Source: a virus
Lineage: Duplodnaviria > Caudoviricetes
Length of the DNA stretch: 64,000 bases
Strand: one strand, 5' to 3'
IMG/VR virus record: IMGVR_UViG_3300029319_000001
The notes below the pieces were generated by a model. It did no database searches, was not told the origin of the DNA, and was given only the letters and a program-made list of their open reading frames with translations. Of the stretch, positions 1-64,000 are shown piece by piece. Positions within the stretch are counted from its first letter, which is position 1; every line of letters begins with the position of its first letter. A program made the position numbers and the translations under genes.

Positions 1-1
1 A

Positions 2-1873
2 TTTGAAGTATTTGCACCTGGTTCTGGATACCAAGGTGGAGAGACATTGACTCTTGAAGGATTTGCTAGTGCAAGTATTGGAGTTCCTACATCTGGTATT
101 TCAAATGCTGTTGGCGATGTTGTTTCTATTACTGGAATTGGAATTACATCTGATGGATTATACAGAATAACATCTATACCTAATAAGACTAGTGTTGCTA
201 TAGCTATTACTGCTGGTGATCCTCTTATTATTCAAGGACAGTATTTGTATAGAAACTCTCCTGCTGTTTCTATAGCTTCCACTCATTTTGATATTACTAC
301 TGGTATTACAACCATAACTACATCCACACCTCATGGACTGAGAAAAGGATCTAAGTTTAGAGTCGTAGATACTAATAGTAATAATGTAGGTGAGTTTTTG
401 GTATCTACTATAGCTGGAATTACTACATTTACTACAACAACTGTTAATGATATTAATTATGCTGCTGGACATAAAATATATCAACAGACATATGCTGCAA
501 ATAACCAGACTGTATCGATTGAAGAAACCATAGGTTCAAGATATCAAAACTTATACGCTGGTGAGACTGCAACATTAAAAGATGCAATTACTAACCTCTC
601 TACTGCTATTAAAATACAAGTTCCTAACTCAGGTATTGGTACTGATCTAAGATTTAAATTAGGTGAGTATATTGAAATAGACAAAGAGATAGTAAGAGTA
701 GCAGAACAAGGACTAGTAGGTGCAGGTAATGATTCTCTTAATGTTATTAGAGGTGTTCTTGGTACATTACCAGCAGATCATGTCAGTGGATCATTAATTA
801 AAAAAGTAAATGCTCTGGCTCTTGAGTTACGAAGACCATCTATACTTCGTGCATCAGGTCACACATTTGAATATCTTGGTTATGGTCCAGGTAACTACTC
901 AACTGGTTTACCTCAGGTACAAAACAGAACTCTAACAGATGATGAAGAGTACCTAGCACAGTCACAAGAAAGAGCTGCTGGTGTAGTGGTTTACACTGGT
1001 TTGAATAATGAGGGTGATTTCTATATTGGAAATAAGAGAATATCTTCTTCTAGTGGTAAAGAAACATCATTCAATATTCCTATTCCTAGTGTTACTGGTG
1101 AAGCAGTATCAAGTAACTCTGTAGTATTTGATGAAGTTATTGTTCGTCAAAGAATTATCGTTGAGGGTGGTCCTCAACAAAATATATTATCTCAGTTTGA
1201 TGGTCCTGTATCATTCTCTAATGATGTTAGTTTCACTGATGATATGGTCACAAGTGGAACTGTAGAACTTGGTGGAAGTATTAACATTATAGGTACATTC
1301 CCCACTGGTGCTAAGTTGAATTGTATTATTGCTGGTGTTGGTACTAATAAAGCTGAAATTACCACTGATCCTGCATGTGGATCTGATCTTGTACTTAATG
1401 CTGCACCAGGTTTTGCTGTTGCGATTGCAACTGATACAAGATATACTGCTGATGTAGTATTTGATAATAAAGTTAATTTCAATGGATTTACATCATTCTC
1501 ACAAAATGTATATTCATCTGCAGGGTTTGTAACATTTGCAGGTGGTCCTTTACATGTGACTGATGATATCGTTGCATTCTATGGTCAATCATCTGATGCT
1601 ACATTGAAAGATAATATTTCTACCTTAGATAACCCACTTGCTAAGGTAATGCAAATTCGTGGTACTGAATTTGATTGGAAGGATGGTAATCCTAATTACA
1701 CAGGACATGACATTGGAGTTATTGCTCAGGATGTTGAGTCTGTACTTCCTGATGCAGTATCTACTAAACCAGATGGAACTAAAGGTGTTCATTATAACAA
1801 ATTAATTCCTCTACTCATTGAAGCAGTCAAGGATCTCTCTAAACAGGTGGATGATCTGAGCTCAGATAAATAA
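2..1873 (+). CDS. Tail fibre protein, 5'-truncated by the window, with C-terminal intramolecular chaperone (Peptidase_S74-like) domain
   Basis: Frame is open from base 2 and in frame with ORF 47..1873. C-terminus SDATLKDNI...FDWK...HDIGVIAQDVESVLPDAV...GVHYNKLIPLLIEAVKDLSKQVDDL matches the S74 pattern with terminal coiled coil. Also has the cyanophage fibre motif RASGHTFEYLGYGPGNYSTGLPQ. Confidence 0.85.
   Translation, partial: FEVFAPGSGYQGGETLTLEGFASASIGVPTSGISNAVGDVVSITGIGITSDGLYRITSIPNKTSVAIAITAGDPLIIQGQYLYRNSPAVSIASTHFDITTGITTITTSTPHGLRKGSKFRVVDTNSNNVGEFLVSTIAGITTFTTTTVNDINYAAGHKIYQQTYAANNQTVSIEETIGSRYQNLYAGETATLKDAITNLSTAIKIQVPNSGIGTDLRFKLGEYIEIDKEIVRVAEQGLVGAGNDSLNVIRGVLGTLPADHVSGSLIKKVNALALELRRPSILRASGHTFEYLGYGPGNYSTGLPQVQNRTLTDDEEYLAQSQERAAGVVVYTGLNNEGDFYIGNKRISSSSGKETSFNIPIPSVTGEAVSSNSVVFDEVIVRQRIIVEGGPQQNILSQFDGPVSFSNDVSFTDDMVTSGTVELGGSINIIGTFPTGAKLNCIIAGVGTNKAEITTDPACGSDLVLNAAPGFAVAIATDTRYTADVVFDNKVNFNGFTSFSQNVYSSAGFVTFAGGPLHVTDDIVAFYGQSSDATLKDNISTLDNPLAKVMQIRGTEFDWKDGNPNYTGHDIGVIAQDVESVLPDAVSTKPDGTKGVHYNKLIPLLIEAVKDLSKQVDDLSSDK
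1865..1872 (+). promoter_or_regulatory. Possible T4-type late promoter (NATAAATA)
   Basis: GATAAATA about 30 bp upstream of the ATG at 1900. Confidence 0.4.
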
Positions 1874-1899
1874 TAAAAAGGTCTCCTTAGCATAAGATA

Positions 1900-4572
1900 A
1901 TGCCTACCAATTATAAGACTATCATTAATTTTAGAGACGGTATTCAGGTTGATGCCAATGATCTTGTCTCTAATAATGGACTGGTAGGTATCGGAACTAC
2001 CATTCCAAGAGAAGAACTCGACATTCGTGGTAACCTGATTGTTGAAAATCAAGCAAATTTTAGGGATGTAAATGTTGTCGGACAGTCTACATTTTATGGT
2101 GATATTAATATTGCTGTTGGAAACTCAGTAGGTATAGGAACTACAGTCCCTGAGGCTACATTTCAGGTTGGTGTTGGTACAACTGGTTTTACTGTTGACT
2201 CTAATGGTAATGTAACTGCTCTAACATTTACTGGTTCAGGTGCTAATCTAACAAATTTACCGACTGCAGTATGGACTAATCCATATCCTGGTGCTGGTAC
2301 TACTATCAATGCTTTCAGACCTGTTGGTGTATCTGTAACACTACCTCAGGCAGATTTTGCTGTTGGTGATCTTATAAAACTTGATGCTACTAGTGGTGTA
2401 GGTACATTTGAAGGATTAGTAGCGAAAAATATAACTGCAGTCAATGCCAGTGGATCTGGTCAAGGTAATGTAAACGGAGAAGTTGGTACATTCTCAACCA
2501 TAACAGCAACAGACACTGCTGTTATTGATAAATTAGATGGAAATTTAATAGGTTTATCAACAATAGCTGGTACTGCCTCAACAGCTAATAGTGTATATGT
2601 AACAGATGAGTCTACTGATACTCTATTGTTCCCTCTATTTGTTGATGGAGCAGTTTTAAGTGGACAAATAGTTGCTGGTAATAAGGAAGTAAAGGCAGGA
2701 ACTAATCTACAATTTGATTCAGCAAATGGAACATTAAGTGCTACATCTTTGAGTGCTGCAGGTGGTATCAGTATTGGTCCTGGCGGTATTATGACTGCAA
2801 CCACATTTAGTGGAACTGCAACTACAGCATTAAATGCGTCAGTAGCATATGCGATAGCTGGACAACCAGATATTCAAGCAGACAAGATAGATTCTTTAGG
2901 TATTAATAGTATATTCATTAGAAATACTGGTGTATCTACATTTGGAGGAGAAGTTAAGGTAGGTAACTTCTTAGGTGTAGGTGCCACATCCTCTGCTATA
3001 GGAAAAGGCATGGGTGTTATTGGTGCTGCTGACTTTTCAGGTGCTGGTACATTTGGTGGTGACTTATTAGTTGCAGGTAATTTATCAGTCGGTGGTACAT
3101 TTGGTGGTGCGGTTAATATTACTGATGTTACTGCTGGAGAAATCATTGCAACTGGTATTCTCTCTGCTACTACATCATCTAGTTGTGTGTTACATGATAC
3201 AACAATTACTGGTAATGTAGTACAGTCAGCAGGTAAAAATTTAACAGTCGGACAAAATCTTTCTATTGGCGGAACAACTACATTTGGATCACAGATAAAC
3301 TTTGGTGATGCATCAACACAAGTTGCTGCTGCTGGTACATTATTTGCTAATTTGAGTGGTATTATTACAACTGGTGGTATTAATGTTGGTGATCTTGATA
3401 TTAGTGGTACATTCTCATATACTGGTGGAAGTATAGCAACATTCGGTTCGATATTATTAAATAGCAACACTGGATTTGTATCCTGCTCATCTATTGAGGC
3501 AGGTACAGGTATTATAAGTTGCACAGGATTAAATGCCAGAACTGGAGAAATTACTGGTGGTGGATTAAATCTTACAGGTCCTACTACATCTAATAACTTT
3601 TTCCAATCAACATCTGGTGTATCTACATTCTTTGATATTGATATAACTGGTGGTACAAATAGTAATATTCAATTAACTAGACTAGGATTTAATACTTCTC
3701 TAGGTGCTTTAGGTATTACTGAGGGTATAGCTCTCTGGGATGATGCTGAGATATATGTCAATGATTCCCCTGCAAGTGGTATTGGTATTGGTACTACCTC
3801 AGGTAAGAGAGACAGTAATGTTGCTCTATATGTTGGATATGGAAGAGATGGAGCAGGTAACTTTATCAATGGTCAGTCAGTATTTGAAGGTGGTGTTGGT
3901 ATAGGTACAATGATGGGTAATGATGATGGTAATATGTTGGAAGTATATAAAGAAACAGTATTTCATTCATACCATACAGGTGTAGGTGGTACTGATGCAG
4001 GTCCTGCTCGTGTTGGATTTGAAACTAATAAACCACGCACAACTCTTGACTTAGGATTTGTTACTAGTGGATTCTTAAGAATACCAAGTTACTATAATGA
4101 TGATCCTAACAATACAGTTCCAACTAACGACACTGGATCACAAGGTTCTCTATTTTTTGATACTGCAATTAACTCAATTTCTATCAAAGATATGAATGAT
4201 AATTGGGTTGGTATTAAAACTGAATTATCTACAGGTGACGATCCTGCTCAATATGTACAAGAACTTGGTTTCATAGGTGGTGTTACTGATCAGGCAAATA
4301 GATTATCTGCTGAACAAGGAGTTGCAAATATTATACAACCTTATGATGAGGTAGGTAATCAAGGAATTGGATGGGGTACTGCACATATGTGGTACAATAA
4401 GACTTTCAACAAACACCAGTACAAAACTAATCAAGGAATTGGAGTTGCTACACATTATAGATCATATGTTTCTACAGGAACATCCGCTATAGATATTGAA
4501 CTAGATAGTAGTGGTACTAAGGTTTACATCACACTACCTGGTATTGGATCTGCTACTTTTAATCTAGTTTGA
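1900..4572 (+). CDS. Tail fibre / virion structural protein (G/T/V-rich, VGIGT repeats)
   Basis: 890 aa, repeated VGIGT(T) motifs, Gly/Thr-rich beta-structure composition, located between fibre genes. Confidence 0.75.
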   Translation: MPTNYKTIINFRDGIQVDANDLVSNNGLVGIGTTIPREELDIRGNLIVENQANFRDVNVVGQSTFYGDINIAVGNSVGIGTTVPEATFQVGVGTTGFTVDSNGNVTALTFTGSGANLTNLPTAVWTNPYPGAGTTINAFRPVGVSVTLPQADFAVGDLIKLDATSGVGTFEGLVAKNITAVNASGSGQGNVNGEVGTFSTITATDTAVIDKLDGNLIGLSTIAGTASTANSVYVTDESTDTLLFPLFVDGAVLSGQIVAGNKEVKAGTNLQFDSANGTLSATSLSAAGGISIGPGGIMTATTFSGTATTALNASVAYAIAGQPDIQADKIDSLGINSIFIRNTGVSTFGGEVKVGNFLGVGATSSAIGKGMGVIGAADFSGAGTFGGDLLVAGNLSVGGTFGGAVNITDVTAGEIIATGILSATTSSSCVLHDTTITGNVVQSAGKNLTVGQNLSIGGTTTFGSQINFGDASTQVAAAGTLFANLSGIITTGGINVGDLDISGTFSYTGGSIATFGSILLNSNTGFVSCSSIEAGTGIISCTGLNARTGEITGGGLNLTGPTTSNNFFQSTSGVSTFFDIDITGGTNSNIQLTRLGFNTSLGALGITEGIALWDDAEIYVNDSPASGIGIGTTSGKRDSNVALYVGYGRDGAGNFINGQSVFEGGVGIGTMMGNDDGNMLEVYKETVFHSYHTGVGGTDAGPARVGFETNKPRTTLDLGFVTSGFLRIPSYYNDDPNNTVPTNDTGSQGSLFFDTAINSISIKDMNDNWVGIKTELSTGDDPAQYVQELGFIGGVTDQANRLSAEQGVANIIQPYDEVGNQGIGWGTAHMWYNKTFNKHQYKTNQGIGVATHYRSYVSTGTSAIDIELDSSGTKVYITLPGIGSATFNLV

Positions 4573-4581
4573 GGAAATTAA

Positions 4582-6285
4582 ATGGCAGCAAATAATTGGA
4601 GTAAGACAACTCAACAGTTATTGACTGGTACACCTGGCACACAAATATCATTTGGTGAAATTCGTGCTGCTATAGGTGATACCAGTAAATCTATTTCTGC
4701 TTCAGAATTACACAGACAAACAGACCTTGATGCACCATATGATTTTAGTCAGGGTAAATATCCATCATCATCAACACCACATCTACCTTATGTTTTAGAT
4801 GCTACTGAGAATGTTGGTGTACCTACTAGTGGTGCGATAACACCACAGGATATTAGAGGAGTTATAAAAGAATATGTGATTGAACAGGACACATTGACAG
4901 AAGAGGAGAACTTTAATGTTACTACTCTAAGCAGTCCTACAACACCTAGTATCAATGCTGATTGGAACTCAAACTTAAATAAAAATATATCAAAATTTCT
5001 TAAGATCAAAGGTAGACTAGTAAGTACCAATACATCAAATCCTGCTGCTGTTGCCGATCAACCATCATCTAACCTAACAGTATTTGTTAACAATGCACCA
5101 TCATCTTATGGTGTGTATGGTGCAGGTGGTGGTATCAATCAACCTGGTGGACATGCTATTAGTATCAGTCAACCATCAGGTCCTGCGATTAGAAAAGTAT
5201 TTGTAGAGTGTGAAGGTTCAGACGCTAGGATATATGGTGGAGGTGGTGGTGGAAAAGATGGTACTGATGGTACTGATGGCACACCTGGTAGTGGAGAGAG
5301 TACTGGAGTACCTGGTACACCTGGTACACCAGGCACACCTGGTTCAAATGGTAATGATGGTAGTGCAGGTAGCGATGGATCGGATGGTTCAGATGGTCAA
5401 CCAGGATCCACTGGTACACCTGGTATGCAAAGAACAACATTCCAGCAAAGATCTACAGTACAAACTAGAACAACTAGTCAATCAAGAAGTTCTCGCAGAA
5501 AAAGATTTGGTGGGTGGCCTCGTAGTCGTCGTGGACAAATTCAGGGTAGAACATCATTTCAGGCAACTGGTTCTACTCAGTCAAGGTCAGCAGCACAGTC
5601 AAAAATGGCATGTTTCGGTGGTGCAGCTGGTAATGCTGGTTCTAAAGGTTTACATGGTAATTCTGGTGGTGGCGGTCAAGGTGGTCAGGGTGGCTCTGGC
5701 GGTGGCGGTGGTCAGGGTGGAACTGGAGGACCTGCAGGTTATTCAGGACAAGGTGGATTAAAAGGATATGGTGGTACAGCTGCACCAGGTCGTGGCTGGA
5801 ATTATAAGACTGGTAACATAACAGGAACACCTGGTAGTTTCGGAACACCAGGCACACCTGGTGGTGGAGGAGGAGCAGGAACACCTGGTACACCTGGTGG
5901 AAGTGGACAACCAGGAACACCTGGTACACCTGGTGGAAGTGGAACACCTGGCAGTGGTGGAACACCTGGTACACCTGGTGGTGCTGCAAGTTGTAACGCT
6001 GCTACACCAGGAACACCTGGTACACCTGGTACACCTGGTACTGATGGAACACCTGGTAGCGATGGTCAACCAGGTGCAAAGGGTAACGATGGTCAACCAG
6101 GTCAACCTGGTACACCAGGAAATCCTGGCACACCTGGTCAACCAGGTCAACCAGGTCAACCTGGTGGTAATGGTGGTGACTGGGGTGAAGCAGGTGGTTC
6201 ACAAGGTGGTAATGCAGGTCGTGCAGTTGCTGGTAGCAAGTATGAAGTTAAACCCAATAATGGAGATATTAAAGTAATCTACTAA
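4582..6285 (+). CDS. Glycine-rich fibre-tip/adhesin-like protein (gp38-like termini) with G-X-Y (GTP/GQP/GSD) repeats
   Basis: QISFGEIR near the N-terminus, YGAGGG...GGHAISI...IYGGGGGG, long G-T-P triplet runs, and C-terminal GGNGGDWGEAGG..GGNAGRAV resembling T-even gp38 polyglycine adhesins. Confidence 0.65.
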   Translation: MAANNWSKTTQQLLTGTPGTQISFGEIRAAIGDTSKSISASELHRQTDLDAPYDFSQGKYPSSSTPHLPYVLDATENVGVPTSGAITPQDIRGVIKEYVIEQDTLTEEENFNVTTLSSPTTPSINADWNSNLNKNISKFLKIKGRLVSTNTSNPAAVADQPSSNLTVFVNNAPSSYGVYGAGGGINQPGGHAISISQPSGPAIRKVFVECEGSDARIYGGGGGGKDGTDGTDGTPGSGESTGVPGTPGTPGTPGSNGNDGSAGSDGSDGSDGQPGSTGTPGMQRTTFQQRSTVQTRTTSQSRSSRRKRFGGWPRSRRGQIQGRTSFQATGSTQSRSAAQSKMACFGGAAGNAGSKGLHGNSGGGGQGGQGGSGGGGGQGGTGGPAGYSGQGGLKGYGGTAAPGRGWNYKTGNITGTPGSFGTPGTPGGGGGAGTPGTPGGSGQPGTPGTPGGSGTPGSGGTPGTPGGAASCNAATPGTPGTPGTPGTDGTPGSDGQPGAKGNDGQPGQPGTPGNPGTPGQPGQPGQPGGNGGDWGEAGGSQGGNAGRAVAGSKYEVKPNNGDIKVIY

Positions 6286-6293
6286 ATTTTGTT

Positions 6294-6893
6294 ATGTCAA
6301 TTTATCCTTTGAGTCCATCCCCTAATTTTCAGGGTGAGACACTATATCAAACATGGGAAGATGGGTTCACCCCAAACGAGTGCCATCGTATTATTAACTA
6401 TGGTGAGTCTCTTTCACCAAAACCTGCTACAGTCGGTAATAATATTGATACCAATGTAGTAAATAGTATTCGCACATCTAAGACTGCATGGTTAGAATGC
6501 AATAATGATACAAAATGGTTATATGAGCGTTTAGGTAATATATTAAGAGTAACTAATGGTATGTTCTGGAAGTTTGATATCCGTGGATTTCATGAGCATA
6601 TTCAATACACAGTATATGAAGGAGACGATCAAGGCTTTTATAGGTGGCATGTAGATAATAATATGCAGTCAGATGTACCACCGAGAAAATTAAGTATGAC
6701 CGTACAATTATCTGATCCCAGTGAATATACTGGTGGTGAATTACAGTTGCATGATGGTGAAGTACAGACTGCAGTAAATAGTAGAGGACATGTAATAATA
6801 TTTCCCAGTTATGCTTTACATAGGGTTCAACCTGTAACATCTGGAATTAGAAGAAGTTTGGTAGTCTGGGCAAATGGTCCTGCATTCAAGTGA
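6294..6893 (+). CDS. 2OG-Fe(II) oxygenase (prolyl-4-hydroxylase/PKHD-like)
   Basis: WHVD (HxD), RKLSMTVQL..YTGGEL, HRVQPV (distal His) and RRSLVVW (2OG-binding Arg). Confidence 0.9.
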   Translation: MSIYPLSPSPNFQGETLYQTWEDGFTPNECHRIINYGESLSPKPATVGNNIDTNVVNSIRTSKTAWLECNNDTKWLYERLGNILRVTNGMFWKFDIRGFHEHIQYTVYEGDDQGFYRWHVDNNMQSDVPPRKLSMTVQLSDPSEYTGGELQLHDGEVQTAVNSRGHVIIFPSYALHRVQPVTSGIRRSLVVWANGPAFK

Positions 6894-6895
6894 CA

Positions 6896-6950
6896 GACAG
6901 TGATTTAAGTGTCTACTACATCCCCATTGTGAGGTAAAATGGTGTATAAT
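6896..6950 (+). promoter_or_regulatory. Box A plus -10 element (early-type promoter)
   Basis: GACAGTGATTTAAGTGTCTAC at 6896-6916; TATAAT at 6945-6950, 28 bp downstream. Confidence 0.7.
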
Positions 6951-8120
6951 ATAGGTATGAAGAATACCCATCTTGAACACTTAGAAGATGACATCCTCAA
7001 CAGTGGTGCTGTTGGTGGATTCAATGTCGTTTCTGTACTCAGATCATTTGGTAATATGCTCACAGGCACTAAGTCTGATCTAAGTGTTACTACTAAGTGG
7101 GATGGAGCTCCTGCAATTATTTGTGGCACTGACCCTGTTACTGGTAAATTCTTTGTTGGAACTAAATCAGTATTCAATAAGATTACACCTAAAGTATGTT
7201 ATGATAATGTTGATGTTGATCGTTTTTATGAGTCAGAAGTACTTCGTGCAAAGTTAAAAGATTGTCTTAAGTATCTCTCTCAATTAAATATCAAAGGTAT
7301 TATTCAAGGAGATTTATTATTCTCATCAGGAGACAAGAGATATGCTAGTATTGGTGGACACAGAGTTATTACATTTAATCCTAATGCCATAACTTATGCA
7401 GTATCGTGTCAATCAAGTCAAGGTATGGCAGTAGAGAGAGCAAATATTGGTATTGTATTTCATACAGTATATCAAGGTAGTTCAATACAAGATTGCAAGG
7501 CAGTATATAAAGCACCCTTATTTGTAGGCACAGAAGATATATTCATACCTAATGCTAATTTCAATGATGCTAAAGGTATAAGTCGTTTCAGTAATAGTCA
7601 GAAGATCAAGTATATTGCTACTATTAATCGTGCGGAGGGTTCACTCAAGAGAGCATCAAGATTTCTTGATATCATGCAAAGTCATGGTCAATCTAGATTC
7701 TTAATGCCAACATTATTCAAGCAATTCTTTAATACACAAATTCGTACTGGTAAGACTATTGTAAACACTAGAAGAACAGTTGCACAGTTTGCTAAGTTTT
7801 ATTCAGACAGATTAGATGCTGAGATCAATACTAAAACCAGTGTCAAGGGCAAAGAGAGATACAAGAGGATGAAGGCAGAAGGTCTTAATTTTATTGCTAG
7901 GTATGAGAATGAGATATATTTTACATTTGCATCATATATTTCTATTCGTGATGCTAAGAAGATGGTAATCTCACAATTAAACAAGGTTGGTCAAATAAGA
8001 ACATACATAGGAAATACACCAACAAATCCAGAGGGATATGTTGTTTCCACCAACAACTACGCAATGAAGTTTGTTGATGATGACTTTAGAAAAGCAAACA
8101 TTCTCTTTGGAATACAATGA
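6939..8120 (+). CDS. Conserved T4-like phage protein (DUF6267-like) with ligase-type nucleotidyltransferase motifs; start probably at MKNTH (6957)
   Basis: MKNTHLEHLED N-terminus; TKWDG (motif I KxDG), IQGDLLF (III), PEGYVV (IV), MKFV (V). The annotated 6939 start overlaps the -10 element. Confidence 0.7.
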   Translation: MVYNIGMKNTHLEHLEDDILNSGAVGGFNVVSVLRSFGNMLTGTKSDLSVTTKWDGAPAIICGTDPVTGKFFVGTKSVFNKITPKVCYDNVDVDRFYESEVLRAKLKDCLKYLSQLNIKGIIQGDLLFSSGDKRYASIGGHRVITFNPNAITYAVSCQSSQGMAVERANIGIVFHTVYQGSSIQDCKAVYKAPLFVGTEDIFIPNANFNDAKGISRFSNSQKIKYIATINRAEGSLKRASRFLDIMQSHGQSRFLMPTLFKQFFNTQIRTGKTIVNTRRTVAQFAKFYSDRLDAEINTKTSVKGKERYKRMKAEGLNFIARYENEIYFTFASYISIRDAKKMVISQLNKVGQIRTYIGNTPTNPEGYVVSTNNYAMKFVDDDFRKANILFGIQ

Positions 8121-9424
8121 AAAAGATCGCTGTTATCGGTGCAGGTGTTATTGGTATTACTTCTATTCTACAGTTGATAGAACAGCGAACTAATCTTAAT
8201 GCAGAAAATGATTGTAAAATAGTATGGTTATATGACACATCAATAGATATATTTGGTATTGGAGAGTCAACAACACCATCATTATCAGGACAAATTGCTA
8301 GTCCACCATCATATTTGAGATATGATTCTAAAGATTATTTTGATGCTACTATCAAGTTTGGTAATAGATTTGTAGGATGGGGTAAAAATGGTGGAGATTT
8401 TACCAGATACTTTCCTATGAGTACTGCTGCTATTCATTTTGATACTAGATTATTCAGTAGTTTCTTTATTGAACATCTAAATGAAGAGAGTTGTTATAAT
8501 TTTGAGTCAAGAGATACTAAAATAAAATCAATAAGTTTCGATCAAGACCCTATAGGTGGACATTGCTTTGGTGTTGTTATTGATGGAGAGTCATTTGATT
8601 TTGTATTAGATTGTAGTGGTGGCAAATCACTGGTGAATGATGATTATTATTTCGATTCACCCTTTGAGACTTGTAACACAGTTCTTGCTACTAGACTACC
8701 AGAACCTGCAGATTGGGGTTATACATTAACACAGACCACTCGAAATGGTTGGATGTTTGGAATTCCATTGCAAAGCAGAAGAACTTATGGTTATGCTTAT
8801 AATTCAAGTGTTACAACAGAAGAGGAGGCACAGCAAGATTTTAGAAGTCTAGTTCCTCAAGAAGGACATCAATATAATAAGTTTACTTGGAAACCTAAAT
8901 TCTCAAACTATGTGTTACATCATAGTGGTAGATATGCTCGTAATGGAAATGCGTTAGGATTTCTTGACCCACTTGAAGCACTAGCAGGTATGTATTATGA
9001 TAGTGTGACAGATAAGATGTCAAATTATGCTCTTGGCGATACATATAATAACATAGAACTGATTAATGATATCAATAGTTGGTATTATCAAGAAGTTATT
9101 GGGGATTGGTTATTAAATTCTGCATGGATGTATCATTTTGGTTCAGAACATGACACCCCATTCTGGCAACAAGTCCAGAAAAATGCTAAAGATATATTAA
9201 ATAATAAGGAGATTAATCCTTGTCGTTTAATAAGTGATGAACAAACATTTACTGATGATTTGTTCAATATTATAGGGGATGACCCAGAAATGAGAAGGTT
9301 ATTTGTTCATGATCTACTTGATGTTGAGTTTACTTTCGATTTCTGTCGTGATTATTATAACTTCAGTTCATTTACTAGAGGAATGAGTGCAGATTATGCC
9401 AACAAGTTTCCTACATTTACATAA
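8117..9424 (+). CDS. Flavin-dependent (tryptophan-halogenase-like) protein
   Basis: IAVIGAGVIG (GxGxxG), GIGEST, ATIKFG (position of catalytic Lys), GWMFGIPL (WxWxIP variant), GNALGFLDPLE. Confidence 0.85.
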   Translation: MKKIAVIGAGVIGITSILQLIEQRTNLNAENDCKIVWLYDTSIDIFGIGESTTPSLSGQIASPPSYLRYDSKDYFDATIKFGNRFVGWGKNGGDFTRYFPMSTAAIHFDTRLFSSFFIEHLNEESCYNFESRDTKIKSISFDQDPIGGHCFGVVIDGESFDFVLDCSGGKSLVNDDYYFDSPFETCNTVLATRLPEPADWGYTLTQTTRNGWMFGIPLQSRRTYGYAYNSSVTTEEEAQQDFRSLVPQEGHQYNKFTWKPKFSNYVLHHSGRYARNGNALGFLDPLEALAGMYYDSVTDKMSNYALGDTYNNIELINDINSWYYQEVIGDWLLNSAWMYHFGSEHDTPFWQQVQKNAKDILNNKEINPCRLISDEQTFTDDLFNIIGDDPEMRRLFVHDLLDVEFTFDFCRDYYNFSSFTRGMSADYANKFPTFT

Positions 9425-9427
9425 CTT

Positions 9428-17053: not shown

Positions 17054-17241
17054 TGGCATTAAAGATGGACAAAGACCTTAAAAAGTTGATGAAAAAGTAT
17101 GATTTCAAACTTGAAAAGGTTGGCAAACACTATACTTGGCATGGGGCAAATGGTGCTATAATAGTAACATCCAAAACACCAGGAAAAGCAAGATATCTCA
17201 AGGAGATAGAATGCAACATTCGTAAACAACTCAGCAATTAA
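17053..17241 (+). CDS. HicA-like (dsRBD-fold) protein
   Basis: LKKLMKKYDFKLEKVGKHYTW...GAIIVTSKTP pattern with GKH His; 62 aa, basic. Confidence 0.6.
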   Translation: MALKMDKDLKKLMKKYDFKLEKVGKHYTWHGANGAIIVTSKTPGKARYLKEIECNIRKQLSN

Positions 17242-17245
17242 TCTC

Positions 17246-17464
17246 ATGAACAAAAAGCAATTTTTCCCATCACATTCTGAATCTATCGATGTAGGATATA
17301 TGACCTACCTTGATTTACTAACAGAGTTACAAAATTTAGATGAAGATAGACTTTTAGATGTTGTTACGGTCTATGATACACTAGACGATGTATTTTTACC
17401 AGTTGGTAGGATTATAACAAATAATCATAATGAGAAGATCGGAAGCACATGTTTAGAGGTATGA
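17246..17464 (+). CDS. Hypothetical early protein
   Basis: MTYLDLLTELQNLDEDRL..VTVYD pattern. Confidence 0.65.
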   Translation: MNKKQFFPSHSESIDVGYMTYLDLLTELQNLDEDRLLDVVTVYDTLDDVFLPVGRIITNNHNEKIGSTCLEV

Positions 17465-17518
17465 CAGTTTAATTAGTGTCTACAAATGCATGTTTTTGGT
17501 CAGATCATTTATTATAAT
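17463..17518 (+). promoter_or_regulatory. Box E plus -10
   Basis: GACAGTTTAATTAGTGTCTAC at 17463-17483; TATAAT at 17513-17518 (29 bp gap). Confidence 0.8.
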
Positions 17519-17525
17519 AGATGTA

Positions 17526-17598
17526 TAGGACAGAGGAAAGGTTTACGCCCCAACCGAGATAATTTCAAAGGAAAGGTTACCGCCCCAACCGAGTCCTA
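17526..17598 (+). ncRNA. Putative small structured RNA or 5' leader with two tandem hairpins
   Basis: TAGGAC/GTCCTA closing stem encloses two 25-bp repeats AGGAAAGGTT(TA/AC)CGCCCCAACCGAG at 17534-17558 and 17569-17593. Confidence 0.55.
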
Positions 17599-17625
17599 AA
17601 ATCTATTCAATTTAATTCAAAAACT

Positions 17626-17814
17626 ATGCGAAAAGGATTAAACATCGAAGTCACTAACTCTCAATATGACTTCCTTTATGACCTCGTGATGATGGCATAT
17701 GAGTTAGATATCCCAGAGCAAAAAGGTTGGGATATGCAAACTTTCGACAATCTTGTTGATAATGTATGCCAAGCAACAGAGACTAATTTATCAAACAATG
17801 TAAGAGGAGTTTAA
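17626..17814 (+). CDS. Hypothetical early protein
   Basis: ORF track; follows promoter E. Confidence 0.7.
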   Translation: MRKGLNIEVTNSQYDFLYDLVMMAYELDIPEQKGWDMQTFDNLVDNVCQATETNLSNNVRGV

Positions 17815-17815
17815 A

Positions 17816-18010
17816 ATGAATTACAGAATGACTAAAAAACAAGCAGTTCAGCAATTTAGATGGGATTGGTCAGATTTTGTACAAAGCAATCCATCATATA
17901 GAGGAGACAGTATTGCTAAACGATGTGCATTTAACGATTATGTTGACTCACTCAATAAAGACGGATTAGTAACAGATTATCAAGCATACAACTGGAGCAA
18001 CCCATTCTAA
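17816..18010 (+). CDS. Hypothetical early protein
   Basis: GAGGAG RBS; DSIAKRCAFNDYVDSLNKDGLVTDYQAYNWSNPF motif. Confidence 0.75.
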   Translation: MNYRMTKKQAVQQFRWDWSDFVQSNPSYRGDSIAKRCAFNDYVDSLNKDGLVTDYQAYNWSNPF

Positions 18011-18156
18011 TGAACATTCAAGAAGAAATCTTTGACCAAATCGAAGAACTAAACACTAGTTTAAGAGAATTAAATGATGGCGATTTAGTAGAATGTAGAT
18101 CAGCATTAATTGATCGCACTAACATAATCATGCAACTATTAGAGGAACTTTCATGA
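18010..18156 (+). CDS. Hypothetical 48-aa acidic protein (not in ORF track)
   Basis: TAATG and ATGA overlaps on both sides. Confidence 0.6.
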   Translation: MNIQEEIFDQIEELNTSLRELNDGDLVECRSALIDRTNIIMQLLEELS

Positions 18157-18413
18157 AATTCTATAATGTACAATCTAGAATAACCAAGGATAACCCAGTT
18201 CAATCAGAACATTTTGGTAGGCATTTTTGGTTAGATGATGAGCAAGAATTGATGAGTTGCCCATCATTCAACGATGATACCGCAGATTTTAACAATGCTG
18301 ATTATGTATCAGAGTGGACAGACCTCGAAGGTTTAGACCTAGGAAAATTGTTAGAAGTTTATAAAACTCTCATCAATCATGATAATTATATTGATGAACT
18401 AAGCAATGTGTAA
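18153..18413 (+). CDS. Hypothetical acidic early protein
   Basis: ORF track; overlap packing. Confidence 0.7.
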   Translation: MKFYNVQSRITKDNPVQSEHFGRHFWLDDEQELMSCPSFNDDTADFNNADYVSEWTDLEGLDLGKLLEVYKTLINHDNYIDELSNV

Positions 18414-18591
18414 ACAATTTATTAACCCTAAAATCATGAAACTAAAACCAAAAACAATTAAAGTAGAATTCACATTTGATGAATTATATCAAATGAACAA
18501 ATTGTATGAGACAATGTTAGATATGGATATGACAGAAGACCTACCCAAGGAAATTGAAACTAGTTTTGATAAAATTCGAGAGGCAAAGTAG
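18406..18591 (+). CDS. Hypothetical early protein
   Basis: ORF track; ends at box F. Confidence 0.6.
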   Translation: MCKQFINPKIMKLKPKTIKVEFTFDELYQMNKLYETMLDMDMTEDLPKEIETSFDKIREAK

Positions 18592-18646
18592 ACAGTTTAA
18601 TTAGTGTCTACTCATGCCTGTTTTTGGTATCATTATCCATTATAAT
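18591..18646 (+). promoter_or_regulatory. Box F plus -10
   Basis: GACAGTTTAATTAGTGTCTAC at 18591-18611, identical to box E; TATAAT at 18641-18646. Confidence 0.8.
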
Positions 18647-18674
18647 AGTAGTATAAACAAAGGAAATCGAAATT

Positions 18675-18893
18675 ATGAACAAAACTCAAACAGTTATGAA
18701 CCGAATCGTACAAGTTGACAACTTTCAGAATATGGCATGTTGTTGTGCAAACTGGGCAGAGTTCGTACAAGAATTAGCAGAGTGGGGTGTTGACGGTTGT
18801 GCTAAGATAGATTTTGATGATGCTGACCTAGATGTTGCTAGACTAGATGCTTTCATACATGCAGAAAACGGATATGTAAGGGAGGTTGCATAA
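18675..18893 (+). CDS. Hypothetical acidic early protein
   Basis: First ORF after promoter F. Confidence 0.75.
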   Translation: MNKTQTVMNRIVQVDNFQNMACCCANWAEFVQELAEWGVDGCAKIDFDDADLDVARLDAFIHAENGYVREVA

Positions 18894-19201
18894 TGCCATT
18901 TGACCATACATCACCCTATACAGAGTATAATGATCTAATGAGAAAAGCAAAGCAATTAGAACTAGAGAGTCAACTAAAGGAACTAAAAGCAATCCAACTT
19001 GACAATTTCAAAAGAGAACCGAATCATCCTAGAAACAAATTTGATTATGCTATCATAGTTCCAAATCATCCCCTAGGATATCATGAACACTATTGTATGG
19101 ACTTAGAAGTTGCAAAGCAATCGGCAAGAGAGTGGTCAGCAGATTATGGTCGAGTATCTGTAGAAGACAAAAACCTAAACACAGTTTACGCTATTTTTTA
19201 A
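18893..19201 (+). CDS. Hypothetical early protein
   Basis: TAATG overlap. Confidence 0.7.
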   Translation: MPFDHTSPYTEYNDLMRKAKQLELESQLKELKAIQLDNFKREPNHPRNKFDYAIIVPNHPLGYHEHYCMDLEVAKQSAREWSADYGRVSVEDKNLNTVYAIF

Positions 19202-19203
19202 TC

Positions 19204-19401
19204 ATGACAGAACAACAATCACTAGAGTGGGATGCCAAAATAGTTATGGAACAAATACACATGGCAGAGTCTAGGCATATGCAGATGGGGGCATTATGTT
19301 CCTATCTACTTCAATATCCTGATATGACAATCAGAGACTTTTTTACAATGTCAGCAAAAGAGATCAGAGAAGAAGAGGAGGAACTAGGTTATTATGAGTA
19401 A
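19204..19401 (+). CDS. Hypothetical early protein (start MTEQQ)
   Basis: 3' part of track ORF 19093..19401; avoids overlap with the upstream gene. Confidence 0.65.
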   Translation: MTEQQSLEWDAKIVMEQIHMAESRHMQMGALCSYLLQYPDMTIRDFFTMSAKEIREEEEELGYYE

Positions 19402-19576
19402 TATACAAAACGAGATCATACTTGAAAATCTATATGATGAAGTATGGATAGAATATAGAGACAAGAATAATTTAACTGATGACCAGTTATATGCACTTGA
19501 GCAAAATTCTATTAATGGTATTATACCAGAGATAGAAGCAGAAACTACCAGAAGATTTGATGATATGTGCCAATAA
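19394..19576 (+). CDS. Hypothetical acidic early protein
   Basis: NEIILENLYDEV pattern; ends at box G. Confidence 0.7.
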   Translation: MSNIQNEIILENLYDEVWIEYRDKNNLTDDQLYALEQNSINGIIPEIEAETTRRFDDMCQ

Positions 19577-19625
19577 TATTAGTGTCACAACAAAACCCCA
19601 TTCGGGGTTTTTTATTGGTTATAAT
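19569..19625 (+). promoter_or_regulatory. Box G plus extended -10
   Basis: GCCAATAATATTAGTGTCAC at 19569-19588; TATAAT at 19620-19625. Confidence 0.65.
19592..19613 (+). terminator. Intrinsic terminator embedded in promoter G
   Basis: AAAACCCC-ATTC-GGGGTTTT followed by Ts. Confidence 0.7.
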
Positions 19626-19655
19626 AAGAGTAACAAACAAACACAGGTAACACAC

Positions 19656-19973
19656 ATGAGAAAAATTGAAAGACAAATGAATCAAGCAATCAGGTCAGGC
19701 AATAACTTCTCATCATCCAATACTACAGTTAAGCACTTCGATGGCGATGCTGAAGTTTACCTACATGGCAATCATATCGCAACAGTAATGAGCAATTCAA
19801 TCATCATCAAAGATGGCGGTTGGCAATCCAATACAACTAAATCTAGACTCAATGCACTATTAGATGAGTTTTCATACGGTATGAGAGTTTTTCAGAAAAA
19901 CTTTGAGTGGTTCGTATCTTACAAAAATGTAAGCGAGGACTTCGTAAGCGGTATGGAACTAGCAATAGATTAA
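19656..19973 (+). CDS. Conserved phage hypothetical protein (start MRKIE)
   Basis: VYLHGNHIA...DGGWQSNTTKSRLNALL...VFQKNFEWFV motif; ATG downstream of promoter G. Confidence 0.8.
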   Translation: MRKIERQMNQAIRSGNNFSSSNTTVKHFDGDAEVYLHGNHIATVMSNSIIIKDGGWQSNTTKSRLNALLDEFSYGMRVFQKNFEWFVSYKNVSEDFVSGMELAID

Positions 19974-20027
19974 TGAAATCAACCGCTTACTTCTTTCTTT
20001 CAATCATCCTTTATCATTCTTTAAATT

Positions 20028-20282
20028 ATGTCAGCATACAGCAAACTTTTTGATTTCGTAGATTATGTTTGGTCATTCTACGGTAATGAAGACCCATTAT
20101 ATCCTATCAAGGGATTAACAAAAAAGCACATCTTTGACGCTATTTTTATATACAGAGACAAAATAATTGAAGCAGAGAAAACTGGCAATCCTTATTACAG
20201 TTGGGGCGATGGCGATTCACTAGACAGAGAGAGAGTAAGGGATATCATTCTAGATGAGTTCAAACTTGAGTGGGTGGGTTAA
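20028..20282 (+). CDS. Conserved cyanophage-type hypothetical protein
   Basis: FVDYVWSFYG...WGDGDSLDRERVRDI motif. Confidence 0.75.
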   Translation: MSAYSKLFDFVDYVWSFYGNEDPLYPIKGLTKKHIFDAIFIYRDKIIEAEKTGNPYYSWGDGDSLDRERVRDIILDEFKLEWVG

Positions 20283-20283
20283 T

Positions 20284-20403
20284 ATGAATTACGAAACATA
20301 TAAAGAGATCTTAAAACTCTATGAATCAGGCGATGGGTTCGAGTTTTTCGATCTCAAATCTGAGTACTACTATCTACTATTCAATCAAGAGGAGGATTTT
20401 TAA
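20284..20403 (+). CDS. Hypothetical 39-aa protein (not in ORF track)
   Basis: MNYETYKEILKLYESGDGFEFFDL...; fills the gap and carries the RBS for the next gene. Confidence 0.5.
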   Translation: MNYETYKEILKLYESGDGFEFFDLKSEYYYLLFNQEEDF

Positions 20404-20655
20404 ATGAAAAGAGAACCACAGTTGCCCGAATTCAACAAAAAGAAGAAAACACAGATCGAAAGAGATATTGCTTACTGTATAGACATACTAGGATTAAATA
20501 ATGGTCAGATCGGCGAAATGTTTAGAGCATGTGAAGAGTTAGGTAATATCTCAGTTCAGTATTTTTGTGAAGAGTTTATATTTCTTGCCGAAATGGATGA
20601 ATTAGAGAGGTATCACGATAATAACTATCTAACAATTAAGTGGGGGTTATTATAA
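20404..20655 (+). CDS. Hypothetical early protein
   Basis: GAGGAGG RBS; DIAYCIDILGL...EELGNISVQYFCEEF. Confidence 0.75.
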   Translation: MKREPQLPEFNKKKKTQIERDIAYCIDILGLNNGQIGEMFRACEELGNISVQYFCEEFIFLAEMDELERYHDNNYLTIKWGLL

Positions 20656-20966
20656 TGCCTAGAAAGAGTAAATTAAGTATGGATAAATTATCATCTGGAA
20701 TTGAGTATTTCACAGGGGTAAGTGCTACTTTAGTAGTCATATTTGCCGATAGTTATAATCAATATACCTTAGTCAATTTCCTATCTAAATATGAAGATGA
20801 GTTGGGAATCGCCCTAAAAAATGATACTTACCAGGATGAATACGATGGTTGGTTATTACATACCGAGCAAAGTTCAGAAAAAGATATTAATAGAATATGT
20901 GCTATAATAGAGGAAGATATAGACATTGACGAGTGTTATGTTCTATCACTAACTAATAACAATTAA
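20655..20966 (+). CDS. Hypothetical acidic protein
   Basis: Track ORF 20640..20966; likely start MPRK at the TAATG overlap. Confidence 0.65.
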   Translation: MPRKSKLSMDKLSSGIEYFTGVSATLVVIFADSYNQYTLVNFLSKYEDELGIALKNDTYQDEYDGWLLHTEQSSEKDINRICAIIEEDIDIDECYVLSLTNNN

Positions 20967-20974
20967 ATACAATT

Positions 20975-21148
20975 ATGTTATACAATGTACAACTTAGTCA
21001 TGAACAGTTAAGTATACTTAGAGTGCTACTTGGTAATTATAAAAGTAAGTGGGCAAAAAATAATGTGCCTTTACCTTTACATATAACAGACCTAATTGAT
21101 TCAACTGATTATCAACTAAGATGCAATTTAACAAAGGAAACTATGTAG
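20975..21148 (+). CDS. Hypothetical 57-aa protein (not in ORF track)
   Basis: MLYNVQLSHEQLSILRVLLGNYKSKW...; fills an otherwise empty gap. Confidence 0.45.
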   Translation: MLYNVQLSHEQLSILRVLLGNYKSKWAKNNVPLPLHITDLIDSTDYQLRCNLTKETM

Positions 21149-21357
21149 AATTCCCCGATAAAATGCGTGGAATTGTTGACTTTATAAGTGAACAATACAT
21201 AACCGTTTGTGTTAGTGTAAAGAAAAATGTGTGTGGTCATTCTTTACAACCAATGACTAAGTGTTGCCTGTTAGTTTATCCTAATGAACAGAAACAGTTA
21301 GTGTTAATTAAGGAAGAAAGTACACTAGAAGATATATACAAACCACACACAGATTAA
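21121..21357 (+). CDS. Hypothetical protein
   Basis: GIVDFISEQYITVCV...CCLLVYPN motif. Confidence 0.7.
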   Translation: MQFNKGNYVEFPDKMRGIVDFISEQYITVCVSVKKNVCGHSLQPMTKCCLLVYPNEQKQLVLIKEESTLEDIYKPHTD

Positions 21358-21514
21358 ACCCGTCTGAGTGTCATTTAAGGGGCATACATAAGTGTTTGTG
21401 AGTATATACGGAAAGTTATTAAATACCTTTTTAAATATACATGAGTGTTTTATTCTTCTCTCAGTAAATGTTAATTAATGTGTGTAAATGTACGGAGTTG
21501 TTGTAAGTTAAGCG

Positions 21515-21543
21515 AGTGTACTATGGATTCAAGTAAATGTCAA
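21515..21543 (-). promoter_or_regulatory. Minus-strand sigma70-like promoter
   Basis: Reverse complement reads TTGACA-17 bp-TACACT. Confidence 0.6.
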
Positions 21544-21611
21544 GTATCAGATTATAATATTACACAGAGGTCACAATTTCCTCACAGTTCTTGTTAATTA
21601 GGCAGGGTAAT

Positions 21612-21640
21612 TTGACATCTGCCAGTTACTTTGCTATAAT
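21612..21640 (+). promoter_or_regulatory. Consensus sigma70 promoter
   Basis: TTGACA-17 bp-TATAAT with TGn extension. Confidence 0.85.
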
Positions 21641-21671
21641 ACAGTTATTAACACTGAGGTATTGCAATCGT

Positions 21672-21812
21672 ATGGCAGAGTATTACTTAACCTTTGAAGA
21701 TTATGAAGAAAGTAATAACAATTCCGATGATAATGATGACCTTGATTATTACTCTCGCACAGACTATTATGAATCACTAAGTAATAATTATTATTGTAAT
21801 TATGGACACTAA
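21672..21812 (+). CDS. 46-aa Tyr/Asp/Asn-rich acidic peptide
   Basis: MAEYYLTFEDYEESNNNSDDNDDLDYYSRTDYYESLSNNYYCNYGH; GAGG upstream, follows the consensus promoter. Confidence 0.55.
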   Translation: MAEYYLTFEDYEESNNNSDDNDDLDYYSRTDYYESLSNNYYCNYGH

Positions 21813-21822
21813 GTAACACAAA

Positions 21823-21851
21823 TTGACAGTGTATTTCGTGCCTTATATGTT
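21823..21851 (+). promoter_or_regulatory. sigma70-like promoter
   Basis: TTGACA-17 bp-TATGTT. Confidence 0.5.
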
Positions 21852-21934
21852 ATCGTGGTTTTGTGATGCGGTTTAAATCGAAGGAACCTTTGTAAGCTAT
21901 AAACGACCCAATTCGACCTTGCTATATCTCTCTA

Positions 21935-22008
21935 GAAAAAAAATATCCAATATATAAAAACGAACATCAGGATTCGTTTTGTGAAAAAAAATATCCAGAA
22001 TATAAAAA
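21935..22008 (+). repeat. Two 26-bp A-tract direct repeats flanking a hairpin
   Basis: GAAAAAAAATATCCAATATATAAAAA (21935-21960) and GAAAAAAAATATCCAGAATATAAAAA (21983-22008); AAAACGAA/TTCGTTTT stem between them. Confidence 0.65.
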
Positions 22009-22142
22009 TTGCTATAAGGTTCGATCCTGTAGAGGACAAGTTAGTATTAGATTTGCCTGAGAGCATATGCAACCAGTTTGATTGGTATGAAGATACTGAG
22101 GTTAGTATGACCGTAGAAAGTGACGGAGTGTTTCTAGAATGA
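21981..22142 (+). CDS. AbrB/MazE-like (swapped-hairpin) small DNA-binding protein, GTG start (not in ORF track)
   Basis: VKKNIQNIKIAIRFDPVEDKLVLDLPESICNQFDWYEDTEVSMTVESDGVFLE: the LxLPExxxxxxxWxExxxVxxxxxxxxxxL pattern. Confidence 0.65.
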   Translation: MKKNIQNIKIAIRFDPVEDKLVLDLPESICNQFDWYEDTEVSMTVESDGVFLE

Positions 22143-22154
22143 AATAGGGGGTCG

Positions 22155-22183
22155 TTGACTGTGCCTATATAATCTGTTATAAT
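22155..22183 (+). promoter_or_regulatory. sigma70-like promoter
   Basis: TTGACT-17 bp-TATAAT with TG extension. Confidence 0.8.
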
Positions 22184-22204
22184 ATATGAAGTACATTATT
22201 CATT

Positions 22205-22960
22205 ATGGCTAAAGGATTTACTGTTAAGGCGAAAACACCAAAAAAGACTAAAGAACCCGAATGGGATTATGATAAAGCATGGGAGATGTTAAAGGGCAAG
22301 GCAATTGTCTTTTGTATGCCTGGTCGTGGATGCTCATTTCAGTTCTTAAAGAGTTTCGTTCAACTTTGTTTTGACTTAGTTCAGCATGGGGCGAGTATAC
22401 AGATATCTCAAGACTATAGTAGTATGGTCAACTTTGCTCGGTGTAAGTGTCTAGGGGCGAATGTTCTTAGAGGACCTGATCAGATACCTTGGGATGGCAA
22501 ACTAAACTACGACTACCAATTATGGATTGATAGTGATATCGTCTACGGAACAGAGAAGTTCTTACAACTCGTTCTTATGGACAAGGACATTGCTGCAGGT
22601 TGGTATATGACAGAAGATGGTCGTACTACTAGCGTTGCTCACTGGTTAGATGAGGGCGACTTCCGTAATAATGGTGGAGTTATGAATCACGAAACAGGTG
22701 AGACCATGACTAAGCGTAAGAAACCATTTACTGTCGATTACACTGGTTTTGGTTGGTGTCTGATTAAGAAGGGAGTATTTGAACATGAAGGTATGAAGTA
22801 TCCTTGGTTTGCTCCTAAGATGCAGGTATTTGAATCGGGCGATGTTCAAGATATGTGTGGGGAAGATGTGAGTTTCTGTCTTGATGCAATAGAATCAGGA
22901 TTTGAGATATGGTGCGATCCTCGTATAAGAGTGGGTCATGAGAAGATGAGAGTTATATAA
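22205..22960 (+). CDS. Conserved cyanophage GT-A-fold (glycosyltransferase family 2-like) protein
   Basis: WIDSDI (DxD), VDYTGFGWCLIKKGVFE, GEDVSFC, VGHEK. Confidence 0.75.
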   Translation: MAKGFTVKAKTPKKTKEPEWDYDKAWEMLKGKAIVFCMPGRGCSFQFLKSFVQLCFDLVQHGASIQISQDYSSMVNFARCKCLGANVLRGPDQIPWDGKLNYDYQLWIDSDIVYGTEKFLQLVLMDKDIAAGWYMTEDGRTTSVAHWLDEGDFRNNGGVMNHETGETMTKRKKPFTVDYTGFGWCLIKKGVFEHEGMKYPWFAPKMQVFESGDVQDMCGEDVSFCLDAIESGFEIWCDPRIRVGHEKMRVI

Positions 22961-23127
22961 TGTCAAAGACAGTTTACACAATCTATATCGGTGGAGTTGA
23001 GAAGCACACCGATATAAGTGAAACTGAATTTCTGGATCTCTTAGAGGACTATGCTTATTCCTATTATACAAAGAACTATCCAGACCCATCGACAATATCA
23101 CATACTATGAAAGAAATTAATGGCTAA
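22960..23127 (+). CDS. Hypothetical protein (not in ORF track)
   Basis: TAATG overlap; MSKTVYTIYIGGVEKHTDISETEFLDLLEDYAYSYY... Confidence 0.55.
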   Translation: MSKTVYTIYIGGVEKHTDISETEFLDLLEDYAYSYYTKNYPDPSTISHTMKEING

Positions 23128-23269
23128 AACATTTACAAACTTATCAGGTGGTCAGTGGATTGAAAGAATCCCTAAAAAGACTCGACAAGGACAAGGAAAA
23201 CACTCAAAATTTTCTAGCACCGCCCGAAACGCTGCTCGTAAACCATATAGAGGACAAGGTAAAAAATGA
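23120..23269 (+). CDS. 49-aa basic peptide (not in ORF track)
   Basis: PKKTRQGQGKHSKFSSTARNAARKPYRGQGKK, recalled as a conserved cyanophage peptide. Confidence 0.65.
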   Translation: MAKTFTNLSGGQWIERIPKKTRQGQGKHSKFSSTARNAARKPYRGQGKK

Positions 23270-23409
23270 ACTTCTGGGAATTTTTACAATGGGCATGGGA
23301 GACTCTAGGATGGGTTGAGGGTGCTTTATTTACAGTGTGGTTGTATGGAATGTATTGGGGAAAGAAAAGAATTGACGAACACTTCAGACGCAGAAGGAAC
23401 AAAGAATGA
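23266..23409 (+). CDS. 47-aa Trp-rich membrane peptide (not in ORF track)
   Basis: MNFWEFLQWAWETLGWVEGALFTVWLYGMYWGKKR...; ATGA overlaps on both sides. Confidence 0.55.
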   Translation: MNFWEFLQWAWETLGWVEGALFTVWLYGMYWGKKRIDEHFRRRRNKE

Positions 23410-23702
23410 CTGAAAAGAAAAAAAGACACCTACACTTAGTTGGTGATGATACACAATATAAGGACTATGCTATGGCTGCATTAGATGAAGCAATCTATGA
23501 TGCCATTACTTCTGAAGCAGATGAGTATGACATATACAATACTATAATGAATAGTATTAGGAAAAGAGGTAATGATCATGAAATTGCAGCAGAGAGATGT
23601 AAGAAGTTATCAGATCTATTAGATGGAGTAGATATAAAGGAAAAAAAGAAGACTAATTATAATGAACCAAATCCACCATATAACTCTGAAGAATGGGACT
23701 AA
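23406..23702 (+). CDS. Hypothetical protein
   Basis: ORF track. Confidence 0.65.
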   Translation: MTEKKKRHLHLVGDDTQYKDYAMAALDEAIYDAITSEADEYDIYNTIMNSIRKRGNDHEIAAERCKKLSDLLDGVDIKEKKKTNYNEPNPPYNSEEWD

Positions 23703-23724
23703 TCTAAAATCTCACGGAAACTGG

Positions 23725-23732
23725 TATAAATA
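23725..23732 (+). promoter_or_regulatory. T4-type late promoter
   Basis: TATAAATA 29 bp upstream of gp25. Confidence 0.8.
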
Positions 23733-23760
23733 ATCGAGATACCTAGAGCCGCTGCATGGC

Positions 23761-24153
23761 ATGGCAAATTCCAAGGCATTTAAAGACATAGATCTTTCTT
23801 TTATGCCACACCCTGTTTCTGGAGATATACGAGTCCTTAAAAATGAGGACGCGATTAAGAGAGCTGTAAGGAATTTAGTCCAAACTATAGATGGAGAAAG
23901 ACCTTTTCAATCTAATCTTGGTACAGATGTGACTAGATCTCTATTCGATTTTGTTGATTATGGTACTGCAAGTGTCATAACTCAGCAAATTTTTGATGTT
24001 TTAAGAGGATTTGAGGGTCGTATAGCAAATACTCTTGTAAGAGTAGACCCCAAACCAGATATGAATACATTTGAAGTGTTTATTTCATATGATATTGTAG
24101 GTCAAAGCTTTCCAAGTCAAGAATTTGACTTTATGTTGGAATCAACTAGGTAA
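23761..24153 (+). CDS. gp25: Baseplate wedge subunit gp25
   Basis: FKDIDLSF..HPVSGDI..LKNEDAIKRAVRNLV.T..GERPF. Confidence 0.92.
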   Translation: MANSKAFKDIDLSFMPHPVSGDIRVLKNEDAIKRAVRNLVQTIDGERPFQSNLGTDVTRSLFDFVDYGTASVITQQIFDVLRGFEGRIANTLVRVDPKPDMNTFEVFISYDIVGQSFPSQEFDFMLESTR

Positions 24154-24159
24154 TAAAGA

Positions 24160-26079
24160 ATGCCATTTACTAAATTTACTAACTTAAATTTCGATCAAAT
24201 TAAGGAATCTGTCAAAGATTACCTAAGAGCTAACTCTGATTTTAAAGATTTTGACTTTGAAGGGTCAAATATGGCGATTATAATTGATATTTTAGCGTAT
24301 AATTCGTATATAACTGCATTTAATAGCAATATGGTTGCTAATGAATCCTTTTTGGACTCAGCAACACTAAGAGAAAATGTCGTTTCTTTAGCTAGAAACA
24401 TAGGATATGTGCCAAGATCACGAAAATCTGCTGAAGCAGTGGTTGATTTTGAGTATAAATTCAACGGAGACAGTAATACTATCACTTTAAAGAAAGGTTT
24501 AGCGTTAGTTGGTGCTGTAAATAACACAAGTTATACTTTTTCTATTCCAGAAGATGTCACAGTTAACAGTCCTTTGGATTCTGGAGGAGTAGGTGGTAAT
24601 AATTCTCCTAGAACTGGAAAATTTTCTGGGTTAACAGTGTATCAAGGCACACTTTTAACTAAAAAATTCATTGTAAATGGTAGTTCTGACCAAAGATTTA
24701 TTCTTGACAACTCATTTATTGACTTAGATTCTCTTAGAGTCGAGGTTAGGAAGTCTGGATCGTCTGGAGGACTGTCATTTTCTAGAGTTGACAATATTAT
24801 TGAGGTTACTCCTGTCTCAAATGTCTTTTTAATACAAGAAATTAAGAATGAAACCTATGAATTGCTCTTTGGAGATGGTCTTTTTGGTAAAAAACTAGAA
24901 ATTGGAGATGTAATTGATATTTCTTACATTGTAACTGATGGTAAAGACGGAAATGAAGGTAAATTCTTCACTTTTTCTGGAAATATGGTAAATGATGCAG
25001 GAACTTCTATTGCATCTACAAATAATGTACAAGTAATTGCCACTCAAACCGCTAGAAATGGCACTGATATCGAACCAATTGACTCTATACGATATTTTGC
25101 ACCTAGAATGTACTCCGCACAGAACAGAGCAGTTACACCAAGGGACTATGAAGCAATAATTCAGTCAATTTATCCAAATACGGAGTCTGTTTCTGTTGTT
25201 GGAGGTGAAGAATTAGATCCTCCTGAGTTTGGAACTGTAGTTTTGAGTATAAAACCTAAAAATGGTACATTCTTATCTGATTTTACCAAACAAAACATAC
25301 TAAACAAACTAAAACAGTATGCAATCGCTGGAATTAATCAACGAATTGAAGATTTGAAGATTTTGTATGTAGAATTAGAGTCTTATGTCTATTATAACAA
25401 TAGTATTACTGATGATCAAGACCAACTTAAGGCAGAAGTCATTACATCTCTCACTGAATATGGAAAATCTACTAATTTAAACGCATTTGGTGGTAGATTT
25501 AAGTATTCTGAGTCTCAACGAATTATTGATCAAACAGATCCAGCAATTACTTCCAATATTACGAAGGTTACTATCCGCAGAGACCTAAAAGCACTTATAG
25601 ATCAGTCTGCTCAGTATGAATTATGCTTTGGTAACCAATTTAATGTAAAACCAGGCGGTGGAACTATCAAATCTACTGGATTTAGTATTAGTGGTATTGA
25701 GGGTGAGGTATATTTGACCGATATACCAAGACCTAATAATCTAATAGGTGATATTGCTGTATTTAAACCTGCTGTATCAGCAACAGAGGATCCAGTAGTT
25801 GTTGTTGGGTCAGCTGGTATTGTAGATTATATAAAAGGTGAAGTAATACTCAATACTATCAAAATTTCATCAACAGTTAAAGATAATAACATAGTTGAAA
25901 TACAAGCGTTCCCAGAATCTAATGATATTATAGGATTAAAGGACATTTACCTTAATTTGGACATATCAAATACAGAAATAAATATTGTTAGAGACACAAT
26001 ATCTTCTGGACAGCAAATTTCAGGTATAGGATACAAAGTTACCTCTAGTTACTCTAATGGATCGCTAATCAGACAGTAG
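24160..26079 (+). CDS. gp6: Baseplate wedge subunit gp6
   Basis: LNFDQIK...FKDFDFEGS, DSATLRENVVSLARNIGYVPRS, AQNRAVTPRDYE. Confidence 0.93.
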   Translation: MPFTKFTNLNFDQIKESVKDYLRANSDFKDFDFEGSNMAIIIDILAYNSYITAFNSNMVANESFLDSATLRENVVSLARNIGYVPRSRKSAEAVVDFEYKFNGDSNTITLKKGLALVGAVNNTSYTFSIPEDVTVNSPLDSGGVGGNNSPRTGKFSGLTVYQGTLLTKKFIVNGSSDQRFILDNSFIDLDSLRVEVRKSGSSGGLSFSRVDNIIEVTPVSNVFLIQEIKNETYELLFGDGLFGKKLEIGDVIDISYIVTDGKDGNEGKFFTFSGNMVNDAGTSIASTNNVQVIATQTARNGTDIEPIDSIRYFAPRMYSAQNRAVTPRDYEAIIQSIYPNTESVSVVGGEELDPPEFGTVVLSIKPKNGTFLSDFTKQNILNKLKQYAIAGINQRIEDLKILYVELESYVYYNNSITDDQDQLKAEVITSLTEYGKSTNLNAFGGRFKYSESQRIIDQTDPAITSNITKVTIRRDLKALIDQSAQYELCFGNQFNVKPGGGTIKSTGFSISGIEGEVYLTDIPRPNNLIGDIAVFKPAVSATEDPVVVVGSAGIVDYIKGEVILNTIKISSTVKDNNIVEIQAFPESNDIIGLKDIYLNLDISNTEINIVRDTISSGQQISGIGYKVTSSYSNGSLIRQ

Positions 26080-26080
26080 A

Positions 26081-29000
26081 ATGATCGAAACATACTCTCC
26101 CTTAAGTCCTAGGGTAAAAACTTATCAAGTCGTTAGCGAAATAATACCAGAATTTGCTAAATCAGAGAATCCTCTGTTTGAAAAATTCCTAAGACAGTAT
26201 TATATCTCTCAAGACTTCCAAGGAGGACCTGCAGACATTGCGGAGAATATTGATGCGTATATTCAAGTTGATAATTTAACTACTGATGTAATAAGAGGTT
26301 CAACTACTCTTGTTGGCACTATTTCAAGTACAGATACTACTGTAACTGTTGATAGTACTGATGGATATCCGCAAAAATACGGTCTTTTTAAGATTGATGA
26401 TGAAATATTCAGTTATGCTGGTATAACTACAAATAGTTTTACTGATGTTTGGCGTGGTTTTAGTGGAATCTCTACATTTACCAAACAAAACGACCCTGAG
26501 GAGTTAGTATGGGAAAATACTGTTGCTGGAGTTCATACTAGTGGTGCAAATGTTCAAAATCTTAGTTCTTTATTCTTAAAAGAATTTTATAGGAACTTAA
26601 AAGCAATGTATGCTCCTGGTTTAGAAGGAGTAACGCTTTCACCTCAATTAGATGTTAGTAATTTTATAAAAGAGGCAAGAAGTTTATATGAATCAAAGGG
26701 AACTAACGCATCATTCAAAATTCTCTTCAAAGCACTCTTTGGAGTTGATCCTAAAATCAATGATTTAGAAAAATTCCTAATAAAACCTTCTTTTGCAAAT
26801 TATTTGCGTAGAAAAACAGTTTCTGTAGAATTAATATCTGGAAATCCTCAAGCATTAGTTGGTCAGACACTTTTTCAAGATAATGACCCAACAAACCCCG
26901 AATTAAACGCAGCATCAGGTCCTATTTCTGAAGTATCACTAATCAGAGACGATTATTTCAAACTTTCTCTATTTACAGGTTTTGATGAACGAGGTTTGAC
27001 TGATGGTACCTTCTATGTGCCTGGTAGAAGTCAAAATATCGGAACAATTGGTATTGGTGCGTCTGTTATTACTGTAGACTCTACAATTGGGTTTTCTAGC
27101 ATTGGTACAATCAAAGTTGGTGAGATAGGAACCTCTTTTTATCAAACATTTGACTATGATGCAAAAAGTATCAATCAATTCTTTAATGTTAGTCCTCCAG
27201 TAAGTGTACCAATACCAAATAACAGTACAGTATCTACTTTTAACATTGTTTACGGATATGAGGAAGGAGATCCTACTAGAAAGGTAGAAATGCGTCTAAC
27301 TGGCGTACTTTCTGAATTTAATACTGCTAGACCTCTCCGAAATTTAAAATCTACCTCGGATATTAAAGTAAAAAACTTAGGAAGGTATGTTGCCAATCCA
27401 AATATCAATAAAAGTTACGAAGAGGTATTTTTTAATAGTTGGGTTTACAATACTTCTACCAGATACCAAATTTCCAATTTTTCAGGATCTACTTTTATAC
27501 TTTTGGGGGATATTCAAAAAAGTAGTTTAAAAGTTGGTGATAAAGTTGAATTATTGCGTAGAAATAGTGAATTAGTTGTTGCTCCTCTATTAACAGTCGT
27601 TAGTATTGATGCAACTGCTAAATCTGTTGGTGTTGATGGTACTCTTGGTACTCTTGACCCTCTTTTGTTCTATGACTTCCGAAGATTACAAAATAAAGTC
27701 AAATCTTCTATTGTTCCAGTAAGAGGTGGACAAGATCAGTTATTAACAGATATTAATAACACATATATTGTAGATGAGTCTAAATCAGCGTCAAGTAAGC
27801 GAGAGGGTTTTGTTGCTTCTAGTTCTCTTCCTAGTTACACTATAATTTCCGATAAAATTCATGCGGAGTTGATAAATCCTTCTTTTGCTGGTGGAAACTG
27901 GGAAGGATATGATAGTGTAGAAAACAGATACAGTATTATTGCATTTCCTACAAATGTTCCATTTGAAACTGGAGATGAGATCATATATGCTCCAGCACCA
28001 GGAACTGAAGTTATTGGTGCGTTAGATGCACCAACTTACTTTGTAGAAGTGCTAAGTGCAAAAAATAAAATAAAATTATATCGATCTCGTTCGTTTATTA
28101 AAGCAAATTTACCATCATTCTTTACTGCACCCACTTCTGCTACAGGTACACATGATTTTATACTTGCTAGTCAAGGAAAGAGAGAAATATTCCCTGCGAG
28201 ACCTATAAGACGATTTATTTTAGAGCAGCAACTTAAGAGTGGTAAAGAAGGTCAAACTACTTCCGAACTTACTGTAGATGGTAATACTGCAATGCTTGTA
28301 AATGGTATTGAGGTATTAAATTATAAAGGTGCGGACTCACTCTTCTACGGTCCTGTCAAAACTTTAAATGTTCTAAACAGTGGTTTTGATTATGATGTTC
28401 AAGCACCTCCAAACATTAATATTAGTGATGAAACTGTTAGTGTAGCAAATACTGCAGGTGCAGTTCCAGTTTTAAGCGGAATTGTAACAAGTGTCGTTAT
28501 TGATCCATTTGATTATGATCTTGAAAAAGTTATTAGTGTAGAAATATACGGTGGTAATGGTAGCGGTGCTGTTGGTAGAGCATTATTAGAAGAAAGATTT
28601 AGGCAAGTATATTTTAACGGTATTAGCACCAGTCTACAAGGTAATGTTAGTGGAACTTATAATTCATTCAATCTTGATAAAGCACATAATTTTATAACTG
28701 GAGATAGACTTGTATATGATAATAATGGTGGTGATAACCTTGGTATTGCTACAACAGGAGGAATTGCTGATTCATTAACATTATTCAGTGGTCAGGATTA
28801 TTATATTAATGTTATTAACGAAACAGATTTTACTCTTCATAATAATAAGCAAGATTCTATTGTTGGTGTTAATACAATTTTAATTGATGAGAATGCTGCT
28901 TTACTTAACGGAGGTCTTCATATTTTCCGTACTTTTGATAAAAGACTTACTATTAGTAGAATTAGTTTAGAAAATTCTGGTTCAGGTTACGCAAATAGAA

Positions 29001-32000
29001 CTTTGCTTATTAAACCAGTTGGAATTAATACTTTTAATGATTCTATTGAGTTTGTTGATCATGGACTTACTGATGGAGAAGTGGTTGAATATGAGAATGG
29101 TGCGAATGCCATCGTAACAGGTCTCAGTACAACAAAACAGTATAAAGTACTAAAGATAGACAAAGATAAGTTTAGACTTGCTGAGGCAGGTAATAAGGGT
29201 GATAGAGAAACATTAGACACAAACTATAATAACCGTCAGAATGTGTATCTAGATTCTGTTGGTGCTGGAAGCGGATACCACACTATTAAATATCCTCCAA
29301 TTGTATGTAAAGTTAAAGTATTAACTAAAAATCAACAACAAGAAGAACCTACCGCAACTCCAGTTGTTAGAGGTCAGATTGATGATATTTTGATATACGA
29401 TCATGGTGCAAACTATGGATCTAAAATCTTAAATTTTCCAAATCCACCTATTGTTAATATTCCTACAGGACAATTAGGTCAAATTGGTCTTGTTGTTTCA
29501 AATGGTACTATTACTGATGCATTTGTTGCAAACGGAGGAAGTGGTTATGTAGGACCTCCTGATCTTACCGTTGTTAGTGCAGCAACAACAGCAACTGGTG
29601 CTATTTTAAGATCTATTGTTAATGATGCTGGAAAAATTACAGATGTAAAAGTAATATCTGGTGGTATTGGATATGCAGCAACTAATACAAGTGTTAATGT
29701 TACACCTGTTGGTCAGGAGTTTAAGGCAGAAGCGACTGTAAGATCTCTTACTGTTAATAAGGCGTATCGCTTAGATTCACCTGAATTAGACTTCTTACAA
29801 CCGATTGGAGAGGGTTTAGCGGTTAATGTTGTTGGATATGGTAACTCTATTAGGAACTTCTTCGATGATGATGGAACAGGTCACTCTCCTATCATCGGTT
29901 GGGCATATGATGGGAATCCAATTTACGGTGCTTATGGATTAGTTGAAATTGATAATATTCAGTCTGATGTTAAGAAGATGGAATCTAGTTATGAGATATC
30001 AGCAACTAATATTTCAAATAGACCTCCTTCAGCAGAATATCCATATGGATATTTTGTAGATGATTATGTTTATACTGGAAACGGAGATTTAGACGAACAT
30101 AACGGAAGATTTACTAAAACTCCTGATTTTCCAGAAGGATGCTATGCGTATTTTTCTACAATAGATAATTTAAACAATCCACAGTTCCCATTCTTTGTTG
30201 GAAACACATATAGATCTTTTGCTATTGAGGAAAACACTATAAATGGTAAATTACTTGATCAAACCACTTTTGAGTTTTCTACTTCAGATCTTATAAGAAA
30301 TACGCAACCATATAACCTATTTGGTGATAATGTTAGTTACGACTATGTGTTCCAACCATATAGAGTTAATAATCAGGTTTCAAATCCAAGTAGTTTATTA
30401 CAAGGTCCTGTAGAATCTATCAATATTGTAAATAAGGGTTCTGGTTATAGTATTGGTGAAAAATTAGTATTTGACACTACAGGAACTGGTGGTGTTGGAT
30501 TAGATGCGGAAGTTTCAAAACTTCATGGAAAACCAATTGATAATATTAGTAGTTCTGTTACTACATTATCAAATCTTCCTATTGAACACACTAGAGATGG
30601 AGTTGTATTCAAAGTAACTCCGTATCATGAATTTGATGCTGAAAATACTGTAAATGTACTTGGTATATCAACTTATATTAAAAACTTAGAAGGATTTAAA
30701 AAGATTGCAGTTGCAGGTTATGGTGCATCTTTGACAGATGACGGTTATACTGGTATTATTACAGATATAAGAGTTAACTTTATTGCTCCTAATGTTGCAG
30801 TAGGTGACTCTATTGGTATTGGCACAGAAACTGCTAGAATTCTTGATTTCTTCCCTAGTGAAAAAATTCTTAGAATAGAAAGATACGCTGGTTTTACCAC
30901 TGCTGCAGTAGGAGCTGCTGTTACATATTTTACTAGTGAGTTTACAGTTCCTGTAGAAACAGATCCTTTTAATTCTAAATTCCAGAGTTTAATATATTTC
31001 AACCCTAAAGAAGCAGTAGGTGTTGGAACAACTGTTGGAATCTCAACTACTGTTAATGTATCTCTTAACGGAGTTACTAAACAAAGATCTATTCTTGCAC
31101 AAACTCTACATCTACCTAATCATGGTCTTAAAACTAATGTTAAGGTCACCTTCGACAAACGAGGTAATACTGACCTTTTTGTTACTGATTCCATAAGTCC
31201 GTATACTGCTCCAAGTGCTTTGAGTGGTGATTTCTATGTTATCAATAACACACCCAATACAATTGGTCTTAAAACTAATACAGAAGGTCCTGCTTTATTC
31301 TTTACTACAACAGGTGATGATAAGGCAAATTATTCCCTAGTAACTAACTATAAACAAGAAACTGCAACTGTTAGAAGAAGTCAAGTAACTATTCAAACAA
31401 CTGTGGATCATGGTTTAGAAGAAAATGATAGATTTGATCTAATCGTTAAAACAGGATTAACCACTGGTATTGGTACTTCTACAAGAGCAACAGTCAAATT
31501 AATTGACGGTTACACAGTTATTAATCCTTTAGATATTCCTACAAGCGGAGTTAATACTACAACTGGTATATTTACTATTGAGGATCATGCTTTAGAAACA
31601 GGATTTAAAGTTTTAATGTATGGTGCTGGTGGTATTCCGTCTCAACTTCCTAGTGGATTAGAACAAAGAACATATTTTGTTTTAAAAATTGATGCAGATA
31701 CATTCCAATTAGCAAATACAGAAAAACAACTTCGTGCAGATCCACCTGAACTTGTTTCATTTGTATCTGTAGGACATACTGGACAAAGTATTAATCCTAT
31801 TAATCCACCAGTTACAGTATTCCGTGAAAATAATATTGTATTTGATCTTAACGATACTAGTTTACTTGGGTCAAAACTTAAGTTATTCTATGATAGAAAT
31901 TATTTTAATGAATATGTTGGAACTGGATCTACTTCTAACTTAGAAGTTGTTGGATTTGGTACTGTTGGTATTGGAACTACAAATCCTGATACCATGCCAT

Positions 32001-35000
32001 ATAAGCAGGTTAATTTCAGTGATAGTCTTAAAGATACTATTTACTATGCAATAGAAAAAGGTGGGTATATTACAACTAGCGAAACTGATGTAGTAAATGG
32101 AAATGAAATTAAATATAAAGATAGTGGATTTAATGGAAAAGGATATATTGCGACTGGAGTAGCTGGAACTGTATTTACCGCTAACATTGGTGCAGAACCA
32201 GAAAAAGATCATTATACTCAAGATGACTGTGCGGAATTATATTATAGTCATACAGGTGCTGCTGCAACTGGTGGTGTATCAAAAATAAAAATTATTAATG
32301 GTGGATTTGGATTCCAGAGACTCCCTGCTGTAACTTCTATTGGATCTAGCGGAATTAGTGCGGAATTAGAATTATTTGGAAGTAATATTAACCTATTAGA
32401 TGAGGTTAGTGTTCCTACAGATGTTTTTGGATATCCCTCTGATAATACATTAAAACCAGATGCATTCTTACCTAGAATTTTGTTAATTAAGAATGCTAAT
32501 AAAGTTCTCTCTGCAAAGGTAACATTTGGAGGAAGATCATATCTTAATGCACCTTCTCTTGTTGTATTTGATCAAACAACTGGAGAAATTATCACTAATG
32601 GTCTTCTTGTTGCAGAATTAAGTGATACTGCAGTAAACAGGGTAAATGTTGTTGTTGAACCTAGAGGTTTGACTGGTAATGATTATGGTATTGCACCTCT
32701 AAGAAATAGTAATGGTATTAGCGTTCTTGAGGCAGTTTCAGATGTAGGAATTCTTACTTGTAAAATTACCACTCCTGTTCTTGGATATGATGTAGAACCA
32801 TTCCAAACTGGTGATATTGTTTATCTTGAGGGAATAGATTACACTCCTGGATCGGGAGATGGATTTAACTCTGGAGATTACAAATTTATTGATTTTGCGA
32901 TTGCTGATTATAATAGTGCAACTAATCCAAGAGAAGTTACATTCACTTATACAGGATTAACTACTAATCCTGGAATTGGTGCAACCGTGGTTCCTGGTTT
33001 TGGTCAAATTGTAAAATCTGAAGATCTTGCAAGATTTGAAGCAACTAAGTCATTCTCAGAGTTTAGAAGCAATGAACCATTAAGAAGAAACAATGATTTA
33101 TTTACAGATTTGATAATGACCGATATTGATGTCAATGCTGGCATCATGGTTGTTAGTGGATCTTTAAATCTACAGGTTGACGACAAATTGCTCGGAACCA
33201 ATAGTGGTGATGTATGCGAAGTACAAGCTATAACAGAATTTGATGGATATTTTGAAATTTCACCTACAATTGATACAAATGTTGGTTGGTCAGATAATAT
33301 TGGTTTAATTGGAGATAACAATCAATTTTTACCAGATAATGATTATTATCAGAATATGTCTTACGCTATTGAAAGTGAAAAGACATATGAAGAGTTAGTT
33401 ACCTATGTTAACGATATTGTACACCCTGCAGGATTTAAAAACTTTGCAAATACTCAAATTTTAGCAACAGGTAACGCTGGTGAAACATTTATCCCTGCTA
33501 AAGATGCTGGTGGATTAGTTCTTGACTTTATTAATGATCCTCTTAGAGTAGATGCTATTTACAATTTTGATGTTGCTAGAGATGCGAACTCTGCTGATAA
33601 TTTATCTAAATTCATAGAAATTGAACAAACAAGACTTGCAGACTTTATTTTATGTAAAACAAATAGAGTTCTTTTACATGATGATATTAGTCCTCAATTT
33701 ATTAGTAATGAATCTAATGATTTGAGTGATAGTAGAGTTATTGCTGCTACTGTTGCTGGTAGATATTTCTCAAGATATCTTGTTCAAACAATACATGATG
33801 CACAAGATCCACTTAAAAATCATTATCAATTAAATGAATTGATTCTTATTACATGTAATGAGGATACCTACTTAGTTCAAAAGAGTGCTCTTAACAATAC
33901 AAACCAAGTTGGTTTAGCAACTGGATATGGTGAGTTCTTTGCTCAGTTTAATGTTAATAATGGACAAACACAAGTAAGAATTAAACCTTACGAACCATTT
34001 GATACAAACTACGATATTAAGGCATTCCAGCAAGGTTTTGCTGATAGTGTTGGTACTGGTCAAACTGAACTAGGTAATGCAGAAGTTAGAAGCGTTAATG
34101 CTAGTGTAGGAACAGGTACAACAACTGAGATTGTAGGAATTAATACAGTTAATTTAGCAGGTTATCATGCACATATTGTAGTTGTTAATAAAAATGATAA
34201 TAAAGTAGATTATCATGAATTAGTCGGACAACATGATGGTGTTGATACTTATTTGACTGAGGTTGGATCATTTAACACTAGGCAAAGTCTTGGTGGATTA
34301 TCCTCTCCACAGTTTATGGGTACATTTACTTCTGCTATTGAAAGTGGAGTTGTTAAACTTAAGTATGTTCATAGTGAGGCACAAGCTGTAGATGTTAAAT
34401 GTAAGTTTTTATCTTTCAATCCTGTTGGATACGGAACTACATCAGTTAAACACTTTAACATCCCATTTACACCCGAAGGATCGGAAAGAAGTGGAAGAAT
34501 AGTTGTTGGTTCTTCTGCAACAACAGGAATTGCAACTGTATGCGGAATTACATCATTTACTGATCTATCTTTTAAATCTACAGTTTCTGTAAGTTATGGA
34601 AGTACTCAAACATTCCATCAAATATATGTTCTATCAGATCCTAATAAAGCAGATACATTCTTATCTCAAGGACCTATTGCTGCAGTAGGAACTACTACTG
34701 GTATTGGTACATTTGGTGCTGAGTTTAGTGGTAGTAATGTTAATTTAGAATTCTATCCAGATTCAGGAGTTACTGGAATTGTTAGCATCTTCTCTTACAA
34801 TGAGATTATATACAAACAAAATGATCCTAATGGACTTCTTGCTGGTATTGGTTCATTTAATTATGGTCAAGTATTTGAGAATCAAACTCAAAATACTTAC
34901 TTAGGTATAAACAATAGAAATATTAGAAAATTTGGATTAAAGTATCAAAACACTCCAATTTACCAAAGAGCAATTAATCCAGAAAATGTTAATGACATTG

Positions 35001-38000
35001 ATAAAGGAACAGGTCTTATTACTGTAAAACATTTCTTCTCTAATACAGAAAAAGTAAGTTACCTTCCCGATTCTAATATTGTTGGACTTGCTGCAAGTGC
35101 TTTAGAATATTCTACTGGATATGGATCAACTGTTCTTCCAAGTGAGTGTTTTATTGTTAAGTCTAATAACAACCAATTCTTTATCTCTACATCAATTCAA
35201 GATGCTAGAATTGGTAAGGGAGTTACCTTTGCACAAGATAAGGGTCAAGGTAACCTTCACAAGTTTACAATGGACAAGAGAGATTCTAAGTCTATAATTT
35301 CTCTCAACGGATTAGTACAAAAACCACTTTCTCATACATCTATTACATATGAATTAGATACTGCTGTTAATGGTTTTGTTACTTGTTTTGCCTTAAGTGG
35401 TTTAAGCACAATTACCTCTGGTGATTTGTTAAGAATTGATGATGAGTATAGTATTGTTCAAACAGTTGGTTTTGGTAGTACACCTGCAGGACCTATAACT
35501 GGTATTGGAACTTGGAGTCTTGTTGAAGTTGAAAGAGGTACAGTTGGTAGTGCAGCAACAGTTCATTCTGCTGGATCAACTGCAAGAATTTATAGAGGTG
35601 CTTTCCAGATAGTCGATAGTGATGTATATTTCACTAATGCTCCTCTTGGTGGCGACTTAGGTTTGATTGATCCAAGTAATCTTCCTTATCCTAGAGCATC
35701 ATTTGGTGGAAGAACTTACTTAAGACAAGACTATAGCACTAACCAAATATTCGATGATAACTCAGATCAGTTTGATGGTTTAGAAAATATATTCCCATTA
35801 ACTTCTACAGGTGTTGCTGTAACTGGTATTGGTTCAACTGGTGGTAATGGAGTTCTGTTTATTAACAGTATGTTCCAAGCACCATTTGGTGAGAACAATG
35901 AAGGTGTTGCAAACTTTAAGATTATTGAACAAAGTCTTGGTGGTATTGCTAGTGTTAACTATACAGGTATTACTTCGTTTGGATTCACGGATCTAATAAT
36001 TGATGAGGGAGATGTTAACCAAAATCAACTACCTAGAGGTGGCATCATAGTTTCTGTTGCATCTACACCAGGTCAAGGTTATGCTCCATTTAAAGGTGCT
36101 AAGGTTAGGGTAACTACTGGAAAAGATGGTGCTATCACAGGCATTACTGGTATATCAACAACTAGAGAGTTTATAGATGTTGAAAGTGTAGATTATGATA
36201 AGATAACTGGACTTGCAACTGTATCTACTACAAAAGTACATAGATTTGGAGTTGAAGATTTTGCTAAGTTAGTTGGTTTAGAATTTACTTGTCCTACTTC
36301 TGGTTACCCATCAGGAATAACGACCCTTGGCATTACATCATTTGTATATGATCATCTTGTTGGTATTGCTACAATAATTACAGACTCTACACATGGATTT
36401 ACTGATCCAAACTTAGTAGGTATAGTAACTGATGGATTGACATTTACTTGTGATATGGATGGTTATAGAACAAATCATACATATCCAAGATCTACTGATC
36501 CTGCAAATAATAAGTTCTTAGAAATTAGGAATGTAACTAGAGATGAATTTGATGTAAATGTAGGTATATCAACTCAAGTAAGATATACTCCAGTGGATGC
36601 TGTTTATGATGCTGTTGCTGGTATTATGACAGTGACTATTGGATCACACAATATAATGTCTGGAACCAGTATTAAGATTGATCAAGAATCAATTAATTTC
36701 CAGTGTGCAATGGATGGTCTTTCTACAACTAAGTCATATCCTAGAACAACTGATCCATATTTTGATAGAGCAATCTCAGTTGCATCTACTACTGCAACAG
36801 GTATTGCTATAACTGTAGGAACTTCTCCTATCGTTAATTACAGTATTACTACTGCAACTTACAATCCATCAACAGGTATTGTAACTGCTACTATTGGACA
36901 ACATCCTCTTAAAGATGGAACCTCTATTAAGTTAAAAGAGGGTTCTCTAATCTTTAGATGTGAAACTGACAATTATATTTCAACTCATACATATCCACGC
37001 AATATTATTGATACTCAAACCATTAACGGTGCTGAATATGATGCAACTGCTGGTATTATGACAGTTACTGTTGTACCTGGTGGTCGTCTAATACATGATG
37101 GAGATTTTGTAAGATTTGATAATGATTCTATTAGATTTACTTGTGATATGGATGGTGGAACATCTACTAAGTCTTATCCAAGATCTACCGATCCTTATAG
37201 TGGAAAGTGGGTACCAATCACAGGAATAGGAACTACTTCATTTGCTGTTAATGTAGGTAAGTCACCCATACAACCTTTTGCTATTTCTAGTGCTATCTAC
37301 GATCCTACTGCTGGTATTGTAACGGTCAGCATACCTGATCATGAATTTATGACTGGTACTAGCATAAGAATCTCTCCTTATTCATTAGCATTTAGATGTG
37401 GTCTTGATACTTATCAAAGTATTCATAGGTATCCTAGAACAACTGATACTGTTGGTTATAATACTGCAGTCTCTATTGCTTCTACAACGGTAGATACTAT
37501 TTCATTCCAGATACTTCCAAGTCAACCATCAAGTAATGTATCAACTCACCATCATGTTCCAAATGATAAATTAACACCAATTAATGCATCATATGATCCT
37601 GTTGTAGGAATCATGACTGTTACATCTAATAATCATGGACTCTATAATGGTGATTATGTGAAGTTTGATGATGGGTCTGTCAACTTTACATGCACTAGAG
37701 ATAATAATCAAAAAGTTTGTGGATATCCTAGACCAAAAGATCCTTATCACAATACATGGGTTAAAGTATCTAATGTAACAACTAATACTTTCAGAGTCAA
37801 TGTTGGAAAGTCATATGATACTGCTACACATACTTTTGTATCGGGAACAACTGATAGTATTACTAGATCTGTAATAGTAGGTGGTGGTGCATATAATCAT
37901 ACTTTTGTTAGTGCTGGTGTCGGTAGTATGGATCAAAAGCGTGATAGAACATTTGATCAACCAGTTAAGATTACTGCTGGATATACTTTAGATACTGCAG

Positions 38001-40732
38001 AAGATATCGTTTATGATCCTGTTGCTGGTATCATGACAGTAACTGCTGCTGCTCATGGAATGATGAACGGCGACTATGTTCTTATCGAAAATAATTCAAT
38101 TAAACTTGAGTGTTCACAAGATAACTATGTTACACCTCATCTATATCCAAGAATTACTGATCCAATTAGCGGTGATTGGGTATCAGTCGCAAGTACAACA
38201 GTCAATACATTTGCAATAGATGTTGGTAAAACTAATACTGGTGATCAATATGTTCATAGATTTGCTGGTGCAGTGCCCAATGGCATTAGAAAACAAAATG
38301 GAACTATTACTTTCCAAGCAGGTATTTCAACTGATACAAGTGAACATCGTTATGATATCATGGCAGGTCATGAAGCATCTAACGCAATAATTAGCGGTGG
38401 AAACTATGCTCATACTTTTGCTAGTGCATCAACTGGAGCAATTAGAACTGGTGGTGGATTTGAACATAGATTTGTAAGTGCTGCTTCTAGCACTCTCTAT
38501 GTTGATTCTTGGACAGGTGCTGCTCTAACTGTATCAAATGCAGTGTACAATCCTGAGACAGGTATTGTTAGGTTTACTGCTAAGAATCATGGATTGGTTG
38601 CTCCAGAAAGTTTAAAACTAAGAGGCATTGGTGTTACTTGTGCATATGGTGCTAAAACATATCCAAATGATAAAACTGGTTTCTTCTTCAAGGTTAGATC
38701 TGTTGGAACTACAACATCATTTGAAACATTCGTTGGAGTTTCTACCTTACAGCATGATTATACTGGTGGTGGAGTGGTACAGGTTGGTGTTACAAGTAAT
38801 CTATTCCCAAGTTTTGACGAAGCATATCCTATTGCAGGTATTGTTTCTGCTCGTACATTTGAGGTAAATGTTGGACCTAACACAATTGGACATACTTATG
38901 TTCAAGGTGGTACGGTTGCTGAATGGTATCCTCTATCTTATGGTTCTGGATATAGAACTGGATTAGGAACTATTGGTATTGGAATATCATCTCCAACTAA
39001 AGGAGTCAATGCTGAACTAACTGCAATAGTTGGTGCTGGTGGATCTTTGATATTCAGTATTGGTGCTGGTGGAACTGGATACACTGGTGAGTATGATCAA
39101 GTCTTTGCTCCAGAACCAAACGGAGAAAACTTACCTATTGTTGGAATATCTAGAATCGGTGGTGGAACAGAAACTGGTGTTGGTTGTTCTGTTAGTGTTG
39201 AAATTTCTGGTATTAGTACAACTACTGGTATTGGATCAACTTTAGCTGAAGTTTCTGGATGGGAGTTTAGTAAGAAAGGATATGGATTTAAGAGAGGAGA
39301 TGTATTTACTGTTGCTGGTCTTTCTACAGATCCTAATGCAGGTGATAACTTTAGAAACTTTGAGTTAGAAGTTGTAGAAGTATTTACTGATGATGTTGCT
39401 TCTTGGCAGTTTGGTAATATTGATTATATTGACAATATAAAACCAAATCAAAATGGAAGCAATAAGAGATTCCCATTATATTATCAATCACAGTTAGTTA
39501 GTTTTGAGATTGATAGAAACGATCAAGATTCTAGTGAAATTGATTTATCTACTGTTTTATTAGTATTCATTAACGGAGTAGTTCAAGAACCAAATGTTAA
39601 TTACATATTTACTGGTGGTTCAGTAATTGAATTCTCTAGTGCTCCAACTAAAACTGATGATGTTGTCATATTCTTCTATAGAGGAACAATAGGTCAAGAC
39701 AGTTTCATTTTTGATATTAATGAAACTATTAAAACTGGTGATACCTTAAGATTAGATAAGAGTGCTGAACTACAATTTAATAGGGTAGATAAAGATCAGT
39801 CAAACTTTACTCAACTTGAAGATAGAATTATCAAGAGGATTGATAGTGCTTCTACAGTAGAAACTCCATTCTATCAAGGTCCAGGTGTCAGCAATGATAA
39901 TTTTAAACCTATGACATGGACTAAGCAAAAGGGAGATAGAGTTATTGACGGTACTGTAGTTTCTAAAGCAAGAGATTCATATGTATCTCAAATAAATCCT
40001 ACTGCAAATATTATTGGAGTTCTTACTTCAACAGATAATTTTGTATTTGTTGACACTGTTGGTAACTTTAGAGATACTGATAATCAATTAACAGAATCAT
40101 TTGGATTACTTGCTATTGCTCCTGTTGGATTTGGTACAACAGCATCTACTGGAATTAACTTTGAGAATATATCTGGTGTTGAACCATTAGTTGCTGATGT
40201 TGCTGGATATATAGGTGTGGTTACTGGTATAGGAACTACTGCTGGTATTGGTACTGACTTAGCACTTGAGGTTTTATTTGATAATCAAGAATATGTTAAT
40301 GCAGGTAATGATGCAACAGGATTCTCAACAAATTATCCATTCAAATTATATGGAACAGGTATCAATACAGCAGGAATTGCAATAACGAGTATTGATACAC
40401 ATGATACTGATATAGTTTCTATCAGCACACATTATGGAGATAATATTTACTATGCGAGTGCCATTAGTTATCGTAATGGTGGTCGTCAGGGTATTATCAC
40501 TGCTAACATAGCATCATATACTGACACAAGTGATATGGTTGGTGTAGGATCCACAGGATTTGCTTACGCTCACTTTACTTGGGGAAGATTTGGTAATGTA
40601 ACCAGAGCTGCTAATGCTATTGAATTAGATGTTAAAGGACTACCTTATGATAGTCAACTTAGCAACTTCCCTCTAGTTATTAGAAGGGGCGTAGGGCATA
40701 GAGGAACTGGATCTCTGCCCAAACTTCTATAA
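26081..40732 (+). CDS. gp7: Giant gp7-like baseplate wedge initiator (4883 aa)
   Basis: Position between gp6 and gp8; YESKGTNASFKILFKALF, DNDYYQNMSYAI...HPAGFKNF; also a YHYH-like domain and internal Cys/His repeats. Confidence 0.8.
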   Translation: MIETYSPLSPRVKTYQVVSEIIPEFAKSENPLFEKFLRQYYISQDFQGGPADIAENIDAYIQVDNLTTDVIRGSTTLVGTISSTDTTVTVDSTDGYPQKYGLFKIDDEIFSYAGITTNSFTDVWRGFSGISTFTKQNDPEELVWENTVAGVHTSGANVQNLSSLFLKEFYRNLKAMYAPGLEGVTLSPQLDVSNFIKEARSLYESKGTNASFKILFKALFGVDPKINDLEKFLIKPSFANYLRRKTVSVELISGNPQALVGQTLFQDNDPTNPELNAASGPISEVSLIRDDYFKLSLFTGFDERGLTDGTFYVPGRSQNIGTIGIGASVITVDSTIGFSSIGTIKVGEIGTSFYQTFDYDAKSINQFFNVSPPVSVPIPNNSTVSTFNIVYGYEEGDPTRKVEMRLTGVLSEFNTARPLRNLKSTSDIKVKNLGRYVANPNINKSYEEVFFNSWVYNTSTRYQISNFSGSTFILLGDIQKSSLKVGDKVELLRRNSELVVAPLLTVVSIDATAKSVGVDGTLGTLDPLLFYDFRRLQNKVKSSIVPVRGGQDQLLTDINNTYIVDESKSASSKREGFVASSSLPSYTIISDKIHAELINPSFAGGNWEGYDSVENRYSIIAFPTNVPFETGDEIIYAPAPGTEVIGALDAPTYFVEVLSAKNKIKLYRSRSFIKANLPSFFTAPTSATGTHDFILASQGKREIFPARPIRRFILEQQLKSGKEGQTTSELTVDGNTAMLVNGIEVLNYKGADSLFYGPVKTLNVLNSGFDYDVQAPPNINISDETVSVANTAGAVPVLSGIVTSVVIDPFDYDLEKVISVEIYGGNGSGAVGRALLEERFRQVYFNGISTSLQGNVSGTYNSFNLDKAHNFITGDRLVYDNNGGDNLGIATTGGIADSLTLFSGQDYYINVINETDFTLHNNKQDSIVGVNTILIDENAALLNGGLHIFRTFDKRLTISRISLENSGSGYANRTLLIKPVGINTFNDSIEFVDHGLTDGEVVEYENGANAIVTGLSTTKQYKVLKIDKDKFRLAEAGNKGDRETLDTNYNNRQNVYLDSVGAGSGYHTIKYPPIVCKVKVLTKNQQQEEPTATPVVRGQIDDILIYDHGANYGSKILNFPNPPIVNIPTGQLGQIGLVVSNGTITDAFVANGGSGYVGPPDLTVVSAATTATGAILRSIVNDAGKITDVKVISGGIGYAATNTSVNVTPVGQEFKAEATVRSLTVNKAYRLDSPELDFLQPIGEGLAVNVVGYGNSIRNFFDDDGTGHSPIIGWAYDGNPIYGAYGLVEIDNIQSDVKKMESSYEISATNISNRPPSAEYPYGYFVDDYVYTGNGDLDEHNGRFTKTPDFPEGCYAYFSTIDNLNNPQFPFFVGNTYRSFAIEENTINGKLLDQTTFEFSTSDLIRNTQPYNLFGDNVSYDYVFQPYRVNNQVSNPSSLLQGPVESINIVNKGSGYSIGEKLVFDTTGTGGVGLDAEVSKLHGKPIDNISSSVTTLSNLPIEHTRDGVVFKVTPYHEFDAENTVNVLGISTYIKNLEGFKKIAVAGYGASLTDDGYTGIITDIRVNFIAPNVAVGDSIGIGTETARILDFFPSEKILRIERYAGFTTAAVGAAVTYFTSEFTVPVETDPFNSKFQSLIYFNPKEAVGVGTTVGISTTVNVSLNGVTKQRSILAQTLHLPNHGLKTNVKVTFDKRGNTDLFVTDSISPYTAPSALSGDFYVINNTPNTIGLKTNTEGPALFFTTTGDDKANYSLVTNYKQETATVRRSQVTIQTTVDHGLEENDRFDLIVKTGLTTGIGTSTRATVKLIDGYTVINPLDIPTSGVNTTTGIFTIEDHALETGFKVLMYGAGGIPSQLPSGLEQRTYFVLKIDADTFQLANTEKQLRADPPELVSFVSVGHTGQSINPINPPVTVFRENNIVFDLNDTSLLGSKLKLFYDRNYFNEYVGTGSTSNLEVVGFGTVGIGTTNPDTMPYKQVNFSDSLKDTIYYAIEKGGYITTSETDVVNGNEIKYKDSGFNGKGYIATGVAGTVFTANIGAEPEKDHYTQDDCAELYYSHTGAAATGGVSKIKIINGGFGFQRLPAVTSIGSSGISAELELFGSNINLLDEVSVPTDVFGYPSDNTLKPDAFLPRILLIKNANKVLSAKVTFGGRSYLNAPSLVVFDQTTGEIITNGLLVAELSDTAVNRVNVVVEPRGLTGNDYGIAPLRNSNGISVLEAVSDVGILTCKITTPVLGYDVEPFQTGDIVYLEGIDYTPGSGDGFNSGDYKFIDFAIADYNSATNPREVTFTYTGLTTNPGIGATVVPGFGQIVKSEDLARFEATKSFSEFRSNEPLRRNNDLFTDLIMTDIDVNAGIMVVSGSLNLQVDDKLLGTNSGDVCEVQAITEFDGYFEISPTIDTNVGWSDNIGLIGDNNQFLPDNDYYQNMSYAIESEKTYEELVTYVNDIVHPAGFKNFANTQILATGNAGETFIPAKDAGGLVLDFINDPLRVDAIYNFDVARDANSADNLSKFIEIEQTRLADFILCKTNRVLLHDDISPQFISNESNDLSDSRVIAATVAGRYFSRYLVQTIHDAQDPLKNHYQLNELILITCNEDTYLVQKSALNNTNQVGLATGYGEFFAQFNVNNGQTQVRIKPYEPFDTNYDIKAFQQGFADSVGTGQTELGNAEVRSVNASVGTGTTTEIVGINTVNLAGYHAHIVVVNKNDNKVDYHELVGQHDGVDTYLTEVGSFNTRQSLGGLSSPQFMGTFTSAIESGVVKLKYVHSEAQAVDVKCKFLSFNPVGYGTTSVKHFNIPFTPEGSERSGRIVVGSSATTGIATVCGITSFTDLSFKSTVSVSYGSTQTFHQIYVLSDPNKADTFLSQGPIAAVGTTTGIGTFGAEFSGSNVNLEFYPDSGVTGIVSIFSYNEIIYKQNDPNGLLAGIGSFNYGQVFENQTQNTYLGINNRNIRKFGLKYQNTPIYQRAINPENVNDIDKGTGLITVKHFFSNTEKVSYLPDSNIVGLAASALEYSTGYGSTVLPSECFIVKSNNNQFFISTSIQDARIGKGVTFAQDKGQGNLHKFTMDKRDSKSIISLNGLVQKPLSHTSITYELDTAVNGFVTCFALSGLSTITSGDLLRIDDEYSIVQTVGFGSTPAGPITGIGTWSLVEVERGTVGSAATVHSAGSTARIYRGAFQIVDSDVYFTNAPLGGDLGLIDPSNLPYPRASFGGRTYLRQDYSTNQIFDDNSDQFDGLENIFPLTSTGVAVTGIGSTGGNGVLFINSMFQAPFGENNEGVANFKIIEQSLGGIASVNYTGITSFGFTDLIIDEGDVNQNQLPRGGIIVSVASTPGQGYAPFKGAKVRVTTGKDGAITGITGISTTREFIDVESVDYDKITGLATVSTTKVHRFGVEDFAKLVGLEFTCPTSGYPSGITTLGITSFVYDHLVGIATIITDSTHGFTDPNLVGIVTDGLTFTCDMDGYRTNHTYPRSTDPANNKFLEIRNVTRDEFDVNVGISTQVRYTPVDAVYDAVAGIMTVTIGSHNIMSGTSIKIDQESINFQCAMDGLSTTKSYPRTTDPYFDRAISVASTTATGIAITVGTSPIVNYSITTATYNPSTGIVTATIGQHPLKDGTSIKLKEGSLIFRCETDNYISTHTYPRNIIDTQTINGAEYDATAGIMTVTVVPGGRLIHDGDFVRFDNDSIRFTCDMDGGTSTKSYPRSTDPYSGKWVPITGIGTTSFAVNVGKSPIQPFAISSAIYDPTAGIVTVSIPDHEFMTGTSIRISPYSLAFRCGLDTYQSIHRYPRTTDTVGYNTAVSIASTTVDTISFQILPSQPSSNVSTHHHVPNDKLTPINASYDPVVGIMTVTSNNHGLYNGDYVKFDDGSVNFTCTRDNNQKVCGYPRPKDPYHNTWVKVSNVTTNTFRVNVGKSYDTATHTFVSGTTDSITRSVIVGGGAYNHTFVSAGVGSMDQKRDRTFDQPVKITAGYTLDTAEDIVYDPVAGIMTVTAAAHGMMNGDYVLIENNSIKLECSQDNYVTPHLYPRITDPISGDWVSVASTTVNTFAIDVGKTNTGDQYVHRFAGAVPNGIRKQNGTITFQAGISTDTSEHRYDIMAGHEASNAIISGGNYAHTFASASTGAIRTGGGFEHRFVSAASSTLYVDSWTGAALTVSNAVYNPETGIVRFTAKNHGLVAPESLKLRGIGVTCAYGAKTYPNDKTGFFFKVRSVGTTTSFETFVGVSTLQHDYTGGGVVQVGVTSNLFPSFDEAYPIAGIVSARTFEVNVGPNTIGHTYVQGGTVAEWYPLSYGSGYRTGLGTIGIGISSPTKGVNAELTAIVGAGGSLIFSIGAGGTGYTGEYDQVFAPEPNGENLPIVGISRIGGGTETGVGCSVSVEISGISTTTGIGSTLAEVSGWEFSKKGYGFKRGDVFTVAGLSTDPNAGDNFRNFELEVVEVFTDDVASWQFGNIDYIDNIKPNQNGSNKRFPLYYQSQLVSFEIDRNDQDSSEIDLSTVLLVFINGVVQEPNVNYIFTGGSVIEFSSAPTKTDDVVIFFYRGTIGQDSFIFDINETIKTGDTLRLDKSAELQFNRVDKDQSNFTQLEDRIIKRIDSASTVETPFYQGPGVSNDNFKPMTWTKQKGDRVIDGTVVSKARDSYVSQINPTANIIGVLTSTDNFVFVDTVGNFRDTDNQLTESFGLLAIAPVGFGTTASTGINFENISGVEPLVADVAGYIGVVTGIGTTAGIGTDLALEVLFDNQEYVNAGNDATGFSTNYPFKLYGTGINTAGIAITSIDTHDTDIVSISTHYGDNIYYASAISYRNGGRQGIITANIASYTDTSDMVGVGSTGFAYAHFTWGRFGNVTRAANAIELDVKGLPYDSQLSNFPLVIRRGVGHRGTGSLPKLL
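36190..38920 (+). repeat. Nine nested protein repeats within gp7
   Basis: Unit Y(D/N)xxxGxxTVTxxxHxxxxGxxVxxxxxxxxFxCxxDxxxxxxxYPRxTDP...FxVxVG...HxFV. Confidence 0.8.
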
Positions 40733-40735
40733 ATA
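40728..40735 (+). promoter_or_regulatory. T4-type late promoter
   Basis: TATAAATA upstream of gp8. Confidence 0.75.
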
Positions 40736-40768
40736 CAAAAAAGTTAGACCTTTAGTGCTACAGATGTA

Positions 40769-42340
40769 ATGGCCGCAATTATCACAGATCAATTTAGAAT
40801 AATAAATGCTAATAATTTCGTTGACTCCGTAATTAGTGGTGATAACTCCTATTATACTTTTTTAGGTCTGGCTAATCCAACAGAAACTGGATACGGAAGA
40901 ACGAGTACATGGAACAGTACAACTGTTGAACCACCATCACCAACAGATAGTGTTAGTTACATAAATCATGTATATGATACTATGATGTTTGGTAGAAAAG
41001 TTTTACCTGGTGATGTTCGTAGATTAGTAAGAAAAACTCAATGGACAAAAGGTACATCATATGATATGTACCGTCATGATTATGATGTAACTAATAGGTC
41101 ACTAGTTTCTAACTCTAGTAGACTATATTCTGCAAACTATTATGTAATCAATAAAGACTTCAGAGTTTATATTTGTATTGATAATGGATCTGCAGGTATT
41201 ACATCTACCGCAGGTGCATCACTTGATGAACCTACATTTACTGATCTTGAACCATCTGCTGCTGGTGTTAGTGGTGATGGTTATTTGTGGAAGTATCTAT
41301 TTACAGTTCCTCCTGCTGATATTGTTAAGTTTGACTCTACTGAGTATGTTGCTGTTCCTAATGAATGGTCAACAAGCACTGAGAATGAGATTAAAGTGGT
41401 TCGAGATAATGGAGACTCTACAGTAAATAATAATCAAATTAAAGTTGTTTCTATTGATGCTCAAGGTGAAGGTTATTCTTTCCTTGCATCTCCGATAGAA
41501 GTTGATATACTAGGTGATGGAACTGGGGGTAAAGTCCGAGTTCAGACGAATACCAATGGTCAAATAATTTACGCAAAAGTTACTGCAGGAGGGCAAGGTT
41601 ACAGTTTTGGTAGGGTTGATCTTTCTTCTATTAATGGTAGTGCTACAAAGTTTGCTAAATTAACACCTATTATTCCTCCTTCTAGAGGTCATGGATTTGA
41701 TCTTTATAAAGAATTAGGAACTGATAAAGTTTTAATTTACACTAGATTTGATAACTCTACATATGATTTTATTTCTGATACAATATTCTCTCAAGTAGGA
41801 GTTGTTAAAAATCCTGTTGCTTCAGGTGCTGGATCTACTTCAGTTCTTAATACATCAGAATTTTCCGCAGCTAATTCTATGAAATTTACAGGAGATCTAA
41901 CACAGACTCTTGTAGTTGGTGCAGAGATAACACAAAACATACCTGGCGTTGGAACTGCCAGAGGTTATGTTGCTTCATATGATGTGACTACAGCTGTGAT
42001 CAAATATTTCCAAGATAGAAATCTTTATCTTCATCCTTCGTTATATGATCAAACTGATAACATAGGTGTTGGTGGAGATGCAAAAGTTCTTGATTTTACT
42101 GCTGCTGGAGATGCTATCACCTCTGGTGCATTTAGTGTAAACATAGATGGAGGTTTTTCAGGAATCTCAACAACTACACCATCTGGTAAAGTTGTAGATC
42201 TCGGTGTACAGTTTACAAGTGGTCTCGCTGGACCTGAGATAAATAAAAGAACAGGTGAGATTATTTACCTTGATAATAGACCATCTATTACAAGAAATGA
42301 ACGCCAAAAAGAAGACATCAAAATCGTATTAGAATTCTAA
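40769..42340 (+). CDS. gp8: Baseplate wedge subunit gp8
   Basis: MAAIITDQFRI, WTKGTSYDMYRHDY, VYICIDNG, DGYLWKYLFT, EDIKIVLEF. Confidence 0.92.
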   Translation: MAAIITDQFRIINANNFVDSVISGDNSYYTFLGLANPTETGYGRTSTWNSTTVEPPSPTDSVSYINHVYDTMMFGRKVLPGDVRRLVRKTQWTKGTSYDMYRHDYDVTNRSLVSNSSRLYSANYYVINKDFRVYICIDNGSAGITSTAGASLDEPTFTDLEPSAAGVSGDGYLWKYLFTVPPADIVKFDSTEYVAVPNEWSTSTENEIKVVRDNGDSTVNNNQIKVVSIDAQGEGYSFLASPIEVDILGDGTGGKVRVQTNTNGQIIYAKVTAGGQGYSFGRVDLSSINGSATKFAKLTPIIPPSRGHGFDLYKELGTDKVLIYTRFDNSTYDFISDTIFSQVGVVKNPVASGAGSTSVLNTSEFSAANSMKFTGDLTQTLVVGAEITQNIPGVGTARGYVASYDVTTAVIKYFQDRNLYLHPSLYDQTDNIGVGGDAKVLDFTAAGDAITSGAFSVNIDGGFSGISTTTPSGKVVDLGVQFTSGLAGPEINKRTGEIIYLDNRPSITRNERQKEDIKIVLEF

Positions 42341-42344
42341 GAAG

Positions 42345-45300
42345 ATGCCACAACAGACCAATCTTAATGTAAGTCCCTATTACGACGATTTTGATCCTAG
42401 TAAAGGTTATCATCGTGTCTTGTTTAAACCTGGTTTTCCAGTCCAAGCTAGGGAACTATCTACTTTGCAATCTATTCTGCAAAATCAGATAGAAACTTAT
42501 GGTAGTCATATATTTAAAGAAGGTGCGTTAGTAATACCTGGTTCAACAACATTTGATGGAAATTATTTTGCTGTTCAAGTTAATCCAACACATTTAGGTA
42601 CTGATGTTTCTGTATATGCTAATAATGTAATAGGAAAAAGATTTAAAGGACAAAATAGTGGAGTTACTGCAAAGGTAATTAATTATATTACTGCTACTGA
42701 ATCCGATAGAGATTACGATACTTTTTATGTAAAATATATTGATTCATCTAGTGATGGAGATTTTTCATTCTTCCAAGATGGTGAAGTCCTTGTTGCAGAA
42801 GAACCAATAACTTATGGTAATACAACAATCAATATTGGTGGAACTCTTGCATCTACAATTGCATTAAATGCATGTACTACAGGTTCTGCCTGTTCTATTG
42901 ATGAGGGTGTATACTTTATCAGAGGAAATTTTGTAAGAGTAAATAAGCAAACAATTATATTAGACCAATATAATCAATCTCCATCTTATAGAATTGGACT
43001 TCAAGTTTTAGAAAGCACTGTTAGTGCAAAAGGAGATGAAAGTTTATATGATAACGCTAAAGGATTTTCTAACTTTGCTGCACCAGGTGCAGATAGATTA
43101 CAAATAACACTTGTCTTATCAAAGAAAAATATTAATGATTTTGATGATACTGATTTTGTAGAAGTATTAAGAATTAAAGAAGGTCAAGTATTTTCATTAA
43201 ACAGAGATAATGAATATAATAGAATAAGAGATTATTTTGCTAAAAGGACTTATGATGAGTCTGGAAATTATACTGTTAATCCATTTGGTATTAATGTTGC
43301 TGAGTCTCTTAATGATCGTCTTGGAAATGATGGTGTATATTTTAAAGGACAAACTACATTTGATAGCAATGAACCAGATGATGATCTTGCATGTTTAAAG
43401 GTAACTGCTGGTAAAGCGTACATTTATGGATATGATGTTGATGTAACTACTCCACAAATAATTGATTTTGAGAAACCAAGATCATTTGAAAGAGTTGAAA
43501 ATCAATCATTTAATTTTGAAATGGGGAATAGATTCCTCGTTAATAATGTAAGTGGTATTACTACACTTACCGAAAGAATAGATTTAATGGGAGGTCCTAT
43601 TGGTGGAAGTCTAAATGTTGCTGGTACTTCTCAAAAAATTGGTGATGCAAAAGTATATGGATTTTCTTTAAGAGATGCTGCATATGAAAATAACGGAACT
43701 GATTGGAACTTATATCTTTATGATATTCAAACATATACATCATTACAATTAAATGATAATGTAAGTTCAGATGAACTTAACCAATCTGGATTTATTGTTG
43801 GTAAAGAAAGTGGTGCTGAAGGATATGCAGTTTCTGCAGGTGCTGGATCTAGTAGTATACAAGTTACTCAGACTGCAGGAACATTTAGGAGAGGAGAAAA
43901 AATTAGTATTAATGGTGACGAAACAATATCAAGAACTATTGAAAAAGTAACTACCTTTGGTATTAATGATGTATATGAATTTGCACAAAGTGGAAATAGT
44001 TTCACTGCTAGTAAAAAATTAAATCAAGTAATTCCAGTTGGTTTTGGTGCTGGTCAATTTAAAATTGCTGCTGATGGTACAGTTACTTCACCAAGAGCAG
44101 ATAGTTTCTTAATTTTCAAACCTGGCGATATATTTTCTTACGGTGCTGCTAATGATACTGCTGGTGCCTCTCTTAATGTTCCTACTCGTAATGTAGTTCT
44201 AACAGTTGCTGCTGACGGACAACAGATGAAAGTCGGTACAATGACAACTGTTACTGATGTGTTTGATGGAGGAGTAAAAGCATTTGAGGGTATTGGATAT
44301 AGAGGTGTACAAGATGTTTCCTTACAAAATTCATCTTTAATTTCTAGAATTCCAGACATAGGAGTCAATAATGTAGATTTCAGTGATTCTACTTTATTCC
44401 TTAGTTCTCAAGTAACAAACGAAAGTAGTAATGCATTAGGTCAATTAGTTCTTCCAGTAACTTCAGTTGATCTTGACGATGTAACTTTTGTTGCTTTTGA
44501 TCAAGAAAGATATTCTGTTGCATATTCAAATGGAACTATACAATCTATTACTGAAGATCAAATCATAATAACTGGAAGTAGTATTACAATATTTGGACTA
44601 ACTCCAAATCAAACTAATATTAGGGTAAATGTAACTGTTCAAAAATCAAATATAAAAAACAAAGTCAAAGAATTTAAGAGATGTCAACAAACAGAAATTA
44701 CTAGATCTGTAAATCGAAGATCTGGAACTAATCCTGGTACTAGTATTAATGATGGATTAAATCATAGTGCTCTATATGGAATTAGAGTTCAGGATAGAGA
44801 AATATGTTTAAATCATCCAGATGCTACTGATATTATTGCAGTCCTAGAATCATTAGACACTAACACACCTGTTCTTGATAAATTAACATTTACATCTACT
44901 GATGATATTTTTACCGAAGCAATTATTGGTGAAAAAATTACAGGATCAGATAGTAAAGCAATTGCTAGAGTAATTTCTATTGATTCTGGTAATAATCAAA
45001 TTAGTATAGTTTATCTTACTGATAATAAATTTACATTACTAGAAACACTAGATTTTGAAGAATCAAGTGCTACTGCTACAGTTCAAGCAACAACACCTGG
45101 TAAGTATAATGATATTACTAGCAGTTATTTGCTAGACAAAGGACAGAAAGATCAGTATTATGATTATTCTAAAATTGTTAGAAATGCTGGAGCATTTGTT
45201 CCTCATAGAAAACTATTAATTATCTACAACAGATATGATGTTCCTAGTGGTGACACTGGAGATATATTTACTGTTAATAGTTACGATGCAGAAAGATATA

Positions 45301-48300
45301 AAAATGATATACCAGCAATAGGACCATCAAGAACTCCTGCACATGATGTATTAGATTTTAGACCACAAGTTCCTGTATATGATCCAGCATCTGCTACAGT
45401 ATCTCCATTCTTCTTTACTGCTAGAGATTTTACTGGAAAACCTGATAGACTTTTAACACCTAATGAGTCAGTTGTATTTGACTATGATTTCTATCTTCCT
45501 AGAATAGACAAGTTAGTTTTACACCAAAATGGTGAATTCATCTTATTACAAGGTACACCTTCTAGACAACCAATACCTCCAGAATCACAAGATAAAACAC
45601 TTGAACTTGCTACAATTCTTCTTCCTGCATATCTTAAAAATGTAGAAGATGCAAGAGTATATCTAAAACAAAATCGTAGATATACCATGAAAGATATTGG
45701 TAAAATTGACGATAGAGTTAAAAATTTAGAAGAAATAACTACCTTAAATCTTTTAGAAAAGAGTGCAGAATCTCTTCAAATTAGAGATGCACAAGGTTTT
45801 GATAGATTCAAATCTGGATTCTTTGTAGATGCATTTAACTCATTTAATTTTATGGCACCGAGTTCTCCTGCCGATATTGATACAGAACTTCAAGAACTCA
45901 GACCAATAAGAGAATTTGATTCTATTGCTTTACAAGTTGCTCCTAAAACAGATGTATCAGTACAACAGTTAGATCTTAGTACTGACTTTCCATTACTTGA
46001 TGATGAAAATACACAAAAGACAGGTACTCTTCTTACACTAAAATATGAAGATGAACTTTATATTGAGCAGAATTTTGCGACTAAAACAAACAATATCAAC
46101 CCATTTCATGTTGTATCATATACTGGAGAAGTTAAACTAAATCCAGCTGTTGATAATTGGATCAATACTCAAAGAACACAAAATGTTATTAGAAATACCA
46201 TTGGTATTACTGTTTTCAACAATCAAGTTGCTGCTAACTTTAATGTAACCACAGCAGGAAATGGTGGTGGATCTGCAACAGTAACAACCAATGAGGTTGG
46301 TAGAACTACACAGAGAGATGATATTAGATCTGAGAACACATTTATTGCTGAAGAAAACTTTGATCCATTCTGTCGTTCTAGAAATGTTGAGTTTACCGCA
46401 TTAGGTTTAAAACCATTTACTAATTTCTATGCATTCTTTGATAATATTGGTGGTATAGACATCGTACCAAAACTTTTAGAAGTTTATGATGTTACAGGAT
46501 CATTCCAAGTTGGAGAAACAATAAGAGGAACTATTGGTGGAACTGCATTTGAGTTTAGATTAGCTGCTCCAAATCATAAGAAAGGACCGTTTGCTAACCC
46601 CACAGAAACATATACTGTAAATCCATATGACCAAAGTTCTACATTACCAGATGGATACTCACAGGCATCAACTATATTAAACATTGATACTGTTGCACTT
46701 TGTGCTCAAGCACAAGGAGCATTCTTTGGATTTGCACCAACTAATATGGTTCTTAGAGGATTAACTAGTGGTGCTCAAGCAAGGGTAGCAAGAGTAAGAT
46801 TAGTCTCTGATAACTTTGGTGATCTAACTGGTGCTATGTGGATTAGAGATCCTAATGCAACTCCTACTCCTCAAGTAAGAATTAGATCTGGTAATAGAAC
46901 CTTTAAGTTAACATCTAGTGAAATAGATGCTGAACCCATACCAGGCAGCACATTAATTTCTAGTGGTATTGCTAGATATACAGCAACTGGTACAACAAGA
47001 CTTGTTCAAACTGATGTTAGAATTACAACCTTAGAAACTACTACGGTTACAAATCTATCAACAATTGATATACAAAGATCAGATCCACCCCCTCCTCCAC
47101 CTCCACCACCACCACCTCCTGTTATTATTAACAATACTGTGGTTATTGATAGAACTAGAACTATAATTAATAACTTATTAACTGTAGGAACTAGAAGAGG
47201 CGGTACTAATCAGAGAAGGGCAAGAAGGAGAAGAAGAAGAACTCGTAGTAGAAGAAGAGACCCTTTAGCACAGTCATTTGTAACAGGACCTGAGGGTGTA
47301 TATTTAACTAAGGTTGAAGTTTTCTTCGCAACAGTTAACTCTGGAACAACACCAGTAAATCTTCAGATAAGAACAGTTGAGTTAGGTTTACCTACACTTG
47401 ACATTGTATCTCCTGATGCAATAGTAACCTTGCGTCCATCTGACATAACAACATCTACTGATGGTAGTGTACCAACTACATTCACATTTCCATCACCTGT
47501 TTACTTAGATCCTAACGAAGCTTTCTGTGTAGTTCTGCTATCAGATAGTGATGAGTATACGGTATTCTGTGGAGAAATGGGTCAGAAAGCCATTAATCAA
47601 CAGACTCTTCCTTCTGCTCAAGGTAAGATTTACTCACAGCAATTTGCTATGGGTTCACTCTTTAAATCTCAAAACGGATCTACTTGGACTCCAGCTCAGT
47701 TTGAAGATATGACTTTCAAACTTTATAGAGCAAAGTTCACCTCACAAAGAGGATTGATAACATTCTTCAATCCACCTATTGAACCTAACAATAGTCAGGT
47801 TCCTCGTCTAAACTTCAACCCTATTAAAGGTCTTCCTAAGAAAGCTAAAATTGGTATTACTACCACAACTAATGCTGGATTAATTGGAACGGTATTTACT
47901 CAGGGAAGAAAAATTGGTGAGAGTAATCAAACTCATCGCTACGCATTTGTTGATGACAAAGGCGGACCTGTCGATGGTACTGTTGGTATCTTAACTGGTG
48001 GTAAAGGATACGGAACTCCTACAAACCCAGTAAGCACTTACAATATTACTGGAGATGGTTCTGGATTAACTTTAAATGTTACTGTTTCAGCTGGACTGTC
48101 TGCTATTACTGGTGCTACTGTAGTAAATGATGGTAATGGATACAAGGTAGGTGATATTGTTGGACTTACAACTGCAGATACTGGTAATGCTGGTTCTGGT
48201 GTTCGTCTTGGTATTAGTTCTATAGCAGGACTTGATACTCTGTATCTAACAAATGTTCAGGCACAGGAATTTGAGGTAACCTCTAATGATTTAACCTATA

Positions 48301-49709
48301 CTCATAGTTCAGGTCAAGTTATAGATTCTGGACTTGATATATGGCAATATGATGAAACAGGTGGACAGTACACAGGTGAATACTTTAAAGTAGATCACAG
48401 AAATCATGGAATGTATGGATCTGGTAATAAGGTTCTTATTTCTGATGCAGCATCTGATGTTCTTCCTACAGAATTAAGTGTTGATATTGCTTCTAATGAA
48501 ACTAGCATTTCAGTTGCATCAACCAGTCAGTTTACTGAGTTTGAAGGTGCTGTAGTTAGTGCTGCTAATACTGGATATGCTTTCTTGAATAGTGAGATTA
48601 TATCTTACACTAGTGTTGGTATTTCTAGTCTCGGTGGTGTTACTAGAGGAACCAATGGAACCAATGCACTAAATCATCTTCAAGGTGATGCTATTACCAA
48701 ATATGAATTGAATGGTGTTTCTCTTGGAAAAATTAATACAGAGCATTCTGTAGAAACTTCTCTAGTTGGTATTGATGAATATTACATCAGGATTAATAGA
48801 GGATCTAGCAGAGGTTCTGATGATAACACTAATAATATTCCACAACTATCATTTGCTGAAGAAGCTTCTGGAGGTGGTAATTCAGTTTACGCATCTAAGA
48901 ACATTCAGTATGATGCTATAAGGACTAATATTGATGCAACAACTTTTGGACCTACAGATTTTGTTTCTCTCACATTGAGGAGTGTTACAGGTACATCTGT
49001 TGACGGTAATGAATCATCATTTGTAGATGTTGGTTTTGAGAACATAGAACTCAATAGAGATAATCAGTTGTCATCAACAAGAATTATCGCTTCTAGAGTT
49101 AATGAACAGAATCAATTAGGTTCTTTGGATAGGAACAAATCACATACAATTACTGTTGAATTTGATAATGGTGGAGATGATTTCAACTCACCTACTATTA
49201 GTCTCGAAGGTGCTTCTTCTTTACTCTATGAGAATAGACTTAATGCACCAATAACTAATTATCTAACTGATCCTAGGGTTAAGCAGAGATTTAATGATCC
49301 GCATTCTGCATACTATATGTCGAATCCAATCTATATTAAGAATCCTGCAACATCTATAAGAGTTATATTTGAAGCTCGTAGACCACCTACAACTGATTTT
49401 AGAGTTCTACATAGTACTTTAAGAGCAGATTCTAGTGAAGTTACACCTGGCTTTGAACTATTTCCTGGTTATTCAAACCTTCTAGATATAGATGGAGATG
49501 GTATTGGTGATCAAATTATTGATCCTAATAATAATAGCGGTTTACCCGACCAATTTATTCCACCTGACGCTACTACATACCGTGAGTACCAATACACGGT
49601 AGACAACCTCCCTAGTTTTACTGGATTCCAGATTAAGATAGTCTTTACAGGGACTGATCAATCTAAACATCCTGTAATTAAAAACCTTAGAGCAATAGCA
49701 GTAGCATGA
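42345..49709 (+). CDS. vrlC: VrlC-like / DUF4815-like large virion structural protein (2454 aa)
   Basis: TNLNVSPYYDDF...VLFKPGFPVQARELSTLQSILQNQ, APGADRL, RRYTMKDIG, DPLAQSF, IKNLRAIAVA. Confidence 0.8.
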   Translation: MPQQTNLNVSPYYDDFDPSKGYHRVLFKPGFPVQARELSTLQSILQNQIETYGSHIFKEGALVIPGSTTFDGNYFAVQVNPTHLGTDVSVYANNVIGKRFKGQNSGVTAKVINYITATESDRDYDTFYVKYIDSSSDGDFSFFQDGEVLVAEEPITYGNTTINIGGTLASTIALNACTTGSACSIDEGVYFIRGNFVRVNKQTIILDQYNQSPSYRIGLQVLESTVSAKGDESLYDNAKGFSNFAAPGADRLQITLVLSKKNINDFDDTDFVEVLRIKEGQVFSLNRDNEYNRIRDYFAKRTYDESGNYTVNPFGINVAESLNDRLGNDGVYFKGQTTFDSNEPDDDLACLKVTAGKAYIYGYDVDVTTPQIIDFEKPRSFERVENQSFNFEMGNRFLVNNVSGITTLTERIDLMGGPIGGSLNVAGTSQKIGDAKVYGFSLRDAAYENNGTDWNLYLYDIQTYTSLQLNDNVSSDELNQSGFIVGKESGAEGYAVSAGAGSSSIQVTQTAGTFRRGEKISINGDETISRTIEKVTTFGINDVYEFAQSGNSFTASKKLNQVIPVGFGAGQFKIAADGTVTSPRADSFLIFKPGDIFSYGAANDTAGASLNVPTRNVVLTVAADGQQMKVGTMTTVTDVFDGGVKAFEGIGYRGVQDVSLQNSSLISRIPDIGVNNVDFSDSTLFLSSQVTNESSNALGQLVLPVTSVDLDDVTFVAFDQERYSVAYSNGTIQSITEDQIIITGSSITIFGLTPNQTNIRVNVTVQKSNIKNKVKEFKRCQQTEITRSVNRRSGTNPGTSINDGLNHSALYGIRVQDREICLNHPDATDIIAVLESLDTNTPVLDKLTFTSTDDIFTEAIIGEKITGSDSKAIARVISIDSGNNQISIVYLTDNKFTLLETLDFEESSATATVQATTPGKYNDITSSYLLDKGQKDQYYDYSKIVRNAGAFVPHRKLLIIYNRYDVPSGDTGDIFTVNSYDAERYKNDIPAIGPSRTPAHDVLDFRPQVPVYDPASATVSPFFFTARDFTGKPDRLLTPNESVVFDYDFYLPRIDKLVLHQNGEFILLQGTPSRQPIPPESQDKTLELATILLPAYLKNVEDARVYLKQNRRYTMKDIGKIDDRVKNLEEITTLNLLEKSAESLQIRDAQGFDRFKSGFFVDAFNSFNFMAPSSPADIDTELQELRPIREFDSIALQVAPKTDVSVQQLDLSTDFPLLDDENTQKTGTLLTLKYEDELYIEQNFATKTNNINPFHVVSYTGEVKLNPAVDNWINTQRTQNVIRNTIGITVFNNQVAANFNVTTAGNGGGSATVTTNEVGRTTQRDDIRSENTFIAEENFDPFCRSRNVEFTALGLKPFTNFYAFFDNIGGIDIVPKLLEVYDVTGSFQVGETIRGTIGGTAFEFRLAAPNHKKGPFANPTETYTVNPYDQSSTLPDGYSQASTILNIDTVALCAQAQGAFFGFAPTNMVLRGLTSGAQARVARVRLVSDNFGDLTGAMWIRDPNATPTPQVRIRSGNRTFKLTSSEIDAEPIPGSTLISSGIARYTATGTTRLVQTDVRITTLETTTVTNLSTIDIQRSDPPPPPPPPPPPPVIINNTVVIDRTRTIINNLLTVGTRRGGTNQRRARRRRRRTRSRRRDPLAQSFVTGPEGVYLTKVEVFFATVNSGTTPVNLQIRTVELGLPTLDIVSPDAIVTLRPSDITTSTDGSVPTTFTFPSPVYLDPNEAFCVVLLSDSDEYTVFCGEMGQKAINQQTLPSAQGKIYSQQFAMGSLFKSQNGSTWTPAQFEDMTFKLYRAKFTSQRGLITFFNPPIEPNNSQVPRLNFNPIKGLPKKAKIGITTTTNAGLIGTVFTQGRKIGESNQTHRYAFVDDKGGPVDGTVGILTGGKGYGTPTNPVSTYNITGDGSGLTLNVTVSAGLSAITGATVVNDGNGYKVGDIVGLTTADTGNAGSGVRLGISSIAGLDTLYLTNVQAQEFEVTSNDLTYTHSSGQVIDSGLDIWQYDETGGQYTGEYFKVDHRNHGMYGSGNKVLISDAASDVLPTELSVDIASNETSISVASTSQFTEFEGAVVSAANTGYAFLNSEIISYTSVGISSLGGVTRGTNGTNALNHLQGDAITKYELNGVSLGKINTEHSVETSLVGIDEYYIRINRGSSRGSDDNTNNIPQLSFAEEASGGGNSVYASKNIQYDAIRTNIDATTFGPTDFVSLTLRSVTGTSVDGNESSFVDVGFENIELNRDNQLSSTRIIASRVNEQNQLGSLDRNKSHTITVEFDNGGDDFNSPTISLEGASSLLYENRLNAPITNYLTDPRVKQRFNDPHSAYYMSNPIYIKNPATSIRVIFEARRPPTTDFRVLHSTLRADSSEVTPGFELFPGYSNLLDIDGDGIGDQIIDPNNNSGLPDQFIPPDATTYREYQYTVDNLPSFTGFQIKIVFTGTDQSKHPVIKNLRAIAVA

Positions 49710-49918
49710 CAAAATCATCTTTAATCCCAGTTGACGGACATCCTAATTTTTGTAGAGATAAAAACACAGGAGCTATCGTTAATACTGATAGTTCCTCTTT
49801 CGCTGCTTACCACCAAAGGAACTCCCAAAAAAAGATGGAAAGATTAGAGATAGAAGAGATGAAGAACGACATCTCTGAGATGAAAGAAATGATGAGGAAA
49901 CTAATGGCAAAGTTGTGA
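49706..49918 (+). CDS. Small conserved phage protein (coiled-coil C-terminus)
   Basis: IPVDGHPNFCRDKNTGAIVN motif, typical after VrlC-like genes. Confidence 0.75.
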   Translation: MTKSSLIPVDGHPNFCRDKNTGAIVNTDSSSFAAYHQRNSQKKMERLEIEEMKNDISEMKEMMRKLMAKL

Positions 49919-50067
49919 AATTCTATCTTCCCAAGAAAAAACCGTTTTACGCTGCCCTAAAGATTAATCGTTGGCCAGTGAATTGGTTTGATGACAAAAA
50001 AAAGTTAAGGGAAGAGAAAGAAAGAAAAAGACAAGAAAAAATTAAAAAATTATATCCAAAAACATGA
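49915..50067 (+). CDS. 50-aa basic protein, GTG start (not in ORF track)
   Basis: GTGA overlap; KINRWPVNWFD...KIKKLYP. Confidence 0.5.
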   Translation: MKFYLPKKKPFYAALKINRWPVNWFDDKKKLREEKERKRQEKIKKLYPKT

Positions 50068-50228
50068 GTAGAAATCCACACTCTGAATTCTTGAAATACC
50101 ACGGTTTTACTGAGGTTGATGCACCAAGAAAAGAAGAAACTGACATGGCAGCATTAAAATCTGAAATGGCAGAAATAAAAATTACTATGCTTCAAGTGCT
50201 GCAGGAGTTGAGGAAACTAAATACATAA
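50064..50228 (+). CDS. 54-aa hypothetical protein (not in ORF track)
   Basis: ATGA overlap; MSRNPHSEFLKYHGF...; contains a CTAAATA late-promoter-like site at its end. Confidence 0.5.
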   Translation: MSRNPHSEFLKYHGFTEVDAPRKEETDMAALKSEMAEIKITMLQVLQELRKLNT

Positions 50229-50254
50229 TAGGATAATCCGAGTGTTGTTAACAG

Positions 50255-50593
50255 ATGGCCGTCTACATTGCAAATCTACAAATAGATGCTGGTGTGGACT
50301 TTCAGCATGGTTTCAGCCTAGGTGATAGTGATACAGGAACATATTTGAACCTGAACAACTATACCGTTACTTCTCAAATGAGAAAATGGGCTGGATCAAC
50401 TACATCTGTTTCCTTCGCAGCTACAGTTACCGACCCTGATCAAGGTCAACTCGAAGTTTCTTTGGGTTCGACTCAAACAGTTAATATTAAACCTGGCCGT
50501 TATGTTTATGATGTTATATTGAGTGACGCATCTGGTTACAAATATAAGGTCGTTGAGGGTATGATCCTAGTTAGAGTAGGAGTCACAAGGTAA
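50255..50593 (+). CDS. Small virion structural protein (Ig-like, BppU N-terminal-like)
   Basis: LNLNNYTVTSQMRK...GRYVYDVIL...KVVEGMILV. Confidence 0.75.
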   Translation: MAVYIANLQIDAGVDFQHGFSLGDSDTGTYLNLNNYTVTSQMRKWAGSTTSVSFAATVTDPDQGQLEVSLGSTQTVNIKPGRYVYDVILSDASGYKYKVVEGMILVRVGVTR

Positions 50594-50595
50594 CC

Positions 50596-50808
50596 ATGCC
50601 ATCTCTCAGAATAGGTACAGGCAATCAAGTAAAAGTAATCGCCAGTGGATCTCTTGGTGGAGGTTCTGGTGGTCGCTTGTCTTTACTGTCTGATGTTAAC
50701 TCAAGTAATCTTCAAGACGGAAGTTTGCTTGTATATGATGCTGCGACAAGTAATTTCGTAGCGACTAAGAATTTCCCTGCAGCAATCATTGATGGAGGTA
50801 TCTACTAG
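50596..50808 (+). CDS. Small fibre-associated protein
   Basis: LSLLSDVNSSNLQDGSLLVYDAATSNFVA repeat-type motif; ends IDGGIY. Confidence 0.7.
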   Translation: MPSLRIGTGNQVKVIASGSLGGGSGGRLSLLSDVNSSNLQDGSLLVYDAATSNFVATKNFPAAIIDGGIY

Positions 50809-53800
50809 TGTCAGCTACCCTATTACTAAAACGAACTCTAGGAACTTCACCTCCTAATATTGCACCAGTCGGTACAGGTGTATCTTTTGGTGAACTTGTT
50901 TATACTTACGATACCAGTGATGTTGGTGCTGGTAAATCCTATAAGAAATTATATATTGGTAATCCTGCTGGTCCTACAGCAACTCCGATTGTAATCGGTG
51001 GTGAATATTATACTAGTCTAATACCAGAAAGTCCTGCCAATTATGGTAATAGGGAGGCAAACAAAGCACTTATCTTAGATTCAAATGCTAAGGTAAAATC
51101 TTGGTCTGTAGTAACTGATTTTCATAACGCTGGTGTTGGTACTAACCAAGGAGATTTTTATGTCGGTGGTAACTTAAATGTTACTGGAGATTTAGTATAT
51201 GATGAAGTAACTGGTAGAAATATTAATATAACAGGTATTGGCACGATTGCCACTATCTTCAATACTAAAGCAACCATTGCTGATGGTTCAATTAATAATC
51301 TGTTTACTGTATCAGGACTTGTTACCACTCTGACAGGTACAAGTGCTAATTACACTCAGGTTAATGTAGGACATGCTCTTACTGCTAATAATGTAGAAAT
51401 TACTGGTATAACTACACTTACCAATAATCTTGATTTCTCTAGAAATTTAATTAAGATTGGTCGTGAGACTGCATCTGGTATTAGTAGTGCTGATGGATCA
51501 ATATTCATTGGTGACTATGCTGCCACTGGTATGGGTCAATCGACTTCTAATAGAAGAAACATAGCGATTGGTGCCAGTGCATTACAATATGGTGGTGTTG
51601 GAAATAATGCTGATGAATTAGAATCTAATATTGTTATGGGTAACTTTGCAGGTTATAGACTGCAAGGTACTAAAAACTTAATGGTTGGTGATAAAGTAGG
51701 TTTTGCTTTATCATCTAGTGGTAACGATGAAAACATTGCTTTGGGTAATCAGGCAATGTATGGTGACACTTTCCCTGTTGTGGATGGTGTTACTTTAAGT
51801 ATTTCAGTTGGTCAACAAACTGCTATTGCTAATCACGACGAGTCTACTGATGTAACAGAAACAAGTGGATCTGGTCAAGGTTTGATAGTAAGACTTCAAA
51901 CTGGTGGTACTGGTTTAGTTACATTAATTGATGTAATATCACCAGGCGACGGATATGTTTTAGGTGACACATTTACCATACCATTTGGATTCCAAACTCT
52001 TACTGGTTCTGTTACTAGTATCAATGGTCGTTTCCTAAGTGGTGGTACTGGTGCTAGACAACAAAGTAAAAACATTGCCATAGGTCCATATTCATTATAC
52101 AGTGTAGATGGTAGTAGAAATATTGCGATTGGTTATTCTGCAGGAGATACTACAACTGGTAGTGGTAATATTATAATTGGATATGAACGAGATGTTGCGA
52201 TTGCTAATAGTGATAATCAACTTACTATTGGTAGTTCACTTATCAACTGGATTGATGGTAATCAACTAGGTTATGTTGGAATAGGAACTACAAGACCATT
52301 CGGATTACTCGATGCTGGTGGTGTATTCATTGTAGATAAAGGAACAGGTAATACTGTTATTTCTGGTGTTACAACTGTACCAACTCTTGATGTAGATAAT
52401 CTTGGTATAGAGGATATCAAAGTCACTGCTGGTTTAGCAACTGACTTTGCAATTACAAATGCTAAGATTCAGTCTGGTATCATTACAGATACTGTTGGTA
52501 CTGCTGCGACAATTACTAATGTAGATTTTGTAAATGCAGATATTTTAGCAGCTAAGATAACCGCAGGTATCGTAACAGATATAGTTGGTACTGCTGCTAC
52601 AATCACAACTTTTGATACTGAAACTGCTGATCTTAAAGATGTTAAAATTACAACTGGATTAGTAACATCCTTAGTTGGCACATACGCAACTATCACTACA
52701 TTCGATGCTGATGATGCAGATATTAATGTAATAAAAACTGTAACTGGTGTTGTAACATCTCTTACTGGTTTTGGTGTAACTTACAATACAGCAGACTTTG
52801 AGTTTGTTGATGCTTCTGATATTAAGATTACAACTGGTCTAGTAACATCTTTAGTTGGTACATATGTAACCTTCCAAGATGCTGATTTCCAAGATGATGT
52901 TCGTGTTGGTGGTGCTCTTACTGTTGTAGGAGATCTTACTGTTCAGGGTAATACTAGTTTTGTTCAAAGTACTGTAATTCAGGTTACTGACAAGAATATT
53001 GAACTAGGTTTTAGTTCAACAGGTAGTCATGCTAACGCTACTGCAGATAATGGTGGTGTAATTCTTAAAGGAACTACAGATAAAACTATACTTTACAATC
53101 AAGCAAGAGAAGCATGGGAATCAAATCTTAAGTGGAATCCAGATGTTGATGATAGTCTTGATATTGGTGAACCAGATGTACAGTGGAGAGATATTTACAT
53201 TGATGGTACTGCACACTTAGATGCTGCAGACATTTTAGATGCTAAGATTACTGCTGGTATTATTACAAGTCAGGTTGGTACCTATGCAACTATTGGCACC
53301 GTTGACATTGAGACTCTCGATGCTAAAGATGTAAACATCACTGGTCTTGCTGTAACAGATATAGTTGGTACTGCTGCAACAATTACCACAATCGATGCAA
53401 CAGATGGAGATATAGTTAATGCTAAAATTACTGCTGGTGTTGTTACATCATTAGTCGGTACTTACTCTACAATTGGTGATGTAGATGTTACTTATGATAT
53501 TAGAGTTGGTGGAGCACTAACAATTACTGGTGATATTGATGCAAACGGAGACTTAGATGTAGACGGACATGCAGAGTTAGATCAATTAAGAGTATCAGGT
53601 GTTGGTACAATACCAACTTTTGACACAGAGACTGCAGATCTTAAAAATGTTAAAATTACTGCTGGTATCATTACTGATATCGTTGGTACTGCTGCTACAA
53701 TTACTACAATTGATGCAACAGAAGGTGACATAGTTAATGCTAAGGTCACTGCTGGTGTTGTAACTTCACTGGTTGGTACTTACGCTACTATTACAACAGC

Positions 53801-56800
53801 ACATGTTTCTAACTTAAGTGCTGATAGTTTATCCTTGACTGGGTTAGCAGTTACCGATGTTGTTGTTGCTACTGCAGCAACCTTCACAGGTGTTATTGAT
53901 GTTAATGATGCTGATGTTGTAAATGCTAAGATAACAGCAGGTGTTGTCACATCGTTAGTGGGCACTTATGCAACTATCACAACTCTTGATGTAGAGACAT
54001 TAGATGCTCAAAATATAAACATTACTGGAGTTGCAGTAACAGATATTGTTGGTACTGCTGCATCTATCACAACGATTGATACTAATAACTTTGATGCAGT
54101 CAATGCAAAAATAAACGCTGGTTATATAACTTCTTTATATGACTCCACAGGAGTTGTTGGTGTTAACACTCAACATATGTTGAGCACTAATGCTGCAGGA
54201 GAACTTGTATGGAAAGAACCTGCTCAGATTGGTATTGCAACAATCAATGCTAAGTTAGATACATGGTTTGTATCTACAAATGGTGTTGATGACGGTGAAC
54301 CTTCTCGTGGTAGAACAGCAGAAAGACCATTCAGAACAATTGCATATGCTCTATCACAAATTACAAGTATTGGTGTTAATGATGTTCTAAGTATTGCTGC
54401 AGGTGTTTACCAAGAAACATTCCCACTTACTGTTCCAGCTGGTTTAACAATTAAGGGTGCAGGTCTTCGTGCTACTAAAATTATTCCTACTAATGCTACT
54501 AAGCAAAAAGATGCTTTCTTACTTAATGACAGATCTGTTATTGAGGATATTACCATTGCTGATATGTTCTTCAATACATCAGCAAATGAGGGATATGCGT
54601 TCAAGTATGCACCAGGTATTGCACTTACTAGCAGATCACCTTATGTACAGAGAGTAACCGTATTCAACAAAGGTAGTAATGTTACTGCGTCTGATCCATA
54701 TGGTTATGCTTCTGCTGATTCTAATCCATCATCATATATTTCTGGTGGTGGTGCATACTTAGATGGTTCTGAGGTAGCATCAGGATCGCTTGAGGCAGCG
54801 ATGCTATTCAATGAGGTTACATTTATTGTACCTAACAGTAAAGGTGTTGTAATGACCAACGGTTCTCGTTGCGAATACATCAACTGCTTTACTTACTTTG
54901 CTGCAGAAGCGATTAAGGGTGAGTCTGGATCATTAGGTATTCATTCTACAGGTCAGACTAGACTAAGATTAACAGGTATCACAACTGTTGGTGTTGGTAA
55001 TACAATTACTCTGTTTGATACTGACGGAACCACTTCATTAGGTTCTGCTGTTGTTGCATCTTATGATGGAACTTACTTAGGTGTAACTGGTAAGCAACTA
55101 GGATTTGAAGTTCTCAATGCTAGAACTGCTAAGACAGTAACATTTAATGACGATGCTCAGTTAGATACTACTGTTAAGAAATTTGGTACTGCATCACTTA
55201 AGTTAGATGGTGCTAACGATTCTATCAGTATTCCTTCTAGTGGTGATCTTGGATTTGGTACTAACACAGACTTCACGATTGAATTCTGGGCATATGCTAA
55301 TACAACTGGTCTTTCTAGTGCAACTCTATTTGACTTAAGAGACAATGGCACTGATGCTGAGGGTCTAAGTCTTGCATTCCGTGCTGCAGGTGAAGTTGAT
55401 CTAAGAGTCGGTACAACTACTGCTATTACTGGATCTGGTGCAGGTATTGCTACTGGAGTCTGGAAGCATTATGCAATAGCAAGAGAAGGTACAGACACAA
55501 GATTGTTTGTTGATGGTACACAAAGAGGTATTAAGTTCTCTGATACTACCGATTATGGTTCATCTAAAGGTATTGTATTTGGTGCAGACTTTGACGGAGC
55601 AAGTAATAATGTAACAGGTTGGATTGATGAAGTAAGAATCGAGAAAGGTGTTGCTAAGTATACAGGAAACTTTACTGCTCCTACTTCTGCTCCAACAGGA
55701 GATAAAGATACAAAACTACTTTTACACTTTGATGGTACTAGCGGTATCAAGACCACTAGTGACGATGTAATTCGTAATCAGGATGTTCGTATCACACAAG
55801 CAGGTGGTGGAATTGGAACTGCTACTAAGATAATTCTAGCAGATTACAGTCAGTTTGGTGCTGACATGCGTTCTGTCAGTTGTGCAGTTGAGTACGGTCA
55901 GAAAGGTGTCATCGCTGATGGTGACGGTGTTACAATGCGTCTTTTTGCACTTAACTTCAATATGGTTGGTGCAGGTGGAGACATCACTAATGATCCTAAC
56001 CTAGCAATACAAGCAAACGAAGTTACTGAGGTAAACAACGGTGATGTATCTTATGTAAGTATTGACCAGAAAGGAGATTTCAGAGTTGGTGAAGCATTCT
56101 TTGTTGATCAAGAAAATGGTACAGTATCATTCTCACAACAAGTAACAAGTTTACAGGCACTATCTAATCTAACGATTACTGATGGTTCAAACAGCAGTCA
56201 GATTACACCTAACAGTGGTACATTTGGTAACATCCAGATAGCAGGAAATAATATAGAATCTACTTCGGGAGATATTAATATTGACCCAGCTGGTTCTGGA
56301 GATATTAATATCACTGGTGATGTAAACATCTTAGGTATCTTAACTGCTACAGTTATTCAGTTAGATGCGTTCCAGAAGAATGATACTTCTATCGCTCTAG
56401 ATGATTCTGGTAGTGATGGTACTATCAGATTTAATACTGATAATGTTGAAGGTATGCGTCTTGATGCCAATCAAAAATTGGGTATCGGTACTGCTACACC
56501 TAGAGACAGATTAGATGTTTTAGATACTGCTAGATTTGAAAATGTCAATGTTACTGGAGTTACAACCGTTGTTACTCTAGATGTAAACGGTGACTTAGAT
56601 GTAGATGGACATGCAGAATTAGATCAATTAAATGTAGCAGGAGTCGCTACTATCACAACCTTTGATACAGAGACTGCTGATCTTCAAACTGTTAAGATAA
56701 CATCTGGTATCATTACTGATATCGTTGGTACTGGTGCTACAATCACAACAATTGATGCTAACTCATTCGATACAGTCAATGCTAAGATTAATACAGGTTT

Positions 56801-57917
56801 AGCAACTAACTTTACAGTTGGACAAACAATAGGTGATGGTTCATTAACAATCAATTCTCCTGTTGGTCTTAACAGTCATACAGATATACCTGATAATGTT
56901 GAGGTAAGAATTGGTGACAATACAGACTTCAAGATCTATCATCAAGATACTGATGCATTTAATAACAGAGGACATGTTATTTTACAGCATGCTAATGGTA
57001 ATACAACTTATGGTAGAGTTCAAGTAAGAAGTGATTACTTCAGTGTTCAAACTGCTGCAGGTAATAGCGACTTCTTGATGACAGATGATAAGACTCTTAA
57101 ATTGATGTATGCAGATACTAATGCATCTGGAGTCGGTGATAGAGTAATTATCAGAGCATCTGGTACAGAGTTACTTGGTATTTCATCATTCATAGACAAT
57201 GGTGTTTACAAAGGAGAAGTTTCAATCGGAACTTCTATTACAGCAACAGCAGGTGTTGTAACTGCAAATGCAATAGATCTTGCTGATGCAGATATTCTTG
57301 ATGCTAAAATCACTGCAGGTTTAGCAACTGATTTTGCAATAACAAATCTAAAATCACAATCTGGTATCATAACCGATTTGAATGTTGCATCTGACATTAG
57401 AGTTGGTGGTGCTATGACTGTTACTGGTATAGCAACATTCCAGAATGATGTATTTGTTGGAGGTAACTTAAATGTTGTTGGTGATGTTGTATATGATGAG
57501 ATAGATGGTAGAAATATAAACATCACTGGAATATCTACTCTAAATAATTTGATCGTAACTGGTATCAGTACAATATCTGATCTTCTGATCGGTGCAGGTA
57601 GTTCTACTACTAAGATAACAACCAATAGTGGTGAATTAGTATTAGATTCTACAGCAGGTCAAGTTACAATTCAAGACAATGTTCATGTCGTTGGATATGC
57701 CACATTCAAGAATGGTTTATATTATCGTTCTGATCAGGGTGGTAGCACTGGTATAGGATATAGCGGTCCTAACGGTATGGCATACTTTGAGGATGATGGT
57801 AGATTGGTAAGTTCTGCAAGCACTGTAGGATTCTTAACCACTTCTAACTATGTGATGACTACAAATGCTTCTGGAGTTCCACAGTGGACAAATAGCATTG
57901 ACGGAGGATTCTTCTAA
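50808..57917 (+). CDS. Long multidomain fibre (2369 aa): NIAIG head repeats, AKITAG shaft repeats, beta-helix, LamG/ConA lectin domain
   Basis: NIAIGxxA repeats; WFVSTNG...PFRTIAYAL...IAAGVYQE..PL.VP (DUF1565/pectate-lyase-like start); KFGTASL...DFTIEFW...WKHYAI...GWIDEVRI (LamG); ends IDGGFF. Confidence 0.85.
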   Translation: MSATLLLKRTLGTSPPNIAPVGTGVSFGELVYTYDTSDVGAGKSYKKLYIGNPAGPTATPIVIGGEYYTSLIPESPANYGNREANKALILDSNAKVKSWSVVTDFHNAGVGTNQGDFYVGGNLNVTGDLVYDEVTGRNINITGIGTIATIFNTKATIADGSINNLFTVSGLVTTLTGTSANYTQVNVGHALTANNVEITGITTLTNNLDFSRNLIKIGRETASGISSADGSIFIGDYAATGMGQSTSNRRNIAIGASALQYGGVGNNADELESNIVMGNFAGYRLQGTKNLMVGDKVGFALSSSGNDENIALGNQAMYGDTFPVVDGVTLSISVGQQTAIANHDESTDVTETSGSGQGLIVRLQTGGTGLVTLIDVISPGDGYVLGDTFTIPFGFQTLTGSVTSINGRFLSGGTGARQQSKNIAIGPYSLYSVDGSRNIAIGYSAGDTTTGSGNIIIGYERDVAIANSDNQLTIGSSLINWIDGNQLGYVGIGTTRPFGLLDAGGVFIVDKGTGNTVISGVTTVPTLDVDNLGIEDIKVTAGLATDFAITNAKIQSGIITDTVGTAATITNVDFVNADILAAKITAGIVTDIVGTAATITTFDTETADLKDVKITTGLVTSLVGTYATITTFDADDADINVIKTVTGVVTSLTGFGVTYNTADFEFVDASDIKITTGLVTSLVGTYVTFQDADFQDDVRVGGALTVVGDLTVQGNTSFVQSTVIQVTDKNIELGFSSTGSHANATADNGGVILKGTTDKTILYNQAREAWESNLKWNPDVDDSLDIGEPDVQWRDIYIDGTAHLDAADILDAKITAGIITSQVGTYATIGTVDIETLDAKDVNITGLAVTDIVGTAATITTIDATDGDIVNAKITAGVVTSLVGTYSTIGDVDVTYDIRVGGALTITGDIDANGDLDVDGHAELDQLRVSGVGTIPTFDTETADLKNVKITAGIITDIVGTAATITTIDATEGDIVNAKVTAGVVTSLVGTYATITTAHVSNLSADSLSLTGLAVTDVVVATAATFTGVIDVNDADVVNAKITAGVVTSLVGTYATITTLDVETLDAQNINITGVAVTDIVGTAASITTIDTNNFDAVNAKINAGYITSLYDSTGVVGVNTQHMLSTNAAGELVWKEPAQIGIATINAKLDTWFVSTNGVDDGEPSRGRTAERPFRTIAYALSQITSIGVNDVLSIAAGVYQETFPLTVPAGLTIKGAGLRATKIIPTNATKQKDAFLLNDRSVIEDITIADMFFNTSANEGYAFKYAPGIALTSRSPYVQRVTVFNKGSNVTASDPYGYASADSNPSSYISGGGAYLDGSEVASGSLEAAMLFNEVTFIVPNSKGVVMTNGSRCEYINCFTYFAAEAIKGESGSLGIHSTGQTRLRLTGITTVGVGNTITLFDTDGTTSLGSAVVASYDGTYLGVTGKQLGFEVLNARTAKTVTFNDDAQLDTTVKKFGTASLKLDGANDSISIPSSGDLGFGTNTDFTIEFWAYANTTGLSSATLFDLRDNGTDAEGLSLAFRAAGEVDLRVGTTTAITGSGAGIATGVWKHYAIAREGTDTRLFVDGTQRGIKFSDTTDYGSSKGIVFGADFDGASNNVTGWIDEVRIEKGVAKYTGNFTAPTSAPTGDKDTKLLLHFDGTSGIKTTSDDVIRNQDVRITQAGGGIGTATKIILADYSQFGADMRSVSCAVEYGQKGVIADGDGVTMRLFALNFNMVGAGGDITNDPNLAIQANEVTEVNNGDVSYVSIDQKGDFRVGEAFFVDQENGTVSFSQQVTSLQALSNLTITDGSNSSQITPNSGTFGNIQIAGNNIESTSGDINIDPAGSGDINITGDVNILGILTATVIQLDAFQKNDTSIALDDSGSDGTIRFNTDNVEGMRLDANQKLGIGTATPRDRLDVLDTARFENVNVTGVTTVVTLDVNGDLDVDGHAELDQLNVAGVATITTFDTETADLQTVKITSGIITDIVGTGATITTIDANSFDTVNAKINTGLATNFTVGQTIGDGSLTINSPVGLNSHTDIPDNVEVRIGDNTDFKIYHQDTDAFNNRGHVILQHANGNTTYGRVQVRSDYFSVQTAAGNSDFLMTDDKTLKLMYADTNASGVGDRVIIRASGTELLGISSFIDNGVYKGEVSIGTSITATAGVVTANAIDLADADILDAKITAGLATDFAITNLKSQSGIITDLNVASDIRVGGAMTVTGIATFQNDVFVGGNLNVVGDVVYDEIDGRNINITGISTLNNLIVTGISTISDLLIGAGSSTTKITTNSGELVLDSTAGQVTIQDNVHVVGYATFKNGLYYRSDQGGSTGIGYSGPNGMAYFEDDGRLVSSASTVGFLTTSNYVMTTNASGVPQWTNSIDGGFF

Positions 57918-58738
57918 TGGCAAAACCTAGTAGCAGAGTTACATTACAAGATTATGTTTTTAGACAACTTGGTGCTCCTGTATTGGAGATCAATGTTGCT
58001 GATGAGCAGTTTGATGATTTATTAGATGACTCTCTACAATATTTTTATGAGAGACATTTTGATGGTGTAGAAAAAGTATTTCTAAAATATCAATTAACTA
58101 CAGAAGATATTGAAAGAGGTAGAGCAAGAGGTGGTGGATTTTCTACAGGAATTACAACTAGCACAACAACCTCTGGAGATTTTGAAGAGAACTCAAATTA
58201 CTTGACAGTTCCTGACTCAGTGATAGGTATAGAAAAAGTTCATCAGTTTGATAGCAGTGGACTTAGTAACGGTATGTTTAATTTAAAATATCAACTATTC
58301 TTAAATGATATTGCATTTAATTTAGGATACGATGGTCTTTTAAATTACTCTATGACAAAGACATATCTAGAAGATATTAACTTCTTGTTGACAACATCAA
58401 CAATGGTTAGATTTAATAAAAGAAATAATAAATTATACTTAGATATTGACTGGGCAGCAGCAACATTAAATCATTATGTTTTGATAGAGTGTTACAGAAT
58501 TATGGATCCTTCTAATTATGCTGCAGTGTATAACGACTCATTCTTAAAAAGATATGTTGTCGCAAAAACTAAAAAACAGTGGGGACAAAACCTCATAAAA
58601 TACCAAGGAGTAAAATTACCTGGCGGAACTGAATTAAATGGTAGACAAATTTATGAAGATGGTGACTTAGAGTTAAGAGAACTCGAAGCAAATATGCTAT
58701 CTACCTATGAAGTTCCTGTACTTGACATGATTGGATAA
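57917..58738 (+). CDS. gp13: Neck protein gp13
   Basis: MAKPSSR..LQDYVFRQLGAPVLEINV, KKQWGQNLIKYQGVKLPGG.ELNGRQIY. Confidence 0.95.
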   Translation: MAKPSSRVTLQDYVFRQLGAPVLEINVADEQFDDLLDDSLQYFYERHFDGVEKVFLKYQLTTEDIERGRARGGGFSTGITTSTTTSGDFEENSNYLTVPDSVIGIEKVHQFDSSGLSNGMFNLKYQLFLNDIAFNLGYDGLLNYSMTKTYLEDINFLLTTSTMVRFNKRNNKLYLDIDWAAATLNHYVLIECYRIMDPSNYAAVYNDSFLKRYVVAKTKKQWGQNLIKYQGVKLPGGTELNGRQIYEDGDLELRELEANMLSTYEVPVLDMIG

Positions 58739-60183
58739 TGCCTGTATCACCTTTTTTCCAACACGGTTCACCCGAAGAACAGAGATTGGTTCAGTCTCTG
58801 GTAGATGAACATTTAAAAATGTTTGGGATTGATGTGTATTATATTCCCAGAAAACAAATAACTACTGATGATATTTTAGGTGAGGTTCAGTCATCTAAAT
58901 TTAATGATAATTATTTGATGGAAGCATATCTAAACAACTACGAAGGATATGCAAAAGGTAGTGATATAATGACTAAGTTTGGTATAAATTTACAGAACGA
59001 AATTACACTAACAATATCTAGAGAAAGGTTTGAAGATTTTATAGCACCATTTCAATTTAACTCTACTAACTTACAAGGTGATCAAGATGGTGATTTATTA
59101 TTTGGAACTAGACCTAAAGAAGGAGATCTTATATTCTTCCCACTAGGAGAGAGATTATTTGAGATAAAACATGTAGAACATGAAATGCCTTTCTTTCAGT
59201 TAGGTAAAAATTATACTTATGAATTACAATGTGAACTCTTCCAGTTACAAGACGAAATTATCGACACCAATGTTGCTCAGATTGATAGCAGATTAAGTGA
59301 AGAAGGAAACATTACAACAGTTGTTCTTGCAGGTATTGGTTCTACAGCACAAATAGCTGTAGATACATTTGCACCGTCAGGAGCATTACAGAAAATTACA
59401 TTAAATGATGATGGATCTGGATATACAACTCCACCAAGTATTAGTGTAAGTCCATCACCTGCAGGTGTATCAGATGCTATGGGTCAGGCAGTTGCTATTA
59501 CAACTCAAAAAGGTTTACTCAATGCAATAGATTTTGTTGCAATTACCAATCCTGGTTTTGCATATGTTGAACCACCTACAATAGGATTTGGAACGCCAGG
59601 TGTGGGTGCTGCTGCAACTGCTACATTGACTAACTCAGGTATTGGATCTATTAGAATTTCACAACCAGGTTCTAATTATGTTTCTGCACCTATTATAACT
59701 ATACAACATCCATCAGATGTTGGAATTGGAACTACAGGAACTGTAGGTATTAAGACAGGTCAAGTACAAGCAACTGCTGTAGGAATAATAAAGAACTCAG
59801 TTCTTTCTAGCATATTCTTAACTGATGCAGGTTCTGGATACGAGGGTATTCCAACTGTTACAGTTAGTTCTCCTCTAAGTGTAGGAATAGGAACATATCA
59901 TATAAATGAAAGAGTAGTTGGATCTGATTCTGGCACTGAAGCTTTCGTACAAAGTTGGAACGAAGTTACTAGAGAATTACAAATTACAATAAATACTGGT
60001 GATTTCAGAGCAGGAGAGTTTATAACTGGTACTGCGTCATCTGCAAGATACCAAGTTCTTTCATATACTGACGACTTGAGTGATCATGCTGCAGGATCTG
60101 AATACAACATGAATGAAGAATTTGAAACTGCTGCTGATGCACTTTTAGACTTCACTGAATCTAATCCCTTTGGAGATGTATAA
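58738..60183 (+). CDS. gp14: Neck protein gp14 with internal insertion
   Basis: EQRLVQSLVDE.LKMFGIDVYYIPR, RPKEGDLIFFPL, YELQCELF, DFTESNPFG. Confidence 0.93.
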   Translation: MPVSPFFQHGSPEEQRLVQSLVDEHLKMFGIDVYYIPRKQITTDDILGEVQSSKFNDNYLMEAYLNNYEGYAKGSDIMTKFGINLQNEITLTISRERFEDFIAPFQFNSTNLQGDQDGDLLFGTRPKEGDLIFFPLGERLFEIKHVEHEMPFFQLGKNYTYELQCELFQLQDEIIDTNVAQIDSRLSEEGNITTVVLAGIGSTAQIAVDTFAPSGALQKITLNDDGSGYTTPPSISVSPSPAGVSDAMGQAVAITTQKGLLNAIDFVAITNPGFAYVEPPTIGFGTPGVGAAATATLTNSGIGSIRISQPGSNYVSAPIITIQHPSDVGIGTTGTVGIKTGQVQATAVGIIKNSVLSSIFLTDAGSGYEGIPTVTVSSPLSVGIGTYHINERVVGSDSGTEAFVQSWNEVTRELQITINTGDFRAGEFITGTASSARYQVLSYTDDLSDHAAGSEYNMNEEFETAADALLDFTESNPFGDV

Positions 60184-60989
60184 TGTTAGGTACTTATTTT
60201 TACCATGAAATTATAAGAAAAACAATTATCGGTTTCGGTACATTGTTTAATGATATTCATATTAGACATGAAGATAGAAATGGAGGAACTCTTAGTGAAA
60301 CTAAAGTCCCTTTAACTTACGGTCCTAAACAAAAGTTTTTAGCAAAATTAGAGCAGCAAGCAGAATTATCAAAAGCAGTTGCTATAACATTACCTAGGAT
60401 GTCATTTGAGATGAATAACATGTCATATGATCCTGGTAGAAAATCTAGTATAACAAGAACATTTAAGGCAGTTGATACTACAGACAATACTAAGGCAAAG
60501 AAAGTATATCTTCCTGTCCCATATAACATAGGATTTGAGTTAAATGTAATGACAAAATTAAATGATGATGCATTACAAATTGTAGAACAAATATTACCAT
60601 TCTTTCAACCTGCATTTAATATTACAATAGACTTAGTAAATTCTATTGGAGAGAAAAGAGATGTACCAATAGTATTAGAAAATATTAATTTTAGTGATGA
60701 GTATGAAGCAGACTTTTCAACTAGAAGAGTTTTGATGTATACTTTTAATTTTAATGCTAAGACTTATCTCTTTGGTCCTGTCGCAGACAGCACAGATGGA
60801 TTAATTAAGAAAGTTCAAGTAGATTACTACTCTAATACTGAGACAGATACTGCTAAGAGAGAAATGAGATATAAAGTACAACCAGATCCTGTAGATGCAG
60901 GACCTGCAGATGACTTTGGATTTAGTGAAAGCACTGAGATGTTTAGTGATTCTAAGATTTACAGTCCAACTAGAAGGGAGGATGTCTAA
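60183..60989 (+). CDS. gp15: Tail sheath stabiliser/terminator gp15
   Basis: YFYHEIIRKTIIGFGTLFNDI, VPLTYGPKQKFLAKL, LPRMSFE, PVPYNIGFEL. Confidence 0.95.
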   Translation: MLGTYFYHEIIRKTIIGFGTLFNDIHIRHEDRNGGTLSETKVPLTYGPKQKFLAKLEQQAELSKAVAITLPRMSFEMNNMSYDPGRKSSITRTFKAVDTTDNTKAKKVYLPVPYNIGFELNVMTKLNDDALQIVEQILPFFQPAFNITIDLVNSIGEKRDVPIVLENINFSDEYEADFSTRRVLMYTFNFNAKTYLFGPVADSTDGLIKKVQVDYYSNTETDTAKREMRYKVQPDPVDAGPADDFGFSESTEMFSDSKIYSPTRREDV

Positions 60990-61408
60990 TGTCTAAACCA
61001 ATTGATGATGCATTAAATACCACATCTGATGATCATGCTTATGTACGAAAGTTCAATAGGCACAAAGATGTTCCTGCAAAAAAGGATCATGGTGCTGAGA
61101 TAGATAAAGACTATGAATACTCTAGAGCACAGTTATATAACTTAATAGAAAAAGGACAAGAAACTTTAGATGGTATAATGGATGTTGCAAATGAATCTGG
61201 ATCTCCTAGAGCATTTGAAGTAGCAGGTCAAGTGTTAAAATCAACTGCTGACATTGCAGACAAGTTGATGGATTTACAAAAGAAGGTAAAAGAAATTGAC
61301 GAGACTAAAAACAACACTACAAATAATGTTACTAATAACGCTATTTTCACTGGCAGCACTGCCGAGTTGCAAAAACTCATCAAGAAAGGATTCCTAGATA
61401 CTAAATAA
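60989..61408 (+). CDS. gp16: Terminase small subunit gp16
   Basis: DYEYSRAQLYNLIEKGQE, SPRAFEVAGQVLK, NNAIFTGSTAELQKL. Confidence 0.95.
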   Translation: MSKPIDDALNTTSDDHAYVRKFNRHKDVPAKKDHGAEIDKDYEYSRAQLYNLIEKGQETLDGIMDVANESGSPRAFEVAGQVLKSTADIADKLMDLQKKVKEIDETKNNTTNNVTNNAIFTGSTAELQKLIKKGFLDTK

Positions 61409-61427
61409 GGCTAGAATACAAAGTTCT

Positions 61428-61856
61428 ATGTCAGAAGTAAAGAAGGAAGAGAAAGGTATTCTTGGTAAAATCAAGGATAAAGTTCTTCCTGATGAAGACG
61501 AACAAGCTGCTATTATTAGTACCTTTGTGCGTCTAGGTGTTTTGGTATGGTCTGGTGGAATACTAACATTGAATTATGTTGCTATACCAGGTGTACCACA
61601 ACAAAAGATAGATCCAACTTTTATAGCTTCGGTTTTTACAGGAGTTTTAGCTAGTTTCGGCATTCAAACGGCTAGCAAGAAAGGTGATGGAACTATGAAG
61701 ATGCCACCTGGCGGTGGTAGCGGACCTAATGGTAATATATCTAAAGCAGATATGGAGAAGTTGATTGACAAAGCAACTCAAGCAGCACCCGTACAGACTA
61801 TTAGATTAGAACAAGCACCATTGGTCATCAATCCTCAATCTCCAAAGAAAGGTTAA
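61428..61856 (+). CDS. Conserved cyanophage membrane protein (2 TM)
   Basis: RLGVLVWSGGILTLNYV..PG..KIDPTFIASVFTGVLASFG; CTAAATA late-like site just upstream. Confidence 0.75.
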   Translation: MSEVKKEEKGILGKIKDKVLPDEDEQAAIISTFVRLGVLVWSGGILTLNYVAIPGVPQQKIDPTFIASVFTGVLASFGIQTASKKGDGTMKMPPGGGSGPNGNISKADMEKLIDKATQAAPVQTIRLEQAPLVINPQSPKKG

Positions 61857-61858
61857 TC

Positions 61859-62095
61859 ATGCAAAAAATCGTAAATGGAATCGCTATAGCTAGCGGTATC
61901 GTGTCTTTATCAGTTGTCGGACTTGGTGGATACATTTTCATCAGAAAAGATGCTATAATAGATAATGTAAAAAGCAAAATTATGGAGTCTGTTTTACCAG
62001 GCGGACTTGGTGGTGGATCACTAGGTGATCTTGGTGGCGGGGTTTTAAATGCAGTTCCTACAGGTCCTGCACTACCAGAAGCACCCAGTTTCTAA
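61859..62095 (+). CDS. Single-TM hypothetical protein
   Basis: MQKIVNGIAIASGIVSLSVVGLGGYIF...DAIIDNVK. Confidence 0.75.
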   Translation: MQKIVNGIAIASGIVSLSVVGLGGYIFIRKDAIIDNVKSKIMESVLPGGLGGGSLGDLGGGVLNAVPTGPALPEAPSF

Positions 62096-62098
62096 TGT

Positions 62099-62722
62099 AT
62101 GTTTAATTATCATGCGGTTTCTCCACCTGTATCAGGGTGGTTAGAAATCTCTTTGGAGAAGGAAATCATTGATTATCTCTGGAAGATTGAAAGAGAGTCA
62201 AGATATCCTGGCACATCAGTAAAGAACACACTAGCAGGTAACATTACAGAAAGTAGAAGTCTGAAAGACACAGATGATTACTTTCTGAAGAATGTGTTAC
62301 TTGATTGTGTCAGAAATTATAAGGAAGAGTTTCCGTATACTATTAGAAAACCCGATACCATATCTGATGGTAACCTAACACTAAATGGGTTTTGGGTTAA
62401 TTATCAAAAGCAACATGAGTTTAATCCCATGCATGATCATGGTGGTGCATACTCATTTGTTATATGGATGAAGATACCAACAAAATCACAAGAGCAGCAT
62501 AACTTAGGATTCCTGCGAGGTATGAAAAATGCTTGTGCTTCTAATTTTGAGATGACCTATCTCAATACCACTGGAGAGTTAAAGCATTTTCCTTATTTTA
62601 TGGATCCTGATAAAGAAGGTAAGATGTTATTTTTTCCTGCAAGTATGAAACATGCTGTACATCCGTTTTACGGTTGTCCCGAAGAAAGAATTTCTATATC
62701 TGGTAATCTGTACTATACATAG
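62099..62722 (+). CDS. Putative 2OG-Fe(II) oxygenase
   Basis: FWVNYQK..EFNPMHDH, HAVHPF, RISISGN. Confidence 0.85.
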   Translation: MFNYHAVSPPVSGWLEISLEKEIIDYLWKIERESRYPGTSVKNTLAGNITESRSLKDTDDYFLKNVLLDCVRNYKEEFPYTIRKPDTISDGNLTLNGFWVNYQKQHEFNPMHDHGGAYSFVIWMKIPTKSQEQHNLGFLRGMKNACASNFEMTYLNTTGELKHFPYFMDPDKEGKMLFFPASMKHAVHPFYGCPEERISISGNLYYT

Positions 62723-62726
62723 TTAA

Positions 62727-62993
62727 GTGGAGTTATCTGATAAAATAAAACAATTTATTGCTCCCATCAAACAGCATATAGAAGCTGATGGTGGGAGTGT
62801 AGAGTTTATTGAGGTAACAGAAGATTTGGTAGTTAAAATTAAATTATCTGGATCTACTAAACCATGTGAAGATTGCCCAGACCCCATGAAGTATTGTACT
62901 CCATGTATAATGGATACAAGACATTTAAAAAAAGAATTGACTAGAGAACTTACAGAATCTTTTTCGGAATTGAATGGCATTGAATACGATTGA
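62727..62993 (+). CDS. NifU/NfuA-like domain protein with two CxxC motifs
   Basis: IAPIKQHIEADGGSVEFIEV....VKIKLSGS..CEDC..CTPC. Confidence 0.75.
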   Translation: MELSDKIKQFIAPIKQHIEADGGSVEFIEVTEDLVVKIKLSGSTKPCEDCPDPMKYCTPCIMDTRHLKKELTRELTESFSELNGIEYD

Positions 62994-63510
62994 CACAGTA
63001 ACTGTCAAAAAAGAGTTACCAATTTTTACAGTAAGATTACCTGAGTTAAATGTATCTAAGGTAATAGAAGAATATAAAAATTTATATCCAGAAGATTATA
63101 ATAAACAATTACCAAATGCTCCCGTAAGATCTTCATGGAGAAGTAATATGTGGGCAATGGATTATCCTAAATTAAAATCATTTGTTTCTATAGTTATTAA
63201 ATGTTGCGAAACCGTTGGTCGTGATTATTTTCACATGAGAGATGATACAAAATTTGAATGCAACAATTTATGGATGATGTGCTATAATAAAGGTGATTAT
63301 GCAAAACCACATAATCATTTTCCAAATGATCTATCATGTGTGTATTATGCCAATGTAGATAAAGATTGTTCTCCTATAATTTTTGAGGGAGATGTAGAGA
63401 TAAAACCAGTTAATAATTTATTAATAATTTTTCCATCTTTACTCACTCATGAAGTTCCGTTAACAAACGGTCAGCGAACCGCCATATCAATGAATCTGAG
63501 GGCAAATTAA
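62974..63510 (+). CDS. Putative 2OG-Fe(II) oxygenase
   Basis: LWMMCYNKGDYAKPHNH, IIFPSLLTHEVP, RTAISMN. Confidence 0.85.
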   Translation: MALNTIDTVTVKKELPIFTVRLPELNVSKVIEEYKNLYPEDYNKQLPNAPVRSSWRSNMWAMDYPKLKSFVSIVIKCCETVGRDYFHMRDDTKFECNNLWMMCYNKGDYAKPHNHFPNDLSCVYYANVDKDCSPIIFEGDVEIKPVNNLLIIFPSLLTHEVPLTNGQRTAISMNLRAN

Positions 63511-63548
63511 ACAGATACATAATATTAATTAATTACTATTATTAGTTT

Positions 63549-63848
63549 ATGTTATCTACCGCATATCGTCTACGGTTAGTAGACATCTGCAAATCTATTG
63601 CAGCAGGACAAGAAGTTGGATTGGAGGACATGATATGGGCAGAGAAATTGGCAAAGAAAAACACATCGGCAAGAGGTATGCTACAATCAGCAAGACGGTT
63701 AGCGTCGAGTGATGACGATTCTTTTCTTAAGTACTTGAATATAGGAGACTCCGATTCAAGGAAACATAAAAGGGGTTTCACAGATGCAGGAGATATCGCT
63801 GATTGGTTTAGGAATGATAGACCAGATGATTGGAGACAAAGAGATTAA
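63549..63848 (+). CDS. Conserved cyanophage/cyanobacterial hypothetical protein
   Basis: MLSTAYRLRLVDICKSIAAGQEV.LEDMIWAEKLAK.NTSA. Confidence 0.75.
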   Translation: MLSTAYRLRLVDICKSIAAGQEVGLEDMIWAEKLAKKNTSARGMLQSARRLASSDDDSFLKYLNIGDSDSRKHKRGFTDAGDIADWFRNDRPDDWRQRD

Positions 63849-63849
63849 G

Positions 63850-63857
63850 TATAAATA
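63850..63857 (+). promoter_or_regulatory. T4-type late promoter
   Basis: TATAAATA immediately upstream of ptox. Confidence 0.7.
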
Positions 63858-63862
63858 CTTAT

Positions 63863-64000
63863 ATGAAACAATTCAACACATGGGTCTTGGATACTACGAT
63901 CTATATCCTAGACTTTCTTTACAGAGGTAGAGATTTCCAGAGATTTTGGGTTTTAGAAGTTATTGCTAGAGCACCATACTTCTCTTTCATATCTGTTCTA
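63863..64000 (+). CDS. ptox: Plastoquinol terminal oxidase, 3'-truncated by the window (not in ORF track)
   Basis: MKQFNTWVLDTTIYILDFLYRGRDFQRFWVLEVIARAPYFSFISVL, with the diagnostic RFWVLE.IAR.PYF motif. Confidence 0.9.
   Translation, partial: MKQFNTWVLDTTIYILDFLYRGRDFQRFWVLEVIARAPYFSFISVL

What the first reader, a model, noticed from the sequence alone, without database searches (positions are those of the whole stretch)
6896..19625. A repeated pseudo-palindromic ~20-bp box at a fixed distance upstream of eight -10 elements
Seen: boxes at 6896, 11902, 12223, 13746, 15527, 17463, 18591 and 19569 share G(A/C)CA(G/A)T-N7-(AG/AC)TG-x-C(Y)AC. One is a perfect inverted repeat (TGACAGTT-N4-AACTGTCA). 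Each lies 28-31 bp upstream of a TATAAT-like hexamer, and most lack a good -35. This is class II activator geometry. Inference: a dedicated regulon in which a dimeric host or phage factor replaces -35 recognition, functionally replacing the T4 MotA/AsiA middle system. I recall similar motifs noted upstream of early genes in other cyanomyoviruses (unverified); the binding factor is unknown to me.
Basis: partly seen in the sequence, partly recalled or inferred. Interest (0 to 1): 0.75.

Follow-up and report, generated by a model that had tools for sequence, protein, structure and literature searches.

The report
Cyanophage early-gene promoter cassettes
Eight small-gene units of this T4-like cyanophage each start with the same promoter cassette (a two-fold symmetric box exactly 50 bases before a -10 element), which is the early-gene promoter type shared by these phages and copies a site that the host's only GntR-type regulator binds in its own small-RNA promoters.

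Summary
All eight boxes exist, all on the + strand. Each starts 49-51 nt before a -10-like hexamer, and a purine follows 7 nt after the hexamer. A matrix trained only on other phage contigs refinds 7 of 8 (8 hits against 0.23 expected).

The same cassette occurs in Syn9, P-TIM40, P-SSM2, S-PM2, P-HM2 and freshwater S-CRM01. It is absent from T4. In P-HM2, 5 of 6 genome-wide cassette hits precede genes of the earliest published expression cluster. These are therefore early promoters, not a MotA/AsiA-like middle system.

The box centre lies near -53.5, so this is not class II geometry. There is no conserved -35. In 3 of 8 cases the gap holds the terminator of the preceding unit.

This is very probably the early-gene element reported for Syn9 and P-TIM40 in 2016. 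I could not read that paper.

The scan has found this cassette before on other phage DNA. Those notes named a host PlmA-type GntR regulator, and I tested that lead. Host yfr2 sRNA promoters, which PMM1637 binds and activates, carry the same half-site at the same distance (motif r = 0.83). Binding to the phage box is untested.

The parts
6896..6916 (+). Box 1 (GACAGTGATTTAAGTGTCTAC). It starts 3 nt after the stop codon of the 2OG-Fe(II) oxygenase gene (6294-6893).
6945..6957 (+). -10 TATAAT (6945-6950) and predicted start A at 6957. That A is the A of the ATG of the DUF6267 gene, so the mRNA may be leaderless.
11902..11922 (+). Box 2. It overlaps the end of ORF 11692-11913.
11952..11964 (+). 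-10 TATATT (11952-11957) and predicted start G at 11964. This is the only cassette with a fair -35 (TTGCAA, 17 nt spacing). About 300 nt without an ORF follow.
12222..12243 (+). Box 3, a perfect palindrome TGACAGTT-AAAA-AACTGTCA.
12243..12270 (+). Intrinsic-terminator-like hairpin (9 pairs) plus T-run, lying between box 3 and its -10.
12273..12285 (+). -10 CATAAT (12273-12278) and predicted start A at 12285, before ORF 12300-12533.
13746..13766 (+). Box 4, the weakest copy (right half GTGAAT). It lies before the helicase gene.
   Evidence: Syn9 orthologue
13796..13808 (+). -10 TATACT (13796-13801) and predicted start A at 13808.
15527..15547 (+). Box 5 (GACAGTTGATAAAGAGGCACA).
15547..15574 (+). 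Terminator-like hairpin (9 pairs) plus T-run between box 5 and its -10.
15578..15590 (+). -10 TATACT (15578-15583) and predicted start A at 15590, before the DUF7717 gene (ATG 15610).
17463..17483 (+). Box 6. It overlaps the stop codon of ORF 17246-17464.
17513..17525 (+). -10 TATAAT (17513-17518) and predicted start A at 17525.
18588..18611 (+). Box 7 with full 7-nt arms (GTAGACA-N10-TGTCTAC). It overlaps the stop codon of ORF 18406-18591.
18641..18653 (+). -10 TATAAT (18641-18646) and predicted start A at 18653, before ORF 18675-18893.
19569..19589 (+). Box 8 (GCCAAT...AGTGTCACA variant).
19592..19617 (+). Terminator-like hairpin (8 pairs) plus T-run between box 8 and its -10.
19620..19632 (+). 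-10 TATAAT (19620-19625) and predicted start A at 19632, before the Kyano_Gp96-family gene (ATG 19656).

Best explanation
These are eight copies of the early-gene promoter cassette of T4-like cyanophages (Kyanoviridae).

Anatomy. Each cassette has a -10 hexamer, a start purine 7 nt later (usually followed by T) and no conserved -35. Exactly 50 +/- 1 nt before the -10 lies an 18-24-bp two-fold symmetric box, (t)G[A/C]CA[G/C]TT-N4-AA[G/C]TG[T/G]C(AC), centred near -53.5. In 3 of 8 copies here, and in about half elsewhere, the space between box and -10 holds the intrinsic terminator of the preceding unit. Each small-gene group is thereby insulated.

Proposed mechanism (inferred). Host sigma-70-type RNA polymerase uses the -10. 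A dimeric protein already present when the DNA enters binds the box and recruits the polymerase from just upstream of the -35 position. The best candidate is the host's single GntR-family regulator (PlmA type; PMM1637 in Prochlorococcus MED4). That regulator binds and activates host yfr2 sRNA promoters, which carry the same half-site at the same distance from their -10. The phage box looks like a symmetric, perfected copy of that host site.

Shown here: the anatomy, its conservation, the early timing in a related phage, and the motif and spacing match to yfr2 promoters.
Inferred: the transcription starts in this window, activation through the box, and the identity of the factor.
For: Anatomy and significance in the window.

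Conservation:
- 92 of 114 exact-pattern hits in viral contigs have a -10 at offset 49-51.
- A further 124 independent sites give the consensus, a start purine 7 nt after the -10, and no -35.
- Counts of box plus -10 against a reversed-pattern control: P-TIM40 9:0, P-SSM2 8:0, S-PM2 6:0, S-CRM01 15:0, T4 0:0.
- Syn9 sites lie before gp61, gp68, gp73, gp75 and gp150.
- A 44-kb close relative keeps 7 of the 8 boxes.

Early timing. In P-HM2 only 21 of 242 genes are in the earliest cluster A (Thompson et al. 2016, PMC5082946, S2 Table).
- 5 of 6 genome-wide cassette hits precede cluster-A genes, as do 8 of 9 matrix hits.
- These include PHM2_135, which with PHM2_136 forms the only early locus outside the 36-41 kb block.

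Host factor:
- PMM1637 was pulled down on the yfr2 promoter. It shifts the yfr2 and yfr4 promoters, an R50A mutant does not, and it raises reporter expression in E. coli. The motif is palindromic, 21-22 nt long, and starts 55-57 nt upstream of the start (Lambrecht et al. 2018, PMC6191309).
- In 47 yfr2 promoters found with Rfam RF01701, the phage matrix's best hit falls within one 8-nt window in 42.
- The commonest 7-mer, found without any phage input, is GACAGTT. The de novo host motif is TGTGaCAGTTgAaaaActGacC.
- It correlates with the phage box at r = 0.83 in one register, with 0 of 2000 column shuffles reaching this.
- The distance from host box to -10 peaks at 49-51 nt, in 29 of 42 promoters.
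- Five cyanomyoviruses encode no GntR domain. Five host genomes each encode exactly one.
Against: - No transcription start was mapped for this window. Laying the Syn9 infection RNA-seq contigs could not show starts.
- No binding of any protein to a phage box has been shown.
- The right half-site is degenerate in host yfr2 promoters. The published CGRE1 is drawn from about -57 to -36, which overlaps the phage box (-65 to -42) but is not identical to it. I could not see the published logo.
- yfr2 induction by PMM1637 is tied to nitrogen starvation and high light. Phage early genes fire in replete cultures.
- The host-derived matrix alone is weak. Its top scores in the window are within the range of shuffles, although 7 of its 23 hits at 10 bits or more fall on the boxes.
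- An activator centred near -53 is unusual for CRP-type proteins.
- The identity with the element of Doron et al. 2016 rests on my memory of its abstract. The paper is not held.
Confidence: 0.6

Rival explanations
1. The box is read by a phage protein, not a host one. This would be either a protein injected with the DNA or a very early phage product. The likeness to yfr2 promoters would then be mimicry without shared binding, or competition for the site.
For: - The strong symmetric form of the box is almost confined to phage DNA. The strict cassette pattern gives 1 hit in 301 host-family genomes, and the relaxed box gives 9 hits in 151 against 19 for the control.
- T4 injects transcription modifiers with its DNA (established knowledge).
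- The first expression time point is 30 min, so it cannot exclude a requirement for a phage product.
Against: - No GntR-type domain is found in five cyanomyovirus genomes. No candidate DNA-binding protein was identified.
- The same half-site at the same spacing in host yfr2 promoters, which a host protein does bind, is most simply explained by shared recognition.
Confidence: 0.15
2. The box is an operator for shut-off. The promoters fire on their -10 alone, and a repressor binding the box later turns early genes off.
For: - Early transcripts in P-HM2 peak by 1.5 h and then fall.
- Palindromic 18-24-bp sites are typical operators.
- GntR-family proteins are often repressors (established knowledge).
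Against: - A site ending at -42 does not overlap the -35 or -10 region that repressors usually occlude.
- Promoters with a -10 only and no -35 generally need an activator (cyanobacterial type 2 promoters, established knowledge).
- PMM1637 raised, not lowered, expression from the yfr2 promoter.
Confidence: 0.1
3. The conserved cassette matters mainly as a recombination module, like the PeSL promoter/stem-loop cassettes of other T4-like phages. It would provide short homologies that shuffle small genes in the variable region.
For: - The architecture is the same: stop codon of the upstream gene, promoter elements and a stem-loop placed between them, clustered among small ORFs (Arbiol et al. 2010, PMC2839356; Comeau et al. 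2014, PMC4122927).
- Boxes 6 and 7 share 21 identical bases.
- Near-identical cassettes recur across many contigs.
Against: - Selection acts on specific box positions and on exact spacing to the -10, while the intervening sequence is free. This points to protein recognition and promoter function.
- The recombination role is not exclusive of the promoter role, and it was not tested here.
Confidence: 0.08
4. The box acts in RNA. It would be a hairpin at the 3' end of the upstream transcript, just before the terminator, serving in processing or stability.
For: The box lies upstream of the embedded terminator, so it is transcribed from the preceding unit. It can form a 6-7-bp hairpin.
Against: - The variable pair of positions (5 and 14) forms a standard pair in only about 43% of 124 independent sites, close to the 39% expected from independent halves. 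G-G and C-C combinations are common.
- Sequence, not pairing, is conserved.
- The fixed register is to the downstream -10, not to the upstream stop codon.
Confidence: 0.03

Closest known systems
Early-gene regulatory element of T4-like cyanophages (Doron et al. 2016, ISME J 10:1437; Syn9 and P-TIM40)
   Same: - It sits upstream of early genes, is not a host-like -35/-10 promoter, and is conserved and abundant among T4-like cyanophages.
- Syn9 and P-TIM40 both carry the cassette in their small-ORF regions.
- In P-HM2 it marks the earliest expression cluster.
   Different: None known. However, the paper is not held. Identity of the published logo with this box rests on my memory of the abstract and on inference. 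The embedded terminators and the link to a host regulator may not be in that paper.
CGRE1, the PMM1637 (PlmA-type GntR) responsive element of yfr2 sRNA promoters in Prochlorococcus and marine Synechococcus (Lambrecht et al. 2018, PMC6191309)
   Same: - Same half-site (GTG[A/C]CAGTT), same register between halves, same distance to the -10 (49-51 nt), and no -35.
- It is palindromic and is reported to start 55-57 nt upstream of the start.
   Different: - The host right half is degenerate, while the phage box is symmetric and stronger.
- The published motif is drawn about 5 nt further downstream, reaching about -36.
- Binding of PMM1637 to a phage box is untested.
- Some Synechococcus yfr2 promoters also carry the two half-sites in the opposite arrangement, between -35 and -10.
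PeSL (promoter-early stem-loop) cassettes of RB49/phi1, T4/PST and KVP40/nt-1 (Arbiol et al. 2010; Comeau et al. 2014)
   Same: It is a composite early promoter plus terminator stem-loop, with the stem-loop often placed between the upstream element and the -10. It sits between small ORFs of the variable regions.
   Different: PeSLs use a sigma-70 -35/-10 pair. Here there is no -35 but a distal palindromic box. Only 3 of 8 copies have the stem-loop. Recombination at these cassettes was not tested.
Class II activator-dependent promoters (CRP/FNR family; NtcA in cyanobacteria, GTA-N8-TAC at -41.5)
   Same: A -10 without a -35, plus a dimer-type palindrome upstream.
   Different: The centre is at about -53.5, not -41.5. 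The sequence is not GTA-N8-TAC: in box 7 the GTA and TAC are 18 nt apart.
T4 middle promoters (MotA box at -30 with MotA and AsiA)
   Same: Both are a phage-specific promoter class lacking a -35.
   Different: The timing is early, not middle. The box differs in sequence and position. T4 has no copy of the cassette. Cyanophages lack motA and asiA, as stated in PMC5780444.

Membership tests
Early-gene regulatory element of T4-like cyanophages (Doron et al. 2016) | Lies directly upstream of genes of the earliest expression class | tested here: met
   Tested by proxy in P-HM2. 5 of 6 genome-wide cassette hits and 8 of 9 matrix hits precede cluster-A (early) genes, which are 21 of 242 genes. No expression data exist for this window's own phage.
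Early-gene regulatory element of T4-like cyanophages (Doron et al. 2016) | Present in Syn9 and P-TIM40 and conserved among T4-like cyanophages and marine viral metagenomes | tested here: met
   Syn9. P-TIM40, P-SSM2, S-PM2 and S-CRM01. IMG/VR contigs.
Early-gene regulatory element of T4-like cyanophages (Doron et al. 2016) | Not a host-like -35/-10 promoter | tested here: met
   No conserved -35. Sigma-70-type matches in the region are not above shuffles, 79 against 75.5.
Early-gene regulatory element of T4-like cyanophages (Doron et al. 2016) | Sequence identity with the published motif logo and mapped starts | not testable with these tools
   The paper is not held in the library. RNA-seq contigs cannot show starts.
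CGRE1 / PMM1637 (PlmA-type GntR) regulated promoters | Palindromic motif of about 21-22 nt starting 55-57 nt upstream of the start, with no -35 | tested here: met
   The GTT of the left half-site lies at about -58, and the box spans -62 to -42.
CGRE1 / PMM1637 (PlmA-type GntR) regulated promoters | Sequence likeness to yfr2 promoter motifs | tested here: met
   - De novo host motif against phage box: r = 0.83, 0 of 2000 shuffles.
- The phage matrix hits one 8-nt window in 42 of 47 yfr2 promoters.
- Same distance to the -10.
- The host right half is degenerate.
CGRE1 / PMM1637 (PlmA-type GntR) regulated promoters | Bound and activated by the GntR-family regulator | not testable with these tools
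   This needs EMSA or a reporter assay with a phage box. Only the presence of one GntR gene per host genome and none in the phages was shown.
PeSL cassettes of T4-like phages | Strong sigma-70 -35/-10 early promoter | tested here: not met
   The -10 is present. The -35 is absent in 7 of 8 cassettes.
PeSL cassettes of T4-like phages | Terminator stem-loop inside or next to the promoter, between small ORFs of variable regions | tested here: met
   3 of 8 here. 54 of 124 independent sites have a hairpin of -8 kcal/mol or stronger.
PeSL cassettes of T4-like phages | Mediates recombination, indels or mini-circles | not tested
   No breakpoint analysis was done.
Class II (CRP/FNR/NtcA-type) activator-dependent promoter | Dimer site centred at -41.5, overlapping the -35 position | tested here: not met
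   The centre is at -52.5 to -54.5. In S-CRM01 a TTGACT -35 lies downstream of the box.
T4 MotA/AsiA middle promoter | MotA box near -30 and middle timing | tested here: not met
   The sequence and position differ. The cassette is absent from T4. Timing is early in P-HM2.

The most novel reading that the evidence does not exclude
T4-like cyanophages start infection by borrowing the host's PII-PipX-linked GntR regulator (PlmA/PMM1637). Their early promoters would carry a perfected, symmetric copy of the site this regulator uses at yfr2 sRNA promoters. Early phage transcription would then need no phage protein and would be coupled to the host's nitrogen, carbon and light status. The rare host-genome copies of the cassette (beside an integrase and in low-G+C islands) would be island or satellite genes wired to the same signal.
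Probability: 0.4. Interest if true: 0.75.

Novelty: new member of a known kind. Interest (0 to 1): 0.5.

Why it matters
T4-like cyanophages kill a large share of the ocean's main photosynthetic bacteria. They lack the MotA/AsiA system that times T4 transcription. How their early genes are switched on, and by what protein, is as far as I know still open.

This window adds eight further copies of an element of known kind, which is ordinary in itself. The value lies in what the comparison gives:
- exact geometry (box centre near -53.5, not class II);
- embedded terminators that make each unit self-contained;
- independent expression evidence for early timing;
- a named, purifiable host protein that can be tested on the box in a simple gel-shift or reporter assay.

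If that protein is the factor, early infection would be tied to the host's nutrient sensing.

Tried and rejected
- Doron et al. 2016 could not be read, by DOI or by PMC id. Ten literature searches found no open paper that prints its early motif. Sullivan et al. 2010 predicted only sigma-70, late, Pho and NtcA promoters.
- My first pattern used the wrong spacer (N7) and found none of the eight boxes.
- RNA runs. The window's own stretch is held only in small shares of metatranscriptomes. I laid four 2015 Syn9 infection RNA-seq runs on the Syn9 early region instead. They are kept as contigs that span the whole region, so no starts or ends could be read. This is neither for nor against.
- No whole genome is held for the window. 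The nearest record is a 44-kb fragment.
- Host regulon with the strong phage consensus: not found in the genomes searched.
  - Strict cassette: 1 hit in 301 genomes, about 20 for the control.
  - Relaxed box: 9 hits in 151 genomes, 19 for the control.
  - Relaxed cassette: 6 hits in 4 of 401 genomes.
- NtcA (GTA-N8-TAC), a LexA-like site and RpaB HLR1 direct repeats were considered. I rejected them by reading the box and from what I recall of those sites.
- No Rfam family matches anywhere in the window.
- Steglich et al. 2008 reports no Yfr2-5 response to infection by the podovirus P-SSP7 in the passages shown. This is not informative for T4-like phages.
- The host-derived matrix alone does not separate the boxes from shuffle-level scores. 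Only the overlap of its hits with the boxes is informative.
Full report
**What the window is.** The window has 35% G+C and carries T4-type structural genes (gp6-like, neck protein, gp15). It also has tryptophan halogenases, 2OG-Fe(II) oxygenases, a helicase and a run of very small ORFs. Its DNA matches only cyanomyoviruses of Prochlorococcus and Synechococcus, and only in patches. No whole genome is held. The nearest record is a 44-kb viral contig. The finding lies in the small-ORF variable region, which is syntenic with Syn9 gp40-gp90.

**Checking the observation.**
- The core is GACAGT-N6-AGTGTC. The spacer is 6 nt, not 7. It is extended in the best copies to GTAGACA-N10-TGTCTAC.
- 12222-12241 is a perfect palindrome.
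- Every box is followed by a -10-like hexamer that starts 49-51 nt after its first G.
- A purine lies 7 nt after the hexamer in all eight, followed by T in seven.
- A degenerate pattern gives 6 hits against 0.34 expected.

To avoid circularity I built a matrix from 124 sites in other viral contigs. None of these was selected by the search pattern. The matrix scores 7 of the 8 boxes at 12 bits or more with a correctly placed -10. That makes 8 such hits observed against 0.23 in Markov shuffles. The eighth box (13746) is degenerate. It sits before the same helicase gene that has a strong box in Syn9. None of the eight has a -35 with 5 of 6 matches. Sigma-70-type promoter matches in the region are not enriched, at 79 against 75.5.

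- With the start 7 nt after the -10, the box spans about -62 to -42 and its centre is at -52.5 to -54.5. This is not class II geometry.
- In the freshwater phage S-CRM01 several cassettes keep a TTGACT -35 at 17-nt spacing downstream of the box. The box therefore lies next to the -35 position, not on it.
- In three cassettes (12223, 15527, 19569) the interval holds a 8-9-bp G+C hairpin and a T-run. These are the three best + strand terminator calls of the region.
- Across other contigs the hairpin is present in most exact-pattern hits, and 54 of 124 independent sites have one of -8 kcal/mol or stronger.
- The cassette is thus a terminator for the preceding unit fused to a promoter for the next. 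This is the architecture described as PeSL in other T4-like phages, but with a distal palindrome instead of a -35.
- Both asymmetric forms of the box (G..G and C..C at positions 5 and 14) occur in the same orientation to the -10. Those positions show no covariation. This fits a symmetric protein dimer and argues against an RNA hairpin.

**Distribution.**
- Of 114 usable exact-pattern matches in IMG/VR, 92 have the -10 at the right offset.
- Counts of box plus -10 against the reversed control are 9:0 in P-TIM40, 8:0 in P-SSM2, 6:0 in S-PM2, 15:0 in S-CRM01 and 0:0 in T4.
- Syn9 has it before gp61, gp68, gp73, gp75 (helicase), gp78/79, gp89/90, gp150 and others.

**Timing.** No transcript data exist for this phage. 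For P-HM2, Thompson et al. 2016 (PMC5082946, S2 Table) place 21 of 242 genes in the earliest cluster. Those genes are high at 30 min.
- The whole-genome pattern search finds six cassettes in P-HM2. Five precede cluster-A genes (PHM2_060, 064, 066, 068, 135) and one precedes an early-middle gene.
- The matrix scan adds three more, before PHM2_057 and 061.
- The only early locus outside the 36-41 kb block, PHM2_135-136, has its own cassette at 125045.

So the cassette marks early genes. I recall that Doron et al. 2016 reported a novel element controlling early genes of Syn9 and P-TIM40, host-like promoters for middle genes, and wide conservation of both. The cassette fits that description. The paper is not held, so identity is inferred.

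**What reads the box.**
- Five cyanomyovirus genomes encode no GntR-type domain.
- The strong phage consensus is nearly absent from 150-400 genomes of the host family.

Earlier notes of this scan on other cyanophages named a host PlmA-type GntR regulator, and I tested that lead. Lambrecht et al. 2018 (PMC6191309) reported the following:
- PMM1637 is pulled down by the yfr2 sRNA promoter.
- It shifts the yfr2 and yfr4 promoters, and an R50A mutant does not.
- It raises reporter expression in E. coli.
- The motif is palindromic, 21-22 nt long, and starts 55-57 nt upstream of the start.

I located 47 distinct yfr2 promoters with Rfam RF01701 in host-family genomes.
- Without any phage input, their commonest 7-mer is GACAGTT. 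It is concentrated at one position.
- An EM motif search gives TGTGaCAGTTgAaaaActGacC.
- This aligns with the phage box in a single register at r = 0.83, with 0 of 2000 column shuffles reaching that value.
- The phage matrix puts its best hit within one 8-nt window in 42 of 47 promoters.
- The distance from the host box to the -10 peaks at 49-51 nt.
- Each of five host genomes has exactly one GntR-family gene, of about 335 codons.

The phage box is therefore a symmetric, stronger version of the host element, at the same place in the promoter. Binding and activation at the phage box remain untested. The caveats are listed under evidence against.

**Verdict.** It is wrong on geometry and on the analogy to T4 middle transcription. 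The element is of a known kind, and the scan has met it repeatedly on other phage DNA. The eight copies here are new members. The open and testable point is the factor.

Noticed in passing
window 6945-6960: The predicted start of cassette 1 (6957) is the A of the ATG that best fits the DUF6267 gene; the Pfam match begins two codons later. This 393-codon gene, which leads the halogenase operon, may be translated from a leaderless mRNA.
   Followed up: partly
window 11964-12270: Cassette 2 is followed by about 300 nt without an ORF of 40 codons. The stretch ends at the terminator embedded in cassette 3. No Rfam family matches. This is a candidate early phage non-coding RNA, also noted by other readers.
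   Followed up: partly
L216/L220 (G037:C1:114044 and 128258-128314); L219 (G376:C1:130814-130868): The few host-genome copies of the full cassette lie in regions of lower G+C. In G037 one sits between a tRNA-like stretch and a 427-codon integrase-like ORF, with a second copy 14 kb away. In G376 the copy has a phage-like start region and small ORFs. These may be island or satellite genes carrying the phage early signal.
   Followed up: partly
L237, L238, L263, L270 (marine Synechococcus yfr2 promoters): Besides the box at about -60, these promoters carry CAACTGGCAC-a-GTGCCAGTTG between the -35 and -10 positions. These are the same two half-sites in the opposite arrangement. The published paper mentions one yfr2 promoter with the motif at -20.
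   Followed up: no
W06 (S-CRM01), e.g. 127444-127499, 139432-139487, 149104-149159: In this freshwater cyanomyovirus several cassettes combine the box with a consensus-like TTGACT -35 at 17-nt spacing. Three of them share nearly the same interval sequence.
   Followed up: no
window 14861-14881: A box-like site (ACCAGTTATCGAAATGGCACA, 14.3 bits) lies inside the 3' part of the helicase gene, with no -10 at the usual distance.
   Followed up: no
G002, G003, G004 (marine Synechococcus genomes): With one mismatch allowed, the box pattern occurs 8-11 times per genome against 37-56 for the reversed control pattern. This may be depletion of the site in hosts or an effect of codon usage on the control.
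   Followed up: no
window 17463-17483 and 18591-18611: Boxes 6 and 7 are identical over 21 bases. Their intervals are also alike (TGCATGTTTTTGGT / TGCCTGTTTTTGGT), which suggests a recent duplication or exchange of the cassette.
   Followed up: no

Follow-up and report, generated by a model that had tools for sequence, protein, structure and literature searches.

A twin-repeat element in an early leader, specific to one lineage of T4-like cyanomyoviruses

Just downstream of a predicted early promoter of a marine cyanophage lies a 73-nt segment (positions 17526-17598) in which two GC-rich repeats are bracketed by a short inverted repeat. The locus raises the question of how such a segment arose within a phage leader and whether it acts as an RNA, as a DNA site, or not at all. 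It was found in a window of 64,000 nucleotides, i.e., the whole stretch of DNA analyzed (IMG/VR record IMGVR_UViG_3300029319_000001), which belongs to a T4-like cyanomyovirus with baseplate wedge proteins, a helicase, and tryptophan-halogenase-like genes, and whose few DNA matches are Prochlorococcus and Synechococcus myoviruses. The segment is referred to below as the twin element.

The layout proposed in the initial annotation, a 6-bp closing stem around two 25-nt GC-rich repeats in AT-rich surroundings, was borne out by direct reading and by a repeat search (Table 1). The arms TAGGAC and GTCCTA form an inverted repeat that brackets two direct repeats of 28 nt each, which are 89% identical and recur with a period of 35. 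Each repeat comprises, in order, CA(G/A)AGGAAAGG, GGTT, an 8-nt loop ending in CGCCCC, AACC, and GAG. The G+C content of the two 25-nt units is 56%, compared with 0.337 for the surrounding positions 16001-18000. None of the 3 of 28 positions at which the repeats differ falls within the purine tract, the stem, the C-run, or GAG, and the 7 nt located 3′ of each unit have only about one base in seven in common; the position of these differences and the unrelated 7 nt disfavor a neutral and recent 35-nt tandem duplication. The 25-mer pattern, with up to 3 mismatches allowed, was matched twice in the 64-kb window and never in 100 shuffles, and no further copy of the element was found in the window, where the locus is single.

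Table 1. Features of the twin element and its surroundings (positions are those of the window).
Feature	Position	Strand	Remarks
21-bp pseudo-palindromic box of the early regulatory cassette	17463..17483	+	same 21-mer at 18591-18611; exact copies 5′ of short canonical leaders in related contigs
-10 hexamer TATAAT	17513..17518	+	predicted transcription start near A17525
5′ arm of closing stem (TAGGAC)	17526..17531	+	pair probability 0.66-0.99; aligns with canonical ...TATAAAC..., which has A's where the twin leader has two G's
Repeat unit 1	17531..17558	+	canonical SD-box-like CAGAGGAAA, GGTT 17540-43, loop TACGCCCC 17544-51, AACC 17552-55, GAG
Linker ATAATTT, AT-rich, between units	17559..17565	+	no repeat of the linker after unit 2
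Repeat unit 2	17566..17593	+	CAAAGGAAA, GGTT 17575-78, loop ACCGCCCC 17579-86, AACC 17587-90, GAG
3′ arm of closing stem (GTCCTA)	17593..17598	+	its G is the final base of unit 2
AU-rich 3′ leader without SD	17599..17625	+	most polymorphic part of the leader; final 10 nt TTCAAAAACT equal the end of the canonical leader
62-aa early ORF (P0001), function unknown	17626..17814	+	first of five small ORFs 5′ of the next boxed promoter at 18591

With regard to the promoter, TATAAT and the AG that follows it are invariant across orthologous and paralogous cassettes. The -10 hexamer is perfect, the best -35 at a spacing of 17 nt (ATGTTT) is matched at 2/6 positions, and the promoter is absent from the list returned by a consensus promoter scan of the window. 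The spacing given initially was confirmed: 7 nt separate TATAAT from the element, which thus starts 8 nt after the hexamer, or at about +2 if transcription begins at the predicted A17525, and 27 nt lie between the element and the ATG at 17626.

The origin of the element is suggested by the other cassettes that share the 21-bp box. In related contigs and at position 18591 of the window, the box precedes TATAAT and a canonical leader that is short, about 30 nt (TATAAT-AGTAATATA-CAAAGGAAA-TTCAGAAATTATG). This leader is matched by the first bases (AGATGTATA..CAGAGGAAA) and by the last bases (TTCAAAAACT before the ATG) of the twin leader, which has about 76-78 nt added after the Shine-Dalgarno (SD) box. 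The remaining boxed promoters of the window have leaders of 22-31 nt without the element, as had been noted at the outset. The 5′ part of each repeat unit, CA(G/A)AGGAAA, is the SD box of these canonical leaders; a GC-rich segment, GGTT-N2-CGCCCC-AACC-GAG, was gained 3′ of it, and SD box plus segment are present twice, 35 nt apart. Because the 5′ part of the unit equals the canonical SD box, the twin element looks like an insertion plus duplication within a canonical leader that has pushed the SD box away from the start codon. The two SD-like tracts are now situated 84 and 49 nt 5′ of the ATG, both enclosed in the domain closed by the 6-bp stem, and the start codon lacks an adjacent SD. No donor of the GC-rich segment was found in the window or among genomes representing each GTDB species once.

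The cassette is embedded in a hyperplastic early region (15-21 kb) made up of successive small ORFs on the plus strand, of unknown function. Those between the boxes at 17463 and 18591 encode 48-86 aa, the ORFs neighboring the twin element have no Pfam match, and no gene was found to co-occur uniquely with it. A putative structured RNA at 11964-12140 bears no visible likeness to the element. Two further observations were made in the window. On the minus strand, a near-consensus promoter-like site (18385-18414, TTTACA-18-TATAAT, 11/12) is located inside the early ORF run and would give an antisense transcript over ORFs 17626-18413, toward the twin element. In addition, long arrays with periods of 9, 27, and 36 nt (ACACCTGGT-like units) at 5822-6165, within the ORF at 4582-6285, suggest a repetitive, possibly collagen-like segment of a virion protein.

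The stretch itself does not appear to be coding. No ORF of at least 40 aa in the window's ORF list overlaps the element, and a coding reading was rejected since the 35-nt period shifts the frame between the units. A 13-codon ORF from the ATG at 17522 was also dismissed; its start lies 5′ of the predicted transcript start and has no SD. Neither SD-like tract is followed by an ATG, GTG, or TTG. A split ribosome-binding site, as in T4 genes 25/38, was rejected because 35 nt still separate hairpin 2 from the ATG.

The distribution of the element was examined by pattern, nucleotide, and protein searches. Among phage-like matches, this locus was the only one recovered by exact-pattern scans of IMG/VR in which different parts were fixed and by a scan covering 241 million metagenome records; in IMG/VR the matches came from one lineage only. 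The non-phage metagenome matches all correspond to the GroEL codons for IKVGAPTE in high-GC bacteria; the 21-nt unit pattern in contigs L186, L187, L191-L194, L196, and L197 consists of these codons. They are judged to be one chance match multiplied by homology, a case that illustrates how exact-pattern scans can return a single coincidence many times. One genome per GTDB species gave three single, unrelated matches, and blastn of the element against 50,697 phage records gave none. A small mobile repeat of the MITE or REP kind was rejected, since the window has a single locus and the same locus alone was recovered from IMG/VR and metagenome contigs. The element is present at this locus in all 43 additional loci of the lineage that were fetched, 7 by DNA pattern and 36 by exact-protein look-up; the latter are loci with a P0001- or L118-type ORF, and a few of them represent the same contig twice. 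In the assembly collection, the look-up proteins occur in 130-273 blocks, from which 23-24 contigs were read per look-up. The lineage that carries the element is widespread in the ocean. The element is real, well delimited, and specific to this one virus lineage.

A search guided by the downstream ORF protein recovered 33 syntenic IMG/VR loci, of which only the near-identical L115/L045, L116/L025, and L118/L099 carry the element; in the rest, the same gene is found behind a short leader or fused into an operon. The element is missing from the orthologous leaders of L121, L122, L130, and L226-L229, all of them short. In L121, L122, and L130, whose flanks are 95-100% (one upstream gene) and 75-97% (the gene just downstream) identical to those of the window, a different box-promoter-leader is present and the twin element is absent. 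The contig L236, the clearest example, combines both situations. It has the window's 72-aa upstream protein exactly and an ORF that is 90% identical, with the first 33 residues the same, and it carries an L121-type cassette between these window-type flanks, with an intergenic spacer of 83 nt compared with 161 nt in the window. Comparison of L236 (820-905) with positions 17463-17625 of the window and with L121 and L226-L229 marks it as a recombinant with the flanks of the one and the cassette of the other. Two alternative box-promoter-leader cassettes thus share one locus in ocean populations and are swapped as units, and the twin element belongs to one of them. The twin-less L121-type allele, too, is common, with 110 blocks in the assembly collection, which indicates that the element is dispensable.

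More generally, the region is a mosaic of near-identical and divergent blocks. When 16937-17049 and 17250-17461 were compared with L099, L188, L189, and L195, whole small ORFs differed between haplotype groups at roughly one in five sites or more, and in the same comparison the adjacent ORFs and the promoter-leader differed at about 3%. Such a sharp mosaic at 16937-17461 is consistent with gene-by-gene allele replacement. In two other cyanophage contigs (L131, 372-570; L143, 250-535), several palindromic AATCTCGTCGAGAT-like copies are located 5′ of a homologous small ORF and may constitute a different regulatory repeat.

Sequence constraint was assessed by counting variable sites over 27 sequences, seven of which had been found via the repeat pattern itself. 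The core, i.e., the repeat units plus the closing stem (61 nt), has 2 variable sites, neither of which is non-singleton. Variable sites number 16/128 at the third codon positions of the next two ORFs (12 non-singleton), 5/39 in the rest of the leader (3 non-singleton), and 8/256 at first and second codon positions (4 non-singleton). Against a pooled neutral proxy of third positions and the rest of the leader, the core is less variable (2/61 vs. 21/167, Fisher p = 0.027; non-singletons, p = 0.008), and against the rest of the leader alone the values are 0.08 for all sites and 0.057 for non-singletons. These counts point to modest purifying selection on the core, subject to the pattern-found sequences, the divergence of mosaic blocks, and the small numbers; the low variation could instead reflect a mosaic genealogy or biased sampling.

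Both changes in the core are singletons of the same contig, L204 (1120-1175, an ERR599012 contig), the only one changed inside the repeats. Loop 1 carries C17549T, and the base of hairpin 2 carries G17575A, an uncompensated change that disrupts the first pair of this hairpin; both substitutions are toward A/T. The two changes represent either a real decaying variant or an assembly error. In L224, a further contig whose record is identical to that of L235, the 3′ leader shows one additional indel and the core is free of indels. In an alignment of eight sequences all 14 pairs are invariant, so that covariation is silent for or against any fold. As for a structure conserved among homologues, the element is absent from those outside the lineage, and what holds is that its core varies little within it.

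The predicted fold departs from the one first proposed. The initial annotation had the RNA forming twin hairpins, but in ViennaRNA each GGTT/AACC hairpin contributes only -2.4 to -2.6 kcal/mol, and the twin-hairpin structure has -10.7 kcal/mol against -14.8 kcal/mol for the minimum free energy (MFE) fold. The latter is a rod in which repeat 1 is paired with repeat 2, the G-runs of one against the C-runs of the other, and both small hairpins, with a pair probability of 0.03-0.04, are a minor conformer. Only the closing stem is a robust helix, with a pair probability of 0.66 for the terminal pair and 0.96-0.99 for the other five. An outer extension of this stem by ATAGAT/ATCTAT was rejected, as its 3′ arm is polymorphic. 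Compared with shuffled sequences, z is -1.06 for the 73-mer and +0.25 for the 136-nt leader; the predicted fold of the element is thus thermodynamically unremarkable.

Taken together, the element is tentatively regarded here as a leader RNA module that acts in cis to modulate the translation or the stability of the mRNA. It would be a lineage-restricted elaboration of the leader in one mobile regulatory cassette (box, -10, and leader), most likely active in cis, on the early mRNA. With the closing stem at about +2 of the predicted transcript, the base-paired 5′ end and the two SD-like tracts without start codons could serve as a 5′ stabilizer or as a docking module for ribosomes or a protein, by which the early transcript of five ORFs would differ in half-life or translation from that of the twin-less cassette. 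Since the canonical SD is uncoupled from the AUG, the first ORF should be translated differently than in the twin-less allele. SD use is said to be weak in marine picocyanobacteria, which would count against this reading. Support for the cis reading may be drawn from the conserved promoter module, the absence of the element from orthologous leaders, its persistence in the lineage, the modest constraint on the core, the robust closing stem, and precedent in the literature; counting against it are a fold no better than shuffles, the modest selection signal, the uncompensated change in L204, and the common twin-less allele.

The alternatives start from much the same observations. Unlikely, but to be taken seriously, is that the element is a near-neutral relic of an illegitimate insertion and local duplication during cassette shuffling, inactive in itself and carried along by a successful promoter/ORF allele. 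Its confinement to a single locus of a single lineage with relatives that lack it, the unremarkable fold, and the mosaic of recently exchanged blocks around it all fit such a relic, and the core polymorphism of 2/61 is near that of neighboring conserved coding blocks (2.6-3.2% variable sites). Less easily accommodated are a core that varies less than the interleaved and adjacent leader bases and the third codon positions, the persistence of GC-rich sequence in a phage of 34% G+C, and a 6-bp stem that brackets the repeats exactly; 28-mers that are 89% identical, followed by 7 nt of which about 1/7 is shared, are likewise unexpected for a neutrally drifting 35-nt tandem duplication. It is improbable that the element works as a DNA operator, with two direct-repeat GGTT-N8-AACC dyads centered near +23 and +58 at which a phage or host protein would act as a roadblock and shut off the cassette. 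All stems are pure Watson-Crick and equally readable in double-stranded DNA, the direct repeats lie just 3′ of the promoter, and the core is conserved. The same dyad or CGCCCCAAC, however, occurs near no other promoter in the 64 kb, and no DNA-binding gene is linked, the neighboring ORFs being without Pfam match and none of them co-occurring uniquely with the element. Moreover, the conserved non-symmetric spacer is atypical for dyad operators, and a DNA reading leaves the 6-bp inverted repeat flush with the predicted start unexplained.

The remaining alternatives concern other RNA functions. A decidedly improbable one is a functional bivalent RNA module that distinguishes the two co-circulating cassette alleles, either by docking or decoying ribosomes or an RNA-binding protein, or as a two-state switch, in which the twin-hairpin form would expose the two SD-like tracts and the rod form would pair them with the C-runs. 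A bivalent protein-binding leader had been suggested at first sight. The compact leader of a promoter cassette, closed by a stem from about +2 and with modestly reduced core polymorphism, does fit a functional cis element that might bind something. A trans-acting or processed sRNA, or a sponge whose identical C-rich loops would titrate G-rich RNA, SD sequences, or a C-binding protein, is very unlikely. In its favor, the 73-nt domain that the stem closes at the predicted 5′ end of a transcript contains two loop sequences that are identical (CGCCCC). For an independent sRNA gene, defined by its own promoter and a terminator or 3′ end, a promoter is present and a terminator absent: no terminator-like site was found between 17599 and the ORF at 17626 or inside this ORF, no obvious processing signal follows the element, and nothing marks a 3′ end, all of which speaks against the stand-alone or processed sRNA envisaged initially. 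The hairpins that would display the loops have the low pair probabilities given above, and blastn, within its sensitivity, detects the element in no isolated phage. The related proposal that the C-rich loops pair with G-rich targets fared no better, as only seven GGGGC sites occur on the window's coding strand and none of the contexts listed is at a start. Least probable is a tandem ligand-sensing riboswitch, e.g., one distantly like NAD+-I (nadA), for which one may cite that loop 2 (ACCGCCCC) equals ACANCCCC at 7/8 positions and that the arrangement is tandem (PMC7297122). Neither nadA nor any other riboswitch model matched even at E<=10, the twin octamer is a loop closed by 4 bp whereas that of nadA is a bulge between P1 and a 7-bp P1a, and the downstream genes are ORFans rather than metabolic genes. 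Together with orthologous leaders that lack the element, no conservation beyond one phage lineage, and an unremarkable fold, these points also leave little of the ligand sensing first proposed. A riboswitch and a separate sRNA are both improbable readings of the element.

For now, the element is an orphan of one lineage with weak evidence of constraint and has little bearing on any open question. If it is active, T4-like phages would diversify expression by adding leader RNA modules, beyond swapping promoter cassettes; if the bivalent module were true, natural populations would carry a regulatory polymorphism that stems from a new RNA domain inserted in a shuffling promoter cassette. Both alleles are frequent in ocean metagenomes, which offers a clean natural comparison of leaders with and without the element.

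With regard to described RNA families, Rfam 15 gave 0 matches for the whole window at the gathering threshold (nadA, mini-ykkC, preQ1, glutamine/Downstream-peptide, manA, wcaG, and Yfr included), and at E<=10 only three snoRNA-model matches, which are due to chance, were obtained for 17400-17700. The Rfam check called for initially therefore points to no relevant family, and the twin element is not a member of any described RNA family. Among riboswitches, the NAD+-I (nadA) motif is comprised of two tandem domains, each with a ACANCCCC octamer (PMC7297122; PMC6859854), which forms a bulge of 8 nt that separates P1 from P1a (7 bp), and with a GYG internal loop; the crystallized domain 1 has 52 nt (PMC7297122). 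Tandem similar domains and C4-containing octamers, ACANCCCC there and ACCGCCCC and TACGCCCC here, are common to both. In contrast, the twin octamer is a hairpin loop closed by GGTT/AACC without P1a or a GYG loop, its units measure 25-28 nt, and it precedes a 62-aa cyanomyovirus ORFan instead of nadA in Acidobacteria, with no covariance-model match. The guanidine-II riboswitch (mini-ykkC) has two small tandem leader hairpins with ACGR tetraloops and GC-rich stems. Two small tandem hairpins in a leader are likewise a feature of the twin element, but its loops are of 8 nt, ACG is found in unit 1 only, and Rfam gives no match. The put RNA of phage HK022 acts in cis just 3′ of phage early promoters and has long stems. 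The twin element shares this position just downstream of a phage early promoter; the put stems are much longer, and no termination signals are seen 3′ of the twin element.

Closer parallels for the favored cis reading are provided by mRNA stabilizers. Base pairing at the 5′ terminus and SD-like tracts without start codons are both established as such (Bouvet & Belasco 1992, Arnold et al. 1998, and Agaisse & Lereclus 1996, as cited in PMC3997798), and both have been reported to protect bacterial mRNAs from 5′-end-dependent decay (references in PMC3997798). As in the 5′ stem-loops of ompA and papA, the pairing in the twin element would start no more than about 2 nt from the predicted 5′ end, and, as in the STAB-SD of cryIIIA, the purine-rich SD-like tracts of its leader are distant from and uncoupled to the start codon. 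Neither is related to it in sequence; the phage host here is a cyanobacterium, and in the twin element both SD-like tracts are located inside a stem-closed domain, whereas STAB-SD is free.

The cassette as a whole is best compared with PeSLs, i.e., stem-loops combined with a sigma-70-like early promoter that form mobile regulatory cassettes of T4-type phages (Arbiol et al. 2010, PMC2839356; Comeau et al. 2014, PMC4122927). The text of the PeSL paper that was searched makes no mention of cyanophages. PeSLs are promoter plus inverted-repeat modules in hyperplastic regions before small ORFans (PMC2839356, PMC4122927), a description to which the present locus conforms, and the 21-bp box with TATAAT recurs within the genome (17463 and 18591). 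Exchange as a unit is seen between close relatives (L236 and the window), and since the cassettes are swapped as units at one locus, their behavior fits that of PeSL mobile regulatory cassettes. On the other hand, the box here is located 28-31 bp 5′ of the -10 (the figure of the initial annotation), the -35 is poor, and the twin element lies 3′ of the start site as an extra leader module of a kind not described for PeSLs. It is best filed as an orphan leader module within a known kind of phage regulatory cassette.
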